64,000 nucleotides of DNA, taken from a virus (lineage: Duplodnaviria > Caudoviricetes). Both the position numbers and the translations under genes were made by a program. Below, in pieces: positions 1 to 64,000 of the stretch. The DNA is taken from positions 1,275-65,274 of IMG/VR virus record IMGVR_UViG_3300024520_004699. One strand, given 5' to 3'. Numbering within the stretch: position 1 is the stretch's first letter; every line of letters begins with the position of its first letter. The notes beneath the pieces were generated by a model. The model ran no database searches and had not been told where the DNA came from. It saw nothing but the letters and a program-made list of their open reading frames with translations.

Positions 1-737
1 CGACACATCTGGCGGTCATCTTCGACTACCCGGGGGGGTCTTTCCGCAACGACATCTATCCCAACTACAAGGCGAACCGTTCTTCCGCGCCGGAGGATCT
101 GGTTTCCCAATTCCCCATCATCCGCGATGCCACGCGCGCCTTCAACGTCGCCTGCATCGAGCAGGAGGGCTATGAGGCCGACGACCTGATCGCCACCTAT
201 GCTCGGCAAGCGCGGGAGGCGGGAGGCTACGTCACCATCGTTTCGTCCTACAAGGATTTGATGCAGCTTGTGCGCCCCGGCGTCGTCATGATCGACACCA
301 TGAAGAACAAGCGCATCGGCGTGGACCAAGTCGCCGAGCGCTTCGGGCTAGGCCCCGACAAGGTGGTGGAGATACAGGCGCTCGCTGGCGACCCGACCGA
401 CAATGTGCCGGGTGTCCCCGGCATCGGCGTCAAGACGGCGGCGCAACTGATCGGGGAATATGGCGATGTCGAAACGCTGCTGGCGCACGCGGACGAGATC
501 AAGCAGCCCAAGCGGCGTGAGGCCCTGATCAAGTTTGCGGATCAGGCTCGTATTTCAAAGCAACTGGTGACACTGAAGCAAGACGTGCCTGTTGACGTGT
601 CGCTGGGGGAGACGGGGATATGCGAATCCGGCACGCCTGATCTCCTCGGCTTTCTGACCAAAATGGAATTTGTCACGCTCACCCAGCGTGTGGAGGAGGC
701 AATCGAAGCTGAACCTTCGTGGTGTACAGAAGGCTGA
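1..737 (+). CDS. 5'-3' exonuclease / flap endonuclease (stand-alone DNA Pol I N-terminal domain), 5'-truncated
   Basis: Frame open from base 3: AVIFD..SFRNDIYPNYKANR..EGYEADDLIAT..LAGDPTDNVPGVPGIGVKTA (PolA 5'-nuclease and H3TH motifs). It stops at 737 with no polymerase domain. Confidence 0.9.
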   Translation, partial: THLAVIFDYPGGSFRNDIYPNYKANRSSAPEDLVSQFPIIRDATRAFNVACIEQEGYEADDLIATYARQAREAGGYVTIVSSYKDLMQLVRPGVVMIDTMKNKRIGVDQVAERFGLGPDKVVEIQALAGDPTDNVPGVPGIGVKTAAQLIGEYGDVETLLAHADEIKQPKRREALIKFADQARISKQLVTLKQDVPVDVSLGETGICESGTPDLLGFLTKMEFVTLTQRVEEAIEAEPSWCTEG

Positions 738-741
738 AAAG

Positions 742-1578
742 ATGACCGTGCCAAAATCAATAAGTGCTCCAGTCGAGGGGGCCAAGCTTAGGGTTTTGAG
801 TCTTGGAGCTGGGGTTCAGTCGAGCACAATGGCATTGATGGCGGCGCACGGCGAAATTGGCCCCATGCCAGATTGTGCTATATTTGCAGACACCGGAGCA
901 GAGCCAGCGGGGGTATATGACCATCTTCAATTTTTGATGTCAGGTAATGTTCTACCTTTCCCAATCCATGTGGTTAACAATGGGAATCTTTATGAAGATC
1001 TCATGAAGGGCATGAACTCCACCGAAAATAGATTTGCTTCAATTCCATTCTTCACCGTCCACAAGGGGAAGAACGGCATGGCCAGAAGGCAATGCACATC
1101 AGAATACAAAATCACCCCCATCAACAGAATGGTGTCCAAATTATTGGACGGTAAAAAAAAGAAGGGGTCTGTCGAAATGTGGATTGGCATAAGCCAAGAT
1201 GAGGTTCTCAGAATAAGGCCCAGCAGAGTTCAATATATTGTGAATAGGTTCCCGTTGATTGAGGTTGGCATAAACAGATCTGGCTGTTTGGAGTGGTTGA
1301 AAAAGCACGGGTATCCAGACCCACCAAAATCAGCTTGCACGTTTTGTCCATACAGATCGGATGCCAGTTGGAGAAAGATGAAGGGTGATGATGTCGACGC
1401 TTGGAATCAGGCTCTTGAGGTAGACGCAGCTTTGCGCTTACATTCTAGCAGGCTGGATGCAAAGTTATTTTTACACAGCCTGAGAAAGCCTCTGTCGGAA
1501 GTGGATCTGTCCACCGCCGAGGAAAAGGGCCAACCGGATTTGTTCAACAATGAATGCGAAGGGATGTGCGGTGTCTAA
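742..1578 (+). CDS. PAPS-reductase-like / adenine-nucleotide alpha-hydrolase family phage protein
   Basis: VLSLGAGVQSS PP-loop-like motif, IFADTGAE, RQCTSEYKI, KSACTFCPY and C-terminal ECEGMCGV cysteine cluster. Confidence 0.75.
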   Translation: MTVPKSISAPVEGAKLRVLSLGAGVQSSTMALMAAHGEIGPMPDCAIFADTGAEPAGVYDHLQFLMSGNVLPFPIHVVNNGNLYEDLMKGMNSTENRFASIPFFTVHKGKNGMARRQCTSEYKITPINRMVSKLLDGKKKKGSVEMWIGISQDEVLRIRPSRVQYIVNRFPLIEVGINRSGCLEWLKKHGYPDPPKSACTFCPYRSDASWRKMKGDDVDAWNQALEVDAALRLHSSRLDAKLFLHSLRKPLSEVDLSTAEEKGQPDLFNNECEGMCGV

Positions 1579-1876
1579 CAAAGAACAGATCAGCATTAAG
1601 ATGGAACCTGAGCTGCGCCATGTGCTGGCTCATATGTCCTACGCCATAGAAGCCCTTGCCAAAGGCAACCTTGGCGAGGCACAATACGAAATTGAAAGCA
1701 TTAAGGGTCTGGTCTTTTGGGATAACGATGAGGCCATGGCCGCTGATGCAGAAGCACTCTTTGGTGGAGGTGAGGAAGATGGCGGGACGAACAAAGAATT
1801 GCAAGGGGAAGAATTGCAAAAAGAAGGGCAAGGGGGGACGAAAAAAAGGCTCCCGCAAGTGCAGCGGCAAACGTAA
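1550..1876 (+). CDS. hypothetical protein
   Basis: 108-aa ORF coupled to the upstream gene; start uncertain. Confidence 0.4.
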   Translation: MNAKGCAVSNKEQISIKMEPELRHVLAHMSYAIEALAKGNLGEAQYEIESIKGLVFWDNDEAMAADAEALFGGGEEDGGTNKELQGEELQKEGQGGTKKRLPQVQRQT

Positions 1877-1890
1877 ATAGTTGATCAATT

Positions 1891-1966
1891 GCCTCTATAG
1901 CTCAATGGCAGAGCAGCGTCCTTGTAAGGCGCAGGTTGTCGGTTCGATTCCGTACTAGGGGCTCCA
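1891..1966 (+). tRNA. tRNA-Thr(TGT)
   Basis: Acceptor GCCTCTA/TAGGGGC plus encoded T-CCA; D-arm GCTCAATGGCAGAGC; anticodon arm GCGTC-CTTGTAA-GGCGC; T-loop GGTTCGATTCC (one-base bulge in the T stem). Confidence 0.9.
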
Positions 1967-1972
1967 AGTTCT

Positions 1973-2105
1973 GGCAGCGGCGTGGAAAGCAGACACGCGA
2001 CATGCGTTTACATAATGAAGGCAATGTGGGCATGCAACCTTCACGTAAAGGGTCTCTGGTGGCTCCATGTTCCTCACCAGAAGCCGGAGTAGCGCCCGGC
2101 CTGCC
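1973..2105 (+). ncRNA. putative tRNA-like structured RNA
   Basis: Terminal pairing GGCAG/CTGCC, 5' hairpin GCGTG-GAAAGCAGA-CACGC and 3' hairpin GCCGG-AGTAGCGC-CCGGC. GGAAAGCAGACACGCG recurs at 2121-2136. Confidence 0.4.
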
Positions 2106-2506
2106 TAGTTCATCGAGGGGGGAAAGCAGACACGCGGGTAATTCCAATTTGGAGGGATAAAATGGAGGGCAATATAATTGTTCTCGACGAGCACAGACCA
2201 GAGGCAAGCAAAGCCTTCAAGGATGCATGGCTGAAGGAAACATTGGAGCTTTTGGAAGCCGAATGCCTTGAGGACGAAGAGAGCGAACGTAAGGCAAAGA
2301 TGAGAGCGAAAACCTTACCATCCTGATGGCCAAGAAAAACAGGAAAGCCCGCATACAGACAATGATCCGGCGAGACAGATCAGCCCGGAATGATAAATAT
2401 GGGATCGGCGGGGCGCTTAAAGAGAGGCACAAGCCGGTGCCGGTCACTCTCGCCAAGCTGAAATTCATGGAAGATGAACCAAAAGATTCAGGGTCTACCT
2501 AAATAT

Positions 2507-2809
2507 CTACAACTGACCAAGCTCATCGAGAGCCGCGCCGAGTGGTCCGTCCGGAGATCCATCAGGGGCCCGGGTCAAGGCCTTCATCAAAACATTCAGC
2601 GGACATCCGTATTGAAGGGCGAGGCTCGCGGCGATGGAGGCATCCCGCGATGCGGTGTTGACGTGGGTGCCCGGCTTCCCGGCCACCAGAAAGATCTCAC
2701 CCGGCTCACCATTCTCAAAGTAAGAGACCGTGGCCTCGTAGTTCATTCCGTCGAGCCGAAAGCTGTAGGCGTTGCCGTGGCGTCTGTTGGGCAGGGCGCG
2801 TCGTATCAT
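2507..2809 (-). CDS. stand-alone TSCPD-like domain (resembles the C-terminal domain of class II ribonucleotide reductase NrdJ)
   Basis: RRALPNRR..ATVSYFENGEPGEIFL..SIAASLALQYGCPL pattern. Confidence 0.65.
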   Translation of the reverse strand: MIRRALPNRRHGNAYSFRLDGMNYEATVSYFENGEPGEIFLVAGKPGTHVNTASRDASIAASLALQYGCPLNVLMKALTRAPDGSPDGPLGAALDELGQL

Positions 2810-2819
2810 TTGATCCTCC

Positions 2820-2861
2820 AAAAAAATCCCGGCCCACCCATAACGAAGAAGAGTGGACCGG
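2820..2861 (-). terminator. intrinsic terminator after the DUF932-like gene
   Basis: Minus strand: CCCGGTCCAC...GTGGGCCGGG stem followed by a T run. Confidence 0.5.
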
Positions 2862-2886
2862 GCTCCTGTTGCTGCAGTTGGTGAGC

Positions 2887-3972
2887 TTAGGCTGCTACAG
2901 CCAACTCCTGCCACTGGTTGCGAGGCAGCTCGATGATCTTGGCTCCAACCCGCTCCAGCTCGGAGGCACGGTCGTAGCAAGAGGCATCTTCAGCCGCTCG
3001 CGTGATGGCGTTGGACAGGCCATAAGCAGACCCCTCGACCAGATGGTCAAGAACGGATTTGCCCTCGTCGTCGGTCAGGGCAAATTTCTCCTGAACAATC
3101 TCGATGATCTCCGACTTGGGGCGCTCGATGATCAGGCCGCGAGAGGCTCTTATCTGCTCGACAATTCTGTCAAACAGCTCGCCGCTCAGAGAGGCGCGAA
3201 CAACATCGCCCAGCTGTGCAAACAGAGCACGGTCGGAAAGTTTTTTGGTCTCGTCCGAAAAAATCTCCGAGATATTTGAGTCCGCGCTGTCGACGTGGGC
3301 CTTGCCAAGATGTGTCCTGCGGATTTGACCCTCAGACCACACAGCGAGATTTGAACAGTGGACCGTGTGGGAAAGAGGGACGGCGGCCAAGGCACCAAAC
3401 CCAGTCTCAGAATTGGTGACGCTGACTCCCGGCTGCAGAACATCAATCTGCGTGTGACCTTCACCCCAAACAAAATTCTCTTTACCGGCAGGCGGAATTT
3501 CAACCTTGATGTCAGGGATGATTGCCTTCAGGTAAAACTTCCGCTCCGTGACATCGCACGACACGATCTCTGCCTTGGATTCCTGAATGACAGGAAGAAT
3601 GGCATTGGCTAGATCGAAGTTGTCGAGACAGCGATAGCGGTCTGACAAGAACGCACGCGCTTTGCCGTCGAGGGTTCTGACGAGGCGCTTGGCAGGGTTG
3701 GCCTTGAACCAATGGTTCACGTTCTCGGCGAGGAGATCGGGGGCTTCGTTGCGGAGCCTGTCATAATACTTTGCGGGGATACCGACGTGAGTGCCAATTT
3801 GGCGATGGCAGTTGTCGGTGGCTTCGAGTTCCTGATCGCCGATGCGAAGCTTGGTGCATCCTTCGTCAGGGGAAATGCTGAGCACATCCGTGTCAGCGAT
3901 GTAGTCGTGTTTTGCGTCCTGTTGGCGGGTTAACTCCGCCGCGAGTTCGGTTAAGGTTTTTCCTGTCTTCAC
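2887..3972 (-). CDS. DUF932-family phage protein
   Basis: KTGKTLTELAAEL..HRQIGTHVGIPAKYYDR..RLVRTLDGKARAFLSDRY..NSETG..HCSN; GTG start with an AGAAGGAG SD. Confidence 0.7.
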   Translation of the reverse strand: MKTGKTLTELAAELTRQQDAKHDYIADTDVLSISPDEGCTKLRIGDQELEATDNCHRQIGTHVGIPAKYYDRLRNEAPDLLAENVNHWFKANPAKRLVRTLDGKARAFLSDRYRCLDNFDLANAILPVIQESKAEIVSCDVTERKFYLKAIIPDIKVEIPPAGKENFVWGEGHTQIDVLQPGVSVTNSETGFGALAAVPLSHTVHCSNLAVWSEGQIRRTHLGKAHVDSADSNISEIFSDETKKLSDRALFAQLGDVVRASLSGELFDRIVEQIRASRGLIIERPKSEIIEIVQEKFALTDDEGKSVLDHLVEGSAYGLSNAITRAAEDASCYDRASELERVGAKIIELPRNQWQELAVAA

Positions 3973-4023
3973 TTCACTTCTCCTTCTCAATTGGTGCAGG
4001 TCAGGCTGACCAGCTGACTTATT

Positions 4024-4050
4024 TGTAACGAACGGTTACATCTCCGTCAA
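4024..4050 (-). promoter_or_regulatory. leftward sigma70-like promoter overlapped by a TGTAAC-N5-GTTACA operator
   Basis: Minus strand TTGACG-N17-TACAAA; palindrome at 4024-4040. Confidence 0.6.
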
Positions 4051-4183
4051 CACCTGTTTGTATCTTGAGACACATACACACAGGGTCAACGAATCACCCC
4101 CAAGCAAAGCATAAAGAAGTAAATGCAGTAACGATAAGCTATTGCTGTTCTCTGTTCTACAGTATTCAAGCAAACAAGATAAT

Positions 4184-4213
4184 TTACCTAAATAAATTTA
4201 GATGTGCTATAAT
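4184..4213 (+). promoter_or_regulatory. rightward promoter (extended -10)
   Basis: TGcTATAAT at 4205-4213 in an AT-rich divergent intergenic region. Confidence 0.5.
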
Positions 4214-4269
4214 AGTGTATGGCCAAAACTTGGTCATTGCTCTTTGACAATCAAAGAAGGAGACCAGCG

Positions 4270-4455
4270 ATGGAGGACACCTACATCGTTCATCTCAACG
4301 ACGAGGCTCCCCGCATTGGTAGTGGGGTGCGCCTGATCAGAGTGCTGTCTCTCGGGTGGAAGTGGGTGAAGATCGAGAACCCATGCACCGGGCGTCAGAA
4401 GAAACTGAGCAGGTCAGTCTGGGATGAACTCAATGCCACCCGGCATCGCGGGTGA
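4270..4455 (+). CDS. small early hypothetical protein
   Basis: AGAAGGAG SD, ATG at 4270. Confidence 0.6.
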   Translation: MEDTYIVHLNDEAPRIGSGVRLIRVLSLGWKWVKIENPCTGRQKKLSRSVWDELNATRHRG

Positions 4456-4502
4456 CCAACGGGCCCCGGCTTCGGCTGGGGCCCACCAACAAGGAGAGAG
4501 AG

Positions 4503-4748
4503 ATGAAGAACAAACCCAACAGAGTTTGGATCGAGCTAGAGCAGCCAAGCTCGGACGAAGAAGGAGAGCGCCGGGCGAAGCAGGCGAGCCGCATGCTGAA
4601 ACGTCTAGGCGTTCCCTATTGTCAAGCAGTGTGGTGGTGGCCAAAGCATAAGGCATATTGCTTCACCATCTCCACGGCGGGCTGCTTTGTCGAGGCCACG
4701 GATAATGGACACTGGTACAACCTAGACTATCTGGCATCACCTCACTGA
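4503..4748 (+). CDS. small early hypothetical protein
   Basis: Preceded by a GGGCCCCGGC-TTCG-GCTGGGGCCC hairpin and an AAGGAG SD. Confidence 0.6.
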   Translation: MKNKPNRVWIELEQPSSDEEGERRAKQASRMLKRLGVPYCQAVWWWPKHKAYCFTISTAGCFVEATDNGHWYNLDYLASPH

Positions 4749-4827
4749 GGTCGTGCCATGGGTGGGGGCGTCACCTCACCGAGGTCACGCCTTTTTGGTA
4801 GTGGCACCACTTCACTGAAGTCACGCC
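4738..4827. repeat. three 20-bp direct repeats with palindromic cores
   Basis: CACCTCACTGAGGTCGTGCC (4738), CACCTCACCGAGGTCACGCC (4772), CACTTCACTGAAGTCACGCC (4808). Confidence 0.75.
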
Positions 4828-4900
4828 CCCACCTGTCAAGCCCCAGTTACGAAGAAAACCCGGCGCAACTGGGAGGGTAGTAATGATTGCAATTATGCGC

Positions 4901-4929
4901 TTGTAACTGCTGGTTACACACTCTATATA
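4901..4929 (+). promoter_or_regulatory. promoter with a TGTAAC-N5-GTTACA operator
   Basis: TTGTAA-N17-TATATA; palindrome at 4902-4918. Confidence 0.55.
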
Positions 4930-5197
4930 TAGGGGACGCCGGAGCCTGAACCGGAATCGACCCAAAATAGTGCGGGGAAAAATACAGGCAGCGCCAGCAG
5001 GGCCGTGAGACGTAACAGCCACGGTAGGACCAAGTCGCTCCCAAACCACTGGAAAGACCGCACGGCAGACCAGCCCCATCATAGGTAAGGAGCCCGACAG
5101 GAAATTTCTGCGAGTGCATTCCGATGGGCGGCTAATCGAGGCCATCCTTCAGAGTGTGTCAGCGCGCACTCTTAAATGAGAGAGAAGGAGAGAGACG

Positions 5198-5395
5198 ATG
5201 ACCCTGATTACATTTACACCGGCTTGCCGGGACAGCGCAGCGAAGATCATTGAGTGTCGCTGCGAGAATGGTGTTGCTGCATATCTGGTGAATGAAGTTG
5301 AGCTGCATCGGATTTACACCACCGATGAGAAGCGGATCAAGGCGCACTGGAACGGCTTCGTTGGATATCATCGCCAGCCATCACCCAAGCGATAG
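5198..5395 (+). CDS. small early hypothetical protein
   Basis: Hairpin plus AGAAGGAG SD upstream. Confidence 0.55.
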   Translation: MTLITFTPACRDSAAKIIECRCENGVAAYLVNEVELHRIYTTDEKRIKAHWNGFVGYHRQPSPKR

Positions 5396-5474
5396 ACGCT
5401 ACTGTTCCGGTCCCGCCGCTCGCGGGGTCGGCGCAGTGTCGCCATGCGGCATGCAAAGAGAGACGGAGGACGAG

Positions 5475-5654
5475 ATGAACATCAAGAAATTTGAGAGCCT
5501 CATAAAAGAGCGAGGTCGCCCGAGCGTCTTCATCGACGTTCAGAGCTTTACGGCAATTGTCCGGTGGCCATCTGTCATCGAGGCTGAGGAAATTCGGCTG
5601 GACAAAGGCAGAAACCCCAAGGCCCATGCTTTGGCATGCCGGATTGCCAGCTAA
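5475..5654 (+). CDS. small early hypothetical protein
   Basis: GGAGG SD upstream of the ATG. Confidence 0.55.
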   Translation: MNIKKFESLIKERGRPSVFIDVQSFTAIVRWPSVIEAEEIRLDKGRNPKAHALACRIAS

Positions 5655-5750
5655 TTAAGGAGAAGGAGGCTGAACCGTTGGAGGCTGGGTCCATTGATCC
5701 AGCTTCTCGCCGTGCAGCAACCGTTGTACGAATGGGAGAAGGAGAGATCA

Positions 5751-5996
5751 ATGGCTACCACGATCTGGAAAGACAAACCCGCCTCCATTCTCACTTGGAG
5801 CGACACTGAAATAGTAGGTGGATGTGTGTGGAATTATCTTGAGTACAAAAATGAGCGAGGGGTGATAAAAAGATTTCGCAGTTATGCCAAATATCCTAAT
5901 GGCTGGTTTCGTCTAGCAAAGAAGGTTTGGCATCCCTGCACCTATTTTGAAAACCTCAAGCTTTCAAGAATCCATTTAAGGGTAACAGTTGGGTAG
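5751..5996 (+). CDS. small early hypothetical protein
   Basis: AGAAGGAG SD upstream. Confidence 0.55.
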   Translation: MATTIWKDKPASILTWSDTEIVGGCVWNYLEYKNERGVIKRFRSYAKYPNGWFRLAKKVWHPCTYFENLKLSRIHLRVTVG

Positions 5997-6078
5997 ATGC
6001 CTGACGCAACGGAGTGGGGCCACCAGCGGCCCCACCTAGATGCGCCAGCAGGAGCATCAAAGGAAAAGGAGGAATGCC

Positions 6079-6381
6079 ATGACAAAATTTCGTACCAGAA
6101 AGTCCATTCCCAACCTGAATGGCACCAGCTTGGATGAGCTGAAGGAGCAGCAGCGCAAGGTTCACGAGGAGTGTGCCTCTTTGGCGCAAGCACTGCGGGC
6201 GGCTTATCCCCATGGGCGTGACTATCAGCTCAACGAGGGTGGCAGCCCAGCAAATCCCGGCTACGACTACAAGGGTGACTGTGAGCTGAGCGAAGTCATG
6301 CTCGAAGCAGTTGAAGCTATCAGGACCGCGTCTCACAATGAGTGGGTCCGTCTCGATGGCTTCACAAGGAGGAAGTCATGA
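6079..6381 (+). CDS. hypothetical phage protein
   Basis: AAGGAGG SD; NLNGTS..PHGRDY motifs typical of a small phage protein family. Confidence 0.6.
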   Translation: MTKFRTRKSIPNLNGTSLDELKEQQRKVHEECASLAQALRAAYPHGRDYQLNEGGSPANPGYDYKGDCELSEVMLEAVEAIRTASHNEWVRLDGFTRRKS

Positions 6382-6545
6382 GCCAGAAACAATTAGGAGC
6401 TGTGCTTGTATTCAAGCCCGGCACGACAATCGAGAAAGCCAAGAAGGCTCTCTTGAAACTGGACGATGCAGACTTGCTTGAAAGTCTGCCTAACATCGAG
6501 ACGTTTGACCCCCGATATGGAGGTCCAGTTTTCTACGTCCCTTAG
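6378..6545 (+). CDS. small hypothetical protein
   Basis: ATGA overlap with the upstream gene; AAGGAGG SD. Confidence 0.55.
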   Translation: MSQKQLGAVLVFKPGTTIEKAKKALLKLDDADLLESLPNIETFDPRYGGPVFYVP

Positions 6546-6566
6546 ACGCCACCGACCCGGCCCACC

Positions 6567-6608
6567 ACGAGAGCCATAGAAGCCGAGGGTGCCATTCCCT
6601 GCGAGCGA
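6567..6608 (+). ncRNA. orphan single TIGR-like unit
   Basis: ACGAGAGCCA-TAGAAGCC-GAGGGTGCCA-TTCCCTGC-GAGCGA: same 10-8-10-8 register as the main array. Confidence 0.7.
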
Positions 6609-6663
6609 TCTTGGTGAGCCGGTGCAGTGCCGCCAAGGCACAAAACGAGAGAAGGAGGAATGC

Positions 6664-7539
6664 ATGTCAAAAATTGCTTACATCGACAAAAACTTCAGAG
6701 ATGAAAGTCTGGGATTGATAGGCCACGCCAACACAATCATTGACGAGTATCAGGCTCAGGGTTTCGATCTGACATTGCGTCAGCTGTACTATCAGTTTGT
6801 TGCCCGGGATCTGATCCCGAACACTCAGCGGTCTTACAAGCGCCTCGGCGGCATCATCAACGATGCCCGTCTCGCCGGTCACATCGACTGGGAGGCCATC
6901 GTGGACCGCACGCGCAACCGGCACACCCATGCGACATGGGATGACCCCGCTCAGATTATCCGGGCGGCGGCCAGCAGCTATAAGGTCGATCTCTGGGAGA
7001 CCCAGATATATCGGCCTGAAGTCTGGATCGAAAAAGAAGCGTTAATCGGCGTGATCGAGGGTGTGTGCAAAGAGTTTCAGGTTCCATATTATGCATGCCG
7101 TGGCTACAACTCACAGTCGCAGCAGTGGCGAGCCGCAGTCAGGGCCGAGGCTCACGAAAAAAACGACCAGCAGCCAATCATCTTTTATTTTGGCGACCAT
7201 GACCCCAGCGGCATGGATATGCCTCGCGATCTGCGGGACAGGTTCAAGCTGTTCATAGGCGGCCATGAGCTGGAGAGGATTGCCCTCAACAAGGATCAGG
7301 TGGATGAGTATTCTCCTCCGCCAAATCCAACCAAGTTGACGGACAGTCGCTCGACTGACTACATCCAAGAACACGGTGACAGTTCATGGGAGCTGGACGC
7401 TCTCGATCCTCCGGTCATCGCCGGGCTGATCCGCAAATGTCTTGAGGGCATAACGGATCCGGGATCTTGGGATGAATCGCTCAAGCGACAGGCGGAGGGG
7501 TGTGAGCTTCTCGACTCTATCGCCAATGAGTATGGATAA
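6664..7539 (+). CDS. Toprim-domain protein (TopoVI-A/Spo11/JetD-like)
   Basis: LTLRQLYYQ winged-helix Tyr motif, WIEKEAL, FGDHDPSG (DxD), RIAL, WELDAL. Confidence 0.7.
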   Translation: MSKIAYIDKNFRDESLGLIGHANTIIDEYQAQGFDLTLRQLYYQFVARDLIPNTQRSYKRLGGIINDARLAGHIDWEAIVDRTRNRHTHATWDDPAQIIRAAASSYKVDLWETQIYRPEVWIEKEALIGVIEGVCKEFQVPYYACRGYNSQSQQWRAAVRAEAHEKNDQQPIIFYFGDHDPSGMDMPRDLRDRFKLFIGGHELERIALNKDQVDEYSPPPNPTKLTDSRSTDYIQEHGDSSWELDALDPPVIAGLIRKCLEGITDPGSWDESLKRQAEGCELLDSIANEYG

Positions 7540-7585
7540 GACGTTACTGTTCTGGCCCACCACCAACCATTGAGTTTCCTCCCAT

Positions 7586-7618
7586 GGTCGGGGCCCTTCG
7601 GGGTCTCGGCCTTTTTTT
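7586..7618 (+). terminator. intrinsic terminator
   Basis: GGTCGGGGCCC-TTCG-GGGTCTCGGCC followed by T7. Confidence 0.8.
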
Positions 7619-7619
7619 G

Positions 7620-7646
7620 TTGCGTAACTCGTCGTTACAATATAGT
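7620..7646 (+). promoter_or_regulatory. putative promoter of the tas/TIGR operon with a GTAAC-N5-GTTAC operator
   Basis: CGTAAC-TCGTC-GTTACA at 7623-7639, overlapping -10-like TACAAT and next to TATAGT, directly after the terminator. Confidence 0.55.
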
Positions 7647-7861
7647 CTTTGAACTGTGTCGCCTATCCGGTTGGATCTCCTGCCGGGTGGCAGCGCCAGA
7701 GAGGCCCGGTTCCCAGCCCCCCAGCACCCGGGCCTCTCCCCGGTGTCACTCCAGTTGGTGCACCACGGGGCCAGAGCGAGCCGTATCTCGCGTCGCTGTC
7801 TTCGCCGATGCGAGGCTCTGGCCCCACTCATAATGATGAACAAATAACAAGGATTGAGCCC

Positions 7862-8767
7862 ATGTATGAAAAATTGAAACTAACCGAGGATCTGAAAAAA
7901 GCCTCACTCGGCCTGAGCCGTGAAGAGGCGAGATTTCTCGTCGACGCCTACTACCAGCTGCAGGATGCAAGGATTCGGGCGGCTGGACAAATCCGAGCAG
8001 TTCTAGACGAAACTCCCGGCATCCTTAGCTGGGTGCAACTTTATGTCGAGAACATCGAAGACGAAATCAAGAAGGCCCTCACAATGTATGCCTCCGGACA
8101 CCCTGTCTGTGAGTGGGCCCAGACAGTGAAGGGCATTGGCCCAGTTTTGAGCGCGGGCTTGGTCGCCCACATCGATATCACCAAGTGTCCAACTGTCGGC
8201 CACATCTGGTCCTTCGCTGGGGTTAACCCCGAACAGGAATGGGGCAAGGGACAGAAGCGCCCCTACAACGCTGACCTCAAAGTGCTGCAATGGAAGATCG
8301 GCGAGAGCTTCGTCCGGTCGGGCGGCGGCGGGATTTACAACGACGTTTATAAAACGCGCAAAGAGCAGGAGATCGCACGCAATCTGAATGGAGATTTTGC
8401 CGATCAGGCGAAGGCCAAGTTGAAGAAGTTCAACATCGGCAAGAACACAGATGCGTATAAATGGTATGCAGGTCGGATCACCCGCAAAGAGGCGGAGCGC
8501 GTTCTCAAGCTGGCGGCTGCCGACAAGGTGGTGAAGCCCAAGCTGGTGAAGGAAGGGAAGGGCCAGCCCATGCTGCCCCCGGCCCATATCCATTCCCGGG
8601 CCAAGCGTTATGCCGTCAAGCTGTTTATGAGCCACTGGCATTTCGTAGCGTATTTTAACCACTACGGAAAGCGTCCGCCGAAGCCATACATCCTCGAACA
8701 TGGCCATGGTCACGTTCATGAAATATTGCCTCCGAACTTCGATGTGAAAAGCAAGAAGGCAGCATAG
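7862..8767 (+). CDS. TasA-like Nop/IS110-related RNA-binding protein (no RuvC or HNH domain)
   Basis: Helical N-terminus (YYQLQDARIRAAGQ), VKGIGPVLSAGL, HIWSFAGV..KGQKRPYNADLK and HIHSRAKRYAVKLF, as in IS110 C-terminal/Nop domains. No DEDD RuvC-like N-terminus. Abuts a 36-nt dual-repeat array. Confidence 0.8.
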   Translation: MYEKLKLTEDLKKASLGLSREEARFLVDAYYQLQDARIRAAGQIRAVLDETPGILSWVQLYVENIEDEIKKALTMYASGHPVCEWAQTVKGIGPVLSAGLVAHIDITKCPTVGHIWSFAGVNPEQEWGKGQKRPYNADLKVLQWKIGESFVRSGGGGIYNDVYKTRKEQEIARNLNGDFADQAKAKLKKFNIGKNTDAYKWYAGRITRKEAERVLKLAAADKVVKPKLVKEGKGQPMLPPAHIHSRAKRYAVKLFMSHWHFVAYFNHYGKRPPKPYILEHGHGHVHEILPPNFDVKSKKAA

Positions 8768-9707
8768 TCGAGCCAATTTGAAAGAGAGCACCAACGGACG
8801 CGAGCGAGCCACACCTACCGAGAGCACCAGAACCCGCGAGCGAGCCATTACTTGTGAGAGCACCACAAACCCGGAGCGAGCCATCCAATGCGAGAGTACC
8901 AGACGAACCGAGCGAGCCACGGCCTTTGAGGGTGCCACATTATTGGAGCGAGCCACACCACTTGAGAGCACCATGTCCTGAGAGCGAGCCATCACGTCGG
9001 AGAGCACCATTTGGGGTGAGCGAGCCAACTCCTCGGAGAGCGCCAGAGAATTTGAGCGAGCCATTGAAGCCGAAAGCACCATGCAGATAGAGCGAGTCAA
9101 GAACCGAGAAAGCGCCATTCCATGTGAGCGAGCCAAGCTTTTCGAGAGCACCAACAGTCGGGAGCGAGTCAAGTCGAACGAGAGTGCCACGCCTATTGAG
9201 CGAGCCAACACATAAGAGAGCACCATCCATTGTGAGCGAGCCACCAGTTCGGAGAGTACCAGAAAATGAGAGCGAGCCACCCGAGACGAGAGCACCACAA
9301 CCCCCGAGCGAGCCACGCGAGTCGAGAGCACCAATATCTAGGAGCGAGCCATGGCCCTTGAGAGCACCATAACAGAAGAGCGAGCCATACGATGAGAGAG
9401 TGCCAAAGCTCATGAGCAAGCCATCCAGTTGGAGAGCACCAACGTAGCTGAGCGAGCCATCGCATCAGAGAGTACCAAAAAGTGTGAGCGAGCCATCAAC
9501 TATGAGAGTACCAATTTCAGGGAGCGAGCCACACATGATGAGAGCGCCACAATGGAGGAGCGAGCCATTTGTTCTGAGAGTACCATCAAAGGTGAGCGAG
9601 CCAGACTGCCGGAGAGCACCATTCGGGACGAGCGAGCCACCAGACCAGAGAGTGCCATTCATGAGGAGCGAGCCAACATCACGGAGAGTACCAAACAATG
9701 AGAGCGA
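8766..9707 (+). ncRNA. TIGR-like dual-repeat guide RNA array, 26 x 36-nt units
   Basis: Exact 36-nt period from 8766 to 9701: GAGCGAGCCA + 8 variable nt + GAGAGYRCCA + 8 variable nt, all spacer pairs different. Confidence 0.9.
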
Positions 9708-10225
9708 ATAAAAAAAACGAGAATGCCGGGCTTGTGCGCAGCTATGTTTATGGGCGGGCTGTAGTGATTGGGATGAAGAAAGAGGACGGCATTATAAGGC
9801 AGGAGGGTCCGTGGAGATACGAGGATACTGGAGAGGAGCGCAGCTCCAAGAAGGTAGATTGGCCCTGCCCGAAGTGCGGCCTCCTGCCCACAGTGGATGG
9901 GGAGGATCCATGCATAGCAAAACTCCCGGGAGTGACGGCTGCATGCTGTGGACACGGCGTCATGAAGGGATACGTAGCGTTTGATAGTGGGATAGTTATT
10001 CGCGGTGAATTTGATCATATAAAAGAGGAAACGGGGGGAGAGCCAGCCCGACGGAGAGTACCAAACAATGAGAGCGAGCCAAAGCGACGAAGAGCACCAG
10101 ATCAGATGAGCGAGCCAGCGCACAAGAGAGTACCAAAGCCCATGAGCGAGCCAGAGGATGAGAGGGTACCAAACAAGAAGAGCGAGCCACCAACTACGAG
10201 AGCACCAAACAATGAGAGCGGCTGA
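9698..10225 (+). CDS. Cys-rich phage protein inserted in the array (C-terminus reads through the second sub-array)
   Basis: CPKCGLLPT..DPCIAKLPGVTAACCGHG motif; ATG lies inside the last spacer of sub-array 1. Confidence 0.6.
   Translation: MRANKKNENAGLVRSYVYGRAVVIGMKKEDGIIRQEGPWRYEDTGEERSSKKVDWPCPKCGLLPTVDGEDPCIAKLPGVTAACCGHGVMKGYVAFDSGIVIRGEFDHIKEETGGEPARRRVPNNESEPKRRRAPDQMSEPAHKRVPKPMSEPEDERVPNKKSEPPTTRAPNNESG
10036..10220 (+). ncRNA. second TIGR-like sub-array, 5 x 36-nt units
   Basis: Units start at 10036, 10072, 10108, 10144 and 10180, with the same repeats. Confidence 0.85.
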
Positions 10226-10424
10226 AGCAAAGACTGTTAATCTGAAGACCAATACGGCCACGCTGGTTGACGGCAAGCAGGTCAGGATTGAGAGGATGTG
10301 GGATAAGAGTGGAAAGCCAGCTCAGGATCCTCGCATGGCCGAGTCGGTGATGGTTACCGGGCGCGAACGCGGCGACTGGGCGATCATCAATCTTGAAACA
10401 TTCAAGGGAGAGGTAGTGCGATGA
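10212..10424 (+). CDS. hypothetical protein starting in the last array spacer
   Basis: ATG within AACAATGA-GAGCG, the same context as the ORF at 9698. Confidence 0.5.
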   Translation: MRAAEAKTVNLKTNTATLVDGKQVRIERMWDKSGKPAQDPRMAESVMVTGRERGDWAIINLETFKGEVVR

Positions 10425-10578
10425 ACATGGGGCAAATGTTGTCCAAGCTCAAGCGGGACAAAGAGATGTCGGATCTCAGGAAGATCATTGCTGAGTGCAA
10501 TGAGCAGCAGGCGCGGATAGACGAGTTACGGAAGCGCCTTAAGGTGAAGCGTGGAGAAAGTTTAATGGAGGCCGTGAG

Positions 10579-10788
10579 ATGAAGGTTGGACGCATGAAGA
10601 TCACCTACGAAAAAATAGGCCAAGCTCTAGGTTTGCCAGAAGGCAATGAGGTAGTCGGGGTGGATGCTCAATCTTTTGAGGGCACAGTAGAGGAGACGAT
10701 TAGCATTCTGGTTTGCGGCAGAGACATGCCTGAGCACCGCGAGGGAGAGGCCATTCAGACTGTTAAGGTGAAAAGGATTGTGGAATGA
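10579..10788 (+). CDS. hypothetical protein
   Basis: GGAGG SD; part of a run of coupled small ORFs. Confidence 0.5.
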   Translation: MKVGRMKITYEKIGQALGLPEGNEVVGVDAQSFEGTVEETISILVCGRDMPEHREGEAIQTVKVKRIVE

Positions 10789-10933
10789 CAGATACAAAGA
10801 TGGTTGTGCGCCATCCACGACTGACTGCCCTGCTCGCTGCCAACAAGGCTCGCTTGCGCGTCATTGCGAAGAGAGGGGCCCGACGCATCCTGCTGGAGCA
10901 CGGGATAGATCCCAGCATACTTGAGAGAGGAGA

Positions 10934-11167
10934 ATGAAGGTGGGCGAGGCAATCCATATGAGGCACGCATATGTCATCCTAAATGAGTGGGGCAGTGTGT
11001 GGACTCATGAATCTTTTGACACCGTCCAAGCTGCTTGGAGCAAGCTCGAAGAGTTCTTCGGCAAGAGGCTGGATAGAGATAGGTTCAGCGTGAAGAGGGG
11101 CGAAATAGGGGTCACGATTGAAGAGGTCTGTGAGACCTGCGGCCAGCCACTTGGAGAGGACAAATGA
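10934..11167 (+). CDS. hypothetical protein
   Basis: AGGAG SD; C-terminal CxxC. Confidence 0.5.
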   Translation: MKVGEAIHMRHAYVILNEWGSVWTHESFDTVQAAWSKLEEFFGKRLDRDRFSVKRGEIGVTIEEVCETCGQPLGEDK

Positions 11168-11415
11168 AAGGAACAGCCATAACTGCAGCAGAGCTTCAGA
11201 AAATGACATTCAAGAAGAACCCGTGGGGTAAGGATCATGAGGCCCTAGCCAAAACTGTCAGGGCAAATTTTGGCAACGTCCACAATGACTACATACGAGC
11301 TGTAGTCTGGCGCTATATCGATCAGAGCAAGGTGTCGCTCAAGGAGGCCCGGCGCTGTGTTCGCCAAGGGTATTCCTCACCAGCTGCAGCAAGGCATGAC
11401 GGTGTCTTGACGTAA
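11164..11415 (+). CDS. hypothetical protein
   Basis: ATGA-coupled ORF. Confidence 0.5.
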   Translation: MKGTAITAAELQKMTFKKNPWGKDHEALAKTVRANFGNVHNDYIRAVVWRYIDQSKVSLKEARRCVRQGYSSPAAARHDGVLT

Positions 11416-11441
11416 TGACCTGAAGTCTCCATTCTTGAGCG

Positions 11442-11951
11442 ATGAAAAATCGAACCAATCGAACGCAAAAGCCTAAGACAATTAGCCGAAGAATGAAATC
11501 TGCTGTTGTCGAGAGACGGGCCAAGAAGCGCAAGTTCCTAGCCCTACTGGAAGACGGCAGCTCAGTCAGGGATGCACGTAAGGAAATCAAGGTCGCAGTC
11601 TCTACGGTTTATGCGTGGTACAAGAACGATCCTGAGTTCGCTGAGATGTGGGACCAGTACATGGTCCTTGGCGATATGAACAATCAGGTGGCTGCCAATC
11701 GTCGCGGTGCCAAACAATCCGACAAACTCCTCATTTTCATGCTGAAGAAGCGCATGCCTGACCAGTATGGAGACAAGGAAGATCGCGGCGGCGACACTAC
11801 GCTATTCAATATGCAGCAGATCAACATTGCGAGCCTATCTGATGTCCAGCTTACCGAGCTTATCTCCAGACTCGACGACCGAATGGCTCAAGAACAAAGC
11901 CATATCCGAACAATCGACGCGACACCGTCAGATAACCAAGAAGTTCGGTAG
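11442..11951 (+). CDS. terS: terminase small subunit
   Basis: HTH (STVYAWYKNDPEFAEMWD), SDKLLIFMLK motif; directly upstream of TerL. Confidence 0.75.
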   Translation: MKNRTNRTQKPKTISRRMKSAVVERRAKKRKFLALLEDGSSVRDARKEIKVAVSTVYAWYKNDPEFAEMWDQYMVLGDMNNQVAANRRGAKQSDKLLIFMLKKRMPDQYGDKEDRGGDTTLFNMQQINIASLSDVQLTELISRLDDRMAQEQSHIRTIDATPSDNQEVR

Positions 11952-13887
11952 ATGGGATGGAGATCCTGCCGGGTTCATTGAGCAGGAGCTTCTCGGTTTC
12001 ATCTGGTCGAAGCAGAGAGAGATCTGCCAGAGCGTCGTCGACCACCGCTTCACATCAGTGAAGTCCTGCCACTCGGTTGGCAAGACAGCTATCGCGGCGA
12101 GACTGGGGGCATGGTGGTTATCGGTTCATCGACCCGGAGACGCCTTCCTCGTGACGTCAGCTCCGACTGGCTATCAGGTCAAGGCTCTGCTCTGGCGAGA
12201 GATCAACAACATTCACAAGCTGGGCGGTTTGCCCGGCAGGACCAACACGACAGAGTGGCTGTTCGGAAATGAGCTGGTGGGCTTTGGCCGGTCAGTGCGA
12301 GACGCGGATCCGACAGCATTCCAAGGCATCCATGCACCGTTCGTGCTTGTCATCCTCGACGAGGCTTGTGGCATCACGTCAGCCATCTGGACAGCAGCCG
12401 AGACGCTGGTGGCCAACGACGACAGCCGCTTCCTCGCCATCGGCAACCCGGACGATCCGGCGACAGAGTTCGGCAACTCGTGCAGGCCGGGCACCGGGTA
12501 CAACGTCATTCAAATTAGCGCCTATGAATCTCCCAACTTCACCGACGAAGAGTGCCCCGACTGGCTGAAGCAGCAGCTGGTGGGCGAGCAGTGGGTGGAG
12601 GAGCGGGCGAAAAGATGGGGTGAGGAATCACCACGGTATCTCTCTAAGGTCATGGGAGACTTCCCAGAACAATCTACAGACGGCTTGATCCCCATCACGG
12701 CAGTCAGGGAAGCTGTGGCCCGTGAGCTGGAGGCAGTGGGCCCTGTCGAGCTGGGCGTGGACGTGGCTCGCTTTGGTCTGGACAAGACCGTCATCTACAA
12801 GAGGCAGGGGCCGGTGGCGAGAATATACAAGAGAATGACCAAGCGCGACACCATGTGGGTGACGGGTGAGGTGGTCAAGGCCATCAAAGATACCGATGCC
12901 ACGCTGGTCAAGATTGATGACATCGGTCTTGGCGGCGGAGTAGTTGATAGGCTTAGGGAGCTGCGTTTCGAGGGCGAGTTTGACGCAGAGATTGCTGCCA
13001 TCAATGTTGGCGAGCAACCTATCACGAGCGCAGCCGATGAGGTTTTTTACAATAAGCGAATAGAGCTGAACTGGATGATGCGGGACAGGTTTGTCGAAGG
13101 GGATATAGACATCGAGGATGACGATGATCTGCAGGTCCAGATCGTCAACATGAAATACAAGCACACCAGCCGGGGCAAGCTGATCCTTCAGAGCAAGGCC
13201 GACATGAAGAAGGACACCAAGCTGCCCAGTCCTGATGAGTGGGATGCCCTCGTATTAGCTTTCACACCGAGGGAATATGGTGTAGATATGGCCTTCATGG
13301 AGCAGGCTGAAACATTCACGTATGACCCATTCTCCATCCCAGAGTTCTGGCCCCGGGTTTATGCCATCGACATCAACGGCAACGAGATGTCAGTCGTGTG
13401 GGGGTCATGGGACACAGAGAGCGAGACCGTCTATCTGTACGACGAGTTCATATCCACTCGCCCGGACATTTCAATCAATGCATCATCGATCCGCAAGCGG
13501 AAGGCGTGGGTGCCCGGCCTGTTTTACATGCGCGACCATGGCCGGTCGGAAGAGCAGGGGCAGGGCATGATCAATGCGTTGCTCGACGAGGGTCTCGATA
13601 TCTTTGAGAAGGAAGAGGACATGGAGATCGCCGTCAACGAGATGGTGGCGAGGCTGACAAACCAGACGCTCAAGGTGTCGAAGAGAATGGAGCGCTGGAT
13701 GGACCAGTACCATAAATACAAGCGCGACAAGAAGGGTGAGCTGGTCCAAGAGAGGGATGGCCTGCTCAGGGCATCGGGGCTGATAGTGCAAGGAGGTCAG
13801 TTCGTAGCCACTACGGCTGATATACTAAACGCGAAACCAGACGAGGTAGCCAGTGACGACACAAAAAACCCATCGACCGGATATTGA
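11842..13887 (+). CDS. terL: terminase large subunit with an extra C-terminal nuclease-like domain
   Basis: Walker A-like SCHSVGKT, Walker B VILDEA, IGNP, RNase H-like LGVDVAR and SPDEWDALVLAF. Start uncertain. Confidence 0.9.
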   Translation: MSSLPSLSPDSTTEWLKNKAISEQSTRHRQITKKFGRWDGDPAGFIEQELLGFIWSKQREICQSVVDHRFTSVKSCHSVGKTAIAARLGAWWLSVHRPGDAFLVTSAPTGYQVKALLWREINNIHKLGGLPGRTNTTEWLFGNELVGFGRSVRDADPTAFQGIHAPFVLVILDEACGITSAIWTAAETLVANDDSRFLAIGNPDDPATEFGNSCRPGTGYNVIQISAYESPNFTDEECPDWLKQQLVGEQWVEERAKRWGEESPRYLSKVMGDFPEQSTDGLIPITAVREAVARELEAVGPVELGVDVARFGLDKTVIYKRQGPVARIYKRMTKRDTMWVTGEVVKAIKDTDATLVKIDDIGLGGGVVDRLRELRFEGEFDAEIAAINVGEQPITSAADEVFYNKRIELNWMMRDRFVEGDIDIEDDDDLQVQIVNMKYKHTSRGKLILQSKADMKKDTKLPSPDEWDALVLAFTPREYGVDMAFMEQAETFTYDPFSIPEFWPRVYAIDINGNEMSVVWGSWDTESETVYLYDEFISTRPDISINASSIRKRKAWVPGLFYMRDHGRSEEQGQGMINALLDEGLDIFEKEEDMEIAVNEMVARLTNQTLKVSKRMERWMDQYHKYKRDKKGELVQERDGLLRASGLIVQGGQFVATTADILNAKPDEVASDDTKNPSTGY

Positions 13888-14158
13888 TCCGGTCATCTAC
13901 AGACGGATACATCGCGGGCCATCCATGGAGCAGATCGTTGATCGCATTTGCTGCAAGCATGACGTAACGAAGTTGGCGCTGTTGTCCTCAGACTTCAAAT
14001 ACCGCCGAGCAGTGACCGCCAGATACGATGTGATCAGGTCTCTTCACCGCGTCTTTCCATTCCACTCCCCTCACTCTCTGGCCTCTTATCTGGGGCTCAG
14101 CCACACGACCGTGTACCGGGCGCTGGGCAGGGTGAAGGGCAACCCGTCGACGATATGA
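13853..14158 (+). CDS. DnaA-C-terminal-like HTH protein
   Basis: IVDRICCKHDV..ARYDVIRSL..LASYLGLSHTTVYRAL. Confidence 0.55.
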   Translation: MTTQKTHRPDIDPVIYRRIHRGPSMEQIVDRICCKHDVTKLALLSSDFKYRRAVTARYDVIRSLHRVFPFHSPHSLASYLGLSHTTVYRALGRVKGNPSTI

Positions 14159-14170
14159 AGGGAGCGCCAA

Positions 14171-14404
14171 ATGAAGTGGGCCAAGGAACCAAACCGAGGC
14201 GCATCGTGGGGAATGGAATATCCATTCTTATTCGGCCAACTGGTTTCTGGCCAGTGGGCTGTGTGGGAGAGGGTCACTGGTTTCGTCGTGGCGGAGTTCG
14301 GTGAAGACATTTATTCAGAGGCAAATGCATCGGCGCACAGCCGCCGCATAAACCGAATTGAAGATGACCCAACCATGCCAGCACAGCTTGACATGGTGCC
14401 GTAG
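14171..14404 (+). CDS. hypothetical protein
   Basis: ORF with a GGGAG SD. Confidence 0.45.
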   Translation: MKWAKEPNRGASWGMEYPFLFGQLVSGQWAVWERVTGFVVAEFGEDIYSEANASAHSRRINRIEDDPTMPAQLDMVP

Positions 14405-14416
14405 AGGATTGAACCA

Positions 14417-14692
14417 ATGAACGAAGTGATCGAACACGTAGCAACGACTGAAGACCTCACCAAGCTCACGCTTGAGGATTTGTTCAACAAGGCCGCAACG
14501 TATGGGCGCATCAACGTCTTCGCCACCGACAATATGGAGCATCCCAAGAGATACCAAGTGGATATCCATTTCGAGAGTGTACCCGGGACATCAGTAGAAG
14601 CCAGCAGTGAGTTTGATATGGAGATCAACGAAGCCTTCATACAGGCAATCACCCGGGCCCAGAAGATTGTTGAGTCCTATGGGAAGGCCTAG
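14417..14692 (+). CDS. hypothetical protein
   Basis: ORF with a GAGG SD. Confidence 0.55.
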   Translation: MNEVIEHVATTEDLTKLTLEDLFNKAATYGRINVFATDNMEHPKRYQVDIHFESVPGTSVEASSEFDMEINEAFIQAITRAQKIVESYGKA

Positions 14693-14945
14693 AAAAGGGC
14701 ACGAGATAAGCCCTCAGCTTATTCTGGAAACCTACCAGAAGGTGGGCAGCGCCAGAAAGACCGCAGCAATCCTGTGCATCTCAGCAAGTTCCGTCGCCTA
14801 TCACTTGAAGCGCATGGGAGTGTGGAATCCCATGAAAAAAGACAAAAGATCAAAGAAAGAGGAAGAGGCGGAGGTCGTAGACCCTCTCCTCACGGCCCTG
14901 AAAAAAGAGCATCCAGAAAGGTGGGCGGCCATTGAAAGAAAGTAA
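14679..14945 (+). CDS. small HTH protein
   Basis: SARKTAAILCISASSVAYHL HTH pattern. Confidence 0.55.
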   Translation: MGRPRKGHEISPQLILETYQKVGSARKTAAILCISASSVAYHLKRMGVWNPMKKDKRSKKEEEAEVVDPLLTALKKEHPERWAAIERK

Positions 14946-15492
14946 TTTTAATGTCCGTGGCTTTCTCAAGTGGGTAGAGATGGTGGGCGGGCAGCCTCAA
15001 CAGCCACACACAGAATGGGAAGCCGCACGCTACATACTGGGCGGGATCATACACGTCATCCATCGCGATAAGAGGGGCAACGTGAAGATGACGCGGGGAT
15101 CGTTTGAGCACTATCGCATGTACGGCGCTGGCACTGTGATGAGAGTGGTGAGGCGCGTCACACAGAAGAAGCGAACAGCCCTTGTCAATTCTCTCTTGAT
15201 CCGTGATGGGGATCTGTGCTCTGTTTGCCTCCTCCCCCTACATGAGGACATTTCCATTGAGCATTGGCTCAGTGTGGAGGCTGGGGGGAACAATGGCGAA
15301 GCGAACGTGAGTTTGACGCATGCTGTATGCAACCAGATACTCGGCGACCGGCCAGTTGGTCACAAGGTCAGCATCTGCTCGATCATTCGCGAGGTCTGTC
15401 CTGACGAGCCTCCCGACAGGCATCACCATGTCTGGTATGACATCAGGCAACAATTCCCACTGAAAAATGGCAATGGAGGAGAGGTGACATGA
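14932..15492 (+). CDS. HNH endonuclease-domain protein
   Basis: RDGDLCSVC..SIEHW..GGNN..NVSLTHAVCN. Confidence 0.75.
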   Translation: MKESNFNVRGFLKWVEMVGGQPQQPHTEWEAARYILGGIIHVIHRDKRGNVKMTRGSFEHYRMYGAGTVMRVVRRVTQKKRTALVNSLLIRDGDLCSVCLLPLHEDISIEHWLSVEAGGNNGEANVSLTHAVCNQILGDRPVGHKVSICSIIREVCPDEPPDRHHHVWYDIRQQFPLKNGNGGEVT

Positions 15493-15663
15493 ACCTTCTC
15501 ATTATTTGCTCGATGGCATTTGGGTCAGCAATCTATGCTGCCGCAATGTCGAACCATTTGCATGGCTATGTAGTGGCCGTGTCATTCGTGTGTGGAGCGT
15601 TGACAGGAACCGTGCTACTCATGACAATAGTCATGTTGGCACATTGGATTGATGGAAGGATTG

Positions 15664-15924
15664 ATGACGATGGGACAGAAGATTCCACAGATACTATTGC
15701 CGCCTAAGCCGAAGGTGATCCGTAAAAACAGGTGCCAAAACTGCGGTTACTCCCAGCTTATGAGGGGGGCTGACTACGAGTGTCATCGCGGACCTCCCGC
15801 CGCGCAGGCCTTTCCCGTGCAAAGCCAGCAGGCAGGCCAGCCAAACTTCATGATCCACACCTGTCATCCCATCGTCAAAGACATCGACTGGTGTGGTGAG
15901 TGGAAGGCCAAGCTGGATTCATAG
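15664..15924 (+). CDS. Cys-rich hypothetical protein
   Basis: CQNC..CHRGPP..WCGEW pattern common in phage small proteins. Confidence 0.6.
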   Translation: MTMGQKIPQILLPPKPKVIRKNRCQNCGYSQLMRGADYECHRGPPAAQAFPVQSQQAGQPNFMIHTCHPIVKDIDWCGEWKAKLDS

Positions 15925-16105
15925 GAGTGATTTTAATGGGCGAGAAAGAGACATCACAGAGAATTTCCACGATTGCCACAAGGGGCCTATGCAACCCCCT
16001 GAGTCTGACCGCAAGGGAGATAGAGCAGGTGTGTGCTGCAGCTCTCACGCAGGGCAAAACGTCGTGTGGCATCATCGGCAAGATCAAGAAAGCGCTCGGT
16101 GTGGG

Positions 16106-16291
16106 ATGAGCAAAAAGAGAACTCCCACTCTGGCATGGACCAATCCTGAGGTCAGGTGGCTGGGTAAGGCCTCCTTGAGGTTGTTCAGGATCAACAAGCT
16201 GAACACATTACAGATTGCCAAGCGATTTAAGGTCCGCGAGCAAACCGTCTACAATGCAATGTACAAGGAGAGGATGCGTGAGACAGCGTAG
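16106..16291 (+). CDS. small HTH-like protein
   Basis: NTLQIAKRFKVREQTVYN. Confidence 0.5.
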   Translation: MSKKRTPTLAWTNPEVRWLGKASLRLFRINKLNTLQIAKRFKVREQTVYNAMYKERMRETA

Positions 16292-16488
16292 CATGGGCGG
16301 CGGCCCTCGCGTTCACGGGCTGGAGGTCCGCTACGTCGACGGCCCTAAGGTCTTGCACAAGGTTGGGCGCAAGCACGAGAGGATGGTGATTACCAAGCGC
16401 GTTGTCTTCCTCGATCATTCGAGATACACGGGATCGAGGCTGCGCGAGATACGAGCCGAGCATGGGGTTGGGCGGCCATGGAGAGCGC

Positions 16489-16893
16489 ATGAAAAAAGAG
16501 ATTGATAGAAGGGGATTCCTTGGCGTTGCCGTTGCAGCGCCTGTCGCAGCCAGCCAAGCTTTCCGTACTGCAGCTGGATATGAAGCGCTGGAAGGGCACG
16601 GCGTGCCCGACTGCCCAACAGATTATGTGTCGACTGATCGGATAAATCCTTGGGACGTTTATAAAAAGCTTGGTCTCCCTGACTGGAAGAAGGCAGAGCT
16701 GGCAGAGGAGGCCAAGGTGTCTCTCATCATTGATCCCGGCATCGATTGTTTGAGATCGTGCTCGTGGGGCGCTAAGGTAAGGATGCAGGCCAAGGTCAAC
16801 TATGGCAGAGCTATCCGCAAGAGCCATCACTCAAGAGAGGTTGATGGAGTTCGTCGGGCATTCAGTAAAAAATATAAGCTGGAGTGGATATAG
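16489..16893 (+). CDS. hypothetical protein with a twin-arginine-like N-terminus
   Basis: DRRGFLGVAVAAPVAA. Confidence 0.55.
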   Translation: MKKEIDRRGFLGVAVAAPVAASQAFRTAAGYEALEGHGVPDCPTDYVSTDRINPWDVYKKLGLPDWKKAELAEEAKVSLIIDPGIDCLRSCSWGAKVRMQAKVNYGRAIRKSHHSREVDGVRRAFSKKYKLEWI

Positions 16894-16902
16894 GAGGATG
16901 AC

Positions 16903-17136
16903 ATGAAACGTCGAAGTTTTTTGAAAGCGATGGTCGCGGTTCCCGTCGTGGGGGTCTTGGCCACCTGCAAGCGAGACTACTTCCCGTTTGGCAGAAGCTC
17001 TGAGCCGGAGACAAAAAATTCAGCGAGCCTGTCGGGAGACTTTGGTCTGGCTCCTGTTAAACGCGAAGGCGGTACAATTATACATAAGGACGTCCCTGTA
17101 GAGCTGTGGGAATCGACCCCGAAGTGGTTCGCCTAG
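16903..17136 (+). CDS. hypothetical protein with a twin-arginine-like N-terminus
   Basis: MKRRSFLKAMVAVPVVG; AGGAGG SD. Confidence 0.55.
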   Translation: MKRRSFLKAMVAVPVVGVLATCKRDYFPFGRSSEPETKNSASLSGDFGLAPVKREGGTIIHKDVPVELWESTPKWFA

Positions 17137-17519
17137 CATGGCCGAGATCCGTGCCTGCGCCCGGTTCAGTGTGAAGAAGTGAGGAGTCGTTATGCGACGA
17201 AGGTTTTGGAGATTTCTTGAGCGTGCATTTCTCGTTATGGCCGACAGGTGCCACGACGCCTCTATTGAGTGCTGGAAGCGTGGGTGGCTAAACCCTGTAA
17301 TGAATGTAGCCAGAAAATAGGGAGCCTTTGTGAAGTACGGATGGCCGGGAAAGAAGCGCACTTATCACACAGGCCGCAAGCGGTGCCGGTATCTGAAGGA
17401 CATGCGCGCGGAGTTCTCGACGTACAATGAGGTGACTGAAGTTGAGCCAAGGAAGATGGGCAAGCCGAAGCGTAAACGTAATCCGAGAGGCTATCGAGAT
17501 CACAGAGGAAGGCTGATCC

Positions 17520-18098
17520 ATGTATGACTGGGAGCGCAAGTTCAATCACGAAAACGAAGAGAGGGAGCGTCTCTATCTCATCAAAGAGACGAGCCGTGGT
17601 TACTATGTAAAAAAGTATGATCACCCGAATGAGAGGCTTACTTATCTGAGTAAGAAAGAGGCTTTCAAAGAATGGGGTTCATCTTCCCGCTCAGATAAGA
17701 ACTATCACGAGTTTTGGGTGAAGCGCGATGTTGTGAAAACCAAGATTGATAGCATCATGCATCCTGATTATAGTGATGGCGGTCGAACATTGATAGGTTT
17801 GTTCGGGGCACTAAGAAAAAAGGCAGAGTGTAAGCGACGAAAATGCCGGTGGCATCAATATGGTCGAGAGTCCTATTGCGGTTTTGGAGAGGATGCGAAT
17901 TGGGGCTGCGAAACGTGTAACAAGGACTTCGTTGTCTGTATGGATTACTACAGTCCTGCTTACGACAATTCTGGCAAGGTTGTTAGCGATGTCCGGTGGG
18001 GCAAAATCGCAACGCTCAAGGCATATCGTGACAAGCACCGCCAGTACCGATCTGGCCTTGGAGGCTGTACCGACACGCCCCTGAGTGTGGGGCGATAA
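17520..18098 (+). CDS. hypothetical protein
   Basis: 192-aa ORF with Cys clusters; lower GC. Confidence 0.5.
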   Translation: MYDWERKFNHENEERERLYLIKETSRGYYVKKYDHPNERLTYLSKKEAFKEWGSSSRSDKNYHEFWVKRDVVKTKIDSIMHPDYSDGGRTLIGLFGALRKKAECKRRKCRWHQYGRESYCGFGEDANWGCETCNKDFVVCMDYYSPAYDNSGKVVSDVRWGKIATLKAYRDKHRQYRSGLGGCTDTPLSVGR

Positions 18099-18112
18099 AA
18101 AAAGGAGACGTT

Positions 18113-18304
18113 TTGATGACTGGACGTTTAACGATAGTGAAAATTGCGGACGAGCATTATGGTTGGGAATTTACAACCGACAAGGGAGAAGTGCTGGTCA
18201 ATGTTGACGGCTATGCTGATGTGGACACGCTCAAGAAAGACCTGAAGCGTGTGCAAAAACATCTGCCCAACGCCGAAATACCGGAGTTGGTTGTGCCATC
18301 ATAA
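18113..18304 (+). CDS. small protein, YegP/DUF1508-like
   Basis: YGWEFTTDKGEVL..GY pattern; AAGGAG SD. Confidence 0.45.
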   Translation: MMTGRLTIVKIADEHYGWEFTTDKGEVLVNVDGYADVDTLKKDLKRVQKHLPNAEIPELVVPS

Positions 18305-18317
18305 AGGGTAAGAAGAA

Positions 18318-19043
18318 ATGACAGCATTGCTCAGAGAGCGCGTCGAATTTACACGCGATGAGGTGCGCTTCATGGAGAAGTCATACCTAACCGAGCCTTG
18401 GTCGAAGATCTTGGACAGGCTCTCGGGCCATACTGTCAATTCGATACGGGGCAAAGCGAGCGCACTCAACCTGCGTCGGAGGAAGACTGACAAAAAATCC
18501 CAGCACACCATCGTCGAAGAGTTGAGGATAGAGCGCGAGAGATCCTGCTATAGTCGCCGGGCGCTCGCTGAGAAAATGGGATACAGCGAGACCTCATTAT
18601 TTCGCTGGGAGACCGGGCGTCGTTCCCCTACAATGCAGCAGATCAAAGACTGGTGTGATTCCCTAAGTGTCACACTCACATTCACGCACAGGGAAAATGC
18701 AATGACCGACAGACGGATAGTGACAGCCGTTGAGCTGGCCACGAAAAAGATCAAGGTGCTCGACGAAAAAGCGGAAGGCGAGCCTGAGGTCTCCAACGTA
18801 AATGCAGGAGGAATAGATGGGAGATGGCAATCGGAAGCTCTGTATTTGAATGAAGATCAGGCCATCCTTGCGTATGAAAACACTCTCAGGGACTTCCTAA
18901 AGCACAAAAAAGCATCTACCATTCGCTTTACCAAGGGGCCAGTGATTGACCGCTGGCACATTACAGTCGCCGACTCGGCAATGACACATCGGGCCGCCGA
19001 ACAAAGATTCACCGTCACCTCCACCATTGAGATTTACGACTGA
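18318..19043 (+). CDS. XRE-family HTH domain protein
   Basis: SRRALAEKMGYSETSLFRWETGRRSP. Confidence 0.7.
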   Translation: MTALLRERVEFTRDEVRFMEKSYLTEPWSKILDRLSGHTVNSIRGKASALNLRRRKTDKKSQHTIVEELRIERERSCYSRRALAEKMGYSETSLFRWETGRRSPTMQQIKDWCDSLSVTLTFTHRENAMTDRRIVTAVELATKKIKVLDEKAEGEPEVSNVNAGGIDGRWQSEALYLNEDQAILAYENTLRDFLKHKKASTIRFTKGPVIDRWHITVADSAMTHRAAEQRFTVTSTIEIYD

Positions 19044-19103
19044 GCTTCCGGATTGCTTGTTGTGTTGTGCCATAGGTTTTAATCCTCATGGGAGGATGCT
19101 GTC

Positions 19104-21296
19104 ATGGCATTGGACGACGCACGGTCTGGTTATCTTGTAGAGGGTGAGGAGACGCCTCCGCTCATCAACGGGCCCATCGAGGGCAATGAGTATGAGGAAG
19201 AAGGCGAGGGCGAGGAAGATCTCCATCAGAAGCTGATCAGGTGGATCAGCACTCCCAACATTGCCGAAGAGATAGACGACGACACCATCAACCAGATTGG
19301 TGCTCGCGTCATCGAAGAGCTTACACTCGACAAAGTCAGCCGACAGGACTGGTTGGAGAAATCCGAGAAGGCGATGCTTCTCGCCACTCAGGTTGCCATG
19401 TCCAAAACCTACCCATGGCCTGACGCTTCCAATGTAATTTATCCCCTCATGACTGTGGCGGCTGTTCAATTCTCAGCCCGGGCATATCCCTCCATCATTT
19501 CTGGTCGGCAGGTCGTCAAGGGCGTGGTCCATGGCAAGGACAACGGAGAACCCCTGATTGGTGAGGATGGATCTCCCATCATGCAGATGACGCCGGAGGG
19601 TCAGCCTCTCCCAGTCTGGAAAGTGCAGCCGGGCGAAAAAAGAGCACAAGCCGACAAGATCGGCGACCACATGAGCTATCAGCTTCTCGAAGAGCAGGAG
19701 ACTTGGGAGGAGCAGGTCGACAAGATGCTCATCATTCTCCCAATCGTCGGGAGCTGCTTCAAGAAGTCGTACTTCGACACGACCGAGGGATACAACTGCT
19801 CGGATCTGGTCTTGGCCGAGAACCTCGTGATCAACTACGACGCTCCGTCAATGGAGCGGGCACCGAGGCTCAGCGAACTGATCAAACTCTATCCCAGCGA
19901 GATCCTAGAGATGGAAGCGGCTGGTCTGTTCCTTGAAAAAGAGAACGGATATGGAGTGCCGTCTGACGGGAAGGGCGACAAGGATGCTCCTCATGTATTT
20001 GTAGAGCAGCACAGGCGCTGGGATCTGGATGGAGACGGATACCCTGAGCCGATCATCGTCACCGTGCACGAGGAGAGCCGGAAGGTCGTTCGCATCGTCG
20101 CACGCTATGATGGGGATGGCGTCAAGATTAACAAAGAGACCGGAGAGATCTCCAAGATCATTCCTGTCCACTATTACACCAAGTTTGAGTTCATGCCTTC
20201 GCCGGATGGCGGGATCTACGGCATGGGCTTCGGCCAGCTGCTGAGCCCGATCAACAACGCAATCAACACCGCTCTCAACATGATGATCGATGCCGGTCAT
20301 CTGAAAAATTCGAGCACCGGCTTCATCGGTCGAGGTCTGTCTCTGAGATCTGGATCCATCAGGTTCAAGCCGTTCGAGTATCAGGTGGTGAACACTCCCG
20401 GCAGGGCCTTGAAGGATGCCATCGTTCCATTGCCATTCAGTGGGCCGGATCCAATCCTATTCGAGCTGCTGGGTCTCCTCATTCAGTCCGGCGAGAAGGT
20501 TGCATCGATCTCGGACGTGATGACGGGCGAGGCGGCCAATCTTGCCAACATGGCACCGACAACGCTGATGGCTCTCATCGATCAGGGGCTGAAGGTGTTC
20601 ACGGGCATCTACAAGCGCGTCCATCGCTCGCTCAAGTGCGAGTACGACAAGCTCTACCGTCTCAATTACCTCTACATGGAGGAGACATCTACCTATCGCC
20701 ACGGCGAAGAGTGGAAAGAAATAACACGAGAAGACTACCGCAAGGGGGCAGGAATTGCCCCTGTGTCGGATCCGTCAATGGTCTCCAGCATGCAGAAGCT
20801 GGCCAAGGCCCAGTTCATGCTCAGCTTCAAGGATGATCCATACATGAACCCGATTGAGATCCGTCGTCGGGCATTCCAGTCGACCGAGATCGAGGATCTG
20901 GATCAGCTGATACTTGATAAGCCTCCGCCCAATCCACAGGCTCAGAAGCTGGCGTCAGATGCCGAGATGGAAGCAGTCGAGATGCAGATCAAGGCCGAGG
21001 ATTCCCGCATCGGGCGCATCAAGGACATCAGCACGGCAGTGCTCAATCTGGCCAAGGCCGACAAGGAGAATGGTTCAGCTGAGCTGGACTGGACAATCGG
21101 CCAGCTGGATCTGCTCAAAAGGCGCATGGAGACAGAGAACGGCCAGCCGTCAGAGCAGGCCCAGCAGCAGGGTATCGAGCAGCGCGGTCGAGCTGGTGGT
21201 GGTGAGCCTCCAATCGAGGGGGCCCGGCAGGCTGAGGACGGCAACTGGTACATCGATGACCCGAACCGTCAGGGCAAATACTTGATGGTGGCATGA
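19104..21296 (+). CDS. portal protein
   Basis: 730 aa; KTYPWPDASNV, GSCFKKSYFD, YGMGFGQLL, NMMIDAG motifs of podovirus portals; coiled C-terminus. Confidence 0.85.
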   Translation: MALDDARSGYLVEGEETPPLINGPIEGNEYEEEGEGEEDLHQKLIRWISTPNIAEEIDDDTINQIGARVIEELTLDKVSRQDWLEKSEKAMLLATQVAMSKTYPWPDASNVIYPLMTVAAVQFSARAYPSIISGRQVVKGVVHGKDNGEPLIGEDGSPIMQMTPEGQPLPVWKVQPGEKRAQADKIGDHMSYQLLEEQETWEEQVDKMLIILPIVGSCFKKSYFDTTEGYNCSDLVLAENLVINYDAPSMERAPRLSELIKLYPSEILEMEAAGLFLEKENGYGVPSDGKGDKDAPHVFVEQHRRWDLDGDGYPEPIIVTVHEESRKVVRIVARYDGDGVKINKETGEISKIIPVHYYTKFEFMPSPDGGIYGMGFGQLLSPINNAINTALNMMIDAGHLKNSSTGFIGRGLSLRSGSIRFKPFEYQVVNTPGRALKDAIVPLPFSGPDPILFELLGLLIQSGEKVASISDVMTGEAANLANMAPTTLMALIDQGLKVFTGIYKRVHRSLKCEYDKLYRLNYLYMEETSTYRHGEEWKEITREDYRKGAGIAPVSDPSMVSSMQKLAKAQFMLSFKDDPYMNPIEIRRRAFQSTEIEDLDQLILDKPPPNPQAQKLASDAEMEAVEMQIKAEDSRIGRIKDISTAVLNLAKADKENGSAELDWTIGQLDLLKRRMETENGQPSEQAQQQGIEQRGRAGGGEPPIEGARQAEDGNWYIDDPNRQGKYLMVA

Positions 21297-21297
21297 C

Positions 21298-24200
21298 ATG
21301 GCTGGTCCAAGTATATTTGACAGCCCTCTCGGTCAGTCTTTCACCAAGGTCACGGATTTTTTCAGCGGCAAGGAGAAGAAGCCTGCCGACGTCTCCTATA
21401 TTCCGACAGATCGCACCCCTAAATTTGCTGAGGAAGAGCAACTCACTCACACGATAGATGACCTCGACCGGCATTGGGTTGGGGAGAACGGACCATTCCC
21501 CAACAGAGAAGCTGCAGCCGCTTGGGATCAGGAGAGGCGAGAAGCAGCCCGCGCTCACATGCCTTCTCCGGCAGCGACAACTGAAGAGCAGGCGGAGCGT
21601 GACAAGTGGTCAACATATGATACTGGAACGCCCCACGCCGAGCCTCCCAACGTCATAGGCAGAACGTCTTATGGCAGGGCCATAGTCAAAAACGAAGATG
21701 GGTCTCTCTCCACCAAGAGAACGAGCACATTCCAGTTTCCAGATGGCAAATGGTACAACGCGCCGACCATGGACGAAGGAGGCAACCCGCTGACCGATGA
21801 GCAGGCCTACCACAGCGTCACGTCCTACCGTGAAGAAGAGGGATCTGGAAGCGTCGAGATATTCGGGAGCGATCTGTACCGTGATCCGGTTACCGATCAG
21901 ACGCTAAGTGGTTATGGCACGCGAGAAGAGGCAGAAGCTGCCGCTCAAGAGGAGAGCGACAGGGCAATGGAGAATGTTCCATATCACCTCCGGCCTCCCC
22001 AGTTGGTGGAAGTGGAGCATGACCCATTCAGTGCTGAGAATGATCCGCTGGGAGAGAGGGCCGAAGCCGAGGCCGAGCCTCTGGGCCGAAACAATATCCG
22101 CGTGACTCCGGGCAAGGCCCTGCGCCGCATCAACCAGCATCTCATGGATATGATGGAGAGAGGGGTGACGGCACCGGGAGAGGCATACAGCGGTGAGCTT
22201 CAGGTTATTGGTCCGGACGGTCATGTGACCGATGAAGCCATTGCCCGCTCTATAGAGATGACCCTCGCATCCATAGGCGGCGGCGCAGCTGCAAACGCAA
22301 TCATAAAAGCAGCTGGTCGAGACATCGCCAGAGGAAGACTGTCCTTCGCCGGTCGGGGAATTAGAGACCAGATCAAAGTCAAAAGGAGAATGCGTCAACA
22401 TGAGGGTCTGCTGGCGGCAGACGAACCTAGCGCTGGCAGGGCTTTAATACCGCTTGCGGAGCAGGCCGGAGAGCGTATAGTCCAGCCTCGGACGGGAGCC
22501 ATAGGAGGCGTTGATGAAGGTACTCAAGTTCTCGGACTTCAAGAATCGGAGGGAGTGGCTGGAGGCAGTGGGGGAACTGGGCTTCAGCGACCGGCAGGGT
22601 ATGGAAGAGAGCATCCGGCAGGCAGTCTCGAACAAGGAGATACAGGAGCCGCTGTACGCCCACCTGCCGAAGTGGGCGCTCGCAGCCCTGACCTAGAGCC
22701 GACAGCAGCGCAGAAGGCCTACGACGACAGCGCTGGCTTCTTCTCCGGCATCACCACAGGCGAACTCCAGTCCCAGATCCCACAGATCTCAGGCTATGAG
22801 CCCGTGATCCCCCTGCGACCGCAGGAGAAAGCGTTCGAGGGTGCGCGCGGTGAGTTCAAGCATTACTTCGAGGATCACATCGCGGCGTCCATTCCCGGCC
22901 ATCCTGAAGTGCAGGCTTCGGTTGGCTCCGCCATCGTCAGGGCATATGGGAAGACTGGTGCTGATGTGCTCGACATTGGGGCGAGCGAGGGGGCACTCAA
23001 CAAGGCAATCACCAAAGCCAGCGGCGGCAAGATCCGCACGGTCGCGCTGGATCCAAATCTTGACTTTAAAGTCACGTTTGAGAGCAAGCCGCAGGCCGAA
23101 GGAGCCACGTTCGTCGCCGAAGCCTTTGGCACGCCAGAGCAGGCAGGAAAGTTTGCCTTCAATCACGAAACGACGCCGATCAACTACTTCGACCCGAAGG
23201 GCCAGAAGTTCGACGTTGTCCACGAGTCGATGACCTTCCAGTTCATAGACGCTGAACGCCTCAGCAAGTTCGAGGCCGCCAAGGATCTGCTGAAGGATGA
23301 TGGCGTCGCCCTGTTCGAGCAGAAGGTCAAGGCCGATGGCACTGACGCATGGGCCACGAATGAAGAGGCCAAGAACCAGTTCAAGCGTCGACTGTTCACC
23401 GAGCAGCAGCTTTCAGACAAGCAGGAGATAGCTCTCGTCGGCATGAACGAGAAGATGGTGCCGAAGCTGGAGCTGGAGCAGGCGCTGAAGGACACGTTCA
23501 AGCACGTCCGTCAATACTGGGATAGCGGCAACTTCAAGGGCTACATCGCTTCTGAATCCGAGGCGGCCATCAAGAATTTCCTGAACGGAATGCAGGACAC
23601 GTCATCGAGCTTCTCGAATGTCGGCTATGGCTTCAAGCTGTCAGCCAATCCGAAGGAGGCCGCGCCTCTTCTTGCTGCCCTGACGCGAGACGTTGATGCA
23701 ATGGGCTTTGTGTCCCCCACTCTGGAGGCGGCGAAGAGGCTTCCGGCGAAGGGCACAGCCCAGCAGATGCTGAAGCAGCTGGAGAACAAGCTGGGCGGCA
23801 AGCCGAAGGAGATCGAGGCGACCGGGCTGCCAATATGGATTGAGAGACGCTCAAGGGGGCTGTTGAGAAAAAGTGACTACGATCAAAGGTATAAGCTGAA
23901 TGTATCAGAACTCATCGCCGCCACTAGGAAGCTAGACCCCGCGTCGGATCTGTTTAAGCGTGTGCTTGAGGCCAACAAAAAATATCAGGACTTCATAACT
24001 TCCAGTTTGTTGGTAGATATGGAGCAGTTGGATTCCTCGATCATTGACACGTTCGCAGATCTTCTCGGTCGAGACATCTTCCAAACTCCTCAAGTTAAGA
24101 AGGGCATGGTCACGCGAGATGAGGTTGTCCAGTATCTGAGAGACAATCGCGTCGCCGTATCCGAGGTGGCGCTTGGAAAATTCGAGGACGTAGGAGATCT

Positions 24201-27200
24201 TGACGAGATAATTATAGATGCTCGATTCCACGCTATCCAAGAATCTGAGCAAAAATTTTTTGTTGATGAAGCGCAGGACGTAGAGGGCAATGAGACCGGA
24301 GAATGGGTTCTTTCGAGTGAGTCGTCTGGAGAAGAAATAGGTCGATATAGCAGTGAAGATGATGCCTATGCAGCCTTAACCGAAGCTGCCGAAGAACTAG
24401 CTGAGGGCTACGACCATCTTCCCGGCAAGCCAGAAACTGTGTTCTCCGGATACCAGCAACCTCACGCCGGAGGCGAGTACACCGAGCGCCTGTTCCACAT
24501 GCCCGGACACCCCGGCAAGTTCGAGGGTCACCACTGGCAAGATGAGGGAGTCCCGCTGCCCATCTTCGCCCACCAGAGGGTGTCCTATTATCAGAGGCCT
24601 ACGCTAGAATCCCCGGAAGCGACTGCAAGCAGGGAGGCTATGGTATCTGCTATGCAGGCAGACAGGAGAAAATTGCATGATGACATCATAAATTTTAGAC
24701 AAGAAACCGTTGCTAATTCTTCCCAGAACGACCCCATAATTCAGGCAAAGCATCGCAGCATGGAAGAGGCTCACGGTCAGCTTGGCTATAAGATTAGGGA
24801 CACTCAGAATGAATTTTTTGAAGACATCTACTTCGTCGGCGAGTACCAGAGCGATCTGGCTGATGCCATTCGTGAGGGGGGAGGTCTGACCGATGCGACG
24901 GCCAGAAGGAACGCGCAGGAAGAGCTGGTGGTGTACGAAAAAGAACTCGCCGCAATGAGGGTTGAGGCAAACCAAATATTGAAGAGCGTCATTGAGAAGG
25001 GCGATATGCCCATGCCAGATGCCGCCAATGATGATCTTGGCCAATATTTTAGGGAACACGAATCAATTGCTCTCTCATCCATGGCAAATGTGGCTAACCA
25101 AGTACGCAACATACCCACCAGAGGAAGAGCGAGGGAGCTGGCTGAGAGGGACTCCCTAGTGACACTGAGGATGCAAGAAATAGAAAACAAACTCAGGAGA
25201 TCAGAGAATCTCTCCCATCCCTTCGCCAACACCACGACCGACTACGTCGACTTCCTCATCAGGGCAACTCTGACTGATGCAGCGCGTCTCGGCATGGACA
25301 GGATCGTCTGGACGACGCCGGAGGACATCACTCTGGCCTCCCATGGTCAGCTGGAAGGCAATCGCGAGTTCTACGGCAAGATCGTTAGGAACCGCATCCA
25401 GAAACAGCTTAAGAGGCTGGGCCCGCTCGCCGTGCTGGAGAGGACAGCCGCTCCGCACGACGCGCCTGTTTTTCGCGATACTGCATACACAGAAGCGGAG
25501 GTGGATCAGGCTTATGAGGATTCCGCAAGGCTTAGAGAGCTTATCCTTCATACCGATAGAAGAATACAGACGCTTGTGAGCCGGGCACATGCAGAGGGGT
25601 ATTCCCCTCCAGCTCCCGGGATAGAAAGCTATGCTTATCTGGAGATGTCCAAACGCATGGCAAAACCAGATGCGATTGGCGTTTCGGAATCACTCAAAAG
25701 CGAAATAACAAAGGAGCATGCCACGCGGGATGATTTTAATCAGGCATATATGAAAGCCCAAGAAATTCTTGATGTATCCCTTGAAGACAAGAAGGGAAAA
25801 TTAGTCCGCGCTGACCCAGAAGTTGGTGAGGTGGAAGTCAAAAAAGATCCCACGGGACACGGCTTCAGGCTTCACAGCAAGAAGACAGGCAGTGTGATGC
25901 CCGGGCGCTTTGGCACATCAACTGAAGCCTTCGAGGAAGCGGATAGGATGAGTCTTCCCTTCAAGAGAAAGGATTATATGTCCATCAAGCTCTCTCCGGA
26001 GCTGCGCAAGCAGATCATGGAGAATGGCATCGACCTGTTTGCCAACAACCCGAGGGCTGCGGCGATGATCATCACCGCGCTAAGGGACGCAGAACAGGCA
26101 GCCCAGAGCGTTGGCTTCCGTCGCTCGGTTGCAGGAGGCATGCGGTCTCCCATCATCGGCACCGGCAGAAAGGGCAAGACCCTCATCAAGGACATCGCCA
26201 AACACTTTGACGCACAGCACATGGAGAAGTATGGGCGCAAGCTGGATCCTATCGGCAACCCTCAGGACATGGACACGATCATCGCCGGAGCTGCGTCGGA
26301 GATCCAGCACCAGCAGTCCCAGCCTGTGACTGGCGAGGGGTGGTATGGCGAGGATGTCGAGGAATCTTTCCGGCAGAGCACTCCGATTGTGCCGAGGCTG
26401 GCCGAGAGCGAACCGTTGCGTGTCCTGTCAACATTCATGACTGCCATCACATCAGGCATCAAAAACCCGGTGGAGAATTGGGAAGCTGGCATGGACATGC
26501 TGGAGGCCTACGAAGAGACCGGAGTGGTGCCGACGAAGAAGGCGAGCGGGAAGAACTGGGGATACAACATCGCGCCTCAGGTGAACATTCTCAATCATCT
26601 GATTGGTACGATGGGAGAGGAGGGGGCGGCCAGATGGTTGCTGTCCCTGCACCCGGTCAAGGAACTCAACGAGGTCCGAATAGCATCAGGCTATAAAAAG
26701 GGATCGAAGGTCGTTGGAAAGATGGATGACCAACTCCTTGGAGGAGAGGCCTTCGGTGCCAAGTATGGTCCGTTTGGGCTCGGCATGAATGGGTTCGAGA
26801 ATACCGTGAGCGACAGGTGGCACACGAGATCCTACAACCGTCATATTGGACGGCTTTCGGATGTTCCAAAGGGATACAAATCTCCAGCTACAGATATGCC
26901 GCGCAACTCCACCGAACGTGCCGCAATGAAAGCTTGGAACATGGGGGCGGCTGACGAGGCGGGTATCAGCGAGCTGGATGGTCAGGCGGTCCTGTGGTAC
27001 TATGAGCAACAGCTTTACACCGATGCAGGAGTTCCCAGTGAGCCACAAAAGTTCTCAGAAGGCGCAGCGAAAGCCCTCCAAAAAAGAGGGTTTGCAGCGC
27101 AACCGCGAGATGTTCGCCCGAGCGATGAAGGTCAAGCTGGACAACAACGCCAAGGCGCTGGCAGCACGCTCTTCTCAAACCCAGACGAAGCAGCCGGTCT

Positions 27201-28668
27201 AGCCCTCCTCAATCAGCGAGATCCCCTCGGCTTCTATTCCCGGGCCTCGCGCTCTGCCGCCCAGATCAAGCAGAAGAAGGGCCCTCCCGGGGCCATGATC
27301 AACCGTCTCAAGGAAGGCGGAGTGACCGACGAGGAGATCCGGTGGACCGGCCTCGACAAGTGGATGAAGAGCCGCAAGAGCGTCACCAAGGAAGAGGTGC
27401 AGAGCTATCTCCTCGACAACCGCATCCCCATCGAGAAACACCTGAAGGTAGGCGGGGGTGCGAAGTGGAAGGACCATTATGTCGAGGGCGGTCCCATAAC
27501 CACTCCCGGTGGATCCAACTATCGAGAGATCCTGTTCTCCTACGCTCCAAAGAAGCCCGGCAAGCCGATGTTCCTCTCGTCTCACTTCCAAGAGCCAAAC
27601 TTGATTGGTCACGTTCGCTTGCAGGACTATCCGGTGACCGGGGGAAGCATAAAGCCAGTCGATGAGGCGGCCTATCTAAAGGATCTTGCGGATTGGCGCA
27701 GGCAGCACGATGCGTGGAAAGCCAAATATGCAAAAGCGCAGATGAGCAACTTCAACTTCGATCCATCACCGGAAATGAGAGCCTTGTCGGCGCAAGAGCC
27801 TGTGAGGCCTTCTAAATCAAGGACCGCCCTGCTGTCAGAAGAAGAGCAGTCGGACTGGGCCCAGTATGGTCGCGCACACGGGTTCTCGCCCGGTGCCCGG
27901 GAGGCCAAGGAGGCTCTGAGAACTAAAGTGGATGACATCACTGCGGACATCATGAAGCTGAACATGAAGGAAGGTAATCTCAAAAGCAGGATGATGGACT
28001 TGGGATTTTCGTCAGGCGCATCCGGCACTGTAACCAAGCTCTTTGCAACCGGCAACACCGCCACCAAAAAGCAACTGGTCGACAAGGCAAAACTCGACGA
28101 GGAGATGAAAGACACAAAAGACAGGATGAGAGATCTGATCAAGGGCCGTTCCAATCTTCTCAGATCTCGGGTTCCAGCCGAGGAGGGCCCGTTGATCACG
28201 GAGACATCCAAGTGGACCGAGTTCCTCGCCAAGAACATCATCATGGAGGCGGTGGATGGAGGCTACAAATACATCGCTCTGAAGACCGGCGCATCTCAGG
28301 CTCGACGCTATCGCCTCGAGGAAGATGAAGCGGCGGGAATGATCACTTACTATGATGGCATCAGAATTGATGTGTGGCGTAAGCTTCTCAAGGAAATTGA
28401 CCCAGAGATCAAGATTGAAACAGCAAATCTCCAGCAGGAGTCCAGAGACGGAAGTGAGGGGGAGGCCATCTATCTAATTCGCGTCACCGAGGCAATGGAA
28501 GATGCCGCTGGGGAAGGTTTCTCACTTATGGCGGGGGGTGTGCCCTTTACGGACGACAGAAAATCTGAATTAACGCAGGTAGAGCACGATCCATTTGCTC
28601 CTTCGGAAGGAAGCCATGGCCCAGACGCACGACCCGCACAACGTACCGAAGCAAGAGCGGCAAGATGA
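21298..28668 (+). CDS. giant polyvalent virion-associated protein (SAM-methyltransferase fold, duplicated large-polyvalent-like domain, HhH/glycosylase-like domain)
   Basis: 2456 aa; VLDIGASEG..FDVVHESMTFQF; two homologous blocks (TGL..VT(R/K)(D/E)EV..YL.DN..Y.E.LF..H..E.QSD); WY..AITS..DRWHTR..QAVLW. Confidence 0.75.
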   Translation: MAGPSIFDSPLGQSFTKVTDFFSGKEKKPADVSYIPTDRTPKFAEEEQLTHTIDDLDRHWVGENGPFPNREAAAAWDQERREAARAHMPSPAATTEEQAERDKWSTYDTGTPHAEPPNVIGRTSYGRAIVKNEDGSLSTKRTSTFQFPDGKWYNAPTMDEGGNPLTDEQAYHSVTSYREEEGSGSVEIFGSDLYRDPVTDQTLSGYGTREEAEAAAQEESDRAMENVPYHLRPPQLVEVEHDPFSAENDPLGERAEAEAEPLGRNNIRVTPGKALRRINQHLMDMMERGVTAPGEAYSGELQVIGPDGHVTDEAIARSIEMTLASIGGGAAANAIIKAAGRDIARGRLSFAGRGIRDQIKVKRRMRQHEGLLAADEPSAGRALIPLAEQAGERIVQPRTGAIGGVDEGTQVLGLQESEGVAGGSGGTGLQRPAGYGREHPAGSLEQGDTGAAVRPPAEVGARSPDLEPTAAQKAYDDSAGFFSGITTGELQSQIPQISGYEPVIPLRPQEKAFEGARGEFKHYFEDHIAASIPGHPEVQASVGSAIVRAYGKTGADVLDIGASEGALNKAITKASGGKIRTVALDPNLDFKVTFESKPQAEGATFVAEAFGTPEQAGKFAFNHETTPINYFDPKGQKFDVVHESMTFQFIDAERLSKFEAAKDLLKDDGVALFEQKVKADGTDAWATNEEAKNQFKRRLFTEQQLSDKQEIALVGMNEKMVPKLELEQALKDTFKHVRQYWDSGNFKGYIASESEAAIKNFLNGMQDTSSSFSNVGYGFKLSANPKEAAPLLAALTRDVDAMGFVSPTLEAAKRLPAKGTAQQMLKQLENKLGGKPKEIEATGLPIWIERRSRGLLRKSDYDQRYKLNVSELIAATRKLDPASDLFKRVLEANKKYQDFITSSLLVDMEQLDSSIIDTFADLLGRDIFQTPQVKKGMVTRDEVVQYLRDNRVAVSEVALGKFEDVGDLDEIIIDARFHAIQESEQKFFVDEAQDVEGNETGEWVLSSESSGEEIGRYSSEDDAYAALTEAAEELAEGYDHLPGKPETVFSGYQQPHAGGEYTERLFHMPGHPGKFEGHHWQDEGVPLPIFAHQRVSYYQRPTLESPEATASREAMVSAMQADRRKLHDDIINFRQETVANSSQNDPIIQAKHRSMEEAHGQLGYKIRDTQNEFFEDIYFVGEYQSDLADAIREGGGLTDATARRNAQEELVVYEKELAAMRVEANQILKSVIEKGDMPMPDAANDDLGQYFREHESIALSSMANVANQVRNIPTRGRARELAERDSLVTLRMQEIENKLRRSENLSHPFANTTTDYVDFLIRATLTDAARLGMDRIVWTTPEDITLASHGQLEGNREFYGKIVRNRIQKQLKRLGPLAVLERTAAPHDAPVFRDTAYTEAEVDQAYEDSARLRELILHTDRRIQTLVSRAHAEGYSPPAPGIESYAYLEMSKRMAKPDAIGVSESLKSEITKEHATRDDFNQAYMKAQEILDVSLEDKKGKLVRADPEVGEVEVKKDPTGHGFRLHSKKTGSVMPGRFGTSTEAFEEADRMSLPFKRKDYMSIKLSPELRKQIMENGIDLFANNPRAAAMIITALRDAEQAAQSVGFRRSVAGGMRSPIIGTGRKGKTLIKDIAKHFDAQHMEKYGRKLDPIGNPQDMDTIIAGAASEIQHQQSQPVTGEGWYGEDVEESFRQSTPIVPRLAESEPLRVLSTFMTAITSGIKNPVENWEAGMDMLEAYEETGVVPTKKASGKNWGYNIAPQVNILNHLIGTMGEEGAARWLLSLHPVKELNEVRIASGYKKGSKVVGKMDDQLLGGEAFGAKYGPFGLGMNGFENTVSDRWHTRSYNRHIGRLSDVPKGYKSPATDMPRNSTERAAMKAWNMGAADEAGISELDGQAVLWYYEQQLYTDAGVPSEPQKFSEGAAKALQKRGFAAQPRDVRPSDEGQAGQQRQGAGSTLFSNPDEAAGLALLNQRDPLGFYSRASRSAAQIKQKKGPPGAMINRLKEGGVTDEEIRWTGLDKWMKSRKSVTKEEVQSYLLDNRIPIEKHLKVGGGAKWKDHYVEGGPITTPGGSNYREILFSYAPKKPGKPMFLSSHFQEPNLIGHVRLQDYPVTGGSIKPVDEAAYLKDLADWRRQHDAWKAKYAKAQMSNFNFDPSPEMRALSAQEPVRPSKSRTALLSEEEQSDWAQYGRAHGFSPGAREAKEALRTKVDDITADIMKLNMKEGNLKSRMMDLGFSSGASGTVTKLFATGNTATKKQLVDKAKLDEEMKDTKDRMRDLIKGRSNLLRSRVPAEEGPLITETSKWTEFLAKNIIMEAVDGGYKYIALKTGASQARRYRLEEDEAAGMITYYDGIRIDVWRKLLKEIDPEIKIETANLQQESRDGSEGEAIYLIRVTEAMEDAAGEGFSLMAGGVPFTDDRKSELTQVEHDPFAPSEGSHGPDARPAQRTEARAAR

Positions 28669-28969
28669 AGAAAAGCCGGTAACGATTTATGGAATGTCGG
28701 AGGTTGAGTTCAACCTCTGGAAGCGTCATCCAGCAACCGTGACGGTTCACAAATTCATGAAGGAATATGAGAGCACCCTGACAGAAGTACAGCAGGCCCG
28801 GATCAATGAGTCTGAGCGAAAGATCGACCTTCACATTGAATATGAAACCAGAGGTCGAGTTGCCATGCTTCAGGAGATTGGCCCCGATCTGACTTTTGAA
28901 TCACTGCTCTCATTCTATGGAAACAAAGACCCTGCCAATGAGCCAAGGCCTGAAACCGAGACTCCTTAG
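28616..28969 (+). CDS. hypothetical head-module protein
   Basis: FNLWKRHPAT motif; position before the GroES-like gene. Confidence 0.55.
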   Translation: MAQTHDPHNVPKQERQDEEKPVTIYGMSEVEFNLWKRHPATVTVHKFMKEYESTLTEVQQARINESERKIDLHIEYETRGRVAMLQEIGPDLTFESLLSFYGNKDPANEPRPETETP

Positions 28970-29393
28970 CACTGACCTCGGCCATTATGTCGAGGCAGTA
29001 TGGAGCGGTAAAAACGAATCCGGATACGAGCCTATAGGCGACCGGGTTCTTGTCTTGCCAAACGTGGCGAGCCCCCAGACCTCGGGCGACGTCTACATCC
29101 CAGACGAAGTCATCGAAAACAACACCTACTCCTCGGAGACCGGCATTCTGATTGCCGTGGGAGGAGATGCTTTCCTGTGGAACAGCGACCGATCCAGAGA
29201 GTGGCAATCGCTGAAGCCAGTGCCCGGCGACAAGATATTCTTCGAGAGATTTGCCGGAGGCATTGTGCGCGGGATAGATGGCAAGATGTACCGCATCATG
29301 GATGACAAGATGATTGCAGCGGTGAAAACAATGGATGCGGAGGAACATGGCGGAGCCGTCTCCAATCCGACCGGCAGGGGGGAGTCGGGCTAA
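28938..29393 (+). CDS. GroES-like co-chaperonin
   Basis: EPIGDRVLVLP..TSGDVYIPD..GILIAVG..PGDKIFF..G..DGKMYRIMDDKMI. Confidence 0.8.
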   Translation: MSQGLKPRLLSTDLGHYVEAVWSGKNESGYEPIGDRVLVLPNVASPQTSGDVYIPDEVIENNTYSSETGILIAVGGDAFLWNSDRSREWQSLKPVPGDKIFFERFAGGIVRGIDGKMYRIMDDKMIAAVKTMDAEEHGGAVSNPTGRGESG

Positions 29394-29491
29394 CGCGAAT
29401 CTGGAGATCTTGAGAGACGGCTAGGATGGGCCACCGTCCACCGACATGGCACAAGACCCCAGTGACCCCCGTTATTTAAGAGGAAAAGAAA

Positions 29492-30445
29492 ATGGCAGAC
29501 GATAAAGACCTTGAAAGCCCAGAAGCCATAGAGGCCAGAATGAAGAAGGAAGCCTCCGAGGAAGAAGGCGGCGGTGGCGAGGGCGAGGGCGAGGGCGAAG
29601 GCGGAGAAGACACCGAGCTTGAAACTCGCGCCCGCCGTAATGGCTGGAGGCCTCAGGATGAATATCGAGGCCCGGAAGATGATTGGCTGCCAGCCGAGGA
29701 TTTCATCAAAAAGGTAGAGGAAGAGGTTCCTGTTCTGCGGGAGAGAAATCGTTTCCTCAGCGATCAGCTAGGCAAGCAGGAATCCCAGCTCAATGAGCAG
29801 GGGGTCAAGATCGACGAGATGTCATCTGTGCTCACGGAGTTCAACGAACACAACAAGCGGTCTGATGAGAGGGCATATGCTCGCGCCAAGATCGATCTGG
29901 AGGCGCAAATGGCAACCGCCGTAGAGGAAGCAGACACCGACAAATACAATAGCGCCAAAGGACAGCTTGATCAGCTCGACGAAGGCAGGCTCGGAGACAA
30001 TAAAGATGCTGGCGGTGCTGGCGGTGATGAAGGCAAAGGTCAGGCCAAGCCGCCTCCCCTCACTGCTGGCGAGCAAGCCTTCATTGATGATAACCAGCAC
30101 ATCTGGCGTCATCGTGGAGCAAAGAACGAGATGATTACTCGGTACGGTGAAAACCGGAACAACGGCATGTCGGAAACCGCTGGCCTGAAAGAAGCTAAGG
30201 AATGGACCGAAGATCAATACAAGCCGGAGGCTCTCGGGATCAAAAAGCCAGAAAGCCGCAGGGGGGATCCACCGGCAGTCGGCAAGCCGAGCGGCAAATC
30301 AAGAAAAGCCGCGCCCAAGAGATCGTTCGACGATCTACCTCAAGAGGCCAAGGACATCTGCGAGAGATTTGAGCGCCTCATTCCAAATTACAAAAGAGAT
30401 CAATACGTCAAGGACTACGACTGGTCGTCAGTCGAGGGAGGCTAA
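29492..30445 (+). CDS. capsid scaffolding protein
   Basis: Acidic, ARRNGWRPQDEY, coiled coil, C-terminal FDDLPQEAK; upstream of the capsid genes. Confidence 0.7.
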   Translation: MADDKDLESPEAIEARMKKEASEEEGGGGEGEGEGEGGEDTELETRARRNGWRPQDEYRGPEDDWLPAEDFIKKVEEEVPVLRERNRFLSDQLGKQESQLNEQGVKIDEMSSVLTEFNEHNKRSDERAYARAKIDLEAQMATAVEEADTDKYNSAKGQLDQLDEGRLGDNKDAGGAGGDEGKGQAKPPPLTAGEQAFIDDNQHIWRHRGAKNEMITRYGENRNNGMSETAGLKEAKEWTEDQYKPEALGIKKPESRRGDPPAVGKPSGKSRKAAPKRSFDDLPQEAKDICERFERLIPNYKRDQYVKDYDWSSVEGG

Positions 30446-30446
30446 C

Positions 30447-31055
30447 ATGGAAACGAATGCACCGGATCCGAAGACAGCAGCACCAGCCGCGCCAGCAGCG
30501 CCAGCAAAGCCAACGGTGGAAAAGGCTCCGCGCCGGGCAGTGAAATCCACGCCAGCGGTGGAGCCGACCAAGGAGGCTGTTCCAGTCAGCGAGGGAGTGT
30601 CTGCAGACCCGGGCCCTCATGGGCTTCCCAGCATGTCGGAGATGAAGGCCCGCAAGGGGGCGCGCAAGCCATTTGGAGCAATGGACCAGAAGCTGTACTG
30701 GCCTGCAGTGCCGGGCTGGCACCTGCATTGGTTCAATGATGTGAGCAACAACATCATGGAGGCTGATGCCCACGGTTATGTTCACATACTTGACAAAGAC
30801 GGTAAAAAAGTAAAACGTGGTGTTGGATCTCACCCAAATCAACCGGGTGGAATGTCTGCATTTCTCATGGCCATTCCTCAAGAGTGGTACGAAGAGAGCA
30901 AACGAGCCGAGCAAGCAGAGTTGGATAAATTTGACGCTGACTTGAGAAAAGGGGCCGTAGACGGAACTCCCGGCGAAGATGGGCGATATGTTCCTGAGGA
31001 CTCGACCGGCAAATCCCGTATCAAGATTGAAACTGAGACGGGCAAGCAGACTTAA
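30447..31055 (+). CDS. hypothetical head-associated protein
   Basis: PGWHLHWFND..AFLMAIPQEWYEE pattern typical of this head module. Confidence 0.6.
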   Translation: METNAPDPKTAAPAAPAAPAKPTVEKAPRRAVKSTPAVEPTKEAVPVSEGVSADPGPHGLPSMSEMKARKGARKPFGAMDQKLYWPAVPGWHLHWFNDVSNNIMEADAHGYVHILDKDGKKVKRGVGSHPNQPGGMSAFLMAIPQEWYEESKRAEQAELDKFDADLRKGAVDGTPGEDGRYVPEDSTGKSRIKIETETGKQT

Positions 31056-31137
31056 ACTCCCTTCACTTCAGATTCACGGACATGACTTGCGTCTTCGCAT
31101 GGTGCGGAGGCGTGTATCCTTTATTTGGAGAAGCATC

Positions 31138-31758
31138 ATGGCAAATGTCGATGCACCATTCGGGTTAGCGCCAACGCGCCATCTTGATGGAAGTCCATAT
31201 AACGGGCAGCACAGGTATTACTACACCCCCTCATCTCTGGCCGGAGACATCTTCATTGGTGATCCCGTCATTGCGTTGGGGGACGCCAACGACAACGAAG
31301 TGCAGGGGTATGCGGCTGCGACGATACCCGAAGTAACCATTGCAACAGCTGGTGATGGAAATATCATTACCGGCGTCGTTGTTGGCGTGTTGCCCGTTAC
31401 AAATGACTCGACGATCTATCGGGAGGCCTCGACCGAGCGCATCCTGATGGTCTGCGATGACCCTGATGTCATCTATGAGATTCAAGATGACGGAGCGGGG
31501 GCCCTTGTAGCAGACACCGTTGGACTCAACGCGGTGATGATTGCAGGGGGAGGTGGTTCCACCACTACCGGCAGGTCTAGCTGGGAGCTGGATGGCAACG
31601 CCGATCCACCGGCAGCTGATCAATCAAATCAGCTGTTCATATATGGGCTCAGCAAGAAAGAGGGTAACGAGGTCGGTGACTTCGCTATCTGGGAAGTGCT
31701 CATCAACACTCACCAATACCACGGCGGCGCTACCGGGCGCATCCTTGGTATCGCATAG
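31138..31758 (+). CDS. minor capsid/decoration protein
   Basis: MANVDAPFGLAP..IFIGDPV..DDPDVIYEIQ; precedes the MCP. Confidence 0.6.
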   Translation: MANVDAPFGLAPTRHLDGSPYNGQHRYYYTPSSLAGDIFIGDPVIALGDANDNEVQGYAAATIPEVTIATAGDGNIITGVVVGVLPVTNDSTIYREASTERILMVCDDPDVIYEIQDDGAGALVADTVGLNAVMIAGGGGSTTTGRSSWELDGNADPPAADQSNQLFIYGLSKKEGNEVGDFAIWEVLINTHQYHGGATGRILGIA

Positions 31759-31771
31759 GGAGGGCTGACCA

Positions 31772-32680
31772 ATGCCAGCAATTTCTACAGGCGCACATGC
31801 CAAAGCCCTATGGCCGGGTGTCGTTGCTTGGTGGGGCAGAGAGTACGACGAGTACGCTCCACAATGGACGGACTTGTTCAACTCGCAAAACTCCGACAAA
31901 GCATACGAGGACGTGGTCGAAGACGTCGGCTTTGGTCTTGCGGCAGTCAAGCCCCAAGGCGAAGCAATCGTCTACGATACGGACTCTCAAGGTGCCACAA
32001 CTCGGTTCCAACACATTGCATATGCCCTCGGGTACATCATCACATTCGAGGAAATGCGCGATAACTTGTACGTGGAAGTTGCGAAACGGCGCACGCCGGA
32101 TCTCGCTTTCTCGGCACACCAAACGAAGGAGAATGTTGGCGCGAACGTCTACAATCGTGCGTTCAACTCATCCTTTACGGGCGGTGACGGAGTTGAGCTG
32201 TGCTCACTTGTGCATCCAACGCTCGGCGGCAACCAAGCCAACGAGCCAACAGCCGGATCTGATCTGAGCGAGACAGCCATCGAAGATCTCTGCATTCAGA
32301 TCCACACAGCAACCGACTCGCGGGGGCGCAAGATCAGCCTTCGCGGTATGAGCCTGCATATCCCACCGGCCTTGGAGTTCGAGGCCAACCGTATCCTCAA
32401 GTCAGTCCTCCAGAGCGACACGGCAAACAATGCCGTCAATGCTCTGCGAGCGACCGGCAGCCTCCCTGAGGGTATCAAAGTCAACCAGTATTTCACATCA
32501 ACCACACAGTGGTACATCCGTACCAACTGCCGCACGGGCATGTTGCACTTCGGTCGTGACCCCATCGGGTTTGATGAGGACAATGACTTCGATACGAAGA
32601 ACCTCAAATATTGCTTCTACGAACGCTACAGCGTTGGCTGGGGTGATTGGCGAGGCGTGTACGGCAACCCGGGACCATAG
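31772..32680 (+). CDS. major capsid protein
   Basis: KALWPG..AYALGYIITFE..GGDGVELCS..HP..DNDFDTKNLKY..ERYSVGWGDWRGVYG. Confidence 0.85.
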   Translation: MPAISTGAHAKALWPGVVAWWGREYDEYAPQWTDLFNSQNSDKAYEDVVEDVGFGLAAVKPQGEAIVYDTDSQGATTRFQHIAYALGYIITFEEMRDNLYVEVAKRRTPDLAFSAHQTKENVGANVYNRAFNSSFTGGDGVELCSLVHPTLGGNQANEPTAGSDLSETAIEDLCIQIHTATDSRGRKISLRGMSLHIPPALEFEANRILKSVLQSDTANNAVNALRATGSLPEGIKVNQYFTSTTQWYIRTNCRTGMLHFGRDPIGFDEDNDFDTKNLKYCFYERYSVGWGDWRGVYGNPGP

Positions 32681-32776
32681 GAGTTCGTACACGAATGGGC
32701 GGGGGGATGTTCCCCTCGCCTCTCACCATCGATTATCCTTTTAGCGGGCCCTGACGGGTCGATTGGGAGAAAGAAA

Positions 32777-33715
32777 ATGCCTATCAATTCCAACTATCGC
32801 GGGGGTTTCCCGGGAGGCGTGTCAATCAAGAATATGCCTCTGTTCCCCACCTTCACCAACAATGTCTTCTGGGTCGATTCGGCTACGGGAGCAGACACCA
32901 ACAGGGGTAATGAGAGACTTCCTCTAGCCACCCTTGCGAAAGCCCTTACCAAGAGTGTTGCCAACAAGGGTGACATCATCATGGTCATGCCCAATCACGC
33001 CGAGACGATCACTGGCGTGGGCGGTATTGCTCTGGCGAAGGCTGGCGTAAGTATCATTGGGCTTGGTGTCGGAGCACAGCGTCCACGGTTCCTGATGGAT
33101 GGTGCGGCTACAGTCACCGCTACAGTCACCGCTGCCGATACCTTGGTTCAAAACTGTGTCTTTGCAGCTGGTCATGCGGACGTCGTTCGTTGCTTCAACA
33201 TCACAGCGGCTGGCTTCACGGCTGTCGATCTTGAATTTGTCGAGAACATAGTGGCTGAGAACTTCCTCATTCCATTCGACTTCTCGTCCACGACAGACAA
33301 CAACGCAGATGGTGCATCCATCATCGGGTGTCGCTCACTTGGCCTTGATGCTTCAGCGACCGAGTTTATAGCAATGACGGCTGACTGTGATCGTCTTACC
33401 GTTGAAAACAATACGGTCATTCAGTCTGGATCCACTGACGGCGCTCTGATCAAACAGGCAACCGGCAAGGATCTGACTCTCGTTTCGGTCATGTGGAACT
33501 TTGTACAGCATGCCATGACGGCTGGTGATCTTCTGATCGACAATGATACGACAGCGAATACGGGCATCGTCGCCCACAACCGCTGCCGCCATGCCGACGT
33601 GACCACTACTCATTCGCTAGTTGATTGCGATGGTGTTGGTCTGTTCGACAATCTGTCGGTTTCTACGAATGTCCTCTCGGGCTTCGTACTTCCGGCAATC
33701 GATGTCGATGGGTAA
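32777..33715 (+). CDS. virion protein with a beta-helix-like fold
   Basis: FWVDSATG..G..PLATLAKA..GDIIMVMPNHAETI; beta-strand-rich repeats. Confidence 0.6.
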   Translation: MPINSNYRGGFPGGVSIKNMPLFPTFTNNVFWVDSATGADTNRGNERLPLATLAKALTKSVANKGDIIMVMPNHAETITGVGGIALAKAGVSIIGLGVGAQRPRFLMDGAATVTATVTAADTLVQNCVFAAGHADVVRCFNITAAGFTAVDLEFVENIVAENFLIPFDFSSTTDNNADGASIIGCRSLGLDASATEFIAMTADCDRLTVENNTVIQSGSTDGALIKQATGKDLTLVSVMWNFVQHAMTAGDLLIDNDTTANTGIVAHNRCRHADVTTTHSLVDCDGVGLFDNLSVSTNVLSGFVLPAIDVDG

Positions 33716-33806
33716 TTGGGCCAGTTCTGGGTTGCATACACCTTCTGGAGTTCAAGGATTCCGGGGGTGTATGCGCCGGGGACAACCAAGGTGACAGGAG
33801 AGCGCT

Positions 33807-34454
33807 ATGCGCCCAAGAGAATATGACATAGACCCGGCCAACGCCAATCTCATCGGCTTCGCATCCAATGTGACCGGAGCCACGTTCACCCTGACGGCGA
33901 ATGACTCTGGAGACAGTCTCGCTCATCAGGTTAGCGTCAAAAATGACAGCGCCACGGATCATTCGGCCAAGACCCTTACGTTTGTTGGCACTGATCCGGA
34001 TGGCTTTGCTCTGACGGAGACAATCTCTGCTCCGGGCACTTCGGCGACCGTCGAAACTGCGGGATATTACCTGACCCTGACGAGCGTAACGGTGTCCGCG
34101 ACAATCGGCGCTGACACGTTTGATATCGGGTGGGTCGATGAAGTCTCGACGAGAACCATTCAGGTTGATGACAGATCCTCTGTCCCGGTCTCGGTTGGCA
34201 TTACGGTAACCGGCACCATCGACTTCACAGTGCAAGAGACGCTGGAGGCTCTGGACTGGCACCTTGGTGCCAATGGCAAAACCTCACAAAATCTGGATTG
34301 GCACGGCATCATTACTCCCGTCGATCTGCTTGCCATAACGGCAAATGCGGTTGGCTTGGGAACTATCGGAGCTACTGCCATTCGCCTGATCATCAACAGC
34401 TACACAGACACGGCAGAACTCCAGATGCACGTCTCTCAGCCTCACGCAGATTAG
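33807..34454 (+). CDS. virion structural protein
   Basis: Thr/Ala/Val-rich, in the structural operon. Confidence 0.6.
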   Translation: MRPREYDIDPANANLIGFASNVTGATFTLTANDSGDSLAHQVSVKNDSATDHSAKTLTFVGTDPDGFALTETISAPGTSATVETAGYYLTLTSVTVSATIGADTFDIGWVDEVSTRTIQVDDRSSVPVSVGITVTGTIDFTVQETLEALDWHLGANGKTSQNLDWHGIITPVDLLAITANAVGLGTIGATAIRLIINSYTDTAELQMHVSQPHAD

Positions 34455-34504
34455 GGCGTGGATCATGCCTGCTGGCGGCAAATTAGATTTGAGGACGGCT
34501 AGAC

Positions 34505-34957
34505 GTGGCAACGGCAACATTCACTCTCTTCGACGAGTTCATTCGCTATCTTGGCGATGGCACAATTGATCTGGACAGTGACACGTTCAAGTGGATCTTG
34601 ACCAATACCGCTCCTGTCGCCGCAACCGATACCCTCCTTGCCGACATCAGCCAGATCTCAGGATCAAATGGCTACACGACCGATGGCGATGCCGCTACGT
34701 CAGTGACGTGGGCAGAGACAGGCGCAGGGACAGGCATATGGCAATTCTCCACAGCTGATCAGACATGGACGGCGGTTGGCGGAGTTCTCGGAGGAGGGTC
34801 GTTTAGGTATGTCGTCCTGTATGATGCCACTCCTATAATTCCACTCGGTCCTCTCGTCGGCTATCTCGATCACGTAACATCTATCTCGCTTAACCCAGAC
34901 ACTTCGTTTACCGTCGATGTTGGATCAGCTGGGCTTATCCAAGTGCAGGAGGCTTAA
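34505..34957 (+). CDS. virion structural protein
   Basis: IDLDSDTFK..NGYTT..FRYVVLYD pattern. Confidence 0.6.
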   Translation: MATATFTLFDEFIRYLGDGTIDLDSDTFKWILTNTAPVAATDTLLADISQISGSNGYTTDGDAATSVTWAETGAGTGIWQFSTADQTWTAVGGVLGGGSFRYVVLYDATPIIPLGPLVGYLDHVTSISLNPDTSFTVDVGSAGLIQVQEA

Positions 34958-35170
34958 GTGAAGAGCGTAGATAAAAAAATTGCAGAGCTTAGAGATAAGC
35001 GAGAGCACCTTGGTCGCAAGGGTGAAGAAATCCGACTGCAGAGGAGGGCCCTGTCAGCTGAGATAAGAGAGCTTGAGAGCACCTCGTCTCCTGACAAAAC
35101 AGACAGGCCCAGCGTTCACATGGGGGTGAAGCCAGCTGCGTTAAATTTGAAGCCCGGGAAAACAGGATAG
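34958..35170 (+). CDS. small coiled-coil protein
   Basis: Coupled ORF in the structural operon. Confidence 0.45.
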   Translation: MKSVDKKIAELRDKREHLGRKGEEIRLQRRALSAEIRELESTSSPDKTDRPSVHMGVKPAALNLKPGKTG

Positions 35171-35176
35171 ACGGCC

Positions 35177-37618
35177 ATGGCAGCCCCAGTCCTTGCAGAT
35201 CGTGTTGGTGAGAAGATCACCACAACCGGCACCGGCACTCTTGATGTTGATCAGGGCGCGGTCAGTGATCAGTTCTTCACGTTCGTAGACTCTGGCATCG
35301 CGACCGGATCTCAGGTTGGTTATCTGCTGAAGGACAATGACAGTTCCGATGTCGAGGTTGGGTACGGCACATGGACAGACGCCGCTCCGGACACCTTCAG
35401 CCGAGATACGGTCACGGCCTCCCGCATTGCAGGTGTTGCCGGAACATCGAAAATCTCTCTCTCCGGAAATGCCGAACTCTACATTACGATTTTGGCGGTA
35501 AATGTTGTCCCATACGACGATGGAAATATATTTCTGCAATCAGCAAAAAAGATTGATTTCAATGCTGGCGCAGCAACAATAAGCCAAGTTGGCGCGGGTC
35601 AACTCCTGTTCTCAGGGTCAGCATTTACCCATGTCGAAGTCCACGGCAATTTACAGATGGGGGATGAAGCAACCGGGGTTTTCAAGGGAAATATTTTCTA
35701 TTCTGACAGCGACCAGTTTCCTTCTTTCCTTGTGCGGGCGGGAGGAACAAACAAGGCAATTTGGCTCAGTGACGTAAACACCGGAAATATGTTCTTCGAC
35801 AGCTTGGGGGACATTAAGTTCAGGGACAATGTAGCCGGTGGCAATGAGATTTTTGTGGCCCGAAATTCGGGGGCTGTGCAGTTTCAGGATGGAGCGGAAG
35901 CAACACCGTCAATCGCGTTTCTGAATTTTACCACTACGGGTTGGTGGGTCGAGGCAGGGCCACTCCTCCACGCCTCTATGGGCGGGACAAAGAAGTTTAC
36001 GATAGATAATGTCGGCAACGTAGTTATTGACGGCGAGTTAAATATCAACAAAGCCAGCGGCTCCACTCGCGTTGTTGTGCAGGGCGTAACCAATTCCCAA
36101 TTGATTCTGCAACGCTACGCAGACAATACCGAATCACCTTTTTTTACCGCTGAGAAATATCGCGGCACAATAGCGAGCCCCACCACAGCCGCCGTAAATG
36201 ACAGATGTTTTTCGTTTTTTGCCCGCGCATATAACGGGACACAGATTGAAAATGCCGCTGCCATATTCTCACGGATAGAGGACATGGATATTGCGGGCGA
36301 TGCGAGCAATCACCCGGCAGCAAATTGGGAATTTCACACACGCGACGCAGCTGACACAACGCAGTTCGACGATGGCACGCTGAGAATGACCCTCACTCAA
36401 GAGGGGGTGCTTGAGCAAGAGGTCGCAATCAAGATCAGGGAACGCGCGGCAGCAGTTGCCGATACAGCGGCTTATGGTCAATATTGGGTTTTGAACACCG
36501 CCCCCAACCTTCCGTATTTTACAGATGACGCGGGGAATGATTTTGAGATTGCAACATGGCCCAACCTTCACAGGAAGGATCAAAACTTAATTGTCAATTC
36601 TCACTTCATGATTTCTCAAGAGAATGGGGATACGGCGGGGACAGCGACAGCTTACTATCCTGCCGATGAATGGCAATTTCAGTTCTCAAGTGTCAACTCC
36701 GCAACATTTACGGTGGGGCGTGATGCCAAGCCCTTTTCATCCAATCCCGAAATTGAATATGGGTTGAAAGTTGATTGCACCCTTGGCGCTGTGCAGAGCG
36801 CGGGAGATATTGCCCACCTTGAGGCTCGTATAGAAGGCAAAAGAGTTGCCGGTAAACTCAACTGGAACAACACCGGCACAAATTATGATCTCAATATAGG
36901 TTTTCTGGTGCGCGCCGATTATACGGGCAGCGCGGCAATCGCAATTCAGAACAGCGCCCGTAATCGGTCCTATGTTGAAGATTTCAGTTTCGTAGCCGAC
37001 ACCGATACATGGATCAACATAACGGTCCCGGCTGATACGCTTGGATCGTGGCTCGAGACTACAGGGGTTGGCCTCAGATTTCTCATTACATTGGGTGCCG
37101 GGAGTTCAAGCCAAGGCACAGACAAGACCTGGGAAGCCACAAACGATAAAAATACAAGTGCAAGCAGCGATATTATGGACACCACAGGTCAGACCTTCTG
37201 GCTTGGTCCTGTGATCTTACATCCCGAGCCTATCCCTGTTCCAAAAAGTGCTGATCTGCTGCATTTGACCCGTAAATATGAATATGACGATATGTTTGAG
37301 TGCCGCCGCTACTTTCACCAGATGGAATTGGGGAATGGTGTTTTTGCTGTTCTTATGGCAGCTCGTTCAACGGCTGTTCTCAGCGGTCAGATTATACATA
37401 GTCCACAGATGAGGGCAGCGCCCGCGTTGGCAACGTCCGGTACGGCCGGAGTGTTGGGCGTGGGCGGTGAATCTCTTAGTTCGTTCTCTTTCCAGGCAGG
37501 GCGTGAATTGAGTTCAATCACATGGAATGATGCCGGTACTCCATTCGTCGCTCTAAGCACTTATGGCCTGACCGGCGTTGGCGCGAGTTTCTTCTTGCAA
37601 ATGAGTTCGAGGCTATAG
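35177..37618 (+). CDS. tail fiber / receptor-binding protein
   Basis: LADRVGE..TTGTGT N-terminus, NLIVNSHFMISQ carbohydrate-binding-like module, ECRRYF..QMRAAP. Confidence 0.75.
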   Translation: MAAPVLADRVGEKITTTGTGTLDVDQGAVSDQFFTFVDSGIATGSQVGYLLKDNDSSDVEVGYGTWTDAAPDTFSRDTVTASRIAGVAGTSKISLSGNAELYITILAVNVVPYDDGNIFLQSAKKIDFNAGAATISQVGAGQLLFSGSAFTHVEVHGNLQMGDEATGVFKGNIFYSDSDQFPSFLVRAGGTNKAIWLSDVNTGNMFFDSLGDIKFRDNVAGGNEIFVARNSGAVQFQDGAEATPSIAFLNFTTTGWWVEAGPLLHASMGGTKKFTIDNVGNVVIDGELNINKASGSTRVVVQGVTNSQLILQRYADNTESPFFTAEKYRGTIASPTTAAVNDRCFSFFARAYNGTQIENAAAIFSRIEDMDIAGDASNHPAANWEFHTRDAADTTQFDDGTLRMTLTQEGVLEQEVAIKIRERAAAVADTAAYGQYWVLNTAPNLPYFTDDAGNDFEIATWPNLHRKDQNLIVNSHFMISQENGDTAGTATAYYPADEWQFQFSSVNSATFTVGRDAKPFSSNPEIEYGLKVDCTLGAVQSAGDIAHLEARIEGKRVAGKLNWNNTGTNYDLNIGFLVRADYTGSAAIAIQNSARNRSYVEDFSFVADTDTWINITVPADTLGSWLETTGVGLRFLITLGAGSSSQGTDKTWEATNDKNTSASSDIMDTTGQTFWLGPVILHPEPIPVPKSADLLHLTRKYEYDDMFECRRYFHQMELGNGVFAVLMAARSTAVLSGQIIHSPQMRAAPALATSGTAGVLGVGGESLSSFSFQAGRELSSITWNDAGTPFVALSTYGLTGVGASFFLQMSSRL

Positions 37619-37620
37619 AG

Positions 37621-38040
37621 ATGGCTAGATGGGTTCATGTTAATGAGAGTGGGGTGGTTGATTTTCAGCCAAATAACAGTTTACCTGAAGAATGGAATGG
37701 AGAGCTATTGGCCGGACTCACGCCCGCAGAGTTAAAGTTTAGAGGATTCTTACCGGAGGCTCAGGTTGGATTTGATACTCCATACGATCCTACAACCCAC
37801 CGGAAGCTAGGCCCGAAGTTCACTCCGGGCCCGGATGATGTTACTGCTACTTGGGTGGTTCGTCCGAAGACCTCGGAGGAGTTGGCGGAAGATGCAGAGC
37901 TTGAAGAATCTCATGTGGAGGGTGTTGCGAAGGGCAGACATGGAAAACTTCATTTTCGTGAAGTAAATGAGATTAGGATTCTGAAAGGTCAACCAGCCCT
38001 GACGGGGGCTCAATTCCTGAATTTTGTCAGAAATCTATAG
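37621..38040 (+). CDS. tail fiber assembly-like protein
   Basis: Directly follows the fiber gene; YDPTTHRK..TWVVRPKT. Confidence 0.5.
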   Translation: MARWVHVNESGVVDFQPNNSLPEEWNGELLAGLTPAELKFRGFLPEAQVGFDTPYDPTTHRKLGPKFTPGPDDVTATWVVRPKTSEELAEDAELEESHVEGVAKGRHGKLHFREVNEIRILKGQPALTGAQFLNFVRNL

Positions 38041-38049
38041 AGGTGAAAA

Positions 38050-38349
38050 ATGAACGAAAAAGCGAATGAAAAGCCAGACGGGGAAAATCCGGAAGCTGAA
38101 CAGATACCCACGCCGGAGATCAGACAATCTCCTATACCTAAATTTGATCCACAGCAGATTCAAGATCTCTTGGATGCTGTTACTACACAACGAGATCAGG
38201 CAATGAATGCCAATGCAACGATGCAGGTTGCCCTCACCCGCCTTGAGCGGGAAAAAAGGATTATGGAGGGAGAAATAGCGGTGCTGACTTCGTTGACTGG
38301 GAAGAATAAGAAGGCATCAAAGAAGCTGCCGGAGCCTAAGGGCAAATAG
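38050..38349 (+). CDS. hypothetical coiled-coil protein
   Basis: GAGGTG SD. Confidence 0.5.
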   Translation: MNEKANEKPDGENPEAEQIPTPEIRQSPIPKFDPQQIQDLLDAVTTQRDQAMNANATMQVALTRLEREKRIMEGEIAVLTSLTGKNKKASKKLPEPKGK

Positions 38350-38358
38350 GAGGCTATC

Positions 38359-38571
38359 GTGCTTGGCTTTGGCGCAGTAGCTCAGTTTGCGATTGCGCAG
38401 GTCCGCGAGAACTCATTTACTCTTTCTGTGTCGCCAGCCGCCATAAACATAACAGGCTCATCTATAGAAGTTGAGCCTCTCATACCGGACGCAACACGAA
38501 AGGCATTGTTAGTCGGGAGAAGAGGCAGCCAAGGACTCAGGCCGCCACATTTTTGGAAGGGCGTCACCTAA
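38359..38571 (+). CDS. small virion protein
   Basis: MLGFGAVAQFAIA N-terminus; AGGAGG SD. Confidence 0.45.
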   Translation: MLGFGAVAQFAIAQVRENSFTLSVSPAAINITGSSIEVEPLIPDATRKALLVGRRGSQGLRPPHFWKGVT

Positions 38572-39029
38572 TGGTTATGCGTCACAAAATTAAGCCCGGA
38601 GACTGGCTCAGCGTTTGTGATCGCTCGGGCTTCGTCAACTATGCTTCAAGGATGAGGAAGGAGTGGAACAATCTCAGAGTGCTTGATCGTTTTTGGGAGA
38701 TCCGCCAGCCGCAGGATTTCGTTCGCGGCAAGCAGGATCATCAAGCGGCTCCACACACACGGCCACGAGGTGTTGATACATTCGTCGGCCCCCTTACTAC
38801 TGAAATAAATGCGGAGCATGCGGCTGGCATTCAAACCATAACGCTAATTGATAGCTCGAGAATGACGGCGGGAGATTCTTTGCGCATTCACCATAATGAT
38901 CTGAACATCGATTCCTACACAGTCCAGTCGGTGGACAACGCCACAGATGTAACGCTGACTGAGGTTCTGAGGGGGGCGGTATCGGTTGGTAATATAGTCG
39001 TCGACTACTCAGCGGTTTCGACTCCATAG
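38571..39029 (+). CDS. hypothetical virion protein
   Basis: CDRSGF..KEWNNLRV..WEIRQPQDF conserved phage motif. Confidence 0.6.
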   Translation: MVMRHKIKPGDWLSVCDRSGFVNYASRMRKEWNNLRVLDRFWEIRQPQDFVRGKQDHQAAPHTRPRGVDTFVGPLTTEINAEHAAGIQTITLIDSSRMTAGDSLRIHHNDLNIDSYTVQSVDNATDVTLTEVLRGAVSVGNIVVDYSAVSTP

Positions 39030-39038
39030 GGGAAGACA

Positions 39039-39995
39039 ATGGCCACGTCAGCATCATCAGACTTCAATCTCAATCGTGATGAGATCATCGAGGGGGCCGC
39101 TCGGAAGATACAAGCGATCCGAGCCGGGGCATCAATGAGTGACAAGATGCGTGCAGACTTCGCCCAAGCCTTGAACGCGATGGTCAAGCGGTGGATGTCC
39201 TCCGGCATTCACGTCTGGAAGGTAACCGAGGCGACCCTGTTCCCTGCAATCAACACAGCTGAGTATGCGCTCAGCAATGCGGTCACTAGCGCTCATGCAA
39301 CCGAATCTTTTGTGGATACGCAGATGGCGACGGCAGCCGCAAGCGGGGCATCCACGCTAACGGTTGATGACGATGCTGGGTTTGCCAATGCAGACAATAT
39401 TGGCATCACACTTGATGATGGCACGATGCAGTGGACCACGATCAACGGGGTTCCGGCAGCAAACGTAATTACCTTGACCGACAACACCACGGACACGGTT
39501 GCGGTTGATAACAGGATCTATGGATACACCAACAAAATCGTGCGCCCCCTTAAGATCACCGATGCACGGAGACATGACCCCGTGAACGTGATCGATACTC
39601 CTCTGACAATAATCTCTAGGTTCGAGTATCAGTGGCAGCCCGAGAAGCTGAGCACTGGTGAGATCAACCAGTTCTATTATGATCCACAGCTTGGAACCGG
39701 AAAACTTTTCCTCTGGCAGGTCATCACTGCTGTGGGGGATCTCGTGAAATTTACGTGGCACAAGCCGATTGAAGACTTTGATTCTGCGGGCGACAATCCA
39801 GACTTGCCGCAGGAGTGGATTGACACATTGATATTCAATCTGGCGGTGGTCATGGCTCCAGAGTTTGAAGTGCCGAGGAATGTCATGGAGGGAGAATATG
39901 GAGTTGGGGCCCAAGCCGACAAATATCTCGACCAGCTGACTGGATATGATCGCGAGCATGAGGGCGTCTCCTTCGGTATGGATTTTGACAGATGA
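39039..39995 (+). CDS. head-tail adaptor / tail tubular protein (P22 gp4-like)
   Basis: ALNAMVKRW..DLPQEWIDTLIFNLAVVMAPEF. Confidence 0.7.
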   Translation: MATSASSDFNLNRDEIIEGAARKIQAIRAGASMSDKMRADFAQALNAMVKRWMSSGIHVWKVTEATLFPAINTAEYALSNAVTSAHATESFVDTQMATAAASGASTLTVDDDAGFANADNIGITLDDGTMQWTTINGVPAANVITLTDNTTDTVAVDNRIYGYTNKIVRPLKITDARRHDPVNVIDTPLTIISRFEYQWQPEKLSTGEINQFYYDPQLGTGKLFLWQVITAVGDLVKFTWHKPIEDFDSAGDNPDLPQEWIDTLIFNLAVVMAPEFEVPRNVMEGEYGVGAQADKYLDQLTGYDREHEGVSFGMDFDR

Positions 39996-41410
39996 CAAAT
40001 ATTCCCTTCGGCATCATGAGCTACAAGTCGGACAGCCTGCCTCTGTCGGCGCAGAGCTGTGTCAATATGTTTCTCGAAGCCCAGCCGAAAGGAACCAAGA
40101 CGATCACACCCATCTTTGGTGTCCCGGGTATCACTGAGTTTTCAACTTTGGGAACGGGCCCGGTACGTGGTCTTCATAATATGGATGGCACGGCTTACGG
40201 AGTTGGTGGGGCAAGGCTTTACTCAATCGATTCCGGGGGCACATCCGTAGACCTTGGTGGAAATATTTCCGGCACATCAAATGTGTACATGGCCGACAAC
40301 GGCACGGAGCTGGTGATCGTCAACGGGACTTTCGGATATATATATGATGTCGCGAGTGGATTCCGAATTATCAGTGACGCGGACTTCAAGGCAGCAAATA
40401 GCGTGGGCTTCATAGATAGCTTCTTCATTCTTGATGAAGCGGGAACCGGCAGGATTTACCGTTCCCAATCTCTGGATGGTACAGCCTACGACGCTTTGGA
40501 TTTTGCAACCGCAGAGATGGAATCGGACGACGTCGTGGCTGTTTATCCTCACAAGGATCTTCTCTATGTTTTTGGGGGCAGAACCACCGAGCTGTGGCGC
40601 AATGCCGGGGCAGCAAACTTCCCGTTCGTGAGGCTCCGTGGCTCCAGCCTCAAAAGAGGTCTGGCCAGCACCAACGCCATAACCGACGATGATGAGTCCG
40701 TGTTCTTCCTCGGCAATGACCGGATTGCATACAGGCTGCAGGGCAATCGTCTAATCAGGATTAGCACGCACGCGCTGGAGCGAGAGTGGGAGGGATACTC
40801 GTCTGTGAGTGATGTTATCTGCAACTCATACACTTTCGGCGGGCACAAATTTATCAACTACACATTCCCCACCGGGAACAAAACATTTTCATACGACGTG
40901 TCCACTAAGGTGTGGCACCAGAGGGTGTCTCATGATCGAACCGGCATCAGTCTGGGGAGATGGAGAGTTAATGCCATCGAGGAGGCTTACCAAAAAACTC
41001 TGGTGGGAGATGCCTTCAGCGGCAAAGTTGGGTTTATCGACAAAACCGTGTTTACGGAGTTTGGTGACCGCATTCTGGCAGAGGTTGTGTCTCCCTCGCT
41101 CCATGGCAACGGCCAGAGAGTATCCATGCCATGGTTTGAGCTTGATGTTGATACCGGCGAAGGGCTCACTACCGGACAGGGCTCAGATCCTCAGGTCATG
41201 CTGTCGATCTCTGACGATGGCGGGAGGTCGTTTGACAATGCAGAAATCTGGAGGAGCGCTGGCAAGCTGGGCGAGTATGATGGCACCATCTATCAGCTCA
41301 GGTGGGACCGTCTTGGCCGTTTCCATGAGCGTTACATCAAGATCACAATGTCGGATCCTGTCAGGCGCACAATCAAGGGGGCCCGGGCACCGGGGATCAA
41401 AGTTGCGTGA
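39992..41410 (+). CDS. tail hub / DNA stabilization protein (P22 gp10-like)
   Basis: DFATAE..D..FGGRTTELW..RISTHALE..DPQVMLSISDDGG..GKLGEY..W.RLG. Confidence 0.8.
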   Translation: MTNIPFGIMSYKSDSLPLSAQSCVNMFLEAQPKGTKTITPIFGVPGITEFSTLGTGPVRGLHNMDGTAYGVGGARLYSIDSGGTSVDLGGNISGTSNVYMADNGTELVIVNGTFGYIYDVASGFRIISDADFKAANSVGFIDSFFILDEAGTGRIYRSQSLDGTAYDALDFATAEMESDDVVAVYPHKDLLYVFGGRTTELWRNAGAANFPFVRLRGSSLKRGLASTNAITDDDESVFFLGNDRIAYRLQGNRLIRISTHALEREWEGYSSVSDVICNSYTFGGHKFINYTFPTGNKTFSYDVSTKVWHQRVSHDRTGISLGRWRVNAIEEAYQKTLVGDAFSGKVGFIDKTVFTEFGDRILAEVVSPSLHGNGQRVSMPWFELDVDTGEGLTTGQGSDPQVMLSISDDGGRSFDNAEIWRSAGKLGEYDGTIYQLRWDRLGRFHERYIKITMSDPVRRTIKGARAPGIKVA

Positions 41411-41853
41411 TGGCCATACCTGCAGCAAATATACCCACTCCGCTGGAGCAGCCCCACGATAGTATTCAGTTTACCGACCGGGAAGGTCGCTTGACTGACT
41501 ATGCTCTCCAGCTCCTTGAATCATTCAGAGATCATGTAAACGCAGGGAACCGGGTCATCCCATGTGTCGGAGTGGCCACAGCAAATCTATATACGCTAAC
41601 ACCGAACGACGCCTCTCCGCTTCTGGGGGGGTACATGGATTATGAGGTTTTCATTTTTAAGGCCGACCGAACATCTGATGGAGTGGTAACGGCAACCGTG
41701 GTTCCAAAGGTCGGGGCTCTCAGCACTTTGAAAGTGTACAAGAGCAACGGGGCGACCCAAGCGACCACAGGCGACGTAGTTATAAACAGCGTTTATATGC
41801 TGATTTTCGCTGACCATCTGGATTCAGCAGCCGGTGGATTTGTTTTGAAATAG
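41407..41853 (+). CDS. tail-associated protein
   Basis: Coupled to the gp10-like gene. Confidence 0.5.
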   Translation: MMAIPAANIPTPLEQPHDSIQFTDREGRLTDYALQLLESFRDHVNAGNRVIPCVGVATANLYTLTPNDASPLLGGYMDYEVFIFKADRTSDGVVTATVVPKVGALSTLKVYKSNGATQATTGDVVINSVYMLIFADHLDSAAGGFVLK

Positions 41854-41866
41854 GAAGGGATCGCGC

Positions 41867-42082
41867 ATGAATAATGTTGTAGACATTACAGATCCAGCGG
41901 AGCCAATTGCACTAGCGCGCGAGATGGTTGACAGAGCGATTGGATGCAAAGCAGCTGTGGCTATTCTCGTCCGAGATGATGGGACAATTTGGTACGACTG
42001 TAGTGGTCAAGAGCGGATGTCTATTGTCTGGGCACTGGAAAAAATGAAGCTGCAAATCCTAGCCGACAATCCTGAATTATAA
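41867..42082 (+). CDS. hypothetical protein
   Basis: ORF with SD in the operon. Confidence 0.5.
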   Translation: MNNVVDITDPAEPIALAREMVDRAIGCKAAVAILVRDDGTIWYDCSGQERMSIVWALEKMKLQILADNPEL

Positions 42083-42093
42083 ATGGAGTCCCT

Positions 42094-42921
42094 ATGGCCG
42101 TTGCAATACCTAAAGACCAAGCGTCATTCATGCTCTCGCCTGTGCACGCTATGCTTGAGCAGATCTCCACGGTGAAGGATGTCGAAAAGCTGAATGAGCA
42201 TCTCAATCATCCGGACGTCATCGAGTGGGTTAGAGGGGAGGCTGTGGGGGGCCTTGATGGCTCTGATCTGCTCAAAAGTGATCGGGTGGTAATGCTCCAC
42301 GGCGACCATGGCAGCATGCTTGTCGTCTGCATCATGGACGGCATGTATGACATCCACATCCAAGTTTTGCCCGAGGGACGGGGCAAGTGGTCCCAGCTGT
42401 TCTTTAGGGCATGTCTCCATCTGGTCTTTACAAACATGAATGCAGTGGAGATAATAATGAGACGCCCCCATGGCAACTTGCCTATCCTCACAATGATCCG
42501 AGCGATAGGGGGTGACTACCAATTCACGAGCCCTCAGGGTTATGTTGTCAAACACAAGAAGATTGCCGTTGACACCTATACCCTGACGATACAGCGCTGG
42601 ATTAACACAGCTCCCGGTTTGAAGGAGCGTGGCGCTTGGCTAAATTCCCGATTGACCGCGAGCGTACAGAATGAAGACGGGTCACCCTGTTTTCCAGATG
42701 ACGAGCCCAACATGCGCCAAGTCGGTGCAGCCATGGAAATGTTTTTGGCGGGCAACGTGGGCAAGGGTGTCATTTTTTATAATCGCTGGGCATTTTGTAG
42801 TGACCGGCCCCCCGTCACACTTCGGTGCGCACATCCAATAACACTCGATATCGGATCAGCCATGCTGATCGTTAGAGAGAAAGATATGTGGGTTCCGACA
42901 TGCCATTCGCAGCAGCCATAA
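42094..42921 (+). CDS. GNAT-like protein (DUF2824-like)
   Basis: NHPDVIEWV..YDIHIQVLPEGRGKW; position between tail and ejection genes. Confidence 0.6.
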   Translation: MAVAIPKDQASFMLSPVHAMLEQISTVKDVEKLNEHLNHPDVIEWVRGEAVGGLDGSDLLKSDRVVMLHGDHGSMLVVCIMDGMYDIHIQVLPEGRGKWSQLFFRACLHLVFTNMNAVEIIMRRPHGNLPILTMIRAIGGDYQFTSPQGYVVKHKKIAVDTYTLTIQRWINTAPGLKERGAWLNSRLTASVQNEDGSPCFPDDEPNMRQVGAAMEMFLAGNVGKGVIFYNRWAFCSDRPPVTLRCAHPITLDIGSAMLIVREKDMWVPTCHSQQP

Positions 42922-43604
42922 TAGGCAGCGTTGTTTCTGCCGGTATCGGCGCTTACGGCGCACACAAGTCGTCAAAGCAGCAGCAAAAGCGCATTAAGCA
43001 GGCCAGAAATGAGCGAAGAGAGTTCGGTGACATCGCTCTTGGCCAGTCTGCCAACGAGACGCTCGCCAAGCTGTATGGTCTAGACACCTTCGGCGAAAGA
43101 GGCGGCGGCCCGTCAGAGGCCTTCAATCAGGAATCCCTTGATGCCTTTCGTCGTGTCCCGGGATATCAGTTCACAAGAGAAGAGAGTCTTGATGCCATCG
43201 GCAACAAGCTGTCCGCGTCTACTGGTGTTCAGTCTGGTCGCGGATTGCTGGCGCGGCAGGAGTATGCAGCAGGCCTTGCCGACAAAACTTTCATGGGCAG
43301 TTATGTGAACCCCCTCGAAAGATTTGCAGCTCGTGGACAGCGGGGTGCTACAGAAATTTCCAACCTGACCACTGGTCTCGGGCAGGCCGAGGCGGCTGGC
43401 ACCATTGGTATAACCGATAGCCTCCAGCGAGGCGTACAGGGTGTCGCCGGGGCCTTCGGCAGTCAGGCGGGTCTGCAATATGGCAGCAATCAGTCTGCGT
43501 ATGATGTCAGTGGCGTCGGGGCAACTGACTTGGATCCAAATCTTCCTTGGCTACAGGGAAACAACGATGCGTCTCTTCCGTGGCTACAAACAGCGTCTGC
43601 ATAG
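42900..43604 (+). CDS. DNA ejection/transfer protein (gp7-like)
   Basis: Gly/Ala-rich N-terminus; PGYQF..SASTGVQSG motif. Confidence 0.65.
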   Translation: MPFAAAIIGSVVSAGIGAYGAHKSSKQQQKRIKQARNERREFGDIALGQSANETLAKLYGLDTFGERGGGPSEAFNQESLDAFRRVPGYQFTREESLDAIGNKLSASTGVQSGRGLLARQEYAAGLADKTFMGSYVNPLERFAARGQRGATEISNLTTGLGQAEAAGTIGITDSLQRGVQGVAGAFGSQAGLQYGSNQSAYDVSGVGATDLDPNLPWLQGNNDASLPWLQTASA

Positions 43605-43613
43605 GAGACAGCC

Positions 43614-44936
43614 ATGCCTGTCGATTACACAATCGCGATGAAGGGTCTCAACCCGAAGATCGATCCATACAAGAACTTCCAGCAGGGAGTTCAGACGCGG
43701 AACATGCTTGTTGATCGAAAGAATGCTCTAGCTCATGAGGGTCGAGCCGCAGCCAAGTTCCAAGACTACACCGAGGATCGCACCGCCCTTGAGGAATTTA
43801 GGGAAGACCCGACACAAAAACGCCGTCAGGGCCTTCCCTTGGGGGCGCAGGTTCAGCTCGGCGCTATAGATGCCAGCGCTCAGGCCACGAAGAAGACGAA
43901 GTATGAGTATGACCAGCTCGTCGCACAATCTGACAGGGATACAGTCAATCGCAGGTTGTACAGTGCCGGTCGTATGGCGCTGCATCTTCTGCAAAATACC
44001 AAGCAAGGAAGCGACCCAAGAAATAATGGATATATCAGTGGTCTTAAATCTATGTTCAGGAACGGAGAGATCAGCAAAGATGACTATGATCACTATGCCT
44101 CTAAGCCTGCCAGCAATATGGCGCTCCAGCAGATGCTCAGCAAGATTACTGATCTGAAAAAATATCAGACTTCCCTGTACCAGAAAGACACCGCAGCCAA
44201 ACGTAATCTTGATACGGCGATTGATCGTGGCTACAAGCCCGGCACCCCCAACTGGAAGGCCATGACCAGTGGCGGAGGCCAGAACGTAACCGTGCAAGCT
44301 GGCGAGACAGCCGCTCAGAAGGCGTGGGGAACAGGCATTGGCGAAGAAGTCCTTGGCGTAGTGAAGGGAGCTACAGCCAGCAGAGCCACCTCTGACAAAT
44401 ACCGGCAAATTGTCAACGCCATGGATGCAGCTGGTGTTTATACCGGCAAGGGAGGAGAAGCAGTCCAAGCCATCAGAAAGATCGGGACTGACATTGCTGG
44501 CATCGAGCTTGAGGGAACCTCTGCAACTGAGCTACTGCAGTCCCTTAGCAAGAGTGCAGCTGCGGACATCAAAAAAATGTTTGATGACAGGATGATGAAT
44601 AAGGGAGAGCTGGAAATGTATCTCAGCATTCCCCCAAACATCCTGATGTCCAGACAGGGGGCACATCTTCTCCTGCAGATGGCAGAGCAGAGTTCTGCAT
44701 ACGATCAGGAGGCATCAAGAAAGGTGCGAGACCTCACGCAAAAGCATGGGACGGATATGAACAGCATCTACTTTGATTATCAGGATTGGCGCAATGCGAA
44801 TCCGCGATGGAGCAAAGAAGTTCAGACCGGGATCATGAAGGCGGCGAAGAAATACAAGAACCGACCGCTCATAAAAAATCCTGCGTATAAAAAACTCCTG
44901 AAACGCGGTAAAAACTTGCGCGAGAGGGGCAAATAA
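43614..44936 (+). CDS. internal virion / ejection protein
   Basis: Helical 440-aa ORF between the ejection genes. Confidence 0.55.
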   Translation: MPVDYTIAMKGLNPKIDPYKNFQQGVQTRNMLVDRKNALAHEGRAAAKFQDYTEDRTALEEFREDPTQKRRQGLPLGAQVQLGAIDASAQATKKTKYEYDQLVAQSDRDTVNRRLYSAGRMALHLLQNTKQGSDPRNNGYISGLKSMFRNGEISKDDYDHYASKPASNMALQQMLSKITDLKKYQTSLYQKDTAAKRNLDTAIDRGYKPGTPNWKAMTSGGGQNVTVQAGETAAQKAWGTGIGEEVLGVVKGATASRATSDKYRQIVNAMDAAGVYTGKGGEAVQAIRKIGTDIAGIELEGTSATELLQSLSKSAAADIKKMFDDRMMNKGELEMYLSIPPNILMSRQGAHLLLQMAEQSSAYDQEASRKVRDLTQKHGTDMNSIYFDYQDWRNANPRWSKEVQTGIMKAAKKYKNRPLIKNPAYKKLLKRGKNLRERGK

Positions 44937-47372
44937 ATGGCACCTCTAAGCCCACAAAAAACTCCTCAATCTGAGGGCCAGTTTGGTGAAACCCCGGGCA
45001 ACATTACTCAGGCTGAATACTGGAGTGGGATTGAACAGGACACGCAAGACATCATCCGAGGGGGTGGTGGTCAGGCGGAGGTCGAATCTTATCTTCGCGA
45101 GAAAGGCGTAACCGCTGAAGAGGTTCTCCAACATACGATGACCTTCATGGAGAAGGCGGCAGACATGGCGACTGGTGCTTACGAGGGCATTAAAGGCATG
45201 GTTGTTGGAGAGCAAGACCCTGAGTTTGAGGGGGTTGAAGGCTTCACTGGACAGGGCTTTAACCCAAGGACTGCCTACAACATCCGACGAGCGAAGATGG
45301 TTGGAGTTTCTGACGAGGCTTATGGCAGACTTGTCAAAGAAGCTCTTGGAGCCCGTATGATAGGGGAGCCGGAGGAGGACAAGCATGGCAACGAAATCAT
45401 TACATACACCGACGACTATGGGGAAAAAAGACGCGAGTATATCAACTCTCCGGGTCTTGATGTTCGGGACGTAGACAGATTCCTCAGTCAGTCCATTCCT
45501 TATATCGTGAGCGGCACTGGGGTCGGCAAGCTGGTTAAAGGTGTTCCGATTGTGGGGCGCGGCATTGCTCAATTTTTTGGGCAGGGATTTACGAGCATGG
45601 CCCAAGATGTCGCGGCCAGTGACGAGGAGGGGCTTAGCTCTCTCGGAGATATAGACTTAACGAAGGCTGCCTACGCTGCTGGCGGAGCCCTGTTTGGCGA
45701 AGCGACGATGCCAGTATTCCGGTTTCTTAAGGAGGTGGTTAAAAAAGACCCCGGCCTGATTGATGCACAGACAGGTTCGCTTACCGCTCGTGGCGTGAAG
45801 GCCGTTGAAGATGCAGGGCTTGACCCATCGGAAGTAACCCCCGAGATGCTTAATGAGCTGACGGCACCAGACATAGTAAAAGGGCCCGATGATCCTCAAG
45901 CAGTTATGAGGGCGCAGAGCGATCAATTTGACACAACTTCTAGCGCAGGTCAGCGCACCAAAGACCCTGACCTGTTGCGTACCGAACACGACGCCAGATC
46001 GGGAACTATGGGCAGTGGAGCAAAGGGGGTGGCCCAAGAATTTGATGCCACTCAACGCTCACAGGTAGCTGCGGCAGTTGATACCCAGACACAACGTCTG
46101 GCTGGTGGGGCCGACGAAGCCGTTGAGGGATTTGAGGAGGCTGGCACTAATCTCCAGCAGGGTCTAAGCAGCGAAAAGGCAAGGGACGCAGCAAGAATAA
46201 CCAAAGCCTATAAAGACGTTGATGTTGACGCCATTTTCCCGGGCGGGATACCGCAAAAATCATTCGATGATCTGGGTGTAAGAATCCGCGAAGGCCTCGG
46301 CACTCAGAATATTACTACCGATCTGAAGGAGACGACCAAGGCCCTTGATATGCTCGCGGACTTCATGGAAGGCAAGGTGCGTGAGCCCACATCAAAACTT
46401 CTAAAGGCTGGTGGGCCGCCCCGGAAGATGAACTTCTATGACATTCGCAAAAATATAAATGAACACGTTGGAGATGCCTTGGCCGTTAAGAGGGCGACCG
46501 GCAAAGGGGCTGACTACCGAGCTGTGGCTAAGGTCAAGACGGCCTACAATGAATGGATTCAAAGTCTTGCGGACGGTGCTTTGGAAAACGCAAACCCTGA
46601 ACAATTTGCGCTGCTGCAGAAGGCCATTGGCATTACGGCAAAGGCCAAGAAAAGGTTTGAAGTTAGCGGCAAGAATGATGCTGCAGGGAAGATGATAAAA
46701 AAGATTATGGAGGCTGCCGATTCTCCAGAGGGCGCAATTAACAAAATCTTTTCGTCTGCATTTAAAACCTCACCGAAGGACGGGGCGAGGACCGCTCTAA
46801 TCCGGATGAAGGGCATTCTAGAAAAAGAACAGCCGGAAGCATGGCATGCAATGAGGCAGGCTTATTGGCTTAAGCTGGCTCGACAGAATCATATTTTCAG
46901 AAATGCCCAAAAAATCACTCGGGTTGATATGGACACTGCTCTCGGTCAGATTTCTACCAACATCGAAAATGCTTTTAATCATCAGTCATCCATGCTGAAA
47001 ATTCTCTATTCAAAGGAGGAGCTTAATCGCATGAGATCGTTTGGCCTTATGGCGAGGCGCAATCAGTCGGTTAATCTCAACCCATCGGGCACGGCAACTG
47101 AGCTGATGATGCTGCAGAGGAGAATGCGGGATAATGTCCTCACTAATTTACTGAGGCGTCAGGCTATGAGTGCTCAGCTTGCGCGGAAATCCGTAGAAGC
47201 TGTTTGGTGGCGTGTAATGAAGAATAAAGCCGTCTCTATATTGGGTGCCCACGGGGAGGGGATCGCCGCTAGGCAAATGGGGAAGGCATTCTCAGGAAGG
47301 CTTCCAAAAAGACGTGGGCCCGGAGGCGGTGGTCTGGGTGGAGCCATTGGATCGGAGTATGGCAGTGAGTAA
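44937..47372 (+). CDS. large internal virion / ejection protein
   Basis: 811 aa, helical; YINSPGLD and NPSGTA motifs. Confidence 0.6.
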   Translation: MAPLSPQKTPQSEGQFGETPGNITQAEYWSGIEQDTQDIIRGGGGQAEVESYLREKGVTAEEVLQHTMTFMEKAADMATGAYEGIKGMVVGEQDPEFEGVEGFTGQGFNPRTAYNIRRAKMVGVSDEAYGRLVKEALGARMIGEPEEDKHGNEIITYTDDYGEKRREYINSPGLDVRDVDRFLSQSIPYIVSGTGVGKLVKGVPIVGRGIAQFFGQGFTSMAQDVAASDEEGLSSLGDIDLTKAAYAAGGALFGEATMPVFRFLKEVVKKDPGLIDAQTGSLTARGVKAVEDAGLDPSEVTPEMLNELTAPDIVKGPDDPQAVMRAQSDQFDTTSSAGQRTKDPDLLRTEHDARSGTMGSGAKGVAQEFDATQRSQVAAAVDTQTQRLAGGADEAVEGFEEAGTNLQQGLSSEKARDAARITKAYKDVDVDAIFPGGIPQKSFDDLGVRIREGLGTQNITTDLKETTKALDMLADFMEGKVREPTSKLLKAGGPPRKMNFYDIRKNINEHVGDALAVKRATGKGADYRAVAKVKTAYNEWIQSLADGALENANPEQFALLQKAIGITAKAKKRFEVSGKNDAAGKMIKKIMEAADSPEGAINKIFSSAFKTSPKDGARTALIRMKGILEKEQPEAWHAMRQAYWLKLARQNHIFRNAQKITRVDMDTALGQISTNIENAFNHQSSMLKILYSKEELNRMRSFGLMARRNQSVNLNPSGTATELMMLQRRMRDNVLTNLLRRQAMSAQLARKSVEAVWWRVMKNKAVSILGAHGEGIAARQMGKAFSGRLPKRRGPGGGGLGGAIGSEYGSE

Positions 47373-47654
47373 TCAGAAAAACATAAAACCGAAGAACAGA
47401 GCGATTGCAAGCGGAGCCATGGGCTCTGCTATCTCTAAATTCATGTTCGGGCTTCCTCCGCGTTCTGCACGAAATGTCATTCTATATGCTGAGAGGCTCA
47501 AGCATGGGAGAAGAATGATTGTCAGAAGTGCCACGAACCCAGCTGCCCGGCCCCCGCTCAAGAATGCCACGATGCATATGGAAATCAGACACACGAAGTT
47601 GATGGCCACCAAGGACAGGGCCCACTGTTTTGCCAAGCTCAACGCTGGTCTCAT
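47373..47654 (-). CDS. small membrane protein (antisense moron)
   Basis: Three hydrophobic segments; fills the gap between structural genes on the opposite strand. Confidence 0.5.
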   Translation of the reverse strand: MRPALSLAKQWALSLVAINFVCLISICIVAFLSGGRAAGFVALLTIILLPCLSLSAYRMTFRAERGGSPNMNLEIAEPMAPLAIALFFGFMFF

Positions 47655-47682
47655 GGAGGCTACCTCTAAAGGATAATATCTA

Positions 47683-49083
47683 ATGGCACAGAGATTTTAC
47701 AACCCTTTGACGCAGATAGTCGACAGTGCGGGCGTTCCGTTGAGCGGTGCCCAGCTGTTCTTCTACGAAACAGGAACATCCACGAAGTTGGACACATATT
47801 CCGATGAACCCCTGTCGTCTGCAAATGCCAACCCGGTTGTGCTGGATAGCCTCGGCAGGCTCCCGAGCGATGTCTGGCTAAAAAACCAAGACTATAAAGT
47901 GGTGCTCGCTCCGTCGACCGACACGGATCCTCCGACGTCTGCGATCTGGACTGCGGATCCGGTGCGCAGCTCCGACTTTGACACTTTCGAGAAGATGACG
48001 GTTGGCGATGGAGACCCGAATGGCAGCGTGGCTGGCACAGCCTCGTCGGCTGGCGTCCTTCCTGATGTGTATTGGGACTTCACAAACGACATTCTCTACT
48101 ACTGCACGACGACCGGCAATGCAGCTGCAGCCGTCTGGACGGCGCTCAATGCAGCCTCTGCGACTGCCGCAGTTCCTAGCCCTCAGGGCCGTCTGACTGT
48201 GACGTCAGGGGTTCCTGTCATCTCGACAGACTCTCCGGACAAAGCTTCCGTATTTTATATGCCATACACTGGGAATCTGATCCCCATCTACAATGGTACG
48301 TCCTTCATTCCCACCACATTTGCAGAGCTGACCTTGACCCTCGTTGCCGGGCACGCCAGCGGCAACATCTATGATGTGTATGTCTGGTCAGAGTCTGGCG
48401 TTGTCACCATAGGCACATCTCCTGTGTGGTCGACCATTACTGCCGGTTCAGGAGCGAGGGGAACCGGGGCCAGCACTGCTGAGTTAGCGCGGGTCCAAGG
48501 CATGCTTGTCAACGCAAACGCAATGACCATGACCAACTCCACCAACACATTCAGTGTTGGGGCTAATCTCGGCACGTATGTTGGAACAATACTCATGTCC
48601 GCGAACGGTCAGGTGTCCTGCGACACGGCTTTTGGACAGTCGAAGGAATGGGGCGTTTGGAACGCCTATAATCGCAAGCCGATTGTAATATTGATAGGCG
48701 ATGCCACAGCCACTTGGGCCTATGCCACTGGAACCATCCGGCAGTCTCGTGCAACAGCTGGCAATGCCCTCATAGTTCTTACAGGCCTTGCAGAAGAGTG
48801 GGTCGACTTGGACTTCAGACAAAAATTTGTCTCTAGCAATGCCGCAACAACTGCAGCAATAGGAATTGGGGTTAACTCGACGACGGCATTTTCTGGCCAA
48901 GCTGGTGGCGGCGGATCCACCCCCGGGGGCAGTCACGGAGTTCTCTTGTCTGCACGGCACATGCTTCCACCGGGCCTTGGTCTCAACAACATCAATGCCT
49001 GCGAAATAGGAAGTGGTGCTGGCACCAACACATTCAACGGCGGACAAGAAAACATGCAGCTCGTTGCAAAATATCTGGGCTGA
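47683..49083 (+). CDS. tailspike/fiber with an N-terminal head-binding-like domain
   Basis: PLSGAQLFFYETGTST..ANPVVLDSLGR N-terminus; PQGRLT..WNAYNRKP. Confidence 0.75.
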   Translation: MAQRFYNPLTQIVDSAGVPLSGAQLFFYETGTSTKLDTYSDEPLSSANANPVVLDSLGRLPSDVWLKNQDYKVVLAPSTDTDPPTSAIWTADPVRSSDFDTFEKMTVGDGDPNGSVAGTASSAGVLPDVYWDFTNDILYYCTTTGNAAAAVWTALNAASATAAVPSPQGRLTVTSGVPVISTDSPDKASVFYMPYTGNLIPIYNGTSFIPTTFAELTLTLVAGHASGNIYDVYVWSESGVVTIGTSPVWSTITAGSGARGTGASTAELARVQGMLVNANAMTMTNSTNTFSVGANLGTYVGTILMSANGQVSCDTAFGQSKEWGVWNAYNRKPIVILIGDATATWAYATGTIRQSRATAGNALIVLTGLAEEWVDLDFRQKFVSSNAATTAAIGIGVNSTTAFSGQAGGGGSTPGGSHGVLLSARHMLPPGLGLNNINACEIGSGAGTNTFNGGQENMQLVAKYLG

Positions 49084-49125
49084 GACCTATCAACTGAAAA
49101 CACGGAATGATGAGACACACATCCA

Positions 49126-49374
49126 TTGAAGCTACTTTATGCTGCAGTCATTTGGAAATCGTTGGTCCCTTTAGGCGATGGGCAGCTGGCAGACATTCGC
49201 GGGCCATATCTGAGTATGGAAAAATGCAAGACTAGACTGCCACTATTGGTGGAAACGGTAATCGCAGTATCTGGGATGTACGTCATTATGGAGCTTGGCT
49301 GTTACCCCATGAAAGAGTGGAAAGACAAAGGATTTGACGTCAGCGTTTGGGAGACAGAGAGAAGGGAAGTGTGA
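49126..49374 (+). CDS. hypothetical protein
   Basis: GPY.S.EKC motif; TTG start. Confidence 0.4.
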   Translation: MKLLYAAVIWKSLVPLGDGQLADIRGPYLSMEKCKTRLPLLVETVIAVSGMYVIMELGCYPMKEWKDKGFDVSVWETERREV

Positions 49375-49706
49375 TGTATAAGACCTTGCTAAAAGTAGGA
49401 GCCGGGGCCACCGCCTTGGCGGCTATATTCATCGTCTGGATAAATGTTGGCGGTCCACTGCCCGCTACAGTGCGGATGGTCGGCAACCTCGAGGTCAAGG
49501 TGGATGGCAACAAGGCTGAGGCTTTGGAAACCACGATACTCGTTCTGGAAAATGAGGTTGATAACCTGTCTCTCAGGGAGGGCAAATTCGACGGCGTGGC
49601 CAAGACCGAATCAATCGCAGTGCAGGTGCAGAGGATTGTACGTCAGAGGTTGCGCTATCAGTACAAGCTGGATGTGGCCAAAAAGAAAAGGGACAAACTC
49701 AGATGA
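49374..49706 (+). CDS. membrane-anchored coiled-coil protein
   Basis: N-terminal TM segment, upstream of the lysis genes. Confidence 0.5.
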   Translation: MYKTLLKVGAGATALAAIFIVWINVGGPLPATVRMVGNLEVKVDGNKAEALETTILVLENEVDNLSLREGKFDGVAKTESIAVQVQRIVRQRLRYQYKLDVAKKKRDKLR

Positions 49707-49915
49707 AACGCGTTAAGGAAAAGCTCCATCCTGAATGGCCGAGGCTTTTACGGCATGCGTGGAGTGTTCGCCTAATTATCCTCGCTGCGTTCCTATCGGG
49801 GATCGAGGTCGCGTTGCCCTTCATGTTTGATAGCCTGCCCGTTCCCGCTGGGGCGTTCGCTGCAATCTCAGGCGTGGTAACAGCTGCCGCGCTGGTCGCA
49901 AGGATCATGATATGA
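49703..49915 (+). CDS. holin
   Basis: Two TM segments (RHAWSVRLIILAAFLSG), directly before the lysozyme. Confidence 0.7.
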   Translation: MKRVKEKLHPEWPRLLRHAWSVRLIILAAFLSGIEVALPFMFDSLPVPAGAFAAISGVVTAAALVARIMI

Positions 49916-50493
49916 CCAAAATGAAAAGCCGCCTGAAAAAGAGCGCGGCTGTAATGACCATTGTTGTCGGGTCCGTGTCGGCATCCGAGGGTGTCCGCCT
50001 CGTTGCCTACAAGGACACGATAGGCACCGGCCAGCCATGGACCGTCTGCTTCGGTGAGACGCGAGGCGTCAAGGCTGGCGATGTGTATACGATGGATCAG
50101 TGCAAGACCATGCTAGGCAACGCGCTGGTGAGCTACGAGACGGGGATGAGGCGGTGCCTCAAGACACCCGACAAGGTGCCTGACGGGCCATATATCGCCT
50201 CCCTGAGCCTATCCTACAATATAGGGGTGGCCGCGTTCTGCCGCAGTTCCGTGCGAAAGAACCTTGATGCAGGCAACTGGGGAAAAGCATGTGACAGCCT
50301 TCTTTTGTGGAATCGCGCTGGAGGTCGCAGAGTGCAAGGGCTTGCCAACCGCCGCCAGCATGAGAGAAAGATCTGTCTCGATCCGAAGCTACAAACTGCG
50401 TCAGTCTCAAAAAAGATTGATGAAATCGAGGAGGGCCCGCCTGCACAAGTGCCTTCCAAACCCAAGAAGCGTAGGTGGAGGTTCTGGCTATGA
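49912..50493 (+). CDS. GH24 phage lysozyme (endolysin)
   Basis: E-x8-D-x7-T catalytic region (SEGVRLVAYKDT..WTVCFGET), SLSYNIG, GLANRR. Confidence 0.9.
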   Translation: MTKMKSRLKKSAAVMTIVVGSVSASEGVRLVAYKDTIGTGQPWTVCFGETRGVKAGDVYTMDQCKTMLGNALVSYETGMRRCLKTPDKVPDGPYIASLSLSYNIGVAAFCRSSVRKNLDAGNWGKACDSLLLWNRAGGRRVQGLANRRQHERKICLDPKLQTASVSKKIDEIEEGPPAQVPSKPKKRRWRFWL

Positions 50494-50822
50494 GTGCTTT
50501 TCTGGACTGGCTCCCTCTGATCTTGTCGATTGTCGGCGTTATCGGCGTTGCCGGTGTGCTCCTGCTGCTCGGCATGTGGCCTGTCGTTGCGTCCTTCCTT
50601 ATCGGTACAAAGCTCGGTAGGATCATTCTGGTCATTGGTGCCTTTCTGCTCGCTCTGTTCTGGGCATACATCTCAGGCAAGAGGACAGGTGCCAAACGTG
50701 AGATTGGCAAGCAGAAAGTCCGCAACTTTAGAGCGGCACAAAAAAGGGTAAACAGTGATGCAAAAATTCGGACTATGCCTATGGCTAAGCGTCGGGCTGA
50801 GCTTGCTAAGTGGGTGCGCTAG
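50490..50822 (+). CDS. inner-membrane spanin-like lysis protein
   Basis: TM segments plus basic coiled C-terminus, after the endolysin. Confidence 0.55.
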   Translation: MSAFLDWLPLILSIVGVIGVAGVLLLLGMWPVVASFLIGTKLGRIILVIGAFLLALFWAYISGKRTGAKREIGKQKVRNFRAAQKRVNSDAKIRTMPMAKRRAELAKWVR

Positions 50823-51006
50823 TGGGCTTGTTGATGCGGGCGTAGGGTCCAAGGCCATCTACCCCACGAAGAAAGACGCGGTTGTCGTTTCTGACAGTCT
50901 GGCCACACAGCTGCTTGAGCATAATACGTGGTGCGCGGATCAGCCGAAATGCCAGAAGCTCAATCCCAAGACAGGCAAGTGGGAGCCGGAGTTTCCAAAA
51001 AAATAA
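50755..51006 (+). CDS. outer-membrane spanin lipoprotein
   Basis: Lipobox LSGC; overlaps the i-spanin 3' end. Confidence 0.6.
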   Translation: MMQKFGLCLWLSVGLSLLSGCASGLVDAGVGSKAIYPTKKDAVVVSDSLATQLLEHNTWCADQPKCQKLNPKTGKWEPEFPKK

Positions 51007-51325
51007 AGCGGGGGCCTTTTATCCTGATAGGTCTGTTTGATTTGCAATTCGTTCCAGCAGCAATTCAATCCGTCGCAACGTCGATAAGACTTTTGCCTCC
51101 AGAGCGGCTGCTTCGCGATGACGGATTTCTTGATTAGCGTCTCTTGCCCCTTGGTTCATATCGGGCCTAATTTCCTGTCTCGGTTGGCGTGATTGTAAAA
51201 CCCAGTAGCGCCAGCGCGGTTAGTATTTGCAAGGCAGCAGTGCGCGGTCCCGGCAACCCCGGCCATACGCTGTCAAGAGCCTCTATCATCGCTCGGTGCT
51301 TTTCTTGCTGGTTCATCAGTCGGGC

Positions 51326-51511
51326 CTATTTTCCTATTTTCCTGCTTAACGCCTGCTCGGCAATTTCAACAATACGTGGATCATTGTTTTTGATGACCTC
51401 TAGTATGAACCGCAGCCGCTCTATCTCGTCTGCTAACTGCTTGACCAATGACCAGCCAACTAAGCCTTCTTTCACAAAGACACGCGCTTCATCTACTATG
51501 CTGTCCATCAA
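51326..51511 (-). CDS. hypothetical protein
   Basis: ADEIERLR motif typical of phage small proteins. Confidence 0.45.
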   Translation of the reverse strand: MMDSIVDEARVFVKEGLVGWSLVKQLADEIERLRFILEVIKNNDPRIVEIAEQALSRKIGK

Positions 51512-51591
51512 TCGGGCCTTTATTGCACTTCTCTGTGCCCACCATCGAGCGCCGCATAACCTAGTTCAATGCGGGCCTTTGTTGCCGGGTA

Positions 51592-51867
51592 TCATTCAAT
51601 CTCGCTGCAGCGTCTTTGGTTGCAGGCGTAAACAATGCGCCCCTCCGGCTTGATATCCCACCTGACAATGTACTCCCTGATCGCCTTATATTGTTCCGGC
51701 TTTAGGCTCTCGTATTTGCCGACCGGCACGCAGGTTTGTTTGTTGGTGTTGTGGGCTTCGGCCATGGCATCAGCTGTCACCTGACACTCTTCACAGGTGT
51801 TGCCCTCAGCAATCCCCCATGAGGACACCGCCGCCCAAACTACGATAGCTGCAACACAGCTTGTCAT
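51592..51867 (-). CDS. hypothetical secreted Cys-rich protein
   Basis: Signal-like N-terminus. Confidence 0.45.
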   Translation of the reverse strand: MTSCVAAIVVWAAVSSWGIAEGNTCEECQVTADAMAEAHNTNKQTCVPVGKYESLKPEQYKAIREYIVRWDIKPEGRIVYACNQRRCSEIE

Positions 51868-51868
51868 C

Positions 51869-52285
51869 TTATTTCTCCGGATTGTTGGCCTTGGACAGCT
51901 TGGCAAAAATACGCATGCAAGTGCCCTCGACAACCTCTACATCGTGCAGCTTTTTCTCGTGCATCTTGAGCCCAAGCCTGACGACATTGCAGACCACCAG
52001 ACAGATAGCAGCCTTGGTCCCCTCTAGGTGAGGATCTCCAGTCGGATCTGGAGGGCCGAAGTCCTTTATAATATCCCAGTATTCTGGTGGGAGCACATCG
52101 ACAAGATCTCCACGCTTGTGGTCAGTCTTGAGTTTCTGGATTGCCTCGTAGGATGGCACTGATCCAATTGCCAAGACGTTGTCGTTGCGCAGCAATTTTG
52201 GGGTCTCATCAGACTCAGCGCTGGCTACGAGCTTCTTGACGTCGAGGTGATCCGGATCTTTCGTTTGGGTATTCATTCCTTCCAC
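51869..52285 (-). CDS. hypothetical protein
   Basis: Coupled ORF in the leftward operon. Confidence 0.5.
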   Translation of the reverse strand: MEGMNTQTKDPDHLDVKKLVASAESDETPKLLRNDNVLAIGSVPSYEAIQKLKTDHKRGDLVDVLPPEYWDIIKDFGPPDPTGDPHLEGTKAAICLVVCNVVRLGLKMHEKKLHDVEVVEGTCMRIFAKLSKANNPEK

Positions 52286-52938
52286 TTCCTGTCGTTCTCC
52301 TCAAGGCGATCTGTCTCTGCGTTCCTCACCGCAGCCTGAACCAGCTCCTTGAACTCCGGGCTGTCTATATTCACCATGCGTGGAGGCAGGCCCTTTACGG
52401 GGCCATGATCTACCGGGGGGGCAGGAATATACGGAGCATCCGCCTCAGCCTCAGGATTTTCTATCCTGTTTGCCAGCTCAGTTGCGGCTTCATCGATGGG
52501 TAATGCAGGAGGCACCGAAGAACCAAGGCCCATGTTGTCTAATCCACGCTGAAGCCCAGACACAGCGCGCGCTGGCGGCTTGCTGGGGGGTGGAGGTCTG
52601 CTGGGCGTTTGCTGCTCCCGCTGCTTCTTCAGAAACTCCTGATGTTTCTTGTGTAGATATCTCTCGCGATTTTCTAACGCGATTTTGATTTGAGGTGCGG
52701 GGAGCCTCGTTGGAATCCTGATCTGCCCAATCGACAGTGCTGAGTGGGCCACGGCCAAGACACTGATGGCGAAGAAGGCTGCAGAGCTGAGGGTGTCGAT
52801 AAATCTCCAGCCTTCACCATAAAAATGATTTACCGCCGATATCAGGGCAGTGACAAAGAAGGCCGCGCCGATCATGGCCACCGGCTTCCAGACGGGTGTT
52901 TCTTTTGTGGGGATGACAGTTAACAGCATGGACTTCAA
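52273..52938 (-). CDS. membrane protein with a Pro-rich tail
   Basis: Two TM segments. Confidence 0.5.
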   Translation of the reverse strand: MKSMLLTVIPTKETPVWKPVAMIGAAFFVTALISAVNHFYGEGWRFIDTLSSAAFFAISVLAVAHSALSIGQIRIPTRLPAPQIKIALENRERYLHKKHQEFLKKQREQQTPSRPPPPSKPPARAVSGLQRGLDNMGLGSSVPPALPIDEAATELANRIENPEAEADAPYIPAPPVDHGPVKGLPPRMVNIDSPEFKELVQAAVRNAETDRLEENDRKWKE

Positions 52939-53128
52939 TCCTTTTGAAGGTAGGGTCGAGGAGGAGGAGAATGACGATTAAGATCGACGGGGACTCCCCT
53001 CCTCCTCTAGGGTACAGCTTGAGTCGTAAAGTGCAGTATCCCGAGATTGCCCCCGGGTGGCTTCACACGTTATGTGTTCTCTGAACTCCAAATTATAAGC
53101 AGATTTTTGGGGAGATTGCAACTCATAG

Positions 53129-53875
53129 TTACCACCGAGAATGCAGGACCATCTGCGGCAGCTCACCATTTGCCAGCCAGTAGGAATCTACAACCCACTG
53201 TTTCTTCGTTGTTTTATCAAGGATCCTCGCCCCCCAGTGCGCCAGCGGAAAACCCTTCCAGACTGGAGACATGATAGAATGGTAACGCAAAAGATTATTA
53301 TCACGCATGATGCTCAGGTAGCTGATCACGTTGGTGGTTTCGTCTACGCAGTCCAGCTGTCCGCTGACGCCAGACCACTGCCATCCGGATCCGGCCTTGT
53401 CACCGCAGGTGCCGGTGGATTTGCAGACCTGACGTTCGGCCCATGCAATTGCACGTCGGATATTTGCTCGTTCATCTGCCGGTGTCTTTGCCACCGACAT
53501 AATCCCCTGAAGGGCATGCAGATCATTCCTGCTGAATCGGTATCTGGATGATTGCTGGCAGCCATGGGCGTGGCAGATGTAGGCGGTGTTCTTCCTTGGA
53601 GGCTTGCCGCGACCCTCGGTGATGTCCAAGTAGTAGATCTCCATCTCCCGGGTTTTCTCCGCGCCGAGCGTTTCGGAGATGGCTATGACCATGAAGGCCA
53701 GACCAAAGATGATGGCAAAAATCACAGAAATCATCGTCCATATGACCGTGCCCACGTATGCAACTTCCCCCCACCATCTGTCCTGATTTCGCGTCGCCCA
53801 CTTGCCCATGTGGTCTACAATTATGAGCGGCACTACGAGAACGGTTACTCCTAAAGCAAACAACGCAAGGTTCAT
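53129..53875 (-). CDS. membrane-anchored papain/transglutaminase-like Cys-His-Asp protein
   Basis: TM segments, then CHAHGC..GQLDCVDETTN..HWGA..VVDSYW. Confidence 0.55.
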   Translation of the reverse strand: MNLALFALGVTVLVVPLIIVDHMGKWATRNQDRWWGEVAYVGTVIWTMISVIFAIIFGLAFMVIAISETLGAEKTREMEIYYLDITEGRGKPPRKNTAYICHAHGCQQSSRYRFSRNDLHALQGIMSVAKTPADERANIRRAIAWAERQVCKSTGTCGDKAGSGWQWSGVSGQLDCVDETTNVISYLSIMRDNNLLRYHSIMSPVWKGFPLAHWGARILDKTTKKQWVVDSYWLANGELPQMVLHSRW

Positions 53876-53879
53876 GACA

Positions 53880-54305
53880 TCACTTCCATCTGGCCCCCGC
53901 CCCTTTTTGGAATGGCCTGCCCGGTATCTTCTGCTTCTTCTTTTTTTTGGTTTCACCCCTCAGGCGCTTCACCTTGGCAATGGCGTGTTTGTCGGATCCG
54001 AGAGTGGTGTGCGGCTTGCCATCCGTCTTCTTCTTATGACACTTTGCATGAAGATAGCGGCAATTCTCAGGCGTGTCTGAACCGCCAATTGCGAGCGGTA
54101 TGAAATGGTCTCGGTGGATGTTTCGTTTTATCCGGGCCTGTCCGATGGTGATGGGCTCACCACAGTCGTCACAACAGATCGCCGCGCCTTGGTGCAGGAG
54201 CGTCAGGATGATCTCTCGCTCACTGAAGGTTCGTCTTTTCGATTTTGGCAATCCCAAGCCCCTCCCTGATGACCTCCAGATCTTTCCTAATCTCGATAAT
54301 TGCAT
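53880..54305 (-). CDS. HNH endonuclease
   Basis: CDDCG..DHFIPLAIGGSDTPENCRYLHAKCHKKKT. Confidence 0.8.
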   Translation of the reverse strand: MQLSRLGKIWRSSGRGLGLPKSKRRTFSEREIILTLLHQGAAICCDDCGEPITIGQARIKRNIHRDHFIPLAIGGSDTPENCRYLHAKCHKKKTDGKPHTTLGSDKHAIAKVKRLRGETKKKKKQKIPGRPFQKGAGARWK

Positions 54306-54370
54306 TTTTGTTTGCCACTATCACCACTAAGATTATGGCGAGCAATACAGTGATGAGCGCTCGGTCGAGA

Positions 54371-54715
54371 TTATTCATTTATTCGCTCCGACGTCAGCGA
54401 ATAAACTCGCGTCATTCGAGCGTGGCTTTTTGCATCCCGCATGTTGACAAATCTTTCCGTGGGGAAGAGGAGACCTCTTTTGATGGCGGTGCGTATTAAT
54501 GCACCCCATGCATTGTGATGATGCGGCACTATTCCACTGGCTTGAAGGGAGATGCGAATATCTTCTCCGGTGGCATATTGTCGGAGCATGCCTTTAATTG
54601 CAGACAGCCCCAAATCTATAAAATCACCAGAATTATCTGATACCTGCTCCATGCTTTCGTCTCTTCGGGCCTTGCCTTCAAGTAAATCCAATTGAAGTTC
54701 GCTCATTCGCCCCAT
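54371..54715 (-). CDS. hypothetical winged-helix-like protein
   Basis: TGEDIR..PHHHNAWGAL..SHAR..VY. Confidence 0.55.
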   Translation of the reverse strand: MGRMSELQLDLLEGKARRDESMEQVSDNSGDFIDLGLSAIKGMLRQYATGEDIRISLQASGIVPHHHNAWGALIRTAIKRGLLFPTERFVNMRDAKSHARMTRVYSLTSERINE

Positions 54716-54759
54716 GTCACACCTCCTCCTTCAACTCCCAAGCCTCCTTTTTCATGCCT

Positions 54760-55095
54760 TTATTCCTGCTTTGCCATGATCGCACCAGCAAGCGGCTGTT
54801 CGTGCAAATATGGTTCCATCCGGTCGGGTTTGACCTTTGCATATTTCTCAATACTTGCGGCTTTCAGATCGCCACGCTTGACCATCATTGTAATGACCGC
54901 ACTCACATCGCCAATTTCACGCTCAAGGTCTTTACGGTTTGTCGCATGAAAGTCATCCTCGGTGTAGGGATGATAATTCTCATAGCCGTGGCGCAATATC
55001 TTGCTGACGGCTTGGATGATCTCCGCACATTCCTCAGAGAGAATAGCCAGCCTCTCAGCTTCGGCGGCGGATAGATCATTGAATGGGTCGCTCAT
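54760..55095 (-). CDS. MazG-like nucleotide pyrophosphohydrolase
   Basis: LSEECAEIIQAVSKILRHG..LEREIGDV. Confidence 0.75.
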   Translation of the reverse strand: MSDPFNDLSAAEAERLAILSEECAEIIQAVSKILRHGYENYHPYTEDDFHATNRKDLEREIGDVSAVITMMVKRGDLKAASIEKYAKVKPDRMEPYLHEQPLAGAIMAKQE

Positions 55096-55330
55096 TATTT
55101 TTTCCTTCACTCTTTTTTTCTGCCCGCTTTGCATCCTCTTCCTTGGCCAGCTTCAAGCTCCGTTTATGTTCAAGCAGGGTTTTCGCCCAGCCAGTCAGCT
55201 TGTAAGGCTTAACATCTATGCCAGCGGCCATCGCCTCCAGATCGCTCCAGCGCATGGCGTTGATAACGCGAGCCACTGAATTTAGGGTTGGGGCCTCGTC
55301 TTCGTGCCCATCAACATAATAAATTCCCAT
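55076..55330 (-). CDS. hypothetical protein
   Basis: Coupled ORF. Confidence 0.5.
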   Translation of the reverse strand: MGIYYVDGHEDEAPTLNSVARVINAMRWSDLEAMAAGIDVKPYKLTGWAKTLLEHKRSLKLAKEEDAKRAEKKSEGKNNERPIQ

Positions 55331-55331
55331 G

Positions 55332-56024
55332 TTACTTCTTCCACCTTTCCTTCCGGTCGATGATAGTCTGGGCTGTGAACAGGACGTTCTCGTCGAAGTC
55401 TTGAGACAGCATCCACTTCAGGTATCCGGAAGGAATGTCCTCGACCGGCTGACCCTCGTGCTTGCCAAACTGGAACTTCGACAGCAGCACCGGGTTGACG
55501 GTGATGTTGAGCATCTCCGTGATTGGGAAGTGGATGGTCAGGGCCCGGAGCAGCTCGGCACAGACATAGGCGTCAGGAAGGGCCCTGTGGGCCTCTCCGG
55601 CCTCCCGGTCCACTCCATCGATATTGGCGAAGCCGATCCAGTAGCGCAAAGCGTGCAGGGCGTGGGACGGCGCGTCAGGCCATGCTGTAAGGGCACACTT
55701 GTATGTGCAGAGCCATGGGGCCTTGACCATGGGCAGCAGGGTTTTCTCGAAGCTTGAGTTGTGGGCAACGGCAATGTCGACATCATTTGTCAGCCCACCA
55801 GCCTCAACCACATCTGTCAGGTCGAGCGCTGAGCCCAAATCAGATTCGATGATGTGATGCACGGCAGAGGCTTGTGGGGATATTGCTATGTTGGGCTTAA
55901 CGAATGACGACCACGCTGATACCTCAGTGAGATCCTCTTCGAGACCAACAACAGCAATCTCAATCACCTGATCCCTCTCCGGATCTGGGCCCGTAGTCTC
56001 AACATCTATGACGGATATTTTCAT
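55332..56024 (-). CDS. DEDDh 3'-5' exonuclease (exonuclease X-like)
   Basis: IDVETTG, VAHN, AHRALPDA; C-terminal FGKHEG..IPSGYLKW. Confidence 0.85.
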   Translation of the reverse strand: MKISVIDVETTGPDPERDQVIEIAVVGLEEDLTEVSAWSSFVKPNIAISPQASAVHHIIESDLGSALDLTDVVEAGGLTNDVDIAVAHNSSFEKTLLPMVKAPWLCTYKCALTAWPDAPSHALHALRYWIGFANIDGVDREAGEAHRALPDAYVCAELLRALTIHFPITEMLNITVNPVLLSKFQFGKHEGQPVEDIPSGYLKWMLSQDFDENVLFTAQTIIDRKERWKK

Positions 56025-56491
56025 GGCGCTTTTCCTCTTTCTTCTGCAGTCTCTTCTGGTGGTGGGAGTAAATTTATTTCACTGGCTCGCTCGTACAATG
56101 TGCGGCCATCACTGGTCAGCATGTAGGGCATGAAGACCGCGCCGAAAGAAAGCATGCCGCATTCGACTGCGGTGACCTGCCCCTTCACCCAGTCACGCAG
56201 AATGGAATTGATTGCTATCATCCCCTGCTTGAGGGCTTTGGCTTCATAGTCAGCCTTCGTAATGTGTCGCCTGTGACTCCACGGCTGGTCTTTCAGATAT
56301 AGAGCGGCCCAGCCCTTGCCCGAGGCTGTCAACTGGATGGAACGCCCACGGTGCTTGAACGCCAGAATAACAGAGTGGTCTGAAAAATTGTCCATGAAGC
56401 CAACTGACTCACAGCCAAGTCGCTGGAGAATTTTTGATATCTCCTCGCGCGCATGTGCACCGCTTCTTGCGGTAGCATAAGGTGTGATCAT
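56021..56491 (-). CDS. conserved phage hypothetical protein
   Basis: LRDWVKGQVTAVECG..FMPYML. Confidence 0.6.
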   Translation of the reverse strand: MITPYATARSGAHAREEISKILQRLGCESVGFMDNFSDHSVILAFKHRGRSIQLTASGKGWAALYLKDQPWSHRRHITKADYEAKALKQGMIAINSILRDWVKGQVTAVECGMLSFGAVFMPYMLTSDGRTLYERASEINLLPPPEETAEERGKAP

Positions 56492-56796
56492 GTCTCACCT
56501 CTTGCCTTGGCGAGAGCGTCTTGGGCATCTAGCGTCCAGTGGTCGGCTGGGACGCCATAACTGCTTTCGTGGTCATCTAGTGCTTTTTCTAGCGCCTCCA
56601 GCAAATCTGGCGCAGCTGCTATCAGATGAGCATCTGGCATTCCGCCACAGTCGCCAACCTTATCAATCCGGCTGTGGAGAGGGATTAAGTAGACAGACGC
56701 CACAGCAGTGAGGCCTCCATCTCCATAAATAATATTTGGGTTCCACCCATTATTTTTGCCCACTCTCCATGGGCCCGGCGTAGGCTTCTTGTCCAT
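56488..56796 (-). CDS. phage hypothetical protein
   Basis: TPGPW...DAHLIAAAPDLLEAL family signature. Confidence 0.65.
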   Translation of the reverse strand: MDKKPTPGPWRVGKNNGWNPNIIYGDGGLTAVASVYLIPLHSRIDKVGDCGGMPDAHLIAAAPDLLEALEKALDDHESSYGVPADHWTLDAQDALAKARGET

Positions 56797-57239
56797 CACG
56801 CTGCTCCTCTTTGTCCTTCTCGCTTCAATGTGGTCACGTCCACTCCGAGCCGGTCTGACCAGAGCCACACGGCGCGGTCATAGAAATTCTCGAACGTCTT
56901 CTGGTCCATGTTTTCAACCGCGATGCTCTTGGTCTGTATCACGAGACGGCCACCCCAGTCTGTCCACGAGTCAACCATCCCGCACTTGAGCTTCGTCTGC
57001 TCAACCAAGGTTGCCGCGTCAATGAAGCCCGGGAGGTTGTCGGCAACGCGCTCGGCTATCGCCCAGAACTTCTGGAGGTGTTCCAGATTGCGTGGGTGGG
57101 TGATCTGGACAAGGACTGGCTTTTTCCTCGTGACCTTCGTCAGGCGACCCTCGGCGAGGGGGCCGTTGGGGAACAGCCCCTCCTCGTAAGAGGTCTTTGG
57201 CCGCCGCCTCTCGGACGAGAATTTTAGAAGCTCACCCAT
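56796..57239 (-). CDS. DUF1367-like recombination-associated protein
   Basis: PRNLEHLQKFWA..KSIAVENMDQKTFENFYDRA. Confidence 0.65.
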   Translation of the reverse strand: MGELLKFSSERRRPKTSYEEGLFPNGPLAEGRLTKVTRKKPVLVQITHPRNLEHLQKFWAIAERVADNLPGFIDAATLVEQTKLKCGMVDSWTDWGGRLVIQTKSIAVENMDQKTFENFYDRAVWLWSDRLGVDVTTLKREGQRGAA

Positions 57240-57555
57240 GCACTCTTTCATCGGGAAAATCTGGATGATTGATGTTCGTGCGGTATAGTCTGGAAAAAAT
57301 ACTAAATCCCAACTCACTGCCATCAAGTTGTGGCAGGCAACGCCAAACCACGATGTCGTGTGCCTTTGTATATTTTTCCAACTCGTCGGCATAGGCGCGT
57401 ATGGCGTCGACCGGATCATCGAAAAGTTTACGCATTGGCGCTCCCTCTTCTTTGACGCCGCTGCTTGTCAGGGTCACATATTTGTGGCGGCCTTCCTTCG
57501 CATCAGCTGCCGCCCCAAACCATGCCTTCTGCTCTCCTAAATAATGTTGGGTCAT
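57232..57555 (-). CDS. hypothetical protein
   Basis: Coupled ORF. Confidence 0.45.
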   Translation of the reverse strand: MTQHYLGEQKAWFGAAADAKEGRHKYVTLTSSGVKEEGAPMRKLFDDPVDAIRAYADELEKYTKAHDIVVWRCLPQLDGSELGFSIFSRLYRTNINHPDFPDERVHG

Positions 57556-58568
57556 CCCATCTCCTCAACACGCCCTGCGTGTTTGTCAAACATGGCCTCA
57601 GCCTTCTCAATATCTGGCGGGAACAGATTATCGATTACGCTGATGTGATAATCCCGAGCTGCTTTGAGACCCTCCAGATCTCCCACCACAATATCGTTAA
57701 GCATGCCCTCAAGGTGATTGAGATAATTATCCGGATCGAAAAACTCGCCCTCGATTTCCTGAGGGGCATCCCCCGCCCCCTCCGGAGAGGGCGGGGTTGT
57801 TCCTTCGCTGTTGGAGTCATCGGAAATCTCTGGTGCGGGCGGGGCTGACGGTGGAGTAATATCCTTGGGCGTTTCCATGTCATACAGCTCGTCATCCCTG
57901 TGGATGATCTCTTCAAGCCTCAGAGAGCAGGGCACACTCTTGATGCCACGACGGACCACGACCTTCTTGTATCCCTCGCCGGTAAACTTGGACCACATCA
58001 GAGAGTTGGGAGCCTTGGACTGGGCTCTGACGCGTTCGATGTCTTCCTTGTTCATGACCTCACGGTGGAGGATTGTATCGCCCTTCCTGATGATGGCGTA
58101 GGCACCGACTATATCGCCGCGCTTATCGGTGAGATCTGCCGGGATGTGCTCGATGGCAGGAAGGTCGCCCTGACATCTCTGGAAGTGATCGGCTGCATAA
58201 ACCACCTGCGCGTCGATGATGATGTCGTCCAGCTCACGCGCTCGCTTGCGCAACCCCCAAACCATCGGGTTCCAGCTGGCCTCGACACCCTTCTTGCCTT
58301 TGTACTTGGTGATGACACCTTCACGTCCATCAGGCAGCAGCCCATCCTGAGCGCTCTTGGTGATGGCGGCGAACAGAGAGCGCTGGGTGCATTCGAGCAG
58401 GTCTGGGGTTTGCTTGACGGCGGCCAGCGCGGAATTGAAAAATCTGTCCTTGTCGATGTTCTTCGGCAGTTGGGTGGCAATGCCATCAGCCCGGCTGGAC
58501 AGGCCACTCTCAAACTTTTCCCAGCGGATCACTGCATTACTCTTTGTTTTTTCGGCGCACATTCTCAA
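57552..58568 (-). CDS. recT: RecT-family single-strand annealing protein
   Basis: LLECTQRSL..AQDGLLPDGREG..AQVVY..W..F..KKVVVRRGIKSVP. Confidence 0.8.
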   Translation of the reverse strand: MRMCAEKTKSNAVIRWEKFESGLSSRADGIATQLPKNIDKDRFFNSALAAVKQTPDLLECTQRSLFAAITKSAQDGLLPDGREGVITKYKGKKGVEASWNPMVWGLRKRARELDDIIIDAQVVYAADHFQRCQGDLPAIEHIPADLTDKRGDIVGAYAIIRKGDTILHREVMNKEDIERVRAQSKAPNSLMWSKFTGEGYKKVVVRRGIKSVPCSLRLEEIIHRDDELYDMETPKDITPPSAPPAPEISDDSNSEGTTPPSPEGAGDAPQEIEGEFFDPDNYLNHLEGMLNDIVVGDLEGLKAARDYHISVIDNLFPPDIEKAEAMFDKHAGRVEEMG

Positions 58569-58869
58569 TCTCCTCTTCTGTAAATTCTTTGATAAGCCTC
58601 AACGAATGGCAGAGAAATTTGTCACGATTTTTATCCTCTACCAAGGCGGTAGCCATGAACATGATGATATGGGCCACGCAAGTAACTGCGGCATTCCCCG
58701 CGTGGGTTTTATCGGTGCCCCTGTCTTCTTCTCTTTGTAGATATCCAGTGATGGGCATCACTAAACATTTTCCTGCCCGGCCCATCGCGGCCACCTCGAC
58801 GTCATCCTTCATCGCGAGGTGATGGTAAAATTCAGCCATCTCTAGCTCATATCTTAGAAGTGTTTTCAC
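58537..58869 (-). CDS. hypothetical protein
   Basis: Coupled ORF. Confidence 0.45.
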   Translation of the reverse strand: MKTLLRYELEMAEFYHHLAMKDDVEVAAMGRAGKCLVMPITGYLQREEDRGTDKTHAGNAAVTCVAHIIMFMATALVEDKNRDKFLCHSLRLIKEFTEEEIENVRRKNKE

Positions 58870-59783
58870 ACCGCGACCTTTTCATCCTTGACCTTCGTAC
58901 CGGGCACCTTGACGCCGGTCTTGGCCACTCTGGTGACGAGCTTCGTGACAAGGGCCACCACCTCGTGGTTCTGATCAAAGTTTTTGACTACATAGTCGAG
59001 ACACTTTTTGTAGTCCACAATCTCAACGACGGTTTCCGTGCGCAAGCTCACACGCCTGCCGTGGGCACCCCCTGCCTTGACTGATGTCAGTGGTGCCGGT
59101 GGGGCTTCGTTCTTGGCGGCGGCCTCCGAAGCTTCCTTCAATCGTGCGGCCTCCTGCACGCGCATATAAGAAGTGAGAGGCCCTCGCAAAAATTTTGCCG
59201 CAGCCTCAGCCGCGAGCTTCAGTGGGTTCCACTTGGCGTCCACTTCCTTGCTGGCGGCGAGGTGAGGAGCCTTCTCATCGGTGCGCAGCTTGTCAGCCTT
59301 CTTGGAAAGGTTCAGCAGCCGGGTGCGCAGGTTGGCAGCCTGATCATTCTGATCGTCGCTGGTGATTTCCTTGTAGTCATCGACGGCGGCAACAGCCGAA
59401 TCGATCTGGTCCTGCAGCTCTGACAAATCATCGGAGGCCGGGGGGGCATTGTGTCCTATCCCGGGGATCTCGTCGGGCCACTCCTCACCGGCCTCGATCT
59501 TGCGGAACAGATCTTCAGTGATTGGAAACTCGGCGCAACGCAGCCAGACATCATTCTTATAATTTTCCTCAACCGCCTTGCCATCTACCGTTACGTGGTA
59601 GGTCAGGTATCCGTCCTTGCTCTCGGGGGCATGAGAATCGTGCCAGATTGCGACACGCTGCCAGCCTCCCGAGGATCTCTTCTTTTTGTAGAAGCCACAC
59701 TGAAGATGGTCTGCGTGGATCTCGCCGATGCGCCCCGCTAAGGCTTCGCGCCACCAGTTATATAAGTCAGGTTGATTGTTCAT
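58866..59783 (-). CDS. conserved phage protein (Gam/gp157-like coiled-coil C-terminus)
   Basis: First gene of the leftward operon; GIGHNAPP, RTDEKAPHL..VDAKW, VPGTKV. Confidence 0.6.
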   Translation of the reverse strand: MNNQPDLYNWWREALAGRIGEIHADHLQCGFYKKKRSSGGWQRVAIWHDSHAPESKDGYLTYHVTVDGKAVEENYKNDVWLRCAEFPITEDLFRKIEAGEEWPDEIPGIGHNAPPASDDLSELQDQIDSAVAAVDDYKEITSDDQNDQAANLRTRLLNLSKKADKLRTDEKAPHLAASKEVDAKWNPLKLAAEAAAKFLRGPLTSYMRVQEAARLKEASEAAAKNEAPPAPLTSVKAGGAHGRRVSLRTETVVEIVDYKKCLDYVVKNFDQNHEVVALVTKLVTRVAKTGVKVPGTKVKDEKVAV

Positions 59784-59811
59784 CTCGGCTCCTTCATATG
59801 CCTGAACCAGT

Positions 59812-59838
59812 CGTAACAGCTTGTTACATTTTTTGCAA
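59812..59838 (-). promoter_or_regulatory. leftward promoter with a GTAAC-N5-GTTAC operator
   Basis: Minus strand TTGCAA-N17-TACGAC with the operator at 59812-59828; same geometry as the 4024-4050 site. Confidence 0.6.
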
Positions 59839-59881
59839 CCACATCTTGACGAGCCTGCCCATCATCACCTAATGTCGCGCC

Positions 59882-60136
59882 ATGACAAATACCGATTCTC
59901 AAAACTCTCTCACCGTAGGAGCGACAAAGCTCATACGCTGGAGAAAAGAAAAGGGGCTCAGCCGCGCACAATTCGCTGCAGCCATCAGCGAAGATCCAGA
60001 CAAGCCGATGACGCAGCATGCGGTTGGCAAGTATGAACGCGGTGAGAGCAGGCCCTCCCTCCCAATAATCCAACGCATCAAGACTGCCACTGACGGTTAC
60101 GTTTCAGCCGATGACTGGCTGGATGGCGAGGCTTGA
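59882..60136 (+). CDS. Cro/CI-type HTH regulator
   Basis: LIRWRKEKGLSRAQFA..AVGKYERGESRP..T.G.V.ADDW; divergent from the recombination operon. Confidence 0.8.
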   Translation: MTNTDSQNSLTVGATKLIRWRKEKGLSRAQFAAAISEDPDKPMTQHAVGKYERGESRPSLPIIQRIKTATDGYVSADDWLDGEA

Positions 60137-60348
60137 TGCTTCCTTATATAATGTGGGGCCTTCTCGTTGTTAGTGGATTTTACTTACTGGCTTTTGGGCT
60201 ATTTATGGCTGTCGTGAGCAGCATCAAAGGTGAAGAACTCCCCACCTTGTGGGCCCTGCTAATAGCCTCTCTTGGGTTTACCTGTCTGTGGTTCGCGGCC
60301 TTCGATATGTTTTCCAGCACGATGTGTGCGGAGAGGATCGTGTGGTGA
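60133..60348 (+). CDS. small membrane protein
   Basis: Two hydrophobic segments. Confidence 0.45.
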   Translation: MMLPYIMWGLLVVSGFYLLAFGLFMAVVSSIKGEELPTLWALLIASLGFTCLWFAAFDMFSSTMCAERIVW

Positions 60349-60920
60349 AGAAAAAAAACTCTCACCTGTGGGACAGACATCCTGAGGATTTCTACGTCGA
60401 GCCTCACTGGTGTAGCCGTCGCCTCTTTCAGAGCGAGACGTTTGAGGGAATGATACACGACCCAGCCTGCGGTCGCGGTCGAATTTTAGCCGAGGCCGTT
60501 AAATCTGGGTATCCAGCATATGGCTCCGATCTGGTGGCTCGCGGAGGAGCTGGGGGTGTGAGAAACTTCCTTGATAGCTCGGTGATGTATGACAACATCG
60601 TATGTAACCCCCCATTCGGACTGTGCAGTAAACATCCATATCCATTCGTTGCTCACGCCATTCTACACACTCGTAGAAAGCTGGCTCTCCTGTTGCCTCT
60701 TGTCTGGGCTGGGGGAGCCAAGCGCTCCGTGTTCCTAAGAGAAACCCCCCTCTCCAAAATTCTAGTGTTGGCTCCTCGCCCCTCCATGCCTCCGGGCCCT
60801 GTCATCGAGGCAGGCATAGCCCCGGGAGGAGGCAAGAAAGACTACGCATGGTTTATCTGGGACAAAGTTGGACTTCCTGAGAGCCCGAGGTTTGGTTGGC
60901 TGGTCAGGGACGAGAGATGA
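60345..60920 (+). CDS. DNA amino-methyltransferase-like protein
   Basis: DFY..P, DPACGRG (motif I), NPPF (motif IV), YAWFIWD. Confidence 0.75.
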   Translation: MKKKNSHLWDRHPEDFYVEPHWCSRRLFQSETFEGMIHDPACGRGRILAEAVKSGYPAYGSDLVARGGAGGVRNFLDSSVMYDNIVCNPPFGLCSKHPYPFVAHAILHTRRKLALLLPLVWAGGAKRSVFLRETPLSKILVLAPRPSMPPGPVIEAGIAPGGGKKDYAWFIWDKVGLPESPRFGWLVRDER

Positions 60921-60995
60921 GCCGCAAGAGCCGCGCCAAGAAGCGCCGCAAGCTGAGGGCGGCTGAGTTCAAAGAGAGAGAGAGAAAGTTTTGCG

Positions 60996-61448
60996 ATGGC
61001 AAAAGATTGGACGAACGAGGAGATCGTGCTCCTCAAAGAAATGATCAACGTGCAAAAACTGACGAGGGCTGCAGCCGCTATTAAACTCGGTCGAACGCGG
61101 CTCAGTATTGTAGGGAAGTGGGATCGTATCACTGGACGAAAGACCCCGCGCAAGACTGGACGTAAGCGCCTGCGCAAGAAGAGCGGGTTTACTCCTCCGT
61201 GGTCGGCACAGAGGGGAGAATCCGTAGCCCCACTTCCCGAAAAAAAGCTCAAACACCCAAAGCCCAAGCGCGACAAGAACAAAAAACTAATCACGATTAG
61301 CTCTCTGGAGCGCAGCATGTGCAAATTTCCGATTGGAGATCCCAGAGATGACGACTTCCACTTTTGTGCCCAGAAGATTTTTCCCCGGTCGGTCTACTGC
61401 GAGTATCACAACTCGATTGCATACCGGCCTCAACAACAAAGAGGATAG
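60996..61448 (+). CDS. GcrA-like regulator
   Basis: DWTNEEI..LG.TRLSIVGKWDR N-terminus; CKFPIGDPRDDDFHFC..YCEYH C-terminus. Confidence 0.85.
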   Translation: MAKDWTNEEIVLLKEMINVQKLTRAAAAIKLGRTRLSIVGKWDRITGRKTPRKTGRKRLRKKSGFTPPWSAQRGESVAPLPEKKLKHPKPKRDKNKKLITISSLERSMCKFPIGDPRDDDFHFCAQKIFPRSVYCEYHNSIAYRPQQQRG

Positions 61449-61451
61449 AAC

Positions 61452-61814
61452 ATGACCAAAAAACCTGACGACAAAGTTGTGCCGATTGATGGCAAAAAAG
61501 ACGAGGAGCCCGGAATGGGGCACAATGCTCCGAACGGAAAAGAGTTGCTCGAATACATAAGTCGGATCGAGGAGCTGGAAGGCCAGAAGAAAGATCTCTC
61601 CAGCGATATCGGTGACCTCAAAAAAGAAGCGGCCCAGTCAGGCATCCAGACCAAAGTCCTGAACGAGATCCTGCGTGAGCGCAAGCGCATGGCAACCCTT
61701 GGCAAGGAAGGCTGGGAAAACTTCCAAGACGAGCTGGAAGCATCACAGGAGGCGATGGGTAAAAAATATCTCGAGCCCATCCAGATGGTGTTGACCGGGA
61801 TGGAGCAAGACTGA
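61452..61814 (+). CDS. DUF2312/GapR-like DNA-binding protein
   Basis: GHNA..LLEYISRIEELEGQKKDLSSDI..KEAAQSG..K.L..I.R.RK. Confidence 0.75.
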   Translation: MTKKPDDKVVPIDGKKDEEPGMGHNAPNGKELLEYISRIEELEGQKKDLSSDIGDLKKEAAQSGIQTKVLNEILRERKRMATLGKEGWENFQDELEASQEAMGKKYLEPIQMVLTGMEQD

Positions 61815-62341
61815 TGTCACTTATTGTCGGCATCGACCCGGGACTGAGTGGTGCCGTCGCTGTCGTTTGGAATGACGACGGCACCCTACAGTCTGTCACC
61901 GATATTCCCACCATGGGGACACACAAAAAGAGAATGGTTGATGGGATAGCTTTGTCGATCCTTCTGGAATCGCTTGTGCTTCCGAAGGCTGCCTCCATGG
62001 CCGAGCGCATTTCCACCTCTCCATTGGGCAGCTTTATTGGTGAAGTGGTGTTGGAGCAGGCTCAGGCCATGCCCCGGCAGGGGGTCAGCAGCACGTTCCG
62101 GTTTGGTATGGCTTATGGTCAGATTATCGGTGTACTCCACTCTCTGCGGCTTCCTGTGACCTATGTGACCTCAGCTAAGTGGAAGCGCTCGGCTGGTCTG
62201 GATGCAGACAAAGAAAACTCACGGCGCAAGGCCATTGAGACGTTTCCAGCGATGGCAGGCCACTTCTCCAGAAAGAAAGATCACAACAGGGCCGAGGCCG
62301 CGTTGCTGGCGAGGTGGCACTCCGGAGTAGACAGACGGTGA
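61814..62341 (+). CDS. RuvC-like Holliday junction resolvase
   Basis: IVGIDPGLSGA, VLEQ, QGVSSTFRFG, KWK, DHNRAEAALLA. Confidence 0.85.
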   Translation: MSLIVGIDPGLSGAVAVVWNDDGTLQSVTDIPTMGTHKKRMVDGIALSILLESLVLPKAASMAERISTSPLGSFIGEVVLEQAQAMPRQGVSSTFRFGMAYGQIIGVLHSLRLPVTYVTSAKWKRSAGLDADKENSRRKAIETFPAMAGHFSRKKDHNRAEAALLARWHSGVDRR

Positions 62342-62519
62342 CCCAGCCTGTTACAGATGAACATCGAACTTTGTTTCGGGCTGAGCGCGTGGGTAGCTCC
62401 CACCTTGCTCTGTTTCTCCTTGTGGCTTTACCTTTCGCCATTTTTTCCACGGAGGCGCTCACTCGAACAAGTAAGGAGAGGGACATGGTATCCGGAGAAA
62501 ATCAAAGAGAAAGGTAAAT

Positions 62520-63314
62520 ATGATGAGCAAACATCCCGTCTTTCCACTTTGGGTTAGCGACTTTATAGACGGCACTTCCCACCTCAATGCCGAAGAGACC
62601 GGCGTCTACTGTTTGCTCCTCATGTCCATGTGGAGCCACGGCGGTTCGATCCCCGATGACAACCAAGACAATGCTCGAATTTGCCGCGTATCGCTACGTA
62701 AATGGATAGCAATCAAAAAGCGTCTTGCACCACTTTTGACGTTTTCCGAGCGCGAGATTACACAAAAACGGTTACAACGTGAATGGAATCGCATCATCGA
62801 GAAATCAGAATCTCAACGTCAAAAAGGTATACTCTCAGGCATTGCCAGAGCTAAAAAAAACAAAGGCTTAGCTGATAATCCGGTTAATAAACGGTTGGAT
62901 GGGGGTTCCAACCAACAAAATATGAATCCGGTTGGAACCGGAGACGAGCCTTTAGATTTAGATTTAGATTTAAAAGAGTCTCCGTCTTCTCCTGAAGAAG
63001 AGAAGACGGCACAAAATTCAAATCCTACCAATGGATCGGGAGATGACAGAACCGTCCATCAGGTCATCACAGATATGGTATGGCAGAAAGGCATTCCCGA
63101 TCTGGTGAAGCTTGGCGCAAAAGAAAGCACGATCAGAAGCTTCATCGGTAAGTGTCTAAAAACATCAGATCCTGAAGATGTGTTGCGAGCAATCGAGGCG
63201 GCTGTGAAATTGGGGACAAAGGAACCACAGGCCTACATCACCAAGGTGTTGGAGAATGGACTGCAAGCCGGAGGTGATGAGGTTTACATGGGGCAGAGGA
63301 TCAGGGAGGTGTGA
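62520..63314 (+). CDS. DUF1376/YdaU-family replication protein
   Basis: FPLWVSDFIDGTSHL.AEE.GVYCLLL..W..QKRL. Confidence 0.8.
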   Translation: MMSKHPVFPLWVSDFIDGTSHLNAEETGVYCLLLMSMWSHGGSIPDDNQDNARICRVSLRKWIAIKKRLAPLLTFSEREITQKRLQREWNRIIEKSESQRQKGILSGIARAKKNKGLADNPVNKRLDGGSNQQNMNPVGTGDEPLDLDLDLKESPSSPEEEKTAQNSNPTNGSGDDRTVHQVITDMVWQKGIPDLVKLGAKESTIRSFIGKCLKTSDPEDVLRAIEAAVKLGTKEPQAYITKVLENGLQAGGDEVYMGQRIREV

Positions 63315-63739
63315 TGAAAACAGACAGCGAAATTTTGAGTGACGCGGGAATACACATTCGTAGTGGCCGTGGATATGCGGGCACAGTGAGAACCCCATGC
63401 CCCGAGTGCTCACATCTGAGAAAGAAGAAACGAGATCCGTGCCTGTCGGTGACATTTAAGTCCGATGGTATTCAATGGTATTGCTGGCATTGCGGATGGA
63501 GCGGAGGTGATTTTTATGACAACAGCAGAAATAGGCCTGAGCGAGCAGGCAACAGCGTGGCTGGAAGGCCGGAGCCTAGACCCAGAGCTGGCCACTCGGT
63601 TCGGGTGGAAAAGCGTGAAAGACAAGGGCGGGAAAGAGTGGATCAAAATTCCCTACGTTCGAGACGGACAGGTCATCAACAACAAGTCTCGGAAGCTCAG
63701 CGAGAAAAAGTTTTTCAACGACCGAGACACAGAACATGA
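63311..63739 (+). CDS. primase zinc-binding domain (separate ORF)
   Basis: CPECSHLRKKKRDPCLSV..WYCWHCGWSG, as in T7 gp4/Twinkle-type primases. Confidence 0.7.
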   Translation: MMKTDSEILSDAGIHIRSGRGYAGTVRTPCPECSHLRKKKRDPCLSVTFKSDGIQWYCWHCGWSGGDFYDNSRNRPERAGNSVAGRPEPRPRAGHSVRVEKRERQGRERVDQNSLRSRRTGHQQQVSEAQREKVFQRPRHRT

Positions 63740-64000
63740 CTTGCTTAATGTGGATTGCCTCAAAGATGAGGCTCTGGCGTCTGAGCCACTGATTATCACT
63801 GAGGGGGAGTTCGATTGGCTGGCGGTCTACCAATGCGGTTTCCAGCGTTCGGTATCCATGCCTGACGGCTGGAATAAAAAGCTGGAGAGCGAAGATGGTC
63901 AGCCCAAGTTCGAGGTCTTCCGACGAAACGAACAGCTGATCCTGTCGGCTGAAAAAATTGTGGCTGTGGTCGATGATGATGAGACCGGCCACAATCTCCT
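63516..64000 (+). CDS. TOPRIM primase (Twinkle/T7 gp4-like), 3'-truncated
   Basis: GGAGG SD; MTTAEIGLSEQ..IPYVRDGQVINNKSR..LIITEGEFD..SVSMPDG..AVVDDDETG; runs off the window. Confidence 0.8.
   Translation, partial: MTTAEIGLSEQATAWLEGRSLDPELATRFGWKSVKDKGGKEWIKIPYVRDGQVINNKSRKLSEKKFFNDRDTEHDLLNVDCLKDEALASEPLIITEGEFDWLAVYQCGFQRSVSMPDGWNKKLESEDGQPKFEVFRRNEQLILSAEKIVAVVDDDETGHNL

Follow-up and report, generated by a model that had tools for sequence, protein, structure and literature searches.

A nuclease-free Tas protein and a dual-repeat TIGR array in an uncultivated marine tailed phage

Results

The window analysed here, a 64,000-nt stretch of a virus record, carries on its plus strand a gene for a Tas protein followed by two arrays of short guide units. 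The gene, tasA (7862..8767), encodes a nuclease-free protein of 301 aa that combines a coiled coil with a Nop-type RNA-binding domain; Y276 and H284 are its predicted guide-processing pair. A structured leader (7612..7861) separates tasA from the terminator of the upstream gene (7586-7611). Subarray 1 (8766..9707) and subarray 2 (10036..10220) lie on either side of a passenger gene (9698..10225), and a small ORF (10212..10424) follows. All of these features are on the plus strand, with no terminator between tasA and the arrays.

The locus was originally predicted to be phage-borne, which agrees with the terminase, portal, head, endolysin and RecT genes in the window and with the record being a virus contig. 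One tRNA-Thr gene was also found. A megablast search against a phage collection returned no match, and the only TasA relative in that collection, in a Microcystis phage, is 26.5% identical. In the genome contigs searched, the portal gene had no prophage relative, the PADLOC defence catalogue gave no match, and neither did Rfam for 7400-10600 at E <= 1. In four other seawater runs (X3-X6), contigs over parts of the arrays and locus show 0 differences from the window and so offer no view of array turnover; of the 6 runs identified, none was listed as RNA.

The assignment of the 301-aa protein to the Tas type was upheld by a profile search, in which NCBIfam model NF052498 (TIGR_Tas_endo, 'TIGR-Tas system RNA-guided endonuclease') covered residues 23-262 and scored 192.9 bits (E 6.8e-57), against a cut-off of 100 bits. 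Sequence matches in the PDB include TasR (9mty_A, 2.9e-18) and TasH (21kl_A, 8.8e-9). The fold agrees, as the best 10 Foldseek matches in the PDB to an AlphaFold2 model (mean pLDDT 90.4) are all TasH or TasR chains at probability 1.00, followed by the IS110-family recombinases IS621 and ISCro4 (ranks 12-17). Homologues at E <= 1e-5 numbered 4,917 of 6,704 candidates.

The expectation that TasA lacks a RuvC or HNH domain also held. Pfam reported no nuclease domain, residues 1-78 were modelled as helices only, and the model is all-helical ahead of the Nop part. The alignments begin at residue 122 of TasR and residue 127 of TasH, so that the N-terminal RuvC and HNH parts of these enzymes have no counterpart here, and the absence of either domain makes the protein TasA-type. 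A comparison with Nop56/58 had been suggested as well and gave no sequence match, with no PF01798 hit to TasA in Pfam at E <= 1; nor was there a Nop5 structure among the Foldseek matches listed for TasA. The link of Tas to the Nop proteins of box C/D snoRNPs is a remote one drawn from the literature (PMC12045711).

The Tyr/His processing pair of TasH is kept in TasA, where its role is predicted from alignment. H284 is invariant in 44/44 aligned homologues, and position 276 is Tyr in 38 of them and Phe in 6. H284 aligns to H296 of SpTasH and Y276 falls one residue off Y289, the two residues described as catalytic in SpTasH, where they cut guide precursors (PMC13421893; their roles are also described in a preprint). 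The 44-sequence alignment has 32 invariant columns, all retained in TasA by definition.

The array has the periodicity first attributed to it: two alternating 10-nt repeats and 8-nt spacers keep an exact 36-nt register through 26 units at 8766-9701 and 5 units at 10036-10215. Unit starts are spaced by 36 nt between 8766 and 9666 (n = 26) and between 10036 and 10180 (n = 5), and the subarrays are mutually out of register, their starts lying 1270 nt (35 x 36 + 10) apart. Each unit consists of an edge repeat, GAGCGAGCCA, an 8-nt spacer A, a loop repeat, GAGAGYRCCA, and an 8-nt spacer B. The edge repeat is exact in 26/31 units; the loop consensus also fits exactly in 26/31, with a one-base difference in the remaining 5. 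Each subarray opens with a degenerate, 5'-truncated edge repeat (AGTCGAGCCA, GGGAGAGCCA) and ends with a 3'-truncated one (GAGCGA at 9702, GAGCG at 10216), after which the sequence is unrelated. The first of the opening repeats overlaps the TAG of tasA (8765-8767), and the array begins at the stop codon, as had been noted. Published TIGR arrays likewise have a 5'-truncated first and a 3'-truncated last edge repeat, as described by Faure et al. (PMC12045711).

The same description puts a CCA motif, box C, at the 3' end of each repeat, directly ahead of the spacer, and box D, UG, at the repeat 5' end in TasR arrays, with box motifs that covary between edge and loop (PMC12045711). Here, repeats end in CCA ahead of 60/62 spacers and in TCA ahead of 2/62, and a G follows 61/62, much as the original prediction had it. 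The putative box D position reads (G)AG in edge and loop repeats alike, as opposed to UG for TasR, and this GAG start common to both repeats is consistent with the covariation rule. The idea that eight variable bases per spacer might mark a variant was not sustained, since the description of SpTIGR gives 16 variable bases per guide (PMC12045711).

When the 28-nt pattern of edge repeat, N8 and loop repeat was sought with <= 1 mismatch, it gave 28 matches (28/31 units), all in the arrays and all on the plus strand, compared with 0 in 100 dinucleotide-preserving shuffles. Tandem Repeats Finder reported a period of 36/72 across the array span. The spacers are highly diverse, with 60 distinct sequences among 62 and three occurrences of AACAATGA; all 31 guides carry different spacer pairs.

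Related loci have arrays of the same make. All 4 viral relatives have arrays with the same edge repeat, and 20/45 related loci carry at least 6 edge-repeat copies on the strand of tasA, with never more than 3 on the opposite strand. Loops begin with GA in most of the related arrays. The repeats are kept at the nucleotide level across phyla and the spacers differ completely. That relatives from many phyla have the same edge repeat beside their own tasA supports the original reading of the locus as TIGR-Tas, together with the Tas-family protein and the 36-nt dual-repeat array.

The leader is strongly folded (MFE -109.7 kcal/mol, z = -6.29; 0/200 shuffles fold equally well) and contains two hairpins with perfect 11-bp stems (7699-7738, 7767-7825). 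An AAGGA ribosome-binding site precedes the tasA ATG. No sigma-70-type promoter or promoter-like site was called in 7400-10600. The sole strong terminator site on the plus strand is the one upstream of tasA, an 11-pair stem followed by a T-run, and no terminator-like site was found on this strand after 9707 or 10220. A Rho-independent terminator after the array has been published as typical of TIGR but not obligatory.

The genes that follow tasA share bases with the guides. The ATG of the passenger gene falls within the final spacer B of subarray 1; residues 1-112 of its product belong to a family of small Cys-rich phage proteins with members of 89-107 aa, and its last ~60 codons continue open across subarray 2. 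Over the 26 units of subarray 1 this frame meets 4 stops, from which the chance that 5 units would be open is ~0.43, and the read-through is compatible with chance. The Cys-rich gene was also considered as a Tas-linked accessory and rejected, as neither tasA nor a periodic array occurs within 4 kb at any of the 54 loci that encode its relatives.

The terminal unit of subarray 1 contains a module (9684..9706) of loop repeat GAGAGTACCA, spacer B AACAATGA and GAGCG. It recurs identically at 10054-10076, and at 10198-10220 with the loop GAGAGCACCA. The ATG within AACAATGA of each subarray's last unit starts an ORF (9698, 10212), so that each last unit joins a GAGAG(T/C)ACCA loop with a Shine-Dalgarno-like GAGAG to the ATG of the next ORF. 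The downstream ORF is 70 aa long from ATG 10212, or 88 aa if read from ATG 10158 inside subarray 2, and a search for its relatives found none. This ORF leads into the packaging module.

Targets were sought for each guide (n = 31) in two geometries, with spacer A followed by spacer B and either B or A reverse-complemented. The adjacent spacer matches that a DNA target would display did not turn up in the 64-kb window, which has 0 sites at <= 1 mismatch in either geometry. At 2 mismatches there is one site (unit 28, 28133, minus strand), estimated to be at about chance level. With a half-site gap of 0-2 bp the window again has 0 sites, and re-paired control guides produced 1 match in 2/20 replicates. 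Further afield, there were 0 targets at <= 1 mismatch in 251,499 bases of relatives, and the related loci taken together (790,520 bases) again had none, against a chance expectation of 1.1. Two further candidates were set aside. None of the spacers is within 1 mismatch of any repeat 8-mer of the array, and a ribosome-binding site followed by a start codon is spelled out by 1 and 0 guides in the two geometries, compared with shuffle means of 0.78 and 0.72.

Discussion

TIGR-Tas systems were described in 2025 (Faure et al., PMC12045711), and the locus is a further, well-formed example of the TIGR-TasA kind already known. Its protein belongs to the Tas family and is without a nuclease domain, and its array has the published TIGR anatomy. 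TasA proteins are described as binding 36-nt RNAs (PMC12045711), and for one of them, MbTasA, a 2026 preprint reports guide-dependent transcription repression and a shift of target DNA in EMSA (10.64898/2026.09.09.750476). We consider it likely that the locus is an accessory cassette of an uncultivated marine tailed phage, a dual-repeat TIGR-TasA system that works by guide-directed binding and blocking. It leaves the known picture of the Tas family unchanged.

We propose a model, drawn from the published biochemistry of the family, where tasA and the arrays would be transcribed together and a TasA dimer would bind the precursor and cut it mid-edge-repeat via Y276/H284. The released 36-nt tigRNA would read AGCCA, spacer A (8 nt), GAGAGYRCCA, spacer B (8 nt) and GAGCG. 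The ribonucleoprotein would recognise a ~16-bp site without a PAM, the two spacers pairing with opposite DNA strands, A in one half-site and B in the adjacent one, and the bound complex would block a host or rival mobile-element gene at the level of transcription or of another DNA transaction. Because TasA has no nuclease, it would stay bound and block, and the 31 different spacer pairs could address up to 31 sites. None of the 31 guides matched the window or the related loci.

It is conceivable, but distinctly unlikely, that the complex of TasA and guide is a targeting platform and not a repressor, one that bends DNA or brings a phage or host factor to guide-specified sites, whether a trans-acting nuclease or a protein involved in recombination or packaging. 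The suggestions of Faure et al. that TasA may bend DNA or help an integrase, and the ParB-linked TasA loci that they describe (PMC12045711), lend this idea some weight. So does the setting: the locus is directly followed, on its own strand, by small ORFs and then terS/terL, and an HNH endonuclease is encoded at 14932-15492. However, HNH genes adjoining terminases are common packaging accessories, and we found no neighbour conserved with tasA: 0/11 flanking proteins are shared with the 4 related viral loci and 0/7 with the related loci L002-L111, save weak terL matches in distant phages, and none of the 12 neighbouring ORFs has a ParB or other Pfam domain.

If the array were unexpressed, or no longer bound by the protein, the locus would be a decaying or silent relic, and the missing promoter, terminator and target matches could be read in that way. 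We think this very unlikely, as the ORF is intact and confidently modelled with every invariant column retained, the edge repeats are mostly exact in a register that never slips, and the seawater contigs over parts of the array are free of differences. It is more improbable still, to the point of being nearly negligible, that the 36-nt repeat is protein-coding, at 12 codons per unit, or that the gene is the remnant of an IS110-type transposase with terminal repeats. Here, 36 is divisible by 3, an antisense ORF of 443 aa (8003-9334) crosses the array, and as many as 190 codons are open on the minus strand of subarray 1. Yet variation is confined to solid 8-nt blocks between invariant 10-nt blocks and does not follow third codon positions, all frames of subarray 1 contain stops (4-19 on the plus and 2-10 on the minus strand), and repeats conserved as nucleotides across phyla enclose wholly different spacers. 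The weak match to Pfam Transposase_20 (PF02371), which covers only residues 86-126 of TasA, speaks for IS110 likeness, but the NCBIfam IS110 model (NF033542) reaches 29.9 bits against a cut-off of 140 and matches only residues 62-126, and the protein, helical at its N-terminus, has no DEDD/RuvC part.

Alongside the preferred reading of a guide-directed DNA binder, it is tempting to speculate, unlikely as it is, that the guide array doubles as a switch acting in cis on the phage genes beside it. If so, binding or cutting of the terminal unit by TasA would occlude or sever the start codon, and accumulation of TasA would stop downstream translation, coupling guide maturation to the timing of phage genes. 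More generally, the bases shared by genes and guides, and an array that encloses an unrelated gene, may bear on how arrays grow and on the interplay of maturation and translation.

Faure et al. liken TasA to nuclease-free CRISPR interference (PMC12045711). Types IV and V-M also bind under RNA guidance without cleavage and occur on mobile elements, where a part in competition between elements has been proposed (PMC12045711). The proteins are unrelated, and those systems use one long spacer that pairs with a single strand and need a PAM. CRISPR has dedicated adaptation genes; we know of none for TIGR. The IS110 bridge-RNA recombinases IS621 and ISCro4 have an RNA-binding domain that is a remote relative of that of TasA in structure and sequence, but they carry RuvC/DEDD and Tnp domains and use one bridge RNA, whereas this locus has neither domain and many short guides.

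Closer relatives are found among the Tas nucleases. Among solved structures, TaTasR (PDB 9MTY) gives the best match by sequence (2.9e-18), over query residues 31-169 and 240-294, and has in common with TasA the Nop core and a C-terminal ILEHG-GH motif. It differs in an N-terminal RuvC domain of ~120 residues, absent here, and, as described, in 9-nt spacers and repeats that start with UG. SpTIGR-TasH of Salicola phage CGphi29 (PDB 9W03, 9W04, 21KL) is likewise a dual-repeat system carried by a phage, and its guides have 16 variable bases each; it supplies the best structural matches, aligned by Foldseek at only 17-19% identity, and shares the Y/H processing pair. Unlike TasA here, which starts at the coiled coil, TasH bears an HNH nuclease at its N-terminus and cuts DNA.

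Other nuclease-free members differ in their guides or in the array. MbTasA, by the account in its preprint (10.64898/2026.09.09.750476), is nuclease-free too, with guide-controlled DNA binding and repression, and is a different TasA from this protein. PlTasA, likewise nuclease-free, is reported to bind DNA as a dimer (10.64898/2026.08.11.744272); its guides are described there as hairpin-flanked (stem-loop), whereas the present array is of the dual-repeat type and the protein retains Y/H. FpTIGR-TasA of Flavonifractor plautii (PMC12045711) has a solo Nop-type Tas without a nuclease, FpTasA being compared here by its description, and an FpTasA fusion produced only weak activation in human cells. 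As Faure et al. describe dual-repeat TIGR-TasA, the CCA box C, the truncated first and last edge repeats and occurrence in phages are shared with this locus (PMC12045711). FpTIGR has 9 variable bases per spacer in that description, compared with 8 here, and this locus further departs from systems of its type in repeats that start with GAG, the absence of a terminator and an array split by an unrelated gene. The subclade to which the locus belongs keeps the edge repeat GAGCGAGCCA across hosts from many phyla. With 31 units, the array is longer than the mean of 15.9 that we obtain by dividing the 65,635 guides of the catalogue by its 4,126 dual-repeat arrays.

A nuclease-free Tas protein

The gene tasA (7862-8767, + strand) encodes a 301-aa protein whose sole Pfam match is a weak one to the IS110 C-terminal domain (PF02371, residues 86-126) and which PHROGs assigns to phrog_4285, labelled 'transposase' (3.6e-43). 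NCBIfam models separate the two identities: the protein passes the equivalog NF052498, 'TIGR-Tas system RNA-guided endonuclease' (192.9 bits; cut-off, 100), and fails the IS110 model (29.9 bits; cut-off, 140); an IS110 identity was rejected. Sequence matches among solved structures are to TasR (9mty, 2.9e-18) and TasH (21kl and others, 8.8e-9), the RuvC- and HNH-bearing Tas types. An AlphaFold2 model built with 44 homologues has a mean pLDDT of 90.4, and its best 10 Foldseek matches are all TasH or TasR chains, with the recombinases IS621 and ISCro4 ranking next. Together with an array of published anatomy, these results bear out the original prediction of a TIGR-Tas system. The system is of a published kind, already named by an NCBI family model.

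Alignments start only at residue 122 of TasR and 127 of TasH, and residues 9-78 of the phage protein are helical in the model; it therefore has no RuvC or HNH part. As was first proposed, its architecture is that of TasA, the nuclease-free type. In the C-terminal loop, H284 is present in 44/44 homologues, and position 276 is Tyr in 38 and Phe in 6. In SpTasH, residues Y289 and H296 are reported to cut pre-tigRNA, the guide RNA precursor (PMC13421893); H284 falls opposite H296 in the alignment, and Y276 is offset by one residue from Y289. This Tyr/His pair is described in a preprint as kept in dual-repeat systems and missing from stem-loop systems (10.64898/2026.09.09.750476).

Anatomy of the TIGR array

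Two subarrays lie on the + strand, with 26 units at 8766-9701 and 5 at 10036-10215, each unit exactly 36 nt long. The register, the two alternating repeats and the coordinates had all been called correctly from the sequence. A unit opens with the 10-nt edge repeat GAGCGAGCCA, the 10-nt loop repeat GAGAGYRCCA comes second, and 8 variable nucleotides follow each of them. Each repeat is exact in 26/31 units, and the other five loop repeats differ by one base. The spacer flanks that had been noticed also hold, with CCA at the end of 60 of the 62 repeats across both subarrays and G directly after 61 of the 62 spacers; 60 of the 62 spacers are distinct. A 28-nt pattern (edge repeat, N8, loop repeat; at most one mismatch) fits 28 of the 31 units, with no match elsewhere in the 64 kb and none in 100 shuffles; it misses three units, one carrying two changes and the other two being the degenerate units that open the subarrays.

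In the definition of Faure et al. (2025, PMC12045711), a TIGR array alternates two repeats of 8-12 nt, separated by short spacers, and usually has 5-15 units adjoining a Nop-domain tas gene. Its first edge repeat is 5'-truncated and its last 3'-truncated, and a terminator usually comes next; the repeats finish with CCA (box C), and those of TasR arrays start with UG (box D). The phage locus fits this definition, as set out there, except that no terminator follows the arrays and the box D position reads (G)AG. The tasA stop codon (8765-8767) falls within the truncated first edge repeat, so that the array does begin at the stop codon, as had been noticed. TIGRFinder frames a unit as a 3-nt box C, a spacer, a 2-nt box D and a 4-nt gap (10.64898/2026.09.09.750476). 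The phage array agrees with its rule for distinguishing edge from loop repeats: the outer bases of the gap are complementary in the edge repeat (CGAG) but not in the loop repeat (AGYR). Under this framing, the unit can be read equally as carrying 8-nt spacers or 9-nt spacers with a constant final G. The suggestion that 8-nt rather than 9-nt spacers might mark a variant does not stand, because SpTIGR likewise has 16 variable bases per guide (PMC12045711). Xu et al. (2026) report a catalogue of 6,685 arrays, and 65,635 guides in 4,126 dual-repeat arrays (10.64898/2026.09.09.750476), by our division a mean of 15.9; at 31 units, the phage array is large yet, on these figures, not exceptional.

Spacer B ends in TGA in 5/31 units here and 12/143 in related arrays, and spacer A in 2/31 and 5/143, against an unbiased expectation of 1 in 64; these counts were made post hoc, and the spacer B excess may stem from a preference beside the edge repeat or from misframing of arrays whose units are 37 nt long. 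A 443-aa open frame on the minus strand (8003-9334), crossing tasA and 16 units of the array, is most likely spurious, since the repeats are stop-free in that frame and homology support for tasA is strong.

Relatives and guide direction

In a large protein collection, 4,917 homologues of the phage protein pass E <= 1e-5, and the closest is 56% identical. The arrays of four viral tasA loci (42-49% identity) share the phage's edge repeat and 8-nt spacer length but differ in their loop repeats and have unrelated spacers; in one locus, tasA is flanked by an array on either side. A further 41 loci come from genomes or MAGs labelled Halomonas, Acidobacteriota, Chloroflexota, Saccharibacteria, a Woesearchaeota archaeon and others. 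Counting GAGCGAGCCA on each strand of these 45 loci with at most one mismatch, we found at least 6 copies on the strand of tasA in 20, with unit lengths of 34-37, and never more than 3 on the opposite strand. This strand bias, with the CCA before each spacer, fixes the guide RNA's direction as that of the + strand.

In one related array (L003, 5037-5330), three-unit blocks repeat at 108-nt spacing with few bases changed, for example ATACCGCT/CCTTTTGC versus ATTCCGCT/CTTTTTGG, which suggests that tandem duplication, with later divergence of the copies, is how arrays grow. The phage's own array has no near-duplicate units except the module containing AACAATGA.

Proposed mechanism and guide targets

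Evidence from the locus covers identity and anatomy, and the steps of our model are drawn from the Tas family. We propose that tasA and the arrays would be co-transcribed, that the Y/H pair would process the precursor within the edge repeat, and that a TasA dimer would carry one pseudo-symmetric 36-nt guide, recognizing two adjoining half-sites on opposite strands with no need of a PAM. TasA has been reported to bind 36-nt RNAs (PMC12045711), PlTasA to bind DNA as a dimer (10.64898/2026.08.11.744272), and MbTasA to shift target DNA in vitro and to exert reversible, guide-dependent repression on both a reporter and a chromosomal gene (10.64898/2026.09.09.750476).

Faure et al. give two conflicting cut positions relative to the paired nucleotide, one on its 3' side and the other on its 5' side (PMC12045711). 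By our derivation, the reported 8-nt 3' overhang is obtained only with the 5' rule and with one strand reading spacer A followed by the reverse complement of spacer B. As this favored geometry is our own derivation, both geometries were tested. The spacer search advised in the original prediction returned nothing at up to one mismatch: neither the window, searched ungapped and with gaps of 1-2 bp, nor related phage and prophage loci totaling 790,520 bases, in which chance alone would give 1.1 sites, contained a match. Sixteen bases are too short for specificity in very large sequence collections. No guide is directed at the array repeats, and guides spelling a ribosome-binding site and start codon are not in excess.

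A passenger gene between the subarrays

A Cys-rich ORF (9698-10225, + strand) has its ATG within the last spacer B of subarray 1. Residues 1-112 belong to a family of small Cys-rich proteins, with five other members of 89-107 aa, invariant at C57, C60, C72, C83, C84 and H86 (C-x2-C ... DPCIA ... AACCGHG) and matching no Pfam, PHROG or NCBIfam family. The family is widespread in viral contigs, with relatives at 53 viral loci and one genomic locus. A role as Tas partner was rejected: none of these 54 loci has tasA or an array nearby, and the gene is therefore a passenger. Its frame is extended by about 60 codons, open across all five units of subarray 2, which is unremarkable given that the same frame meets four stops across the 26 units of subarray 1.

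A 23-nt terminal module (loop repeat, spacer AACAATGA and GAGCG) closes subarray 1 (9684-9706), recurs identically in the first unit of subarray 2 (10054-10076) and, with one base changed, closes subarray 2 (10198-10220). Because the identical copies lie on either side of the passenger gene, as a direct repeat would, acquisition through recombination at this unit is suggested. The ATG in AACAATGA of the two terminal copies starts ORFs at 9698 and 10212. The boldest reading, to us an improbable one, is that terminal guide units also serve as translational switches for downstream phage genes.

Phage context and leader

The locus is phage-borne, as predicted: the window, part of a virus record of 65,274 nt with a rated completeness of 81%, encodes small and large terminase subunits, portal, head proteins, endolysin, RecT, an exonuclease and polymerase parts. 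The DNA runs carrying it are seawater metagenomes, and contigs from other seawater runs show no differences where they overlap parts of the arrays. On the + strand, the locus lies between a PHROG 6247 gene, closed by a strong terminator (7586-7611), and small ORFs followed by terS/terL; its neighbors include no ParB and no other Pfam domain. The locus looks like a mobile accessory cassette, since no flanking protein recurs beside tasA in relatives and none of the portal-related phage regions examined has tasA.

The 250-nt leader before tasA (7612-7861) has a minimum free energy of -109.7 kcal/mol (z = -6.29 versus shuffles) and two perfect hairpins with 11-bp stems (7699-7738 and 7767-7825). 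Perfect hairpins with 10-bp arms number eight in the whole window, two of them in this leader, and the hairpin at 7767-7825 includes GAGCGAGCC, the core of the edge repeat. Elsewhere in the window, a 2,456-aa ORF immediately after the portal gene (21298-28668) is methyltransferase-like at residues 519-753 (phrog_4752).

What the first reader, a model, noticed from the sequence alone, without database searches (positions are those of the whole stretch)
9681..10225. Protein-coding gene embedded in the guide array between 27-bp direct repeats
Seen: ACGGAGAGTACCAAACAATGAGAGCGA occurs identically at 9681-9707 and 10051-10077, 370 bp apart. Between them lies a Cys-rich ORF (CPKCG..ACCGHG). Its ATG (9698) is inside spacer AACAATGA, and its frame continues without a stop through the second sub-array. 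Inference: a gene cassette was inserted by recombination at an array unit, so the array may also act as a gene-capture or shuffling site, or it expanded around a resident gene.
Basis: partly seen in the sequence, partly recalled or inferred. Interest (0 to 1): 0.8.

Follow-up and report, generated by a model that had tools for sequence, protein, structure and literature searches.

The report
Phage gene wedged inside TIGR array
A small zinc-binding-type phage gene sits between two blocks of a TIGR guide-RNA array, borrowing its start codon from the last guide and running on into the next block; this tight packing of genes and guides is usual for this array family rather than a sign of a gene-capture machine.

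Summary
The 27-mer is exact at 9681-9707 and 10051-10077. ORF 9698-10225 is a real gene, with 41 complete homologues (median 110 aa) in other phage contigs.

The locus is a dual-repeat TIGR-TasA system on a 65-kb marine phage contig. It has tasA, 26 units, gene X, 5 units, then gene Y. Both sub-arrays have the family's canonical half-edge ends, AGCCA...GAGCG.

The 27-mer is the 3' part of two guide units that share spacer B, AACAATGA. A third copy starts gene Y.

X has no stop of its own. Its 63-aa array-encoded tail is unique, modelled without secondary structure, and statistically unremarkable (9 of 22 control windows are also open).

Among 80 IMG/VR loci with the same repeats:
- 16 of 29 inter-sub-array gaps hold tasA, and several hold small genes.
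- Stop codons overlap AGCCA at 28 of 46 boundaries where an ORF is still open.
- Starts abut GAGCG.
- 22 of 76 arrays carry duplicated spacers.

So this is recombination within a tightly interleaved operon, not a dedicated capture site. No close relative or deletion allele was available. This scan has noted genes wedged in TIGR arrays on other DNA (e1-5327774, e1-6026266, e1-6112045).

The parts
6572..6607 (+). Orphan single TIGR unit (AGCCA, spacer TAGAAGCC, loop GAGGGTGCCA, spacer TTCCCTGC, GAGCG) in the leader of the Toprim/TopoVI-A-like gene
Evidence: Read. It has the same half-edge boundaries as the arrays.
7865..8767 (+). tasA: a nuclease-less Tas (Nop-domain) protein of 300 aa
   Evidence: PHROG 4285, E 4.9e-43, and Pfam Transposase_20. 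PDB 9mty_A, E 3e-18, aligned to chain residues 123-322 only; TasH 21kl_A, E 8.8e-9.
8771..9706 (+). Sub-array 1: 26 units of 36 nt (half-edge AGCCA, 8-nt spacer A, loop GAGAGYRCCA, 8-nt spacer B, half-edge GAGCG)
   Evidence: Register table. One search found 31 pattern matches in the window against 0.02 expected. One search gives the boundary profile.
9681..9707 (+). 27-mer copy 1: the 3' part of the last unit (26) of sub-array 1. It contains the ATG of gene X.
9698..10225 (+). Gene X ORF (175 aa with the tail). Residues about 1-115 (to 10043) are homologous to a viral family of small Cys/His proteins. Residues about 116-175 are translated array.
10041..10220 (+). Sub-array 2: 5 units of 36 nt, lying inside the X reading frame
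10051..10077 (+). 27-mer copy 2: the 3' part of the first unit (27) of sub-array 2
10198..10220 (+). Third copy of loop + AACAATGA + GAGCG (loop variant with C): the last unit (31), which contains the ATG of gene Y
10212..10424 (+). Gene Y (70 aa, MRAAEAK...). It is the first of a run of small ORFs with 4-nt stop/start overlaps that leads to the small terminase gene at 11442.

Best explanation
The locus is one co-oriented unit of a marine phage: tasA, a 26-unit dual-repeat TIGR array, gene X, a 5-unit TIGR array, gene Y, a run of small genes, then the terminase.

Gene X encodes a small Cys/His (probably zinc-binding) protein of a widespread viral family of unknown function. It came to lie between two canonical sub-arrays through recombination among array units. 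The 27-mer is the shared 3' part (3 nt of spacer A, the loop, spacer B, the half-edge) of guide units 26 and 27. It is a partial-unit duplication of a kind common in this array family, not a target-site duplication.

The terminal unit (loop, AACAATGA, GAGCG) serves twice, as the last guide and as the translation start region (ATG AGA GCG) of the downstream gene. The same module heads gene Y.

X lost or never had its own stop. In this family a stop normally overlaps the AGCCA half-edge. X therefore reads through five guide units to the first stop after the array. This tail is most likely an unselected by-product.

Inferred, not shown:
- The array and the genes are co-transcribed.
- TasA-dependent cutting at full edge repeats would leave X mRNA with guide 26 as its leader. 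It would also cut the mRNA at the first full edge of sub-array 2, before any stop codon. X output would then depend on how completely the arrays are processed.
For: TIGR identity:
- Units are 10+8+10+8 nt; 31 units against 0.02 expected.
- tasA is adjacent, with PDB hits to TasR and TasH chains.
- The description matches the passages of Faure 2025 that I read.

X is a real gene:
- 6 proteins in the word search, including its own, and 12 phage records.
- 43 IMG/VR loci, of which 41 give complete ORFs with a median of 110 aa.
- C57, C60, D70, C72, C83, C84 and H86 are invariant in 32 aligned sequences.
- The AlphaFold model has block-mean pLDDT 75-93 for residues 11-110. The tail has 48-65 and no secondary structure.

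Boundaries:
- Across 69 array 3' ends, edge positions 1-5 are 86-94% conserved and position 6 drops to 39%.
- Across 64 array 5' ends, positions 6-10 are 81-97% conserved and positions 1-5 are at 25-41%.
- The window's 9702-9706 (GAGCG) and 10041-10045 (AGCCA) fit this exactly.

Family habit:
- 16 of 29 gaps between sub-arrays hold tasA.
- Small non-tas genes lie in the gaps of L059, L125 and L095.
- An ATG-ORF of at least 40 codons starts within -8 to +30 nt of the 3' half-edge at 38 of 66 ends, against 392 of 1501 random control positions.
- The stop codon overlaps AGCCA in 28 of 46 boundaries where an ORF is still open, against 8 of 1058 control positions with an open ORF.

Duplication is common: 22 of 76 arrays hold exactly duplicated spacers.

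Missing stop: the L016 homologue ends GGT GAA TGA where the window has GGA GAG CCA.

The tail is not special: 9 of 22 five-unit windows of sub-array 1 are open in that frame.

No terminator-like site lies on the + strand between 8036 and 12000; a strong one lies at 7586-7611.

The start region of X is predicted to be unstructured; 199 of 200 shuffles fold at least as well.

X has the genome's own composition, GC 0.533 against 0.535.
Against: - No close relative was found, so the order of events (insertion against array growth) is not shown.
- The identity block stops inside spacer A: 4 differences in 5 nt, then 27 identities. That looks like a recombination edge and would also fit a Campbell-type insertion of a circle carrying X plus a unit.
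- The control uses random positions, not gene boundaries, so part of the enrichment may be ordinary phage gene packing.
- Some of the 11 ORFs that read at least 29 nt into arrays may not be genes.
- Neither transcription nor processing was observed.
- Faure 2025 (passage read) reports that minimal arrays were processed only with full edge repeats. The half-edges at 9702-9706 and 10041-10045 may therefore not be cut at all.
- The Shine-Dalgarno-like GGAG lies 11 nt before the ATG, which is rather far.
Confidence: 0.6

Rival explanations
1. The arrays grew around resident genes. X and Y were already neighbours downstream of tasA. TIGR units were seeded in the intergenic gaps (compare the orphan unit at 6572-6607) and expanded by unit duplication. 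In the process they overwrote X's start and stop regions.
For: Single or partial units sit in two other leaders of this phage: 6572-6607 and 7753-7783. Both sub-arrays have complete canonical boundaries. Unit duplication is frequent in the family. X has native composition. Sub-array 2 is short (5 units), and its first and last spacer B are identical.
Against: X occurs in 0 of 80 related array loci, and its homologues sit in array-free contexts in 43 of 43 loci. So the association is recent or unique. X lacks its own stop exactly at the boundary, which fits a junction formed by recombination as well. No mechanism for seeding units is known; Faure 2025 calls array expansion an enigma (passage read).
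Confidence: 0.25
2. Gene capture at the array. A circular or linear cassette carrying X plus one unit integrated by homologous recombination at the matching unit. That left 27-bp direct repeats, and the array acts as a recurrent landing or shuffling site for accessory genes.
For: Exact 27-bp direct repeats flank X. The identity block ends abruptly inside spacer A. Different small genes occupy the gaps between sub-arrays in other phages: L059/L125 and L095. X is lineage-specific.
Against: No flanking spacer identity was seen at the embedded genes of L059 and L125 (read from the output). Spacer duplicates also occur without any gene between them. No joint that skips the segment was seen in the contigs of 4 runs, though contigs drop rare variants. 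No recombinase is linked to the site in the region I annotated, 6589-13887.
Confidence: 0.1
3. The 175-aa fusion is the functional product. The array-encoded, Pro/Arg/Glu/Ser-rich periodic tail has a role, for example binding TasA or nucleic acid.
For: The frame is open through all five units and stops 5 nt after the array. The identical 175-aa protein is on record from 3 contigs. The Xu 2026 preprint reports in-frame tigRNA units inside tas genes.
Against: 9 of 22 control windows are equally open. None of the 41 complete homologues has such a tail. The tail is modelled without structure at pLDDT 48-65. Any cut at the full edge 10072-10081 would leave an mRNA with no stop codon.
Confidence: 0.08
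4. Assembly artefact: the repeat caused a false join.
For: Arrays break contigs in runs X3 to X5.
Against: Contigs from X3 and X4, which are not flagged as a possible source, cross both junctions with at least 64 nt on each side and no differences.
Confidence: 0.02

Closest known systems
Dual-repeat TIGR-TasA systems (Faure et al. 2025, Science, PMC12045711; passages and section 6 read)
   Same: A Nop-domain Tas protein without a nuclease lies next to the array. Two alternating 10-nt repeats give 36-nt units with two short spacers. [quoted passage not shown] The system is phage-borne.
   Different: Spacers are 8 nt rather than the usual 9. No terminator-like site follows either sub-array. The array is split by a non-tas gene. 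The last unit of each sub-array holds the start codon of the next gene.
Intragenic tigRNA units inside tas coding sequences (Xu et al. 2026 preprint, 10.64898/2026.09.09.750476; sections 5 and 11 and found passages read)
   Same: Guide units lie in frame inside a protein-coding ORF. The authors suggest that guide maturation and translation are linked.
   Different: There the host gene is tas itself, mostly with stem-loop arrays, and the units map to loops of a folded protein. Here five dual-repeat units form a C-terminal extension of an unrelated accessory gene that lacks its own stop.
tasParB-tasA operons with arrays upstream, downstream and between the two genes (Faure et al. 2025, methods passage read)
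   Same: Arrays are interleaved with genes of one operon.
   Different: The interleaved gene there is a conserved partner (ParB-like). X is a lineage-specific small Cys/His protein absent from 80 of 80 related array loci.
Earlier notes of this scan on other phages (e1-5327774, e1-6026266, e1-6112045; AI notes)
   Same: Cargo genes are wedged between TIGR mini-arrays, with start and stop codons shared with half-repeats.
   Different: Those are other genomes. Here there is also an exact 27-nt partial-unit duplication flanking the gene, and a 63-aa array-encoded tail.

Membership tests
Dual-repeat TIGR-Tas system | A Tas protein with a Nop domain encoded next to the array | tested here: met
   The 7865-8767 product hits PDB 9mty_A (E 3e-18) and TasH 21kl_A (E 8.8e-9). 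It also hits PHROG 4285 (E 4.9e-43) and Pfam Transposase_20.
Dual-repeat TIGR-Tas system | Two distinct alternating 8-12-nt repeats separated by short spacers, giving 36-nt units | tested here: met
   Edge GAGCGAGCCA and loop GAGAGYRCCA with 8-nt spacers; 31 units against 0.02 expected.
Dual-repeat TIGR-Tas system | [quoted passage not shown] | tested here: met
   Both sub-arrays run from AGCCA to GAGCG. The family profile has the same break point.
Dual-repeat TIGR-Tas system | A rho-independent terminator after the array (described as typical) | tested here: not met
   No terminator-like site on the + strand between 8036 and 12000. ORFs start inside the last units.
Dual-repeat TIGR-Tas system | Transcription and processing into 36-nt tigRNAs bound by Tas | not testable with these tools
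   No RNA holder is listed for this DNA.
TasA subtype (no nuclease domain) | No N-terminal RuvC or HNH domain | tested here: met
   The 300-aa product aligns only to residues 123-322 of the 331-aa chain 9mty_A. No nuclease family appears in Pfam or PHROGs. The ORF could start further upstream (TTG at 7649), but that stretch gave no domain hit.
Viral small Cys/His protein family (unnamed; X homologues) | The conserved CxxC...D.C...CCGHG pattern in a protein of about 90-135 aa | tested here: met
   C57, C60, D70, C72, C83, C84, G85, H86 and G87 are invariant in 32 sequences. The length criterion is met only without the tail.
Mobile gene cassette with a dedicated recombination site (integron-like) | The same site occupied by different genes, or empty, in relatives; a linked site-specific recombinase | tested here: inconclusive
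   No close relative was available. No recombinase family was found among the products I scanned at 6589-13887. The rest of the window was not scanned.

The most novel reading that the evidence does not exclude
The terminal TIGR unit is a cis-acting control module. TasA binds or cuts the guide that carries the start codon of the downstream gene (X, Y, and tasA itself in other phages), and cuts inside X's stop-less reading frame. Accumulation of the guide-binding protein would then switch flanking phage genes off or on after transcription. On this reading TIGR arrays are operon regulators as well as sources of trans-acting guides, and half-unit shuffling (the same spacer B with different spacer A) is how new guides and new gene junctions arise.
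Probability: 0.15. Interest if true: 0.7.

Novelty: new variant of a known kind. Interest (0 to 1): 0.42.

Why it matters
TIGR-Tas systems were described only in 2025, and how their arrays arise, grow and are expressed is an open question. Faure 2025 calls array expansion an enigma (passage read).

This locus, with 80 related loci, gives three concrete handles:
- **Functional unit.** It is delimited in the DNA as AGCCA...GAGCG, which matches the published mid-edge processing.
- **Packing.** Genes are packed against these half-edges, with stop and start codons overlapping them. Guide maturation and translation of neighbouring genes must therefore interact.
- **Duplication.** Exact duplicates of units and half-units, including this 27-mer, show that recombination between the 10-nt repeats reshuffles spacer halves.

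None of this changes the kind of system. It refines how the system is built into phage operons. Annotation pipelines should also note that ORFs next to such arrays can carry spurious array-encoded extensions.

Tried and rejected
**Relatives and alleles**
- blastn of 9600-10450 against the phage records gave no match.
- An exact scan of IMG/VR for the junction (loop + AACAATGA + GAGCG) gave 0 stretches.
- TasA-based locus searches found only distant relatives: 6 loci at 42-49% identity in IMG/VR and 19 loci at 32-55% in metagenomes.
The 3 contigs on record with the identical 175-aa protein could not be fetched.

**Sequencing runs**
- No RNA holder is listed.
- Contigs of 4 runs were laid. No joint, loose end or other letter was seen. 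Parts without cover in X3 to X5 say nothing. Contigs cannot show rare deletion alleles or circles.
- All runs are seawater metagenomes of 2018-2019 and may be one campaign.

**Self-targets**
- All 31 units were tried in 4 arrangements with gaps of 0-2 nt and at most 1 mismatch against the window outside the arrays. There were 0 hits, and 0 in shuffled controls.
- The orphan unit was entered one base out of register in that script, so it was not validly tested.

**Function of X**
- Pfam gave only a sub-threshold low-complexity hit to the tail. PHROGs gave none.
- Foldseek against PDB gave no match at E <= 0.001. VIA-align wide gave a best Z of 3.3 over 48 residues.
- The ESM Atlas gave only unnamed viral clusters of 87-102 aa.

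**Other checks**
- Pfam on the conserved 167-169-aa gene that follows arrays in L069, L106 and L119 gave nothing.
- GC content gives no sign of foreign origin for X.
- No complex prediction was attempted. No claim of binding is made.
- Paper searches and the passages I read in PMC12045711, 10.64898/2026.09.09.750476 and 10.64898/2026.08.11.744272 gave no description of non-tas genes sharing start or stop codons with array half-repeats. Supplements were not seen and may show such loci.

Full report
**What is there**

The window is nearly all of a 65,274-base IMG/VR phage record. The same DNA is held by seawater metagenome runs.

A strong terminator-like hairpin lies at 7586-7611. Downstream of it, all on the + strand, come:
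- a 300-aa Tas protein gene (7865-8767);
- a periodic array;
- ORF 9698-10225;
- more array;
- ORF 10212-10424;
- five further small ORFs with 4-nt stop/start overlaps;
- the terminase genes.

The Tas product matches PHROG 4285 (E 4.9e-43). It also matches the solved chains 9mty_A (E 3e-18, chain residues 123-322 only) and TasH 21kl_A (E 8.8e-9). It is therefore a nuclease-less TasA.

Printed in 18-nt register, the array alternates GAGCGAGCCA (edge) and GAGAGYRCCA (loop) with 8-nt spacers. There are 31 units against 0.02 expected by chance. This fits the dual-repeat TIGR arrays of Faure et al. 2025 (PMC12045711; passages and section 6 read).

**The observation**

The 27-mer is exact at 9681-9707 and 10051-10077, and no shuffle gave a match. 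It consists of the last 3 nt of a spacer A, a loop repeat (T variant), spacer B AACAATGA, and GAGCGA.

Of the 62 spacers, only AACAATGA recurs. It occurs three times, at 9694, 10064 and 10208, against 0.035 identical pairs expected. The first and third copies lie in the last unit of each sub-array and supply the ATG of the next ORF. Both ORFs begin ATG AGA GCG.

Contigs of two runs that are not flagged as the source cross both junctions without a difference (X3: 9466-9822 and 9798-10564; X4: 9952-10105). The arrangement is therefore not an artefact of one assembly. No alternative joint was seen, but contigs cannot show rare forms.

**Gene X**

The core of the ORF has homologues:
- 12 phage records (Vibrio and Nitrincola phages among them);
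- five proteins of 89-107 aa besides its own;
- 43 IMG/VR loci.

Of 41 complete homologous ORFs, the median length is 110 aa, with a median of 28 residues after the CCGHG motif. The window has 88. One locus (L057) was cut at the contig end and one (L058) lacked a stop; both were left out of the length statistics.

C57, C60, D70, C72, C83, C84 and H86 are invariant in 32 aligned sequences. That suggests a metal site.

No named family or fold was found. The model is confident for residues 11-110. The tail is modelled without secondary structure.

The closest homologue (L016) ends GGT GAA TGA where the window reads GGA GAG CCA. X-derived DNA therefore stops at about 10042-10043, and X has no stop of its own.

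**The open tail is not evidence of selection**

In the same relative frame, 22 of 26 units of sub-array 1 are stop-free. Nine of 22 five-unit windows are open.

**The family context changes the reading**

An exact scan of IMG/VR for edge-spacer-loop-spacer-edge found 94 stretches, returned as 80 loci. Some contigs give several loci, and a few loci are near-identical. My repeat finder (at most 1 mismatch per repeat, at least 3 repeats) found arrays in all 80.

*Boundaries.*
- At 69 distinct 3' ends, edge positions 1-5 (GAGCG) are 86-94% conserved and position 6 falls to 39%.
- At 64 distinct 5' ends, positions 6-10 (AGCCA) are 81-97% conserved and positions 1-5 are at 25-41%.
- The unit kept by selection is thus AGCCA, 8 nt, loop, 8 nt, GAGCG, which is 36 nt. 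This matches the published mature tigRNA that runs from mid-edge to mid-edge.
- Both sub-arrays of the window (8771-9706 and 10041-10220) have exactly these ends, so each is a complete array by the family's rule.

*Genes between sub-arrays.*
- Of 29 gaps between sub-arrays on one strand, 16 hold a tasA homologue and one (the window) holds X.
- The other 12 range from 80 nt to 7.6 kb.
- Of these I read L059, L125, L095, L094 and L065.
- L059 and L125 share a small coiled-coil-type gene starting MSNMK. L095 has small ORFs in two gaps.
- L067 and L131 were not read.

*Starts.*
- At 38 of 66 distinct 3' ends, an ATG-ORF of at least 40 codons starts within -8 to +30 nt of the half-edge, against 392 of 1501 random positions.
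- The mode is at -2 (AT|GAGCG, 7 cases). The window's two starts are at -4.
- The control is random positions, not gene boundaries.

*Stops.*
- Of 85 distinct 5' boundaries, 46 have an ATG-ORF of at least 50 codons still open at the boundary, and 25 of these are Tas-like.
- In 28 of the 46, the stop codon overlaps the first one or two bases of AGCCA, against 8 of 1058 control positions with an open ORF.
- Eleven ORFs read at least 29 nt into the array, the window's X (185 nt) among them. Apart from X and L059, I did not verify that these eleven are genes.
- X's GAG codon sits in the same phase in which 8 other boundaries have TAG|CCA.

*Duplicates.*
- 22 of 76 distinct arrays hold exactly duplicated 8-nt spacers.
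- For one of the 22 (L077) the only duplicate is a mis-registered piece of repeat.
- Some are whole units (L062 across tasA; L090, L101, L106, L114, L135).
- Many involve one spacer only (for example L073, where an internal spacer B equals the terminal one; also L122 and L129).

The window's 27-mer is one more such partial-unit duplicate.

**History**

X homologues occur in 0 of 80 related array loci, and this array type occurs in 0 of 43 X loci. The association is therefore specific to this lineage. X has the genome's own GC content.

The identity block ends abruptly inside spacer A: ACATC against GCCCG, followed by 27 identities. That points to a recombination edge rather than drift.

I favour recombination among units that placed or trapped X between two canonical sub-arrays (0.6). 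Growth of arrays around resident genes remains possible (0.25). It is helped by the orphan unit at 6572-6607 (lead from e1-6250532) and the partial unit at 7753-7783 in the tasA leader.

**Mechanism, shown and inferred**

Shown:
- The start codons of X and Y lie inside guide units.
- X has no stop before the array.
- No terminator-like site separates tasA, the arrays and the genes.
- X's start region is predicted to be unstructured.

Inferred:
- The locus is one transcript.
- If Tas cuts only at full edge repeats, as Faure's minimal-array result suggests (a point also made in note e1-6026266), the half-edges spare the start codons. X mRNA would then begin at about 9671 with guide 26 as its leader.
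- The first full edge of sub-array 2 (10072-10081) lies inside X's frame. A processed X mRNA would therefore lack a stop codon.
- X would be made as a full product only from unprocessed transcripts.

The Xu et al. 2026 preprint (sections 5 and 11 read) reports arrays on both sides of tas and in-frame units inside tas. It suggests a link between maturation and translation. The present case extends that layout to an unrelated accessory gene.

**Verdict**

The system is a known kind (TIGR-TasA) in a layout that the papers I read do not describe. This scan has already met that layout on other phages.

Noticed in passing
window 6572-6607: A single complete TIGR unit with canonical half-edges sits in the leader of the Toprim/TopoVI-A-like gene (PHROG 6247), 2.2 kb upstream of the array. 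Its loop variant GAGGGTGCCA also occurs at 8928.
   Followed up: partly
window 7753-7825: The tasA leader holds a partial unit (GTGCACCA, CGGGGCCA, GAGCGAGCC). A perfect 11-nt inverted repeat, GGGGCCAGAGC (7767-7777) with GCTCTGGCCCC (7815-7825), overlaps it.
   Followed up: no
L059-L138 (IMG/VR loci with the same repeats): The stop codon of the upstream ORF (often tasA) overlaps the first 1-2 bases of the AGCCA half-edge in 28 of 46 boundaries where an ORF is still open. The control figure is 8 of 1058.
   Followed up: yes
L059-L138 and the window: Exact duplicates of single spacers (half units) and of whole units occur in 22 of 76 arrays, some across an embedded tasA (L062, L096, L137). This suggests recombination in the 10-nt repeats reshuffles spacer halves.
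   Followed up: partly
L069, L085, L092, L106, L119 (just after the arrays): A conserved gene of about 167-169 aa (N-terminus ...NPFEQLAAEQM...) follows the array in five loci. By my reading of the output, its start codon lies inside the terminal spacer B each time, although the spacers differ. Three were scanned against Pfam, with no family found.
   Followed up: partly
L059 1416-1697 and L125 1663-2042: A homologous small coiled-coil-type gene (MSNMK...) lies between two sub-arrays in two different phage contigs. In L059 its frame runs 29 nt into the next sub-array.
   Followed up: partly
window 10421-11415: Five small ORFs are chained by 4-nt ATGA-type overlaps between gene Y and the small terminase gene (11442-11951). 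The arrays therefore sit at the head of what looks like the packaging operon.
   Followed up: no
window 9249-9275: A unit with spacer B GAAAATGA differs from the 27-mer by 3 bases and also carries an ATG in the same register.
   Followed up: no
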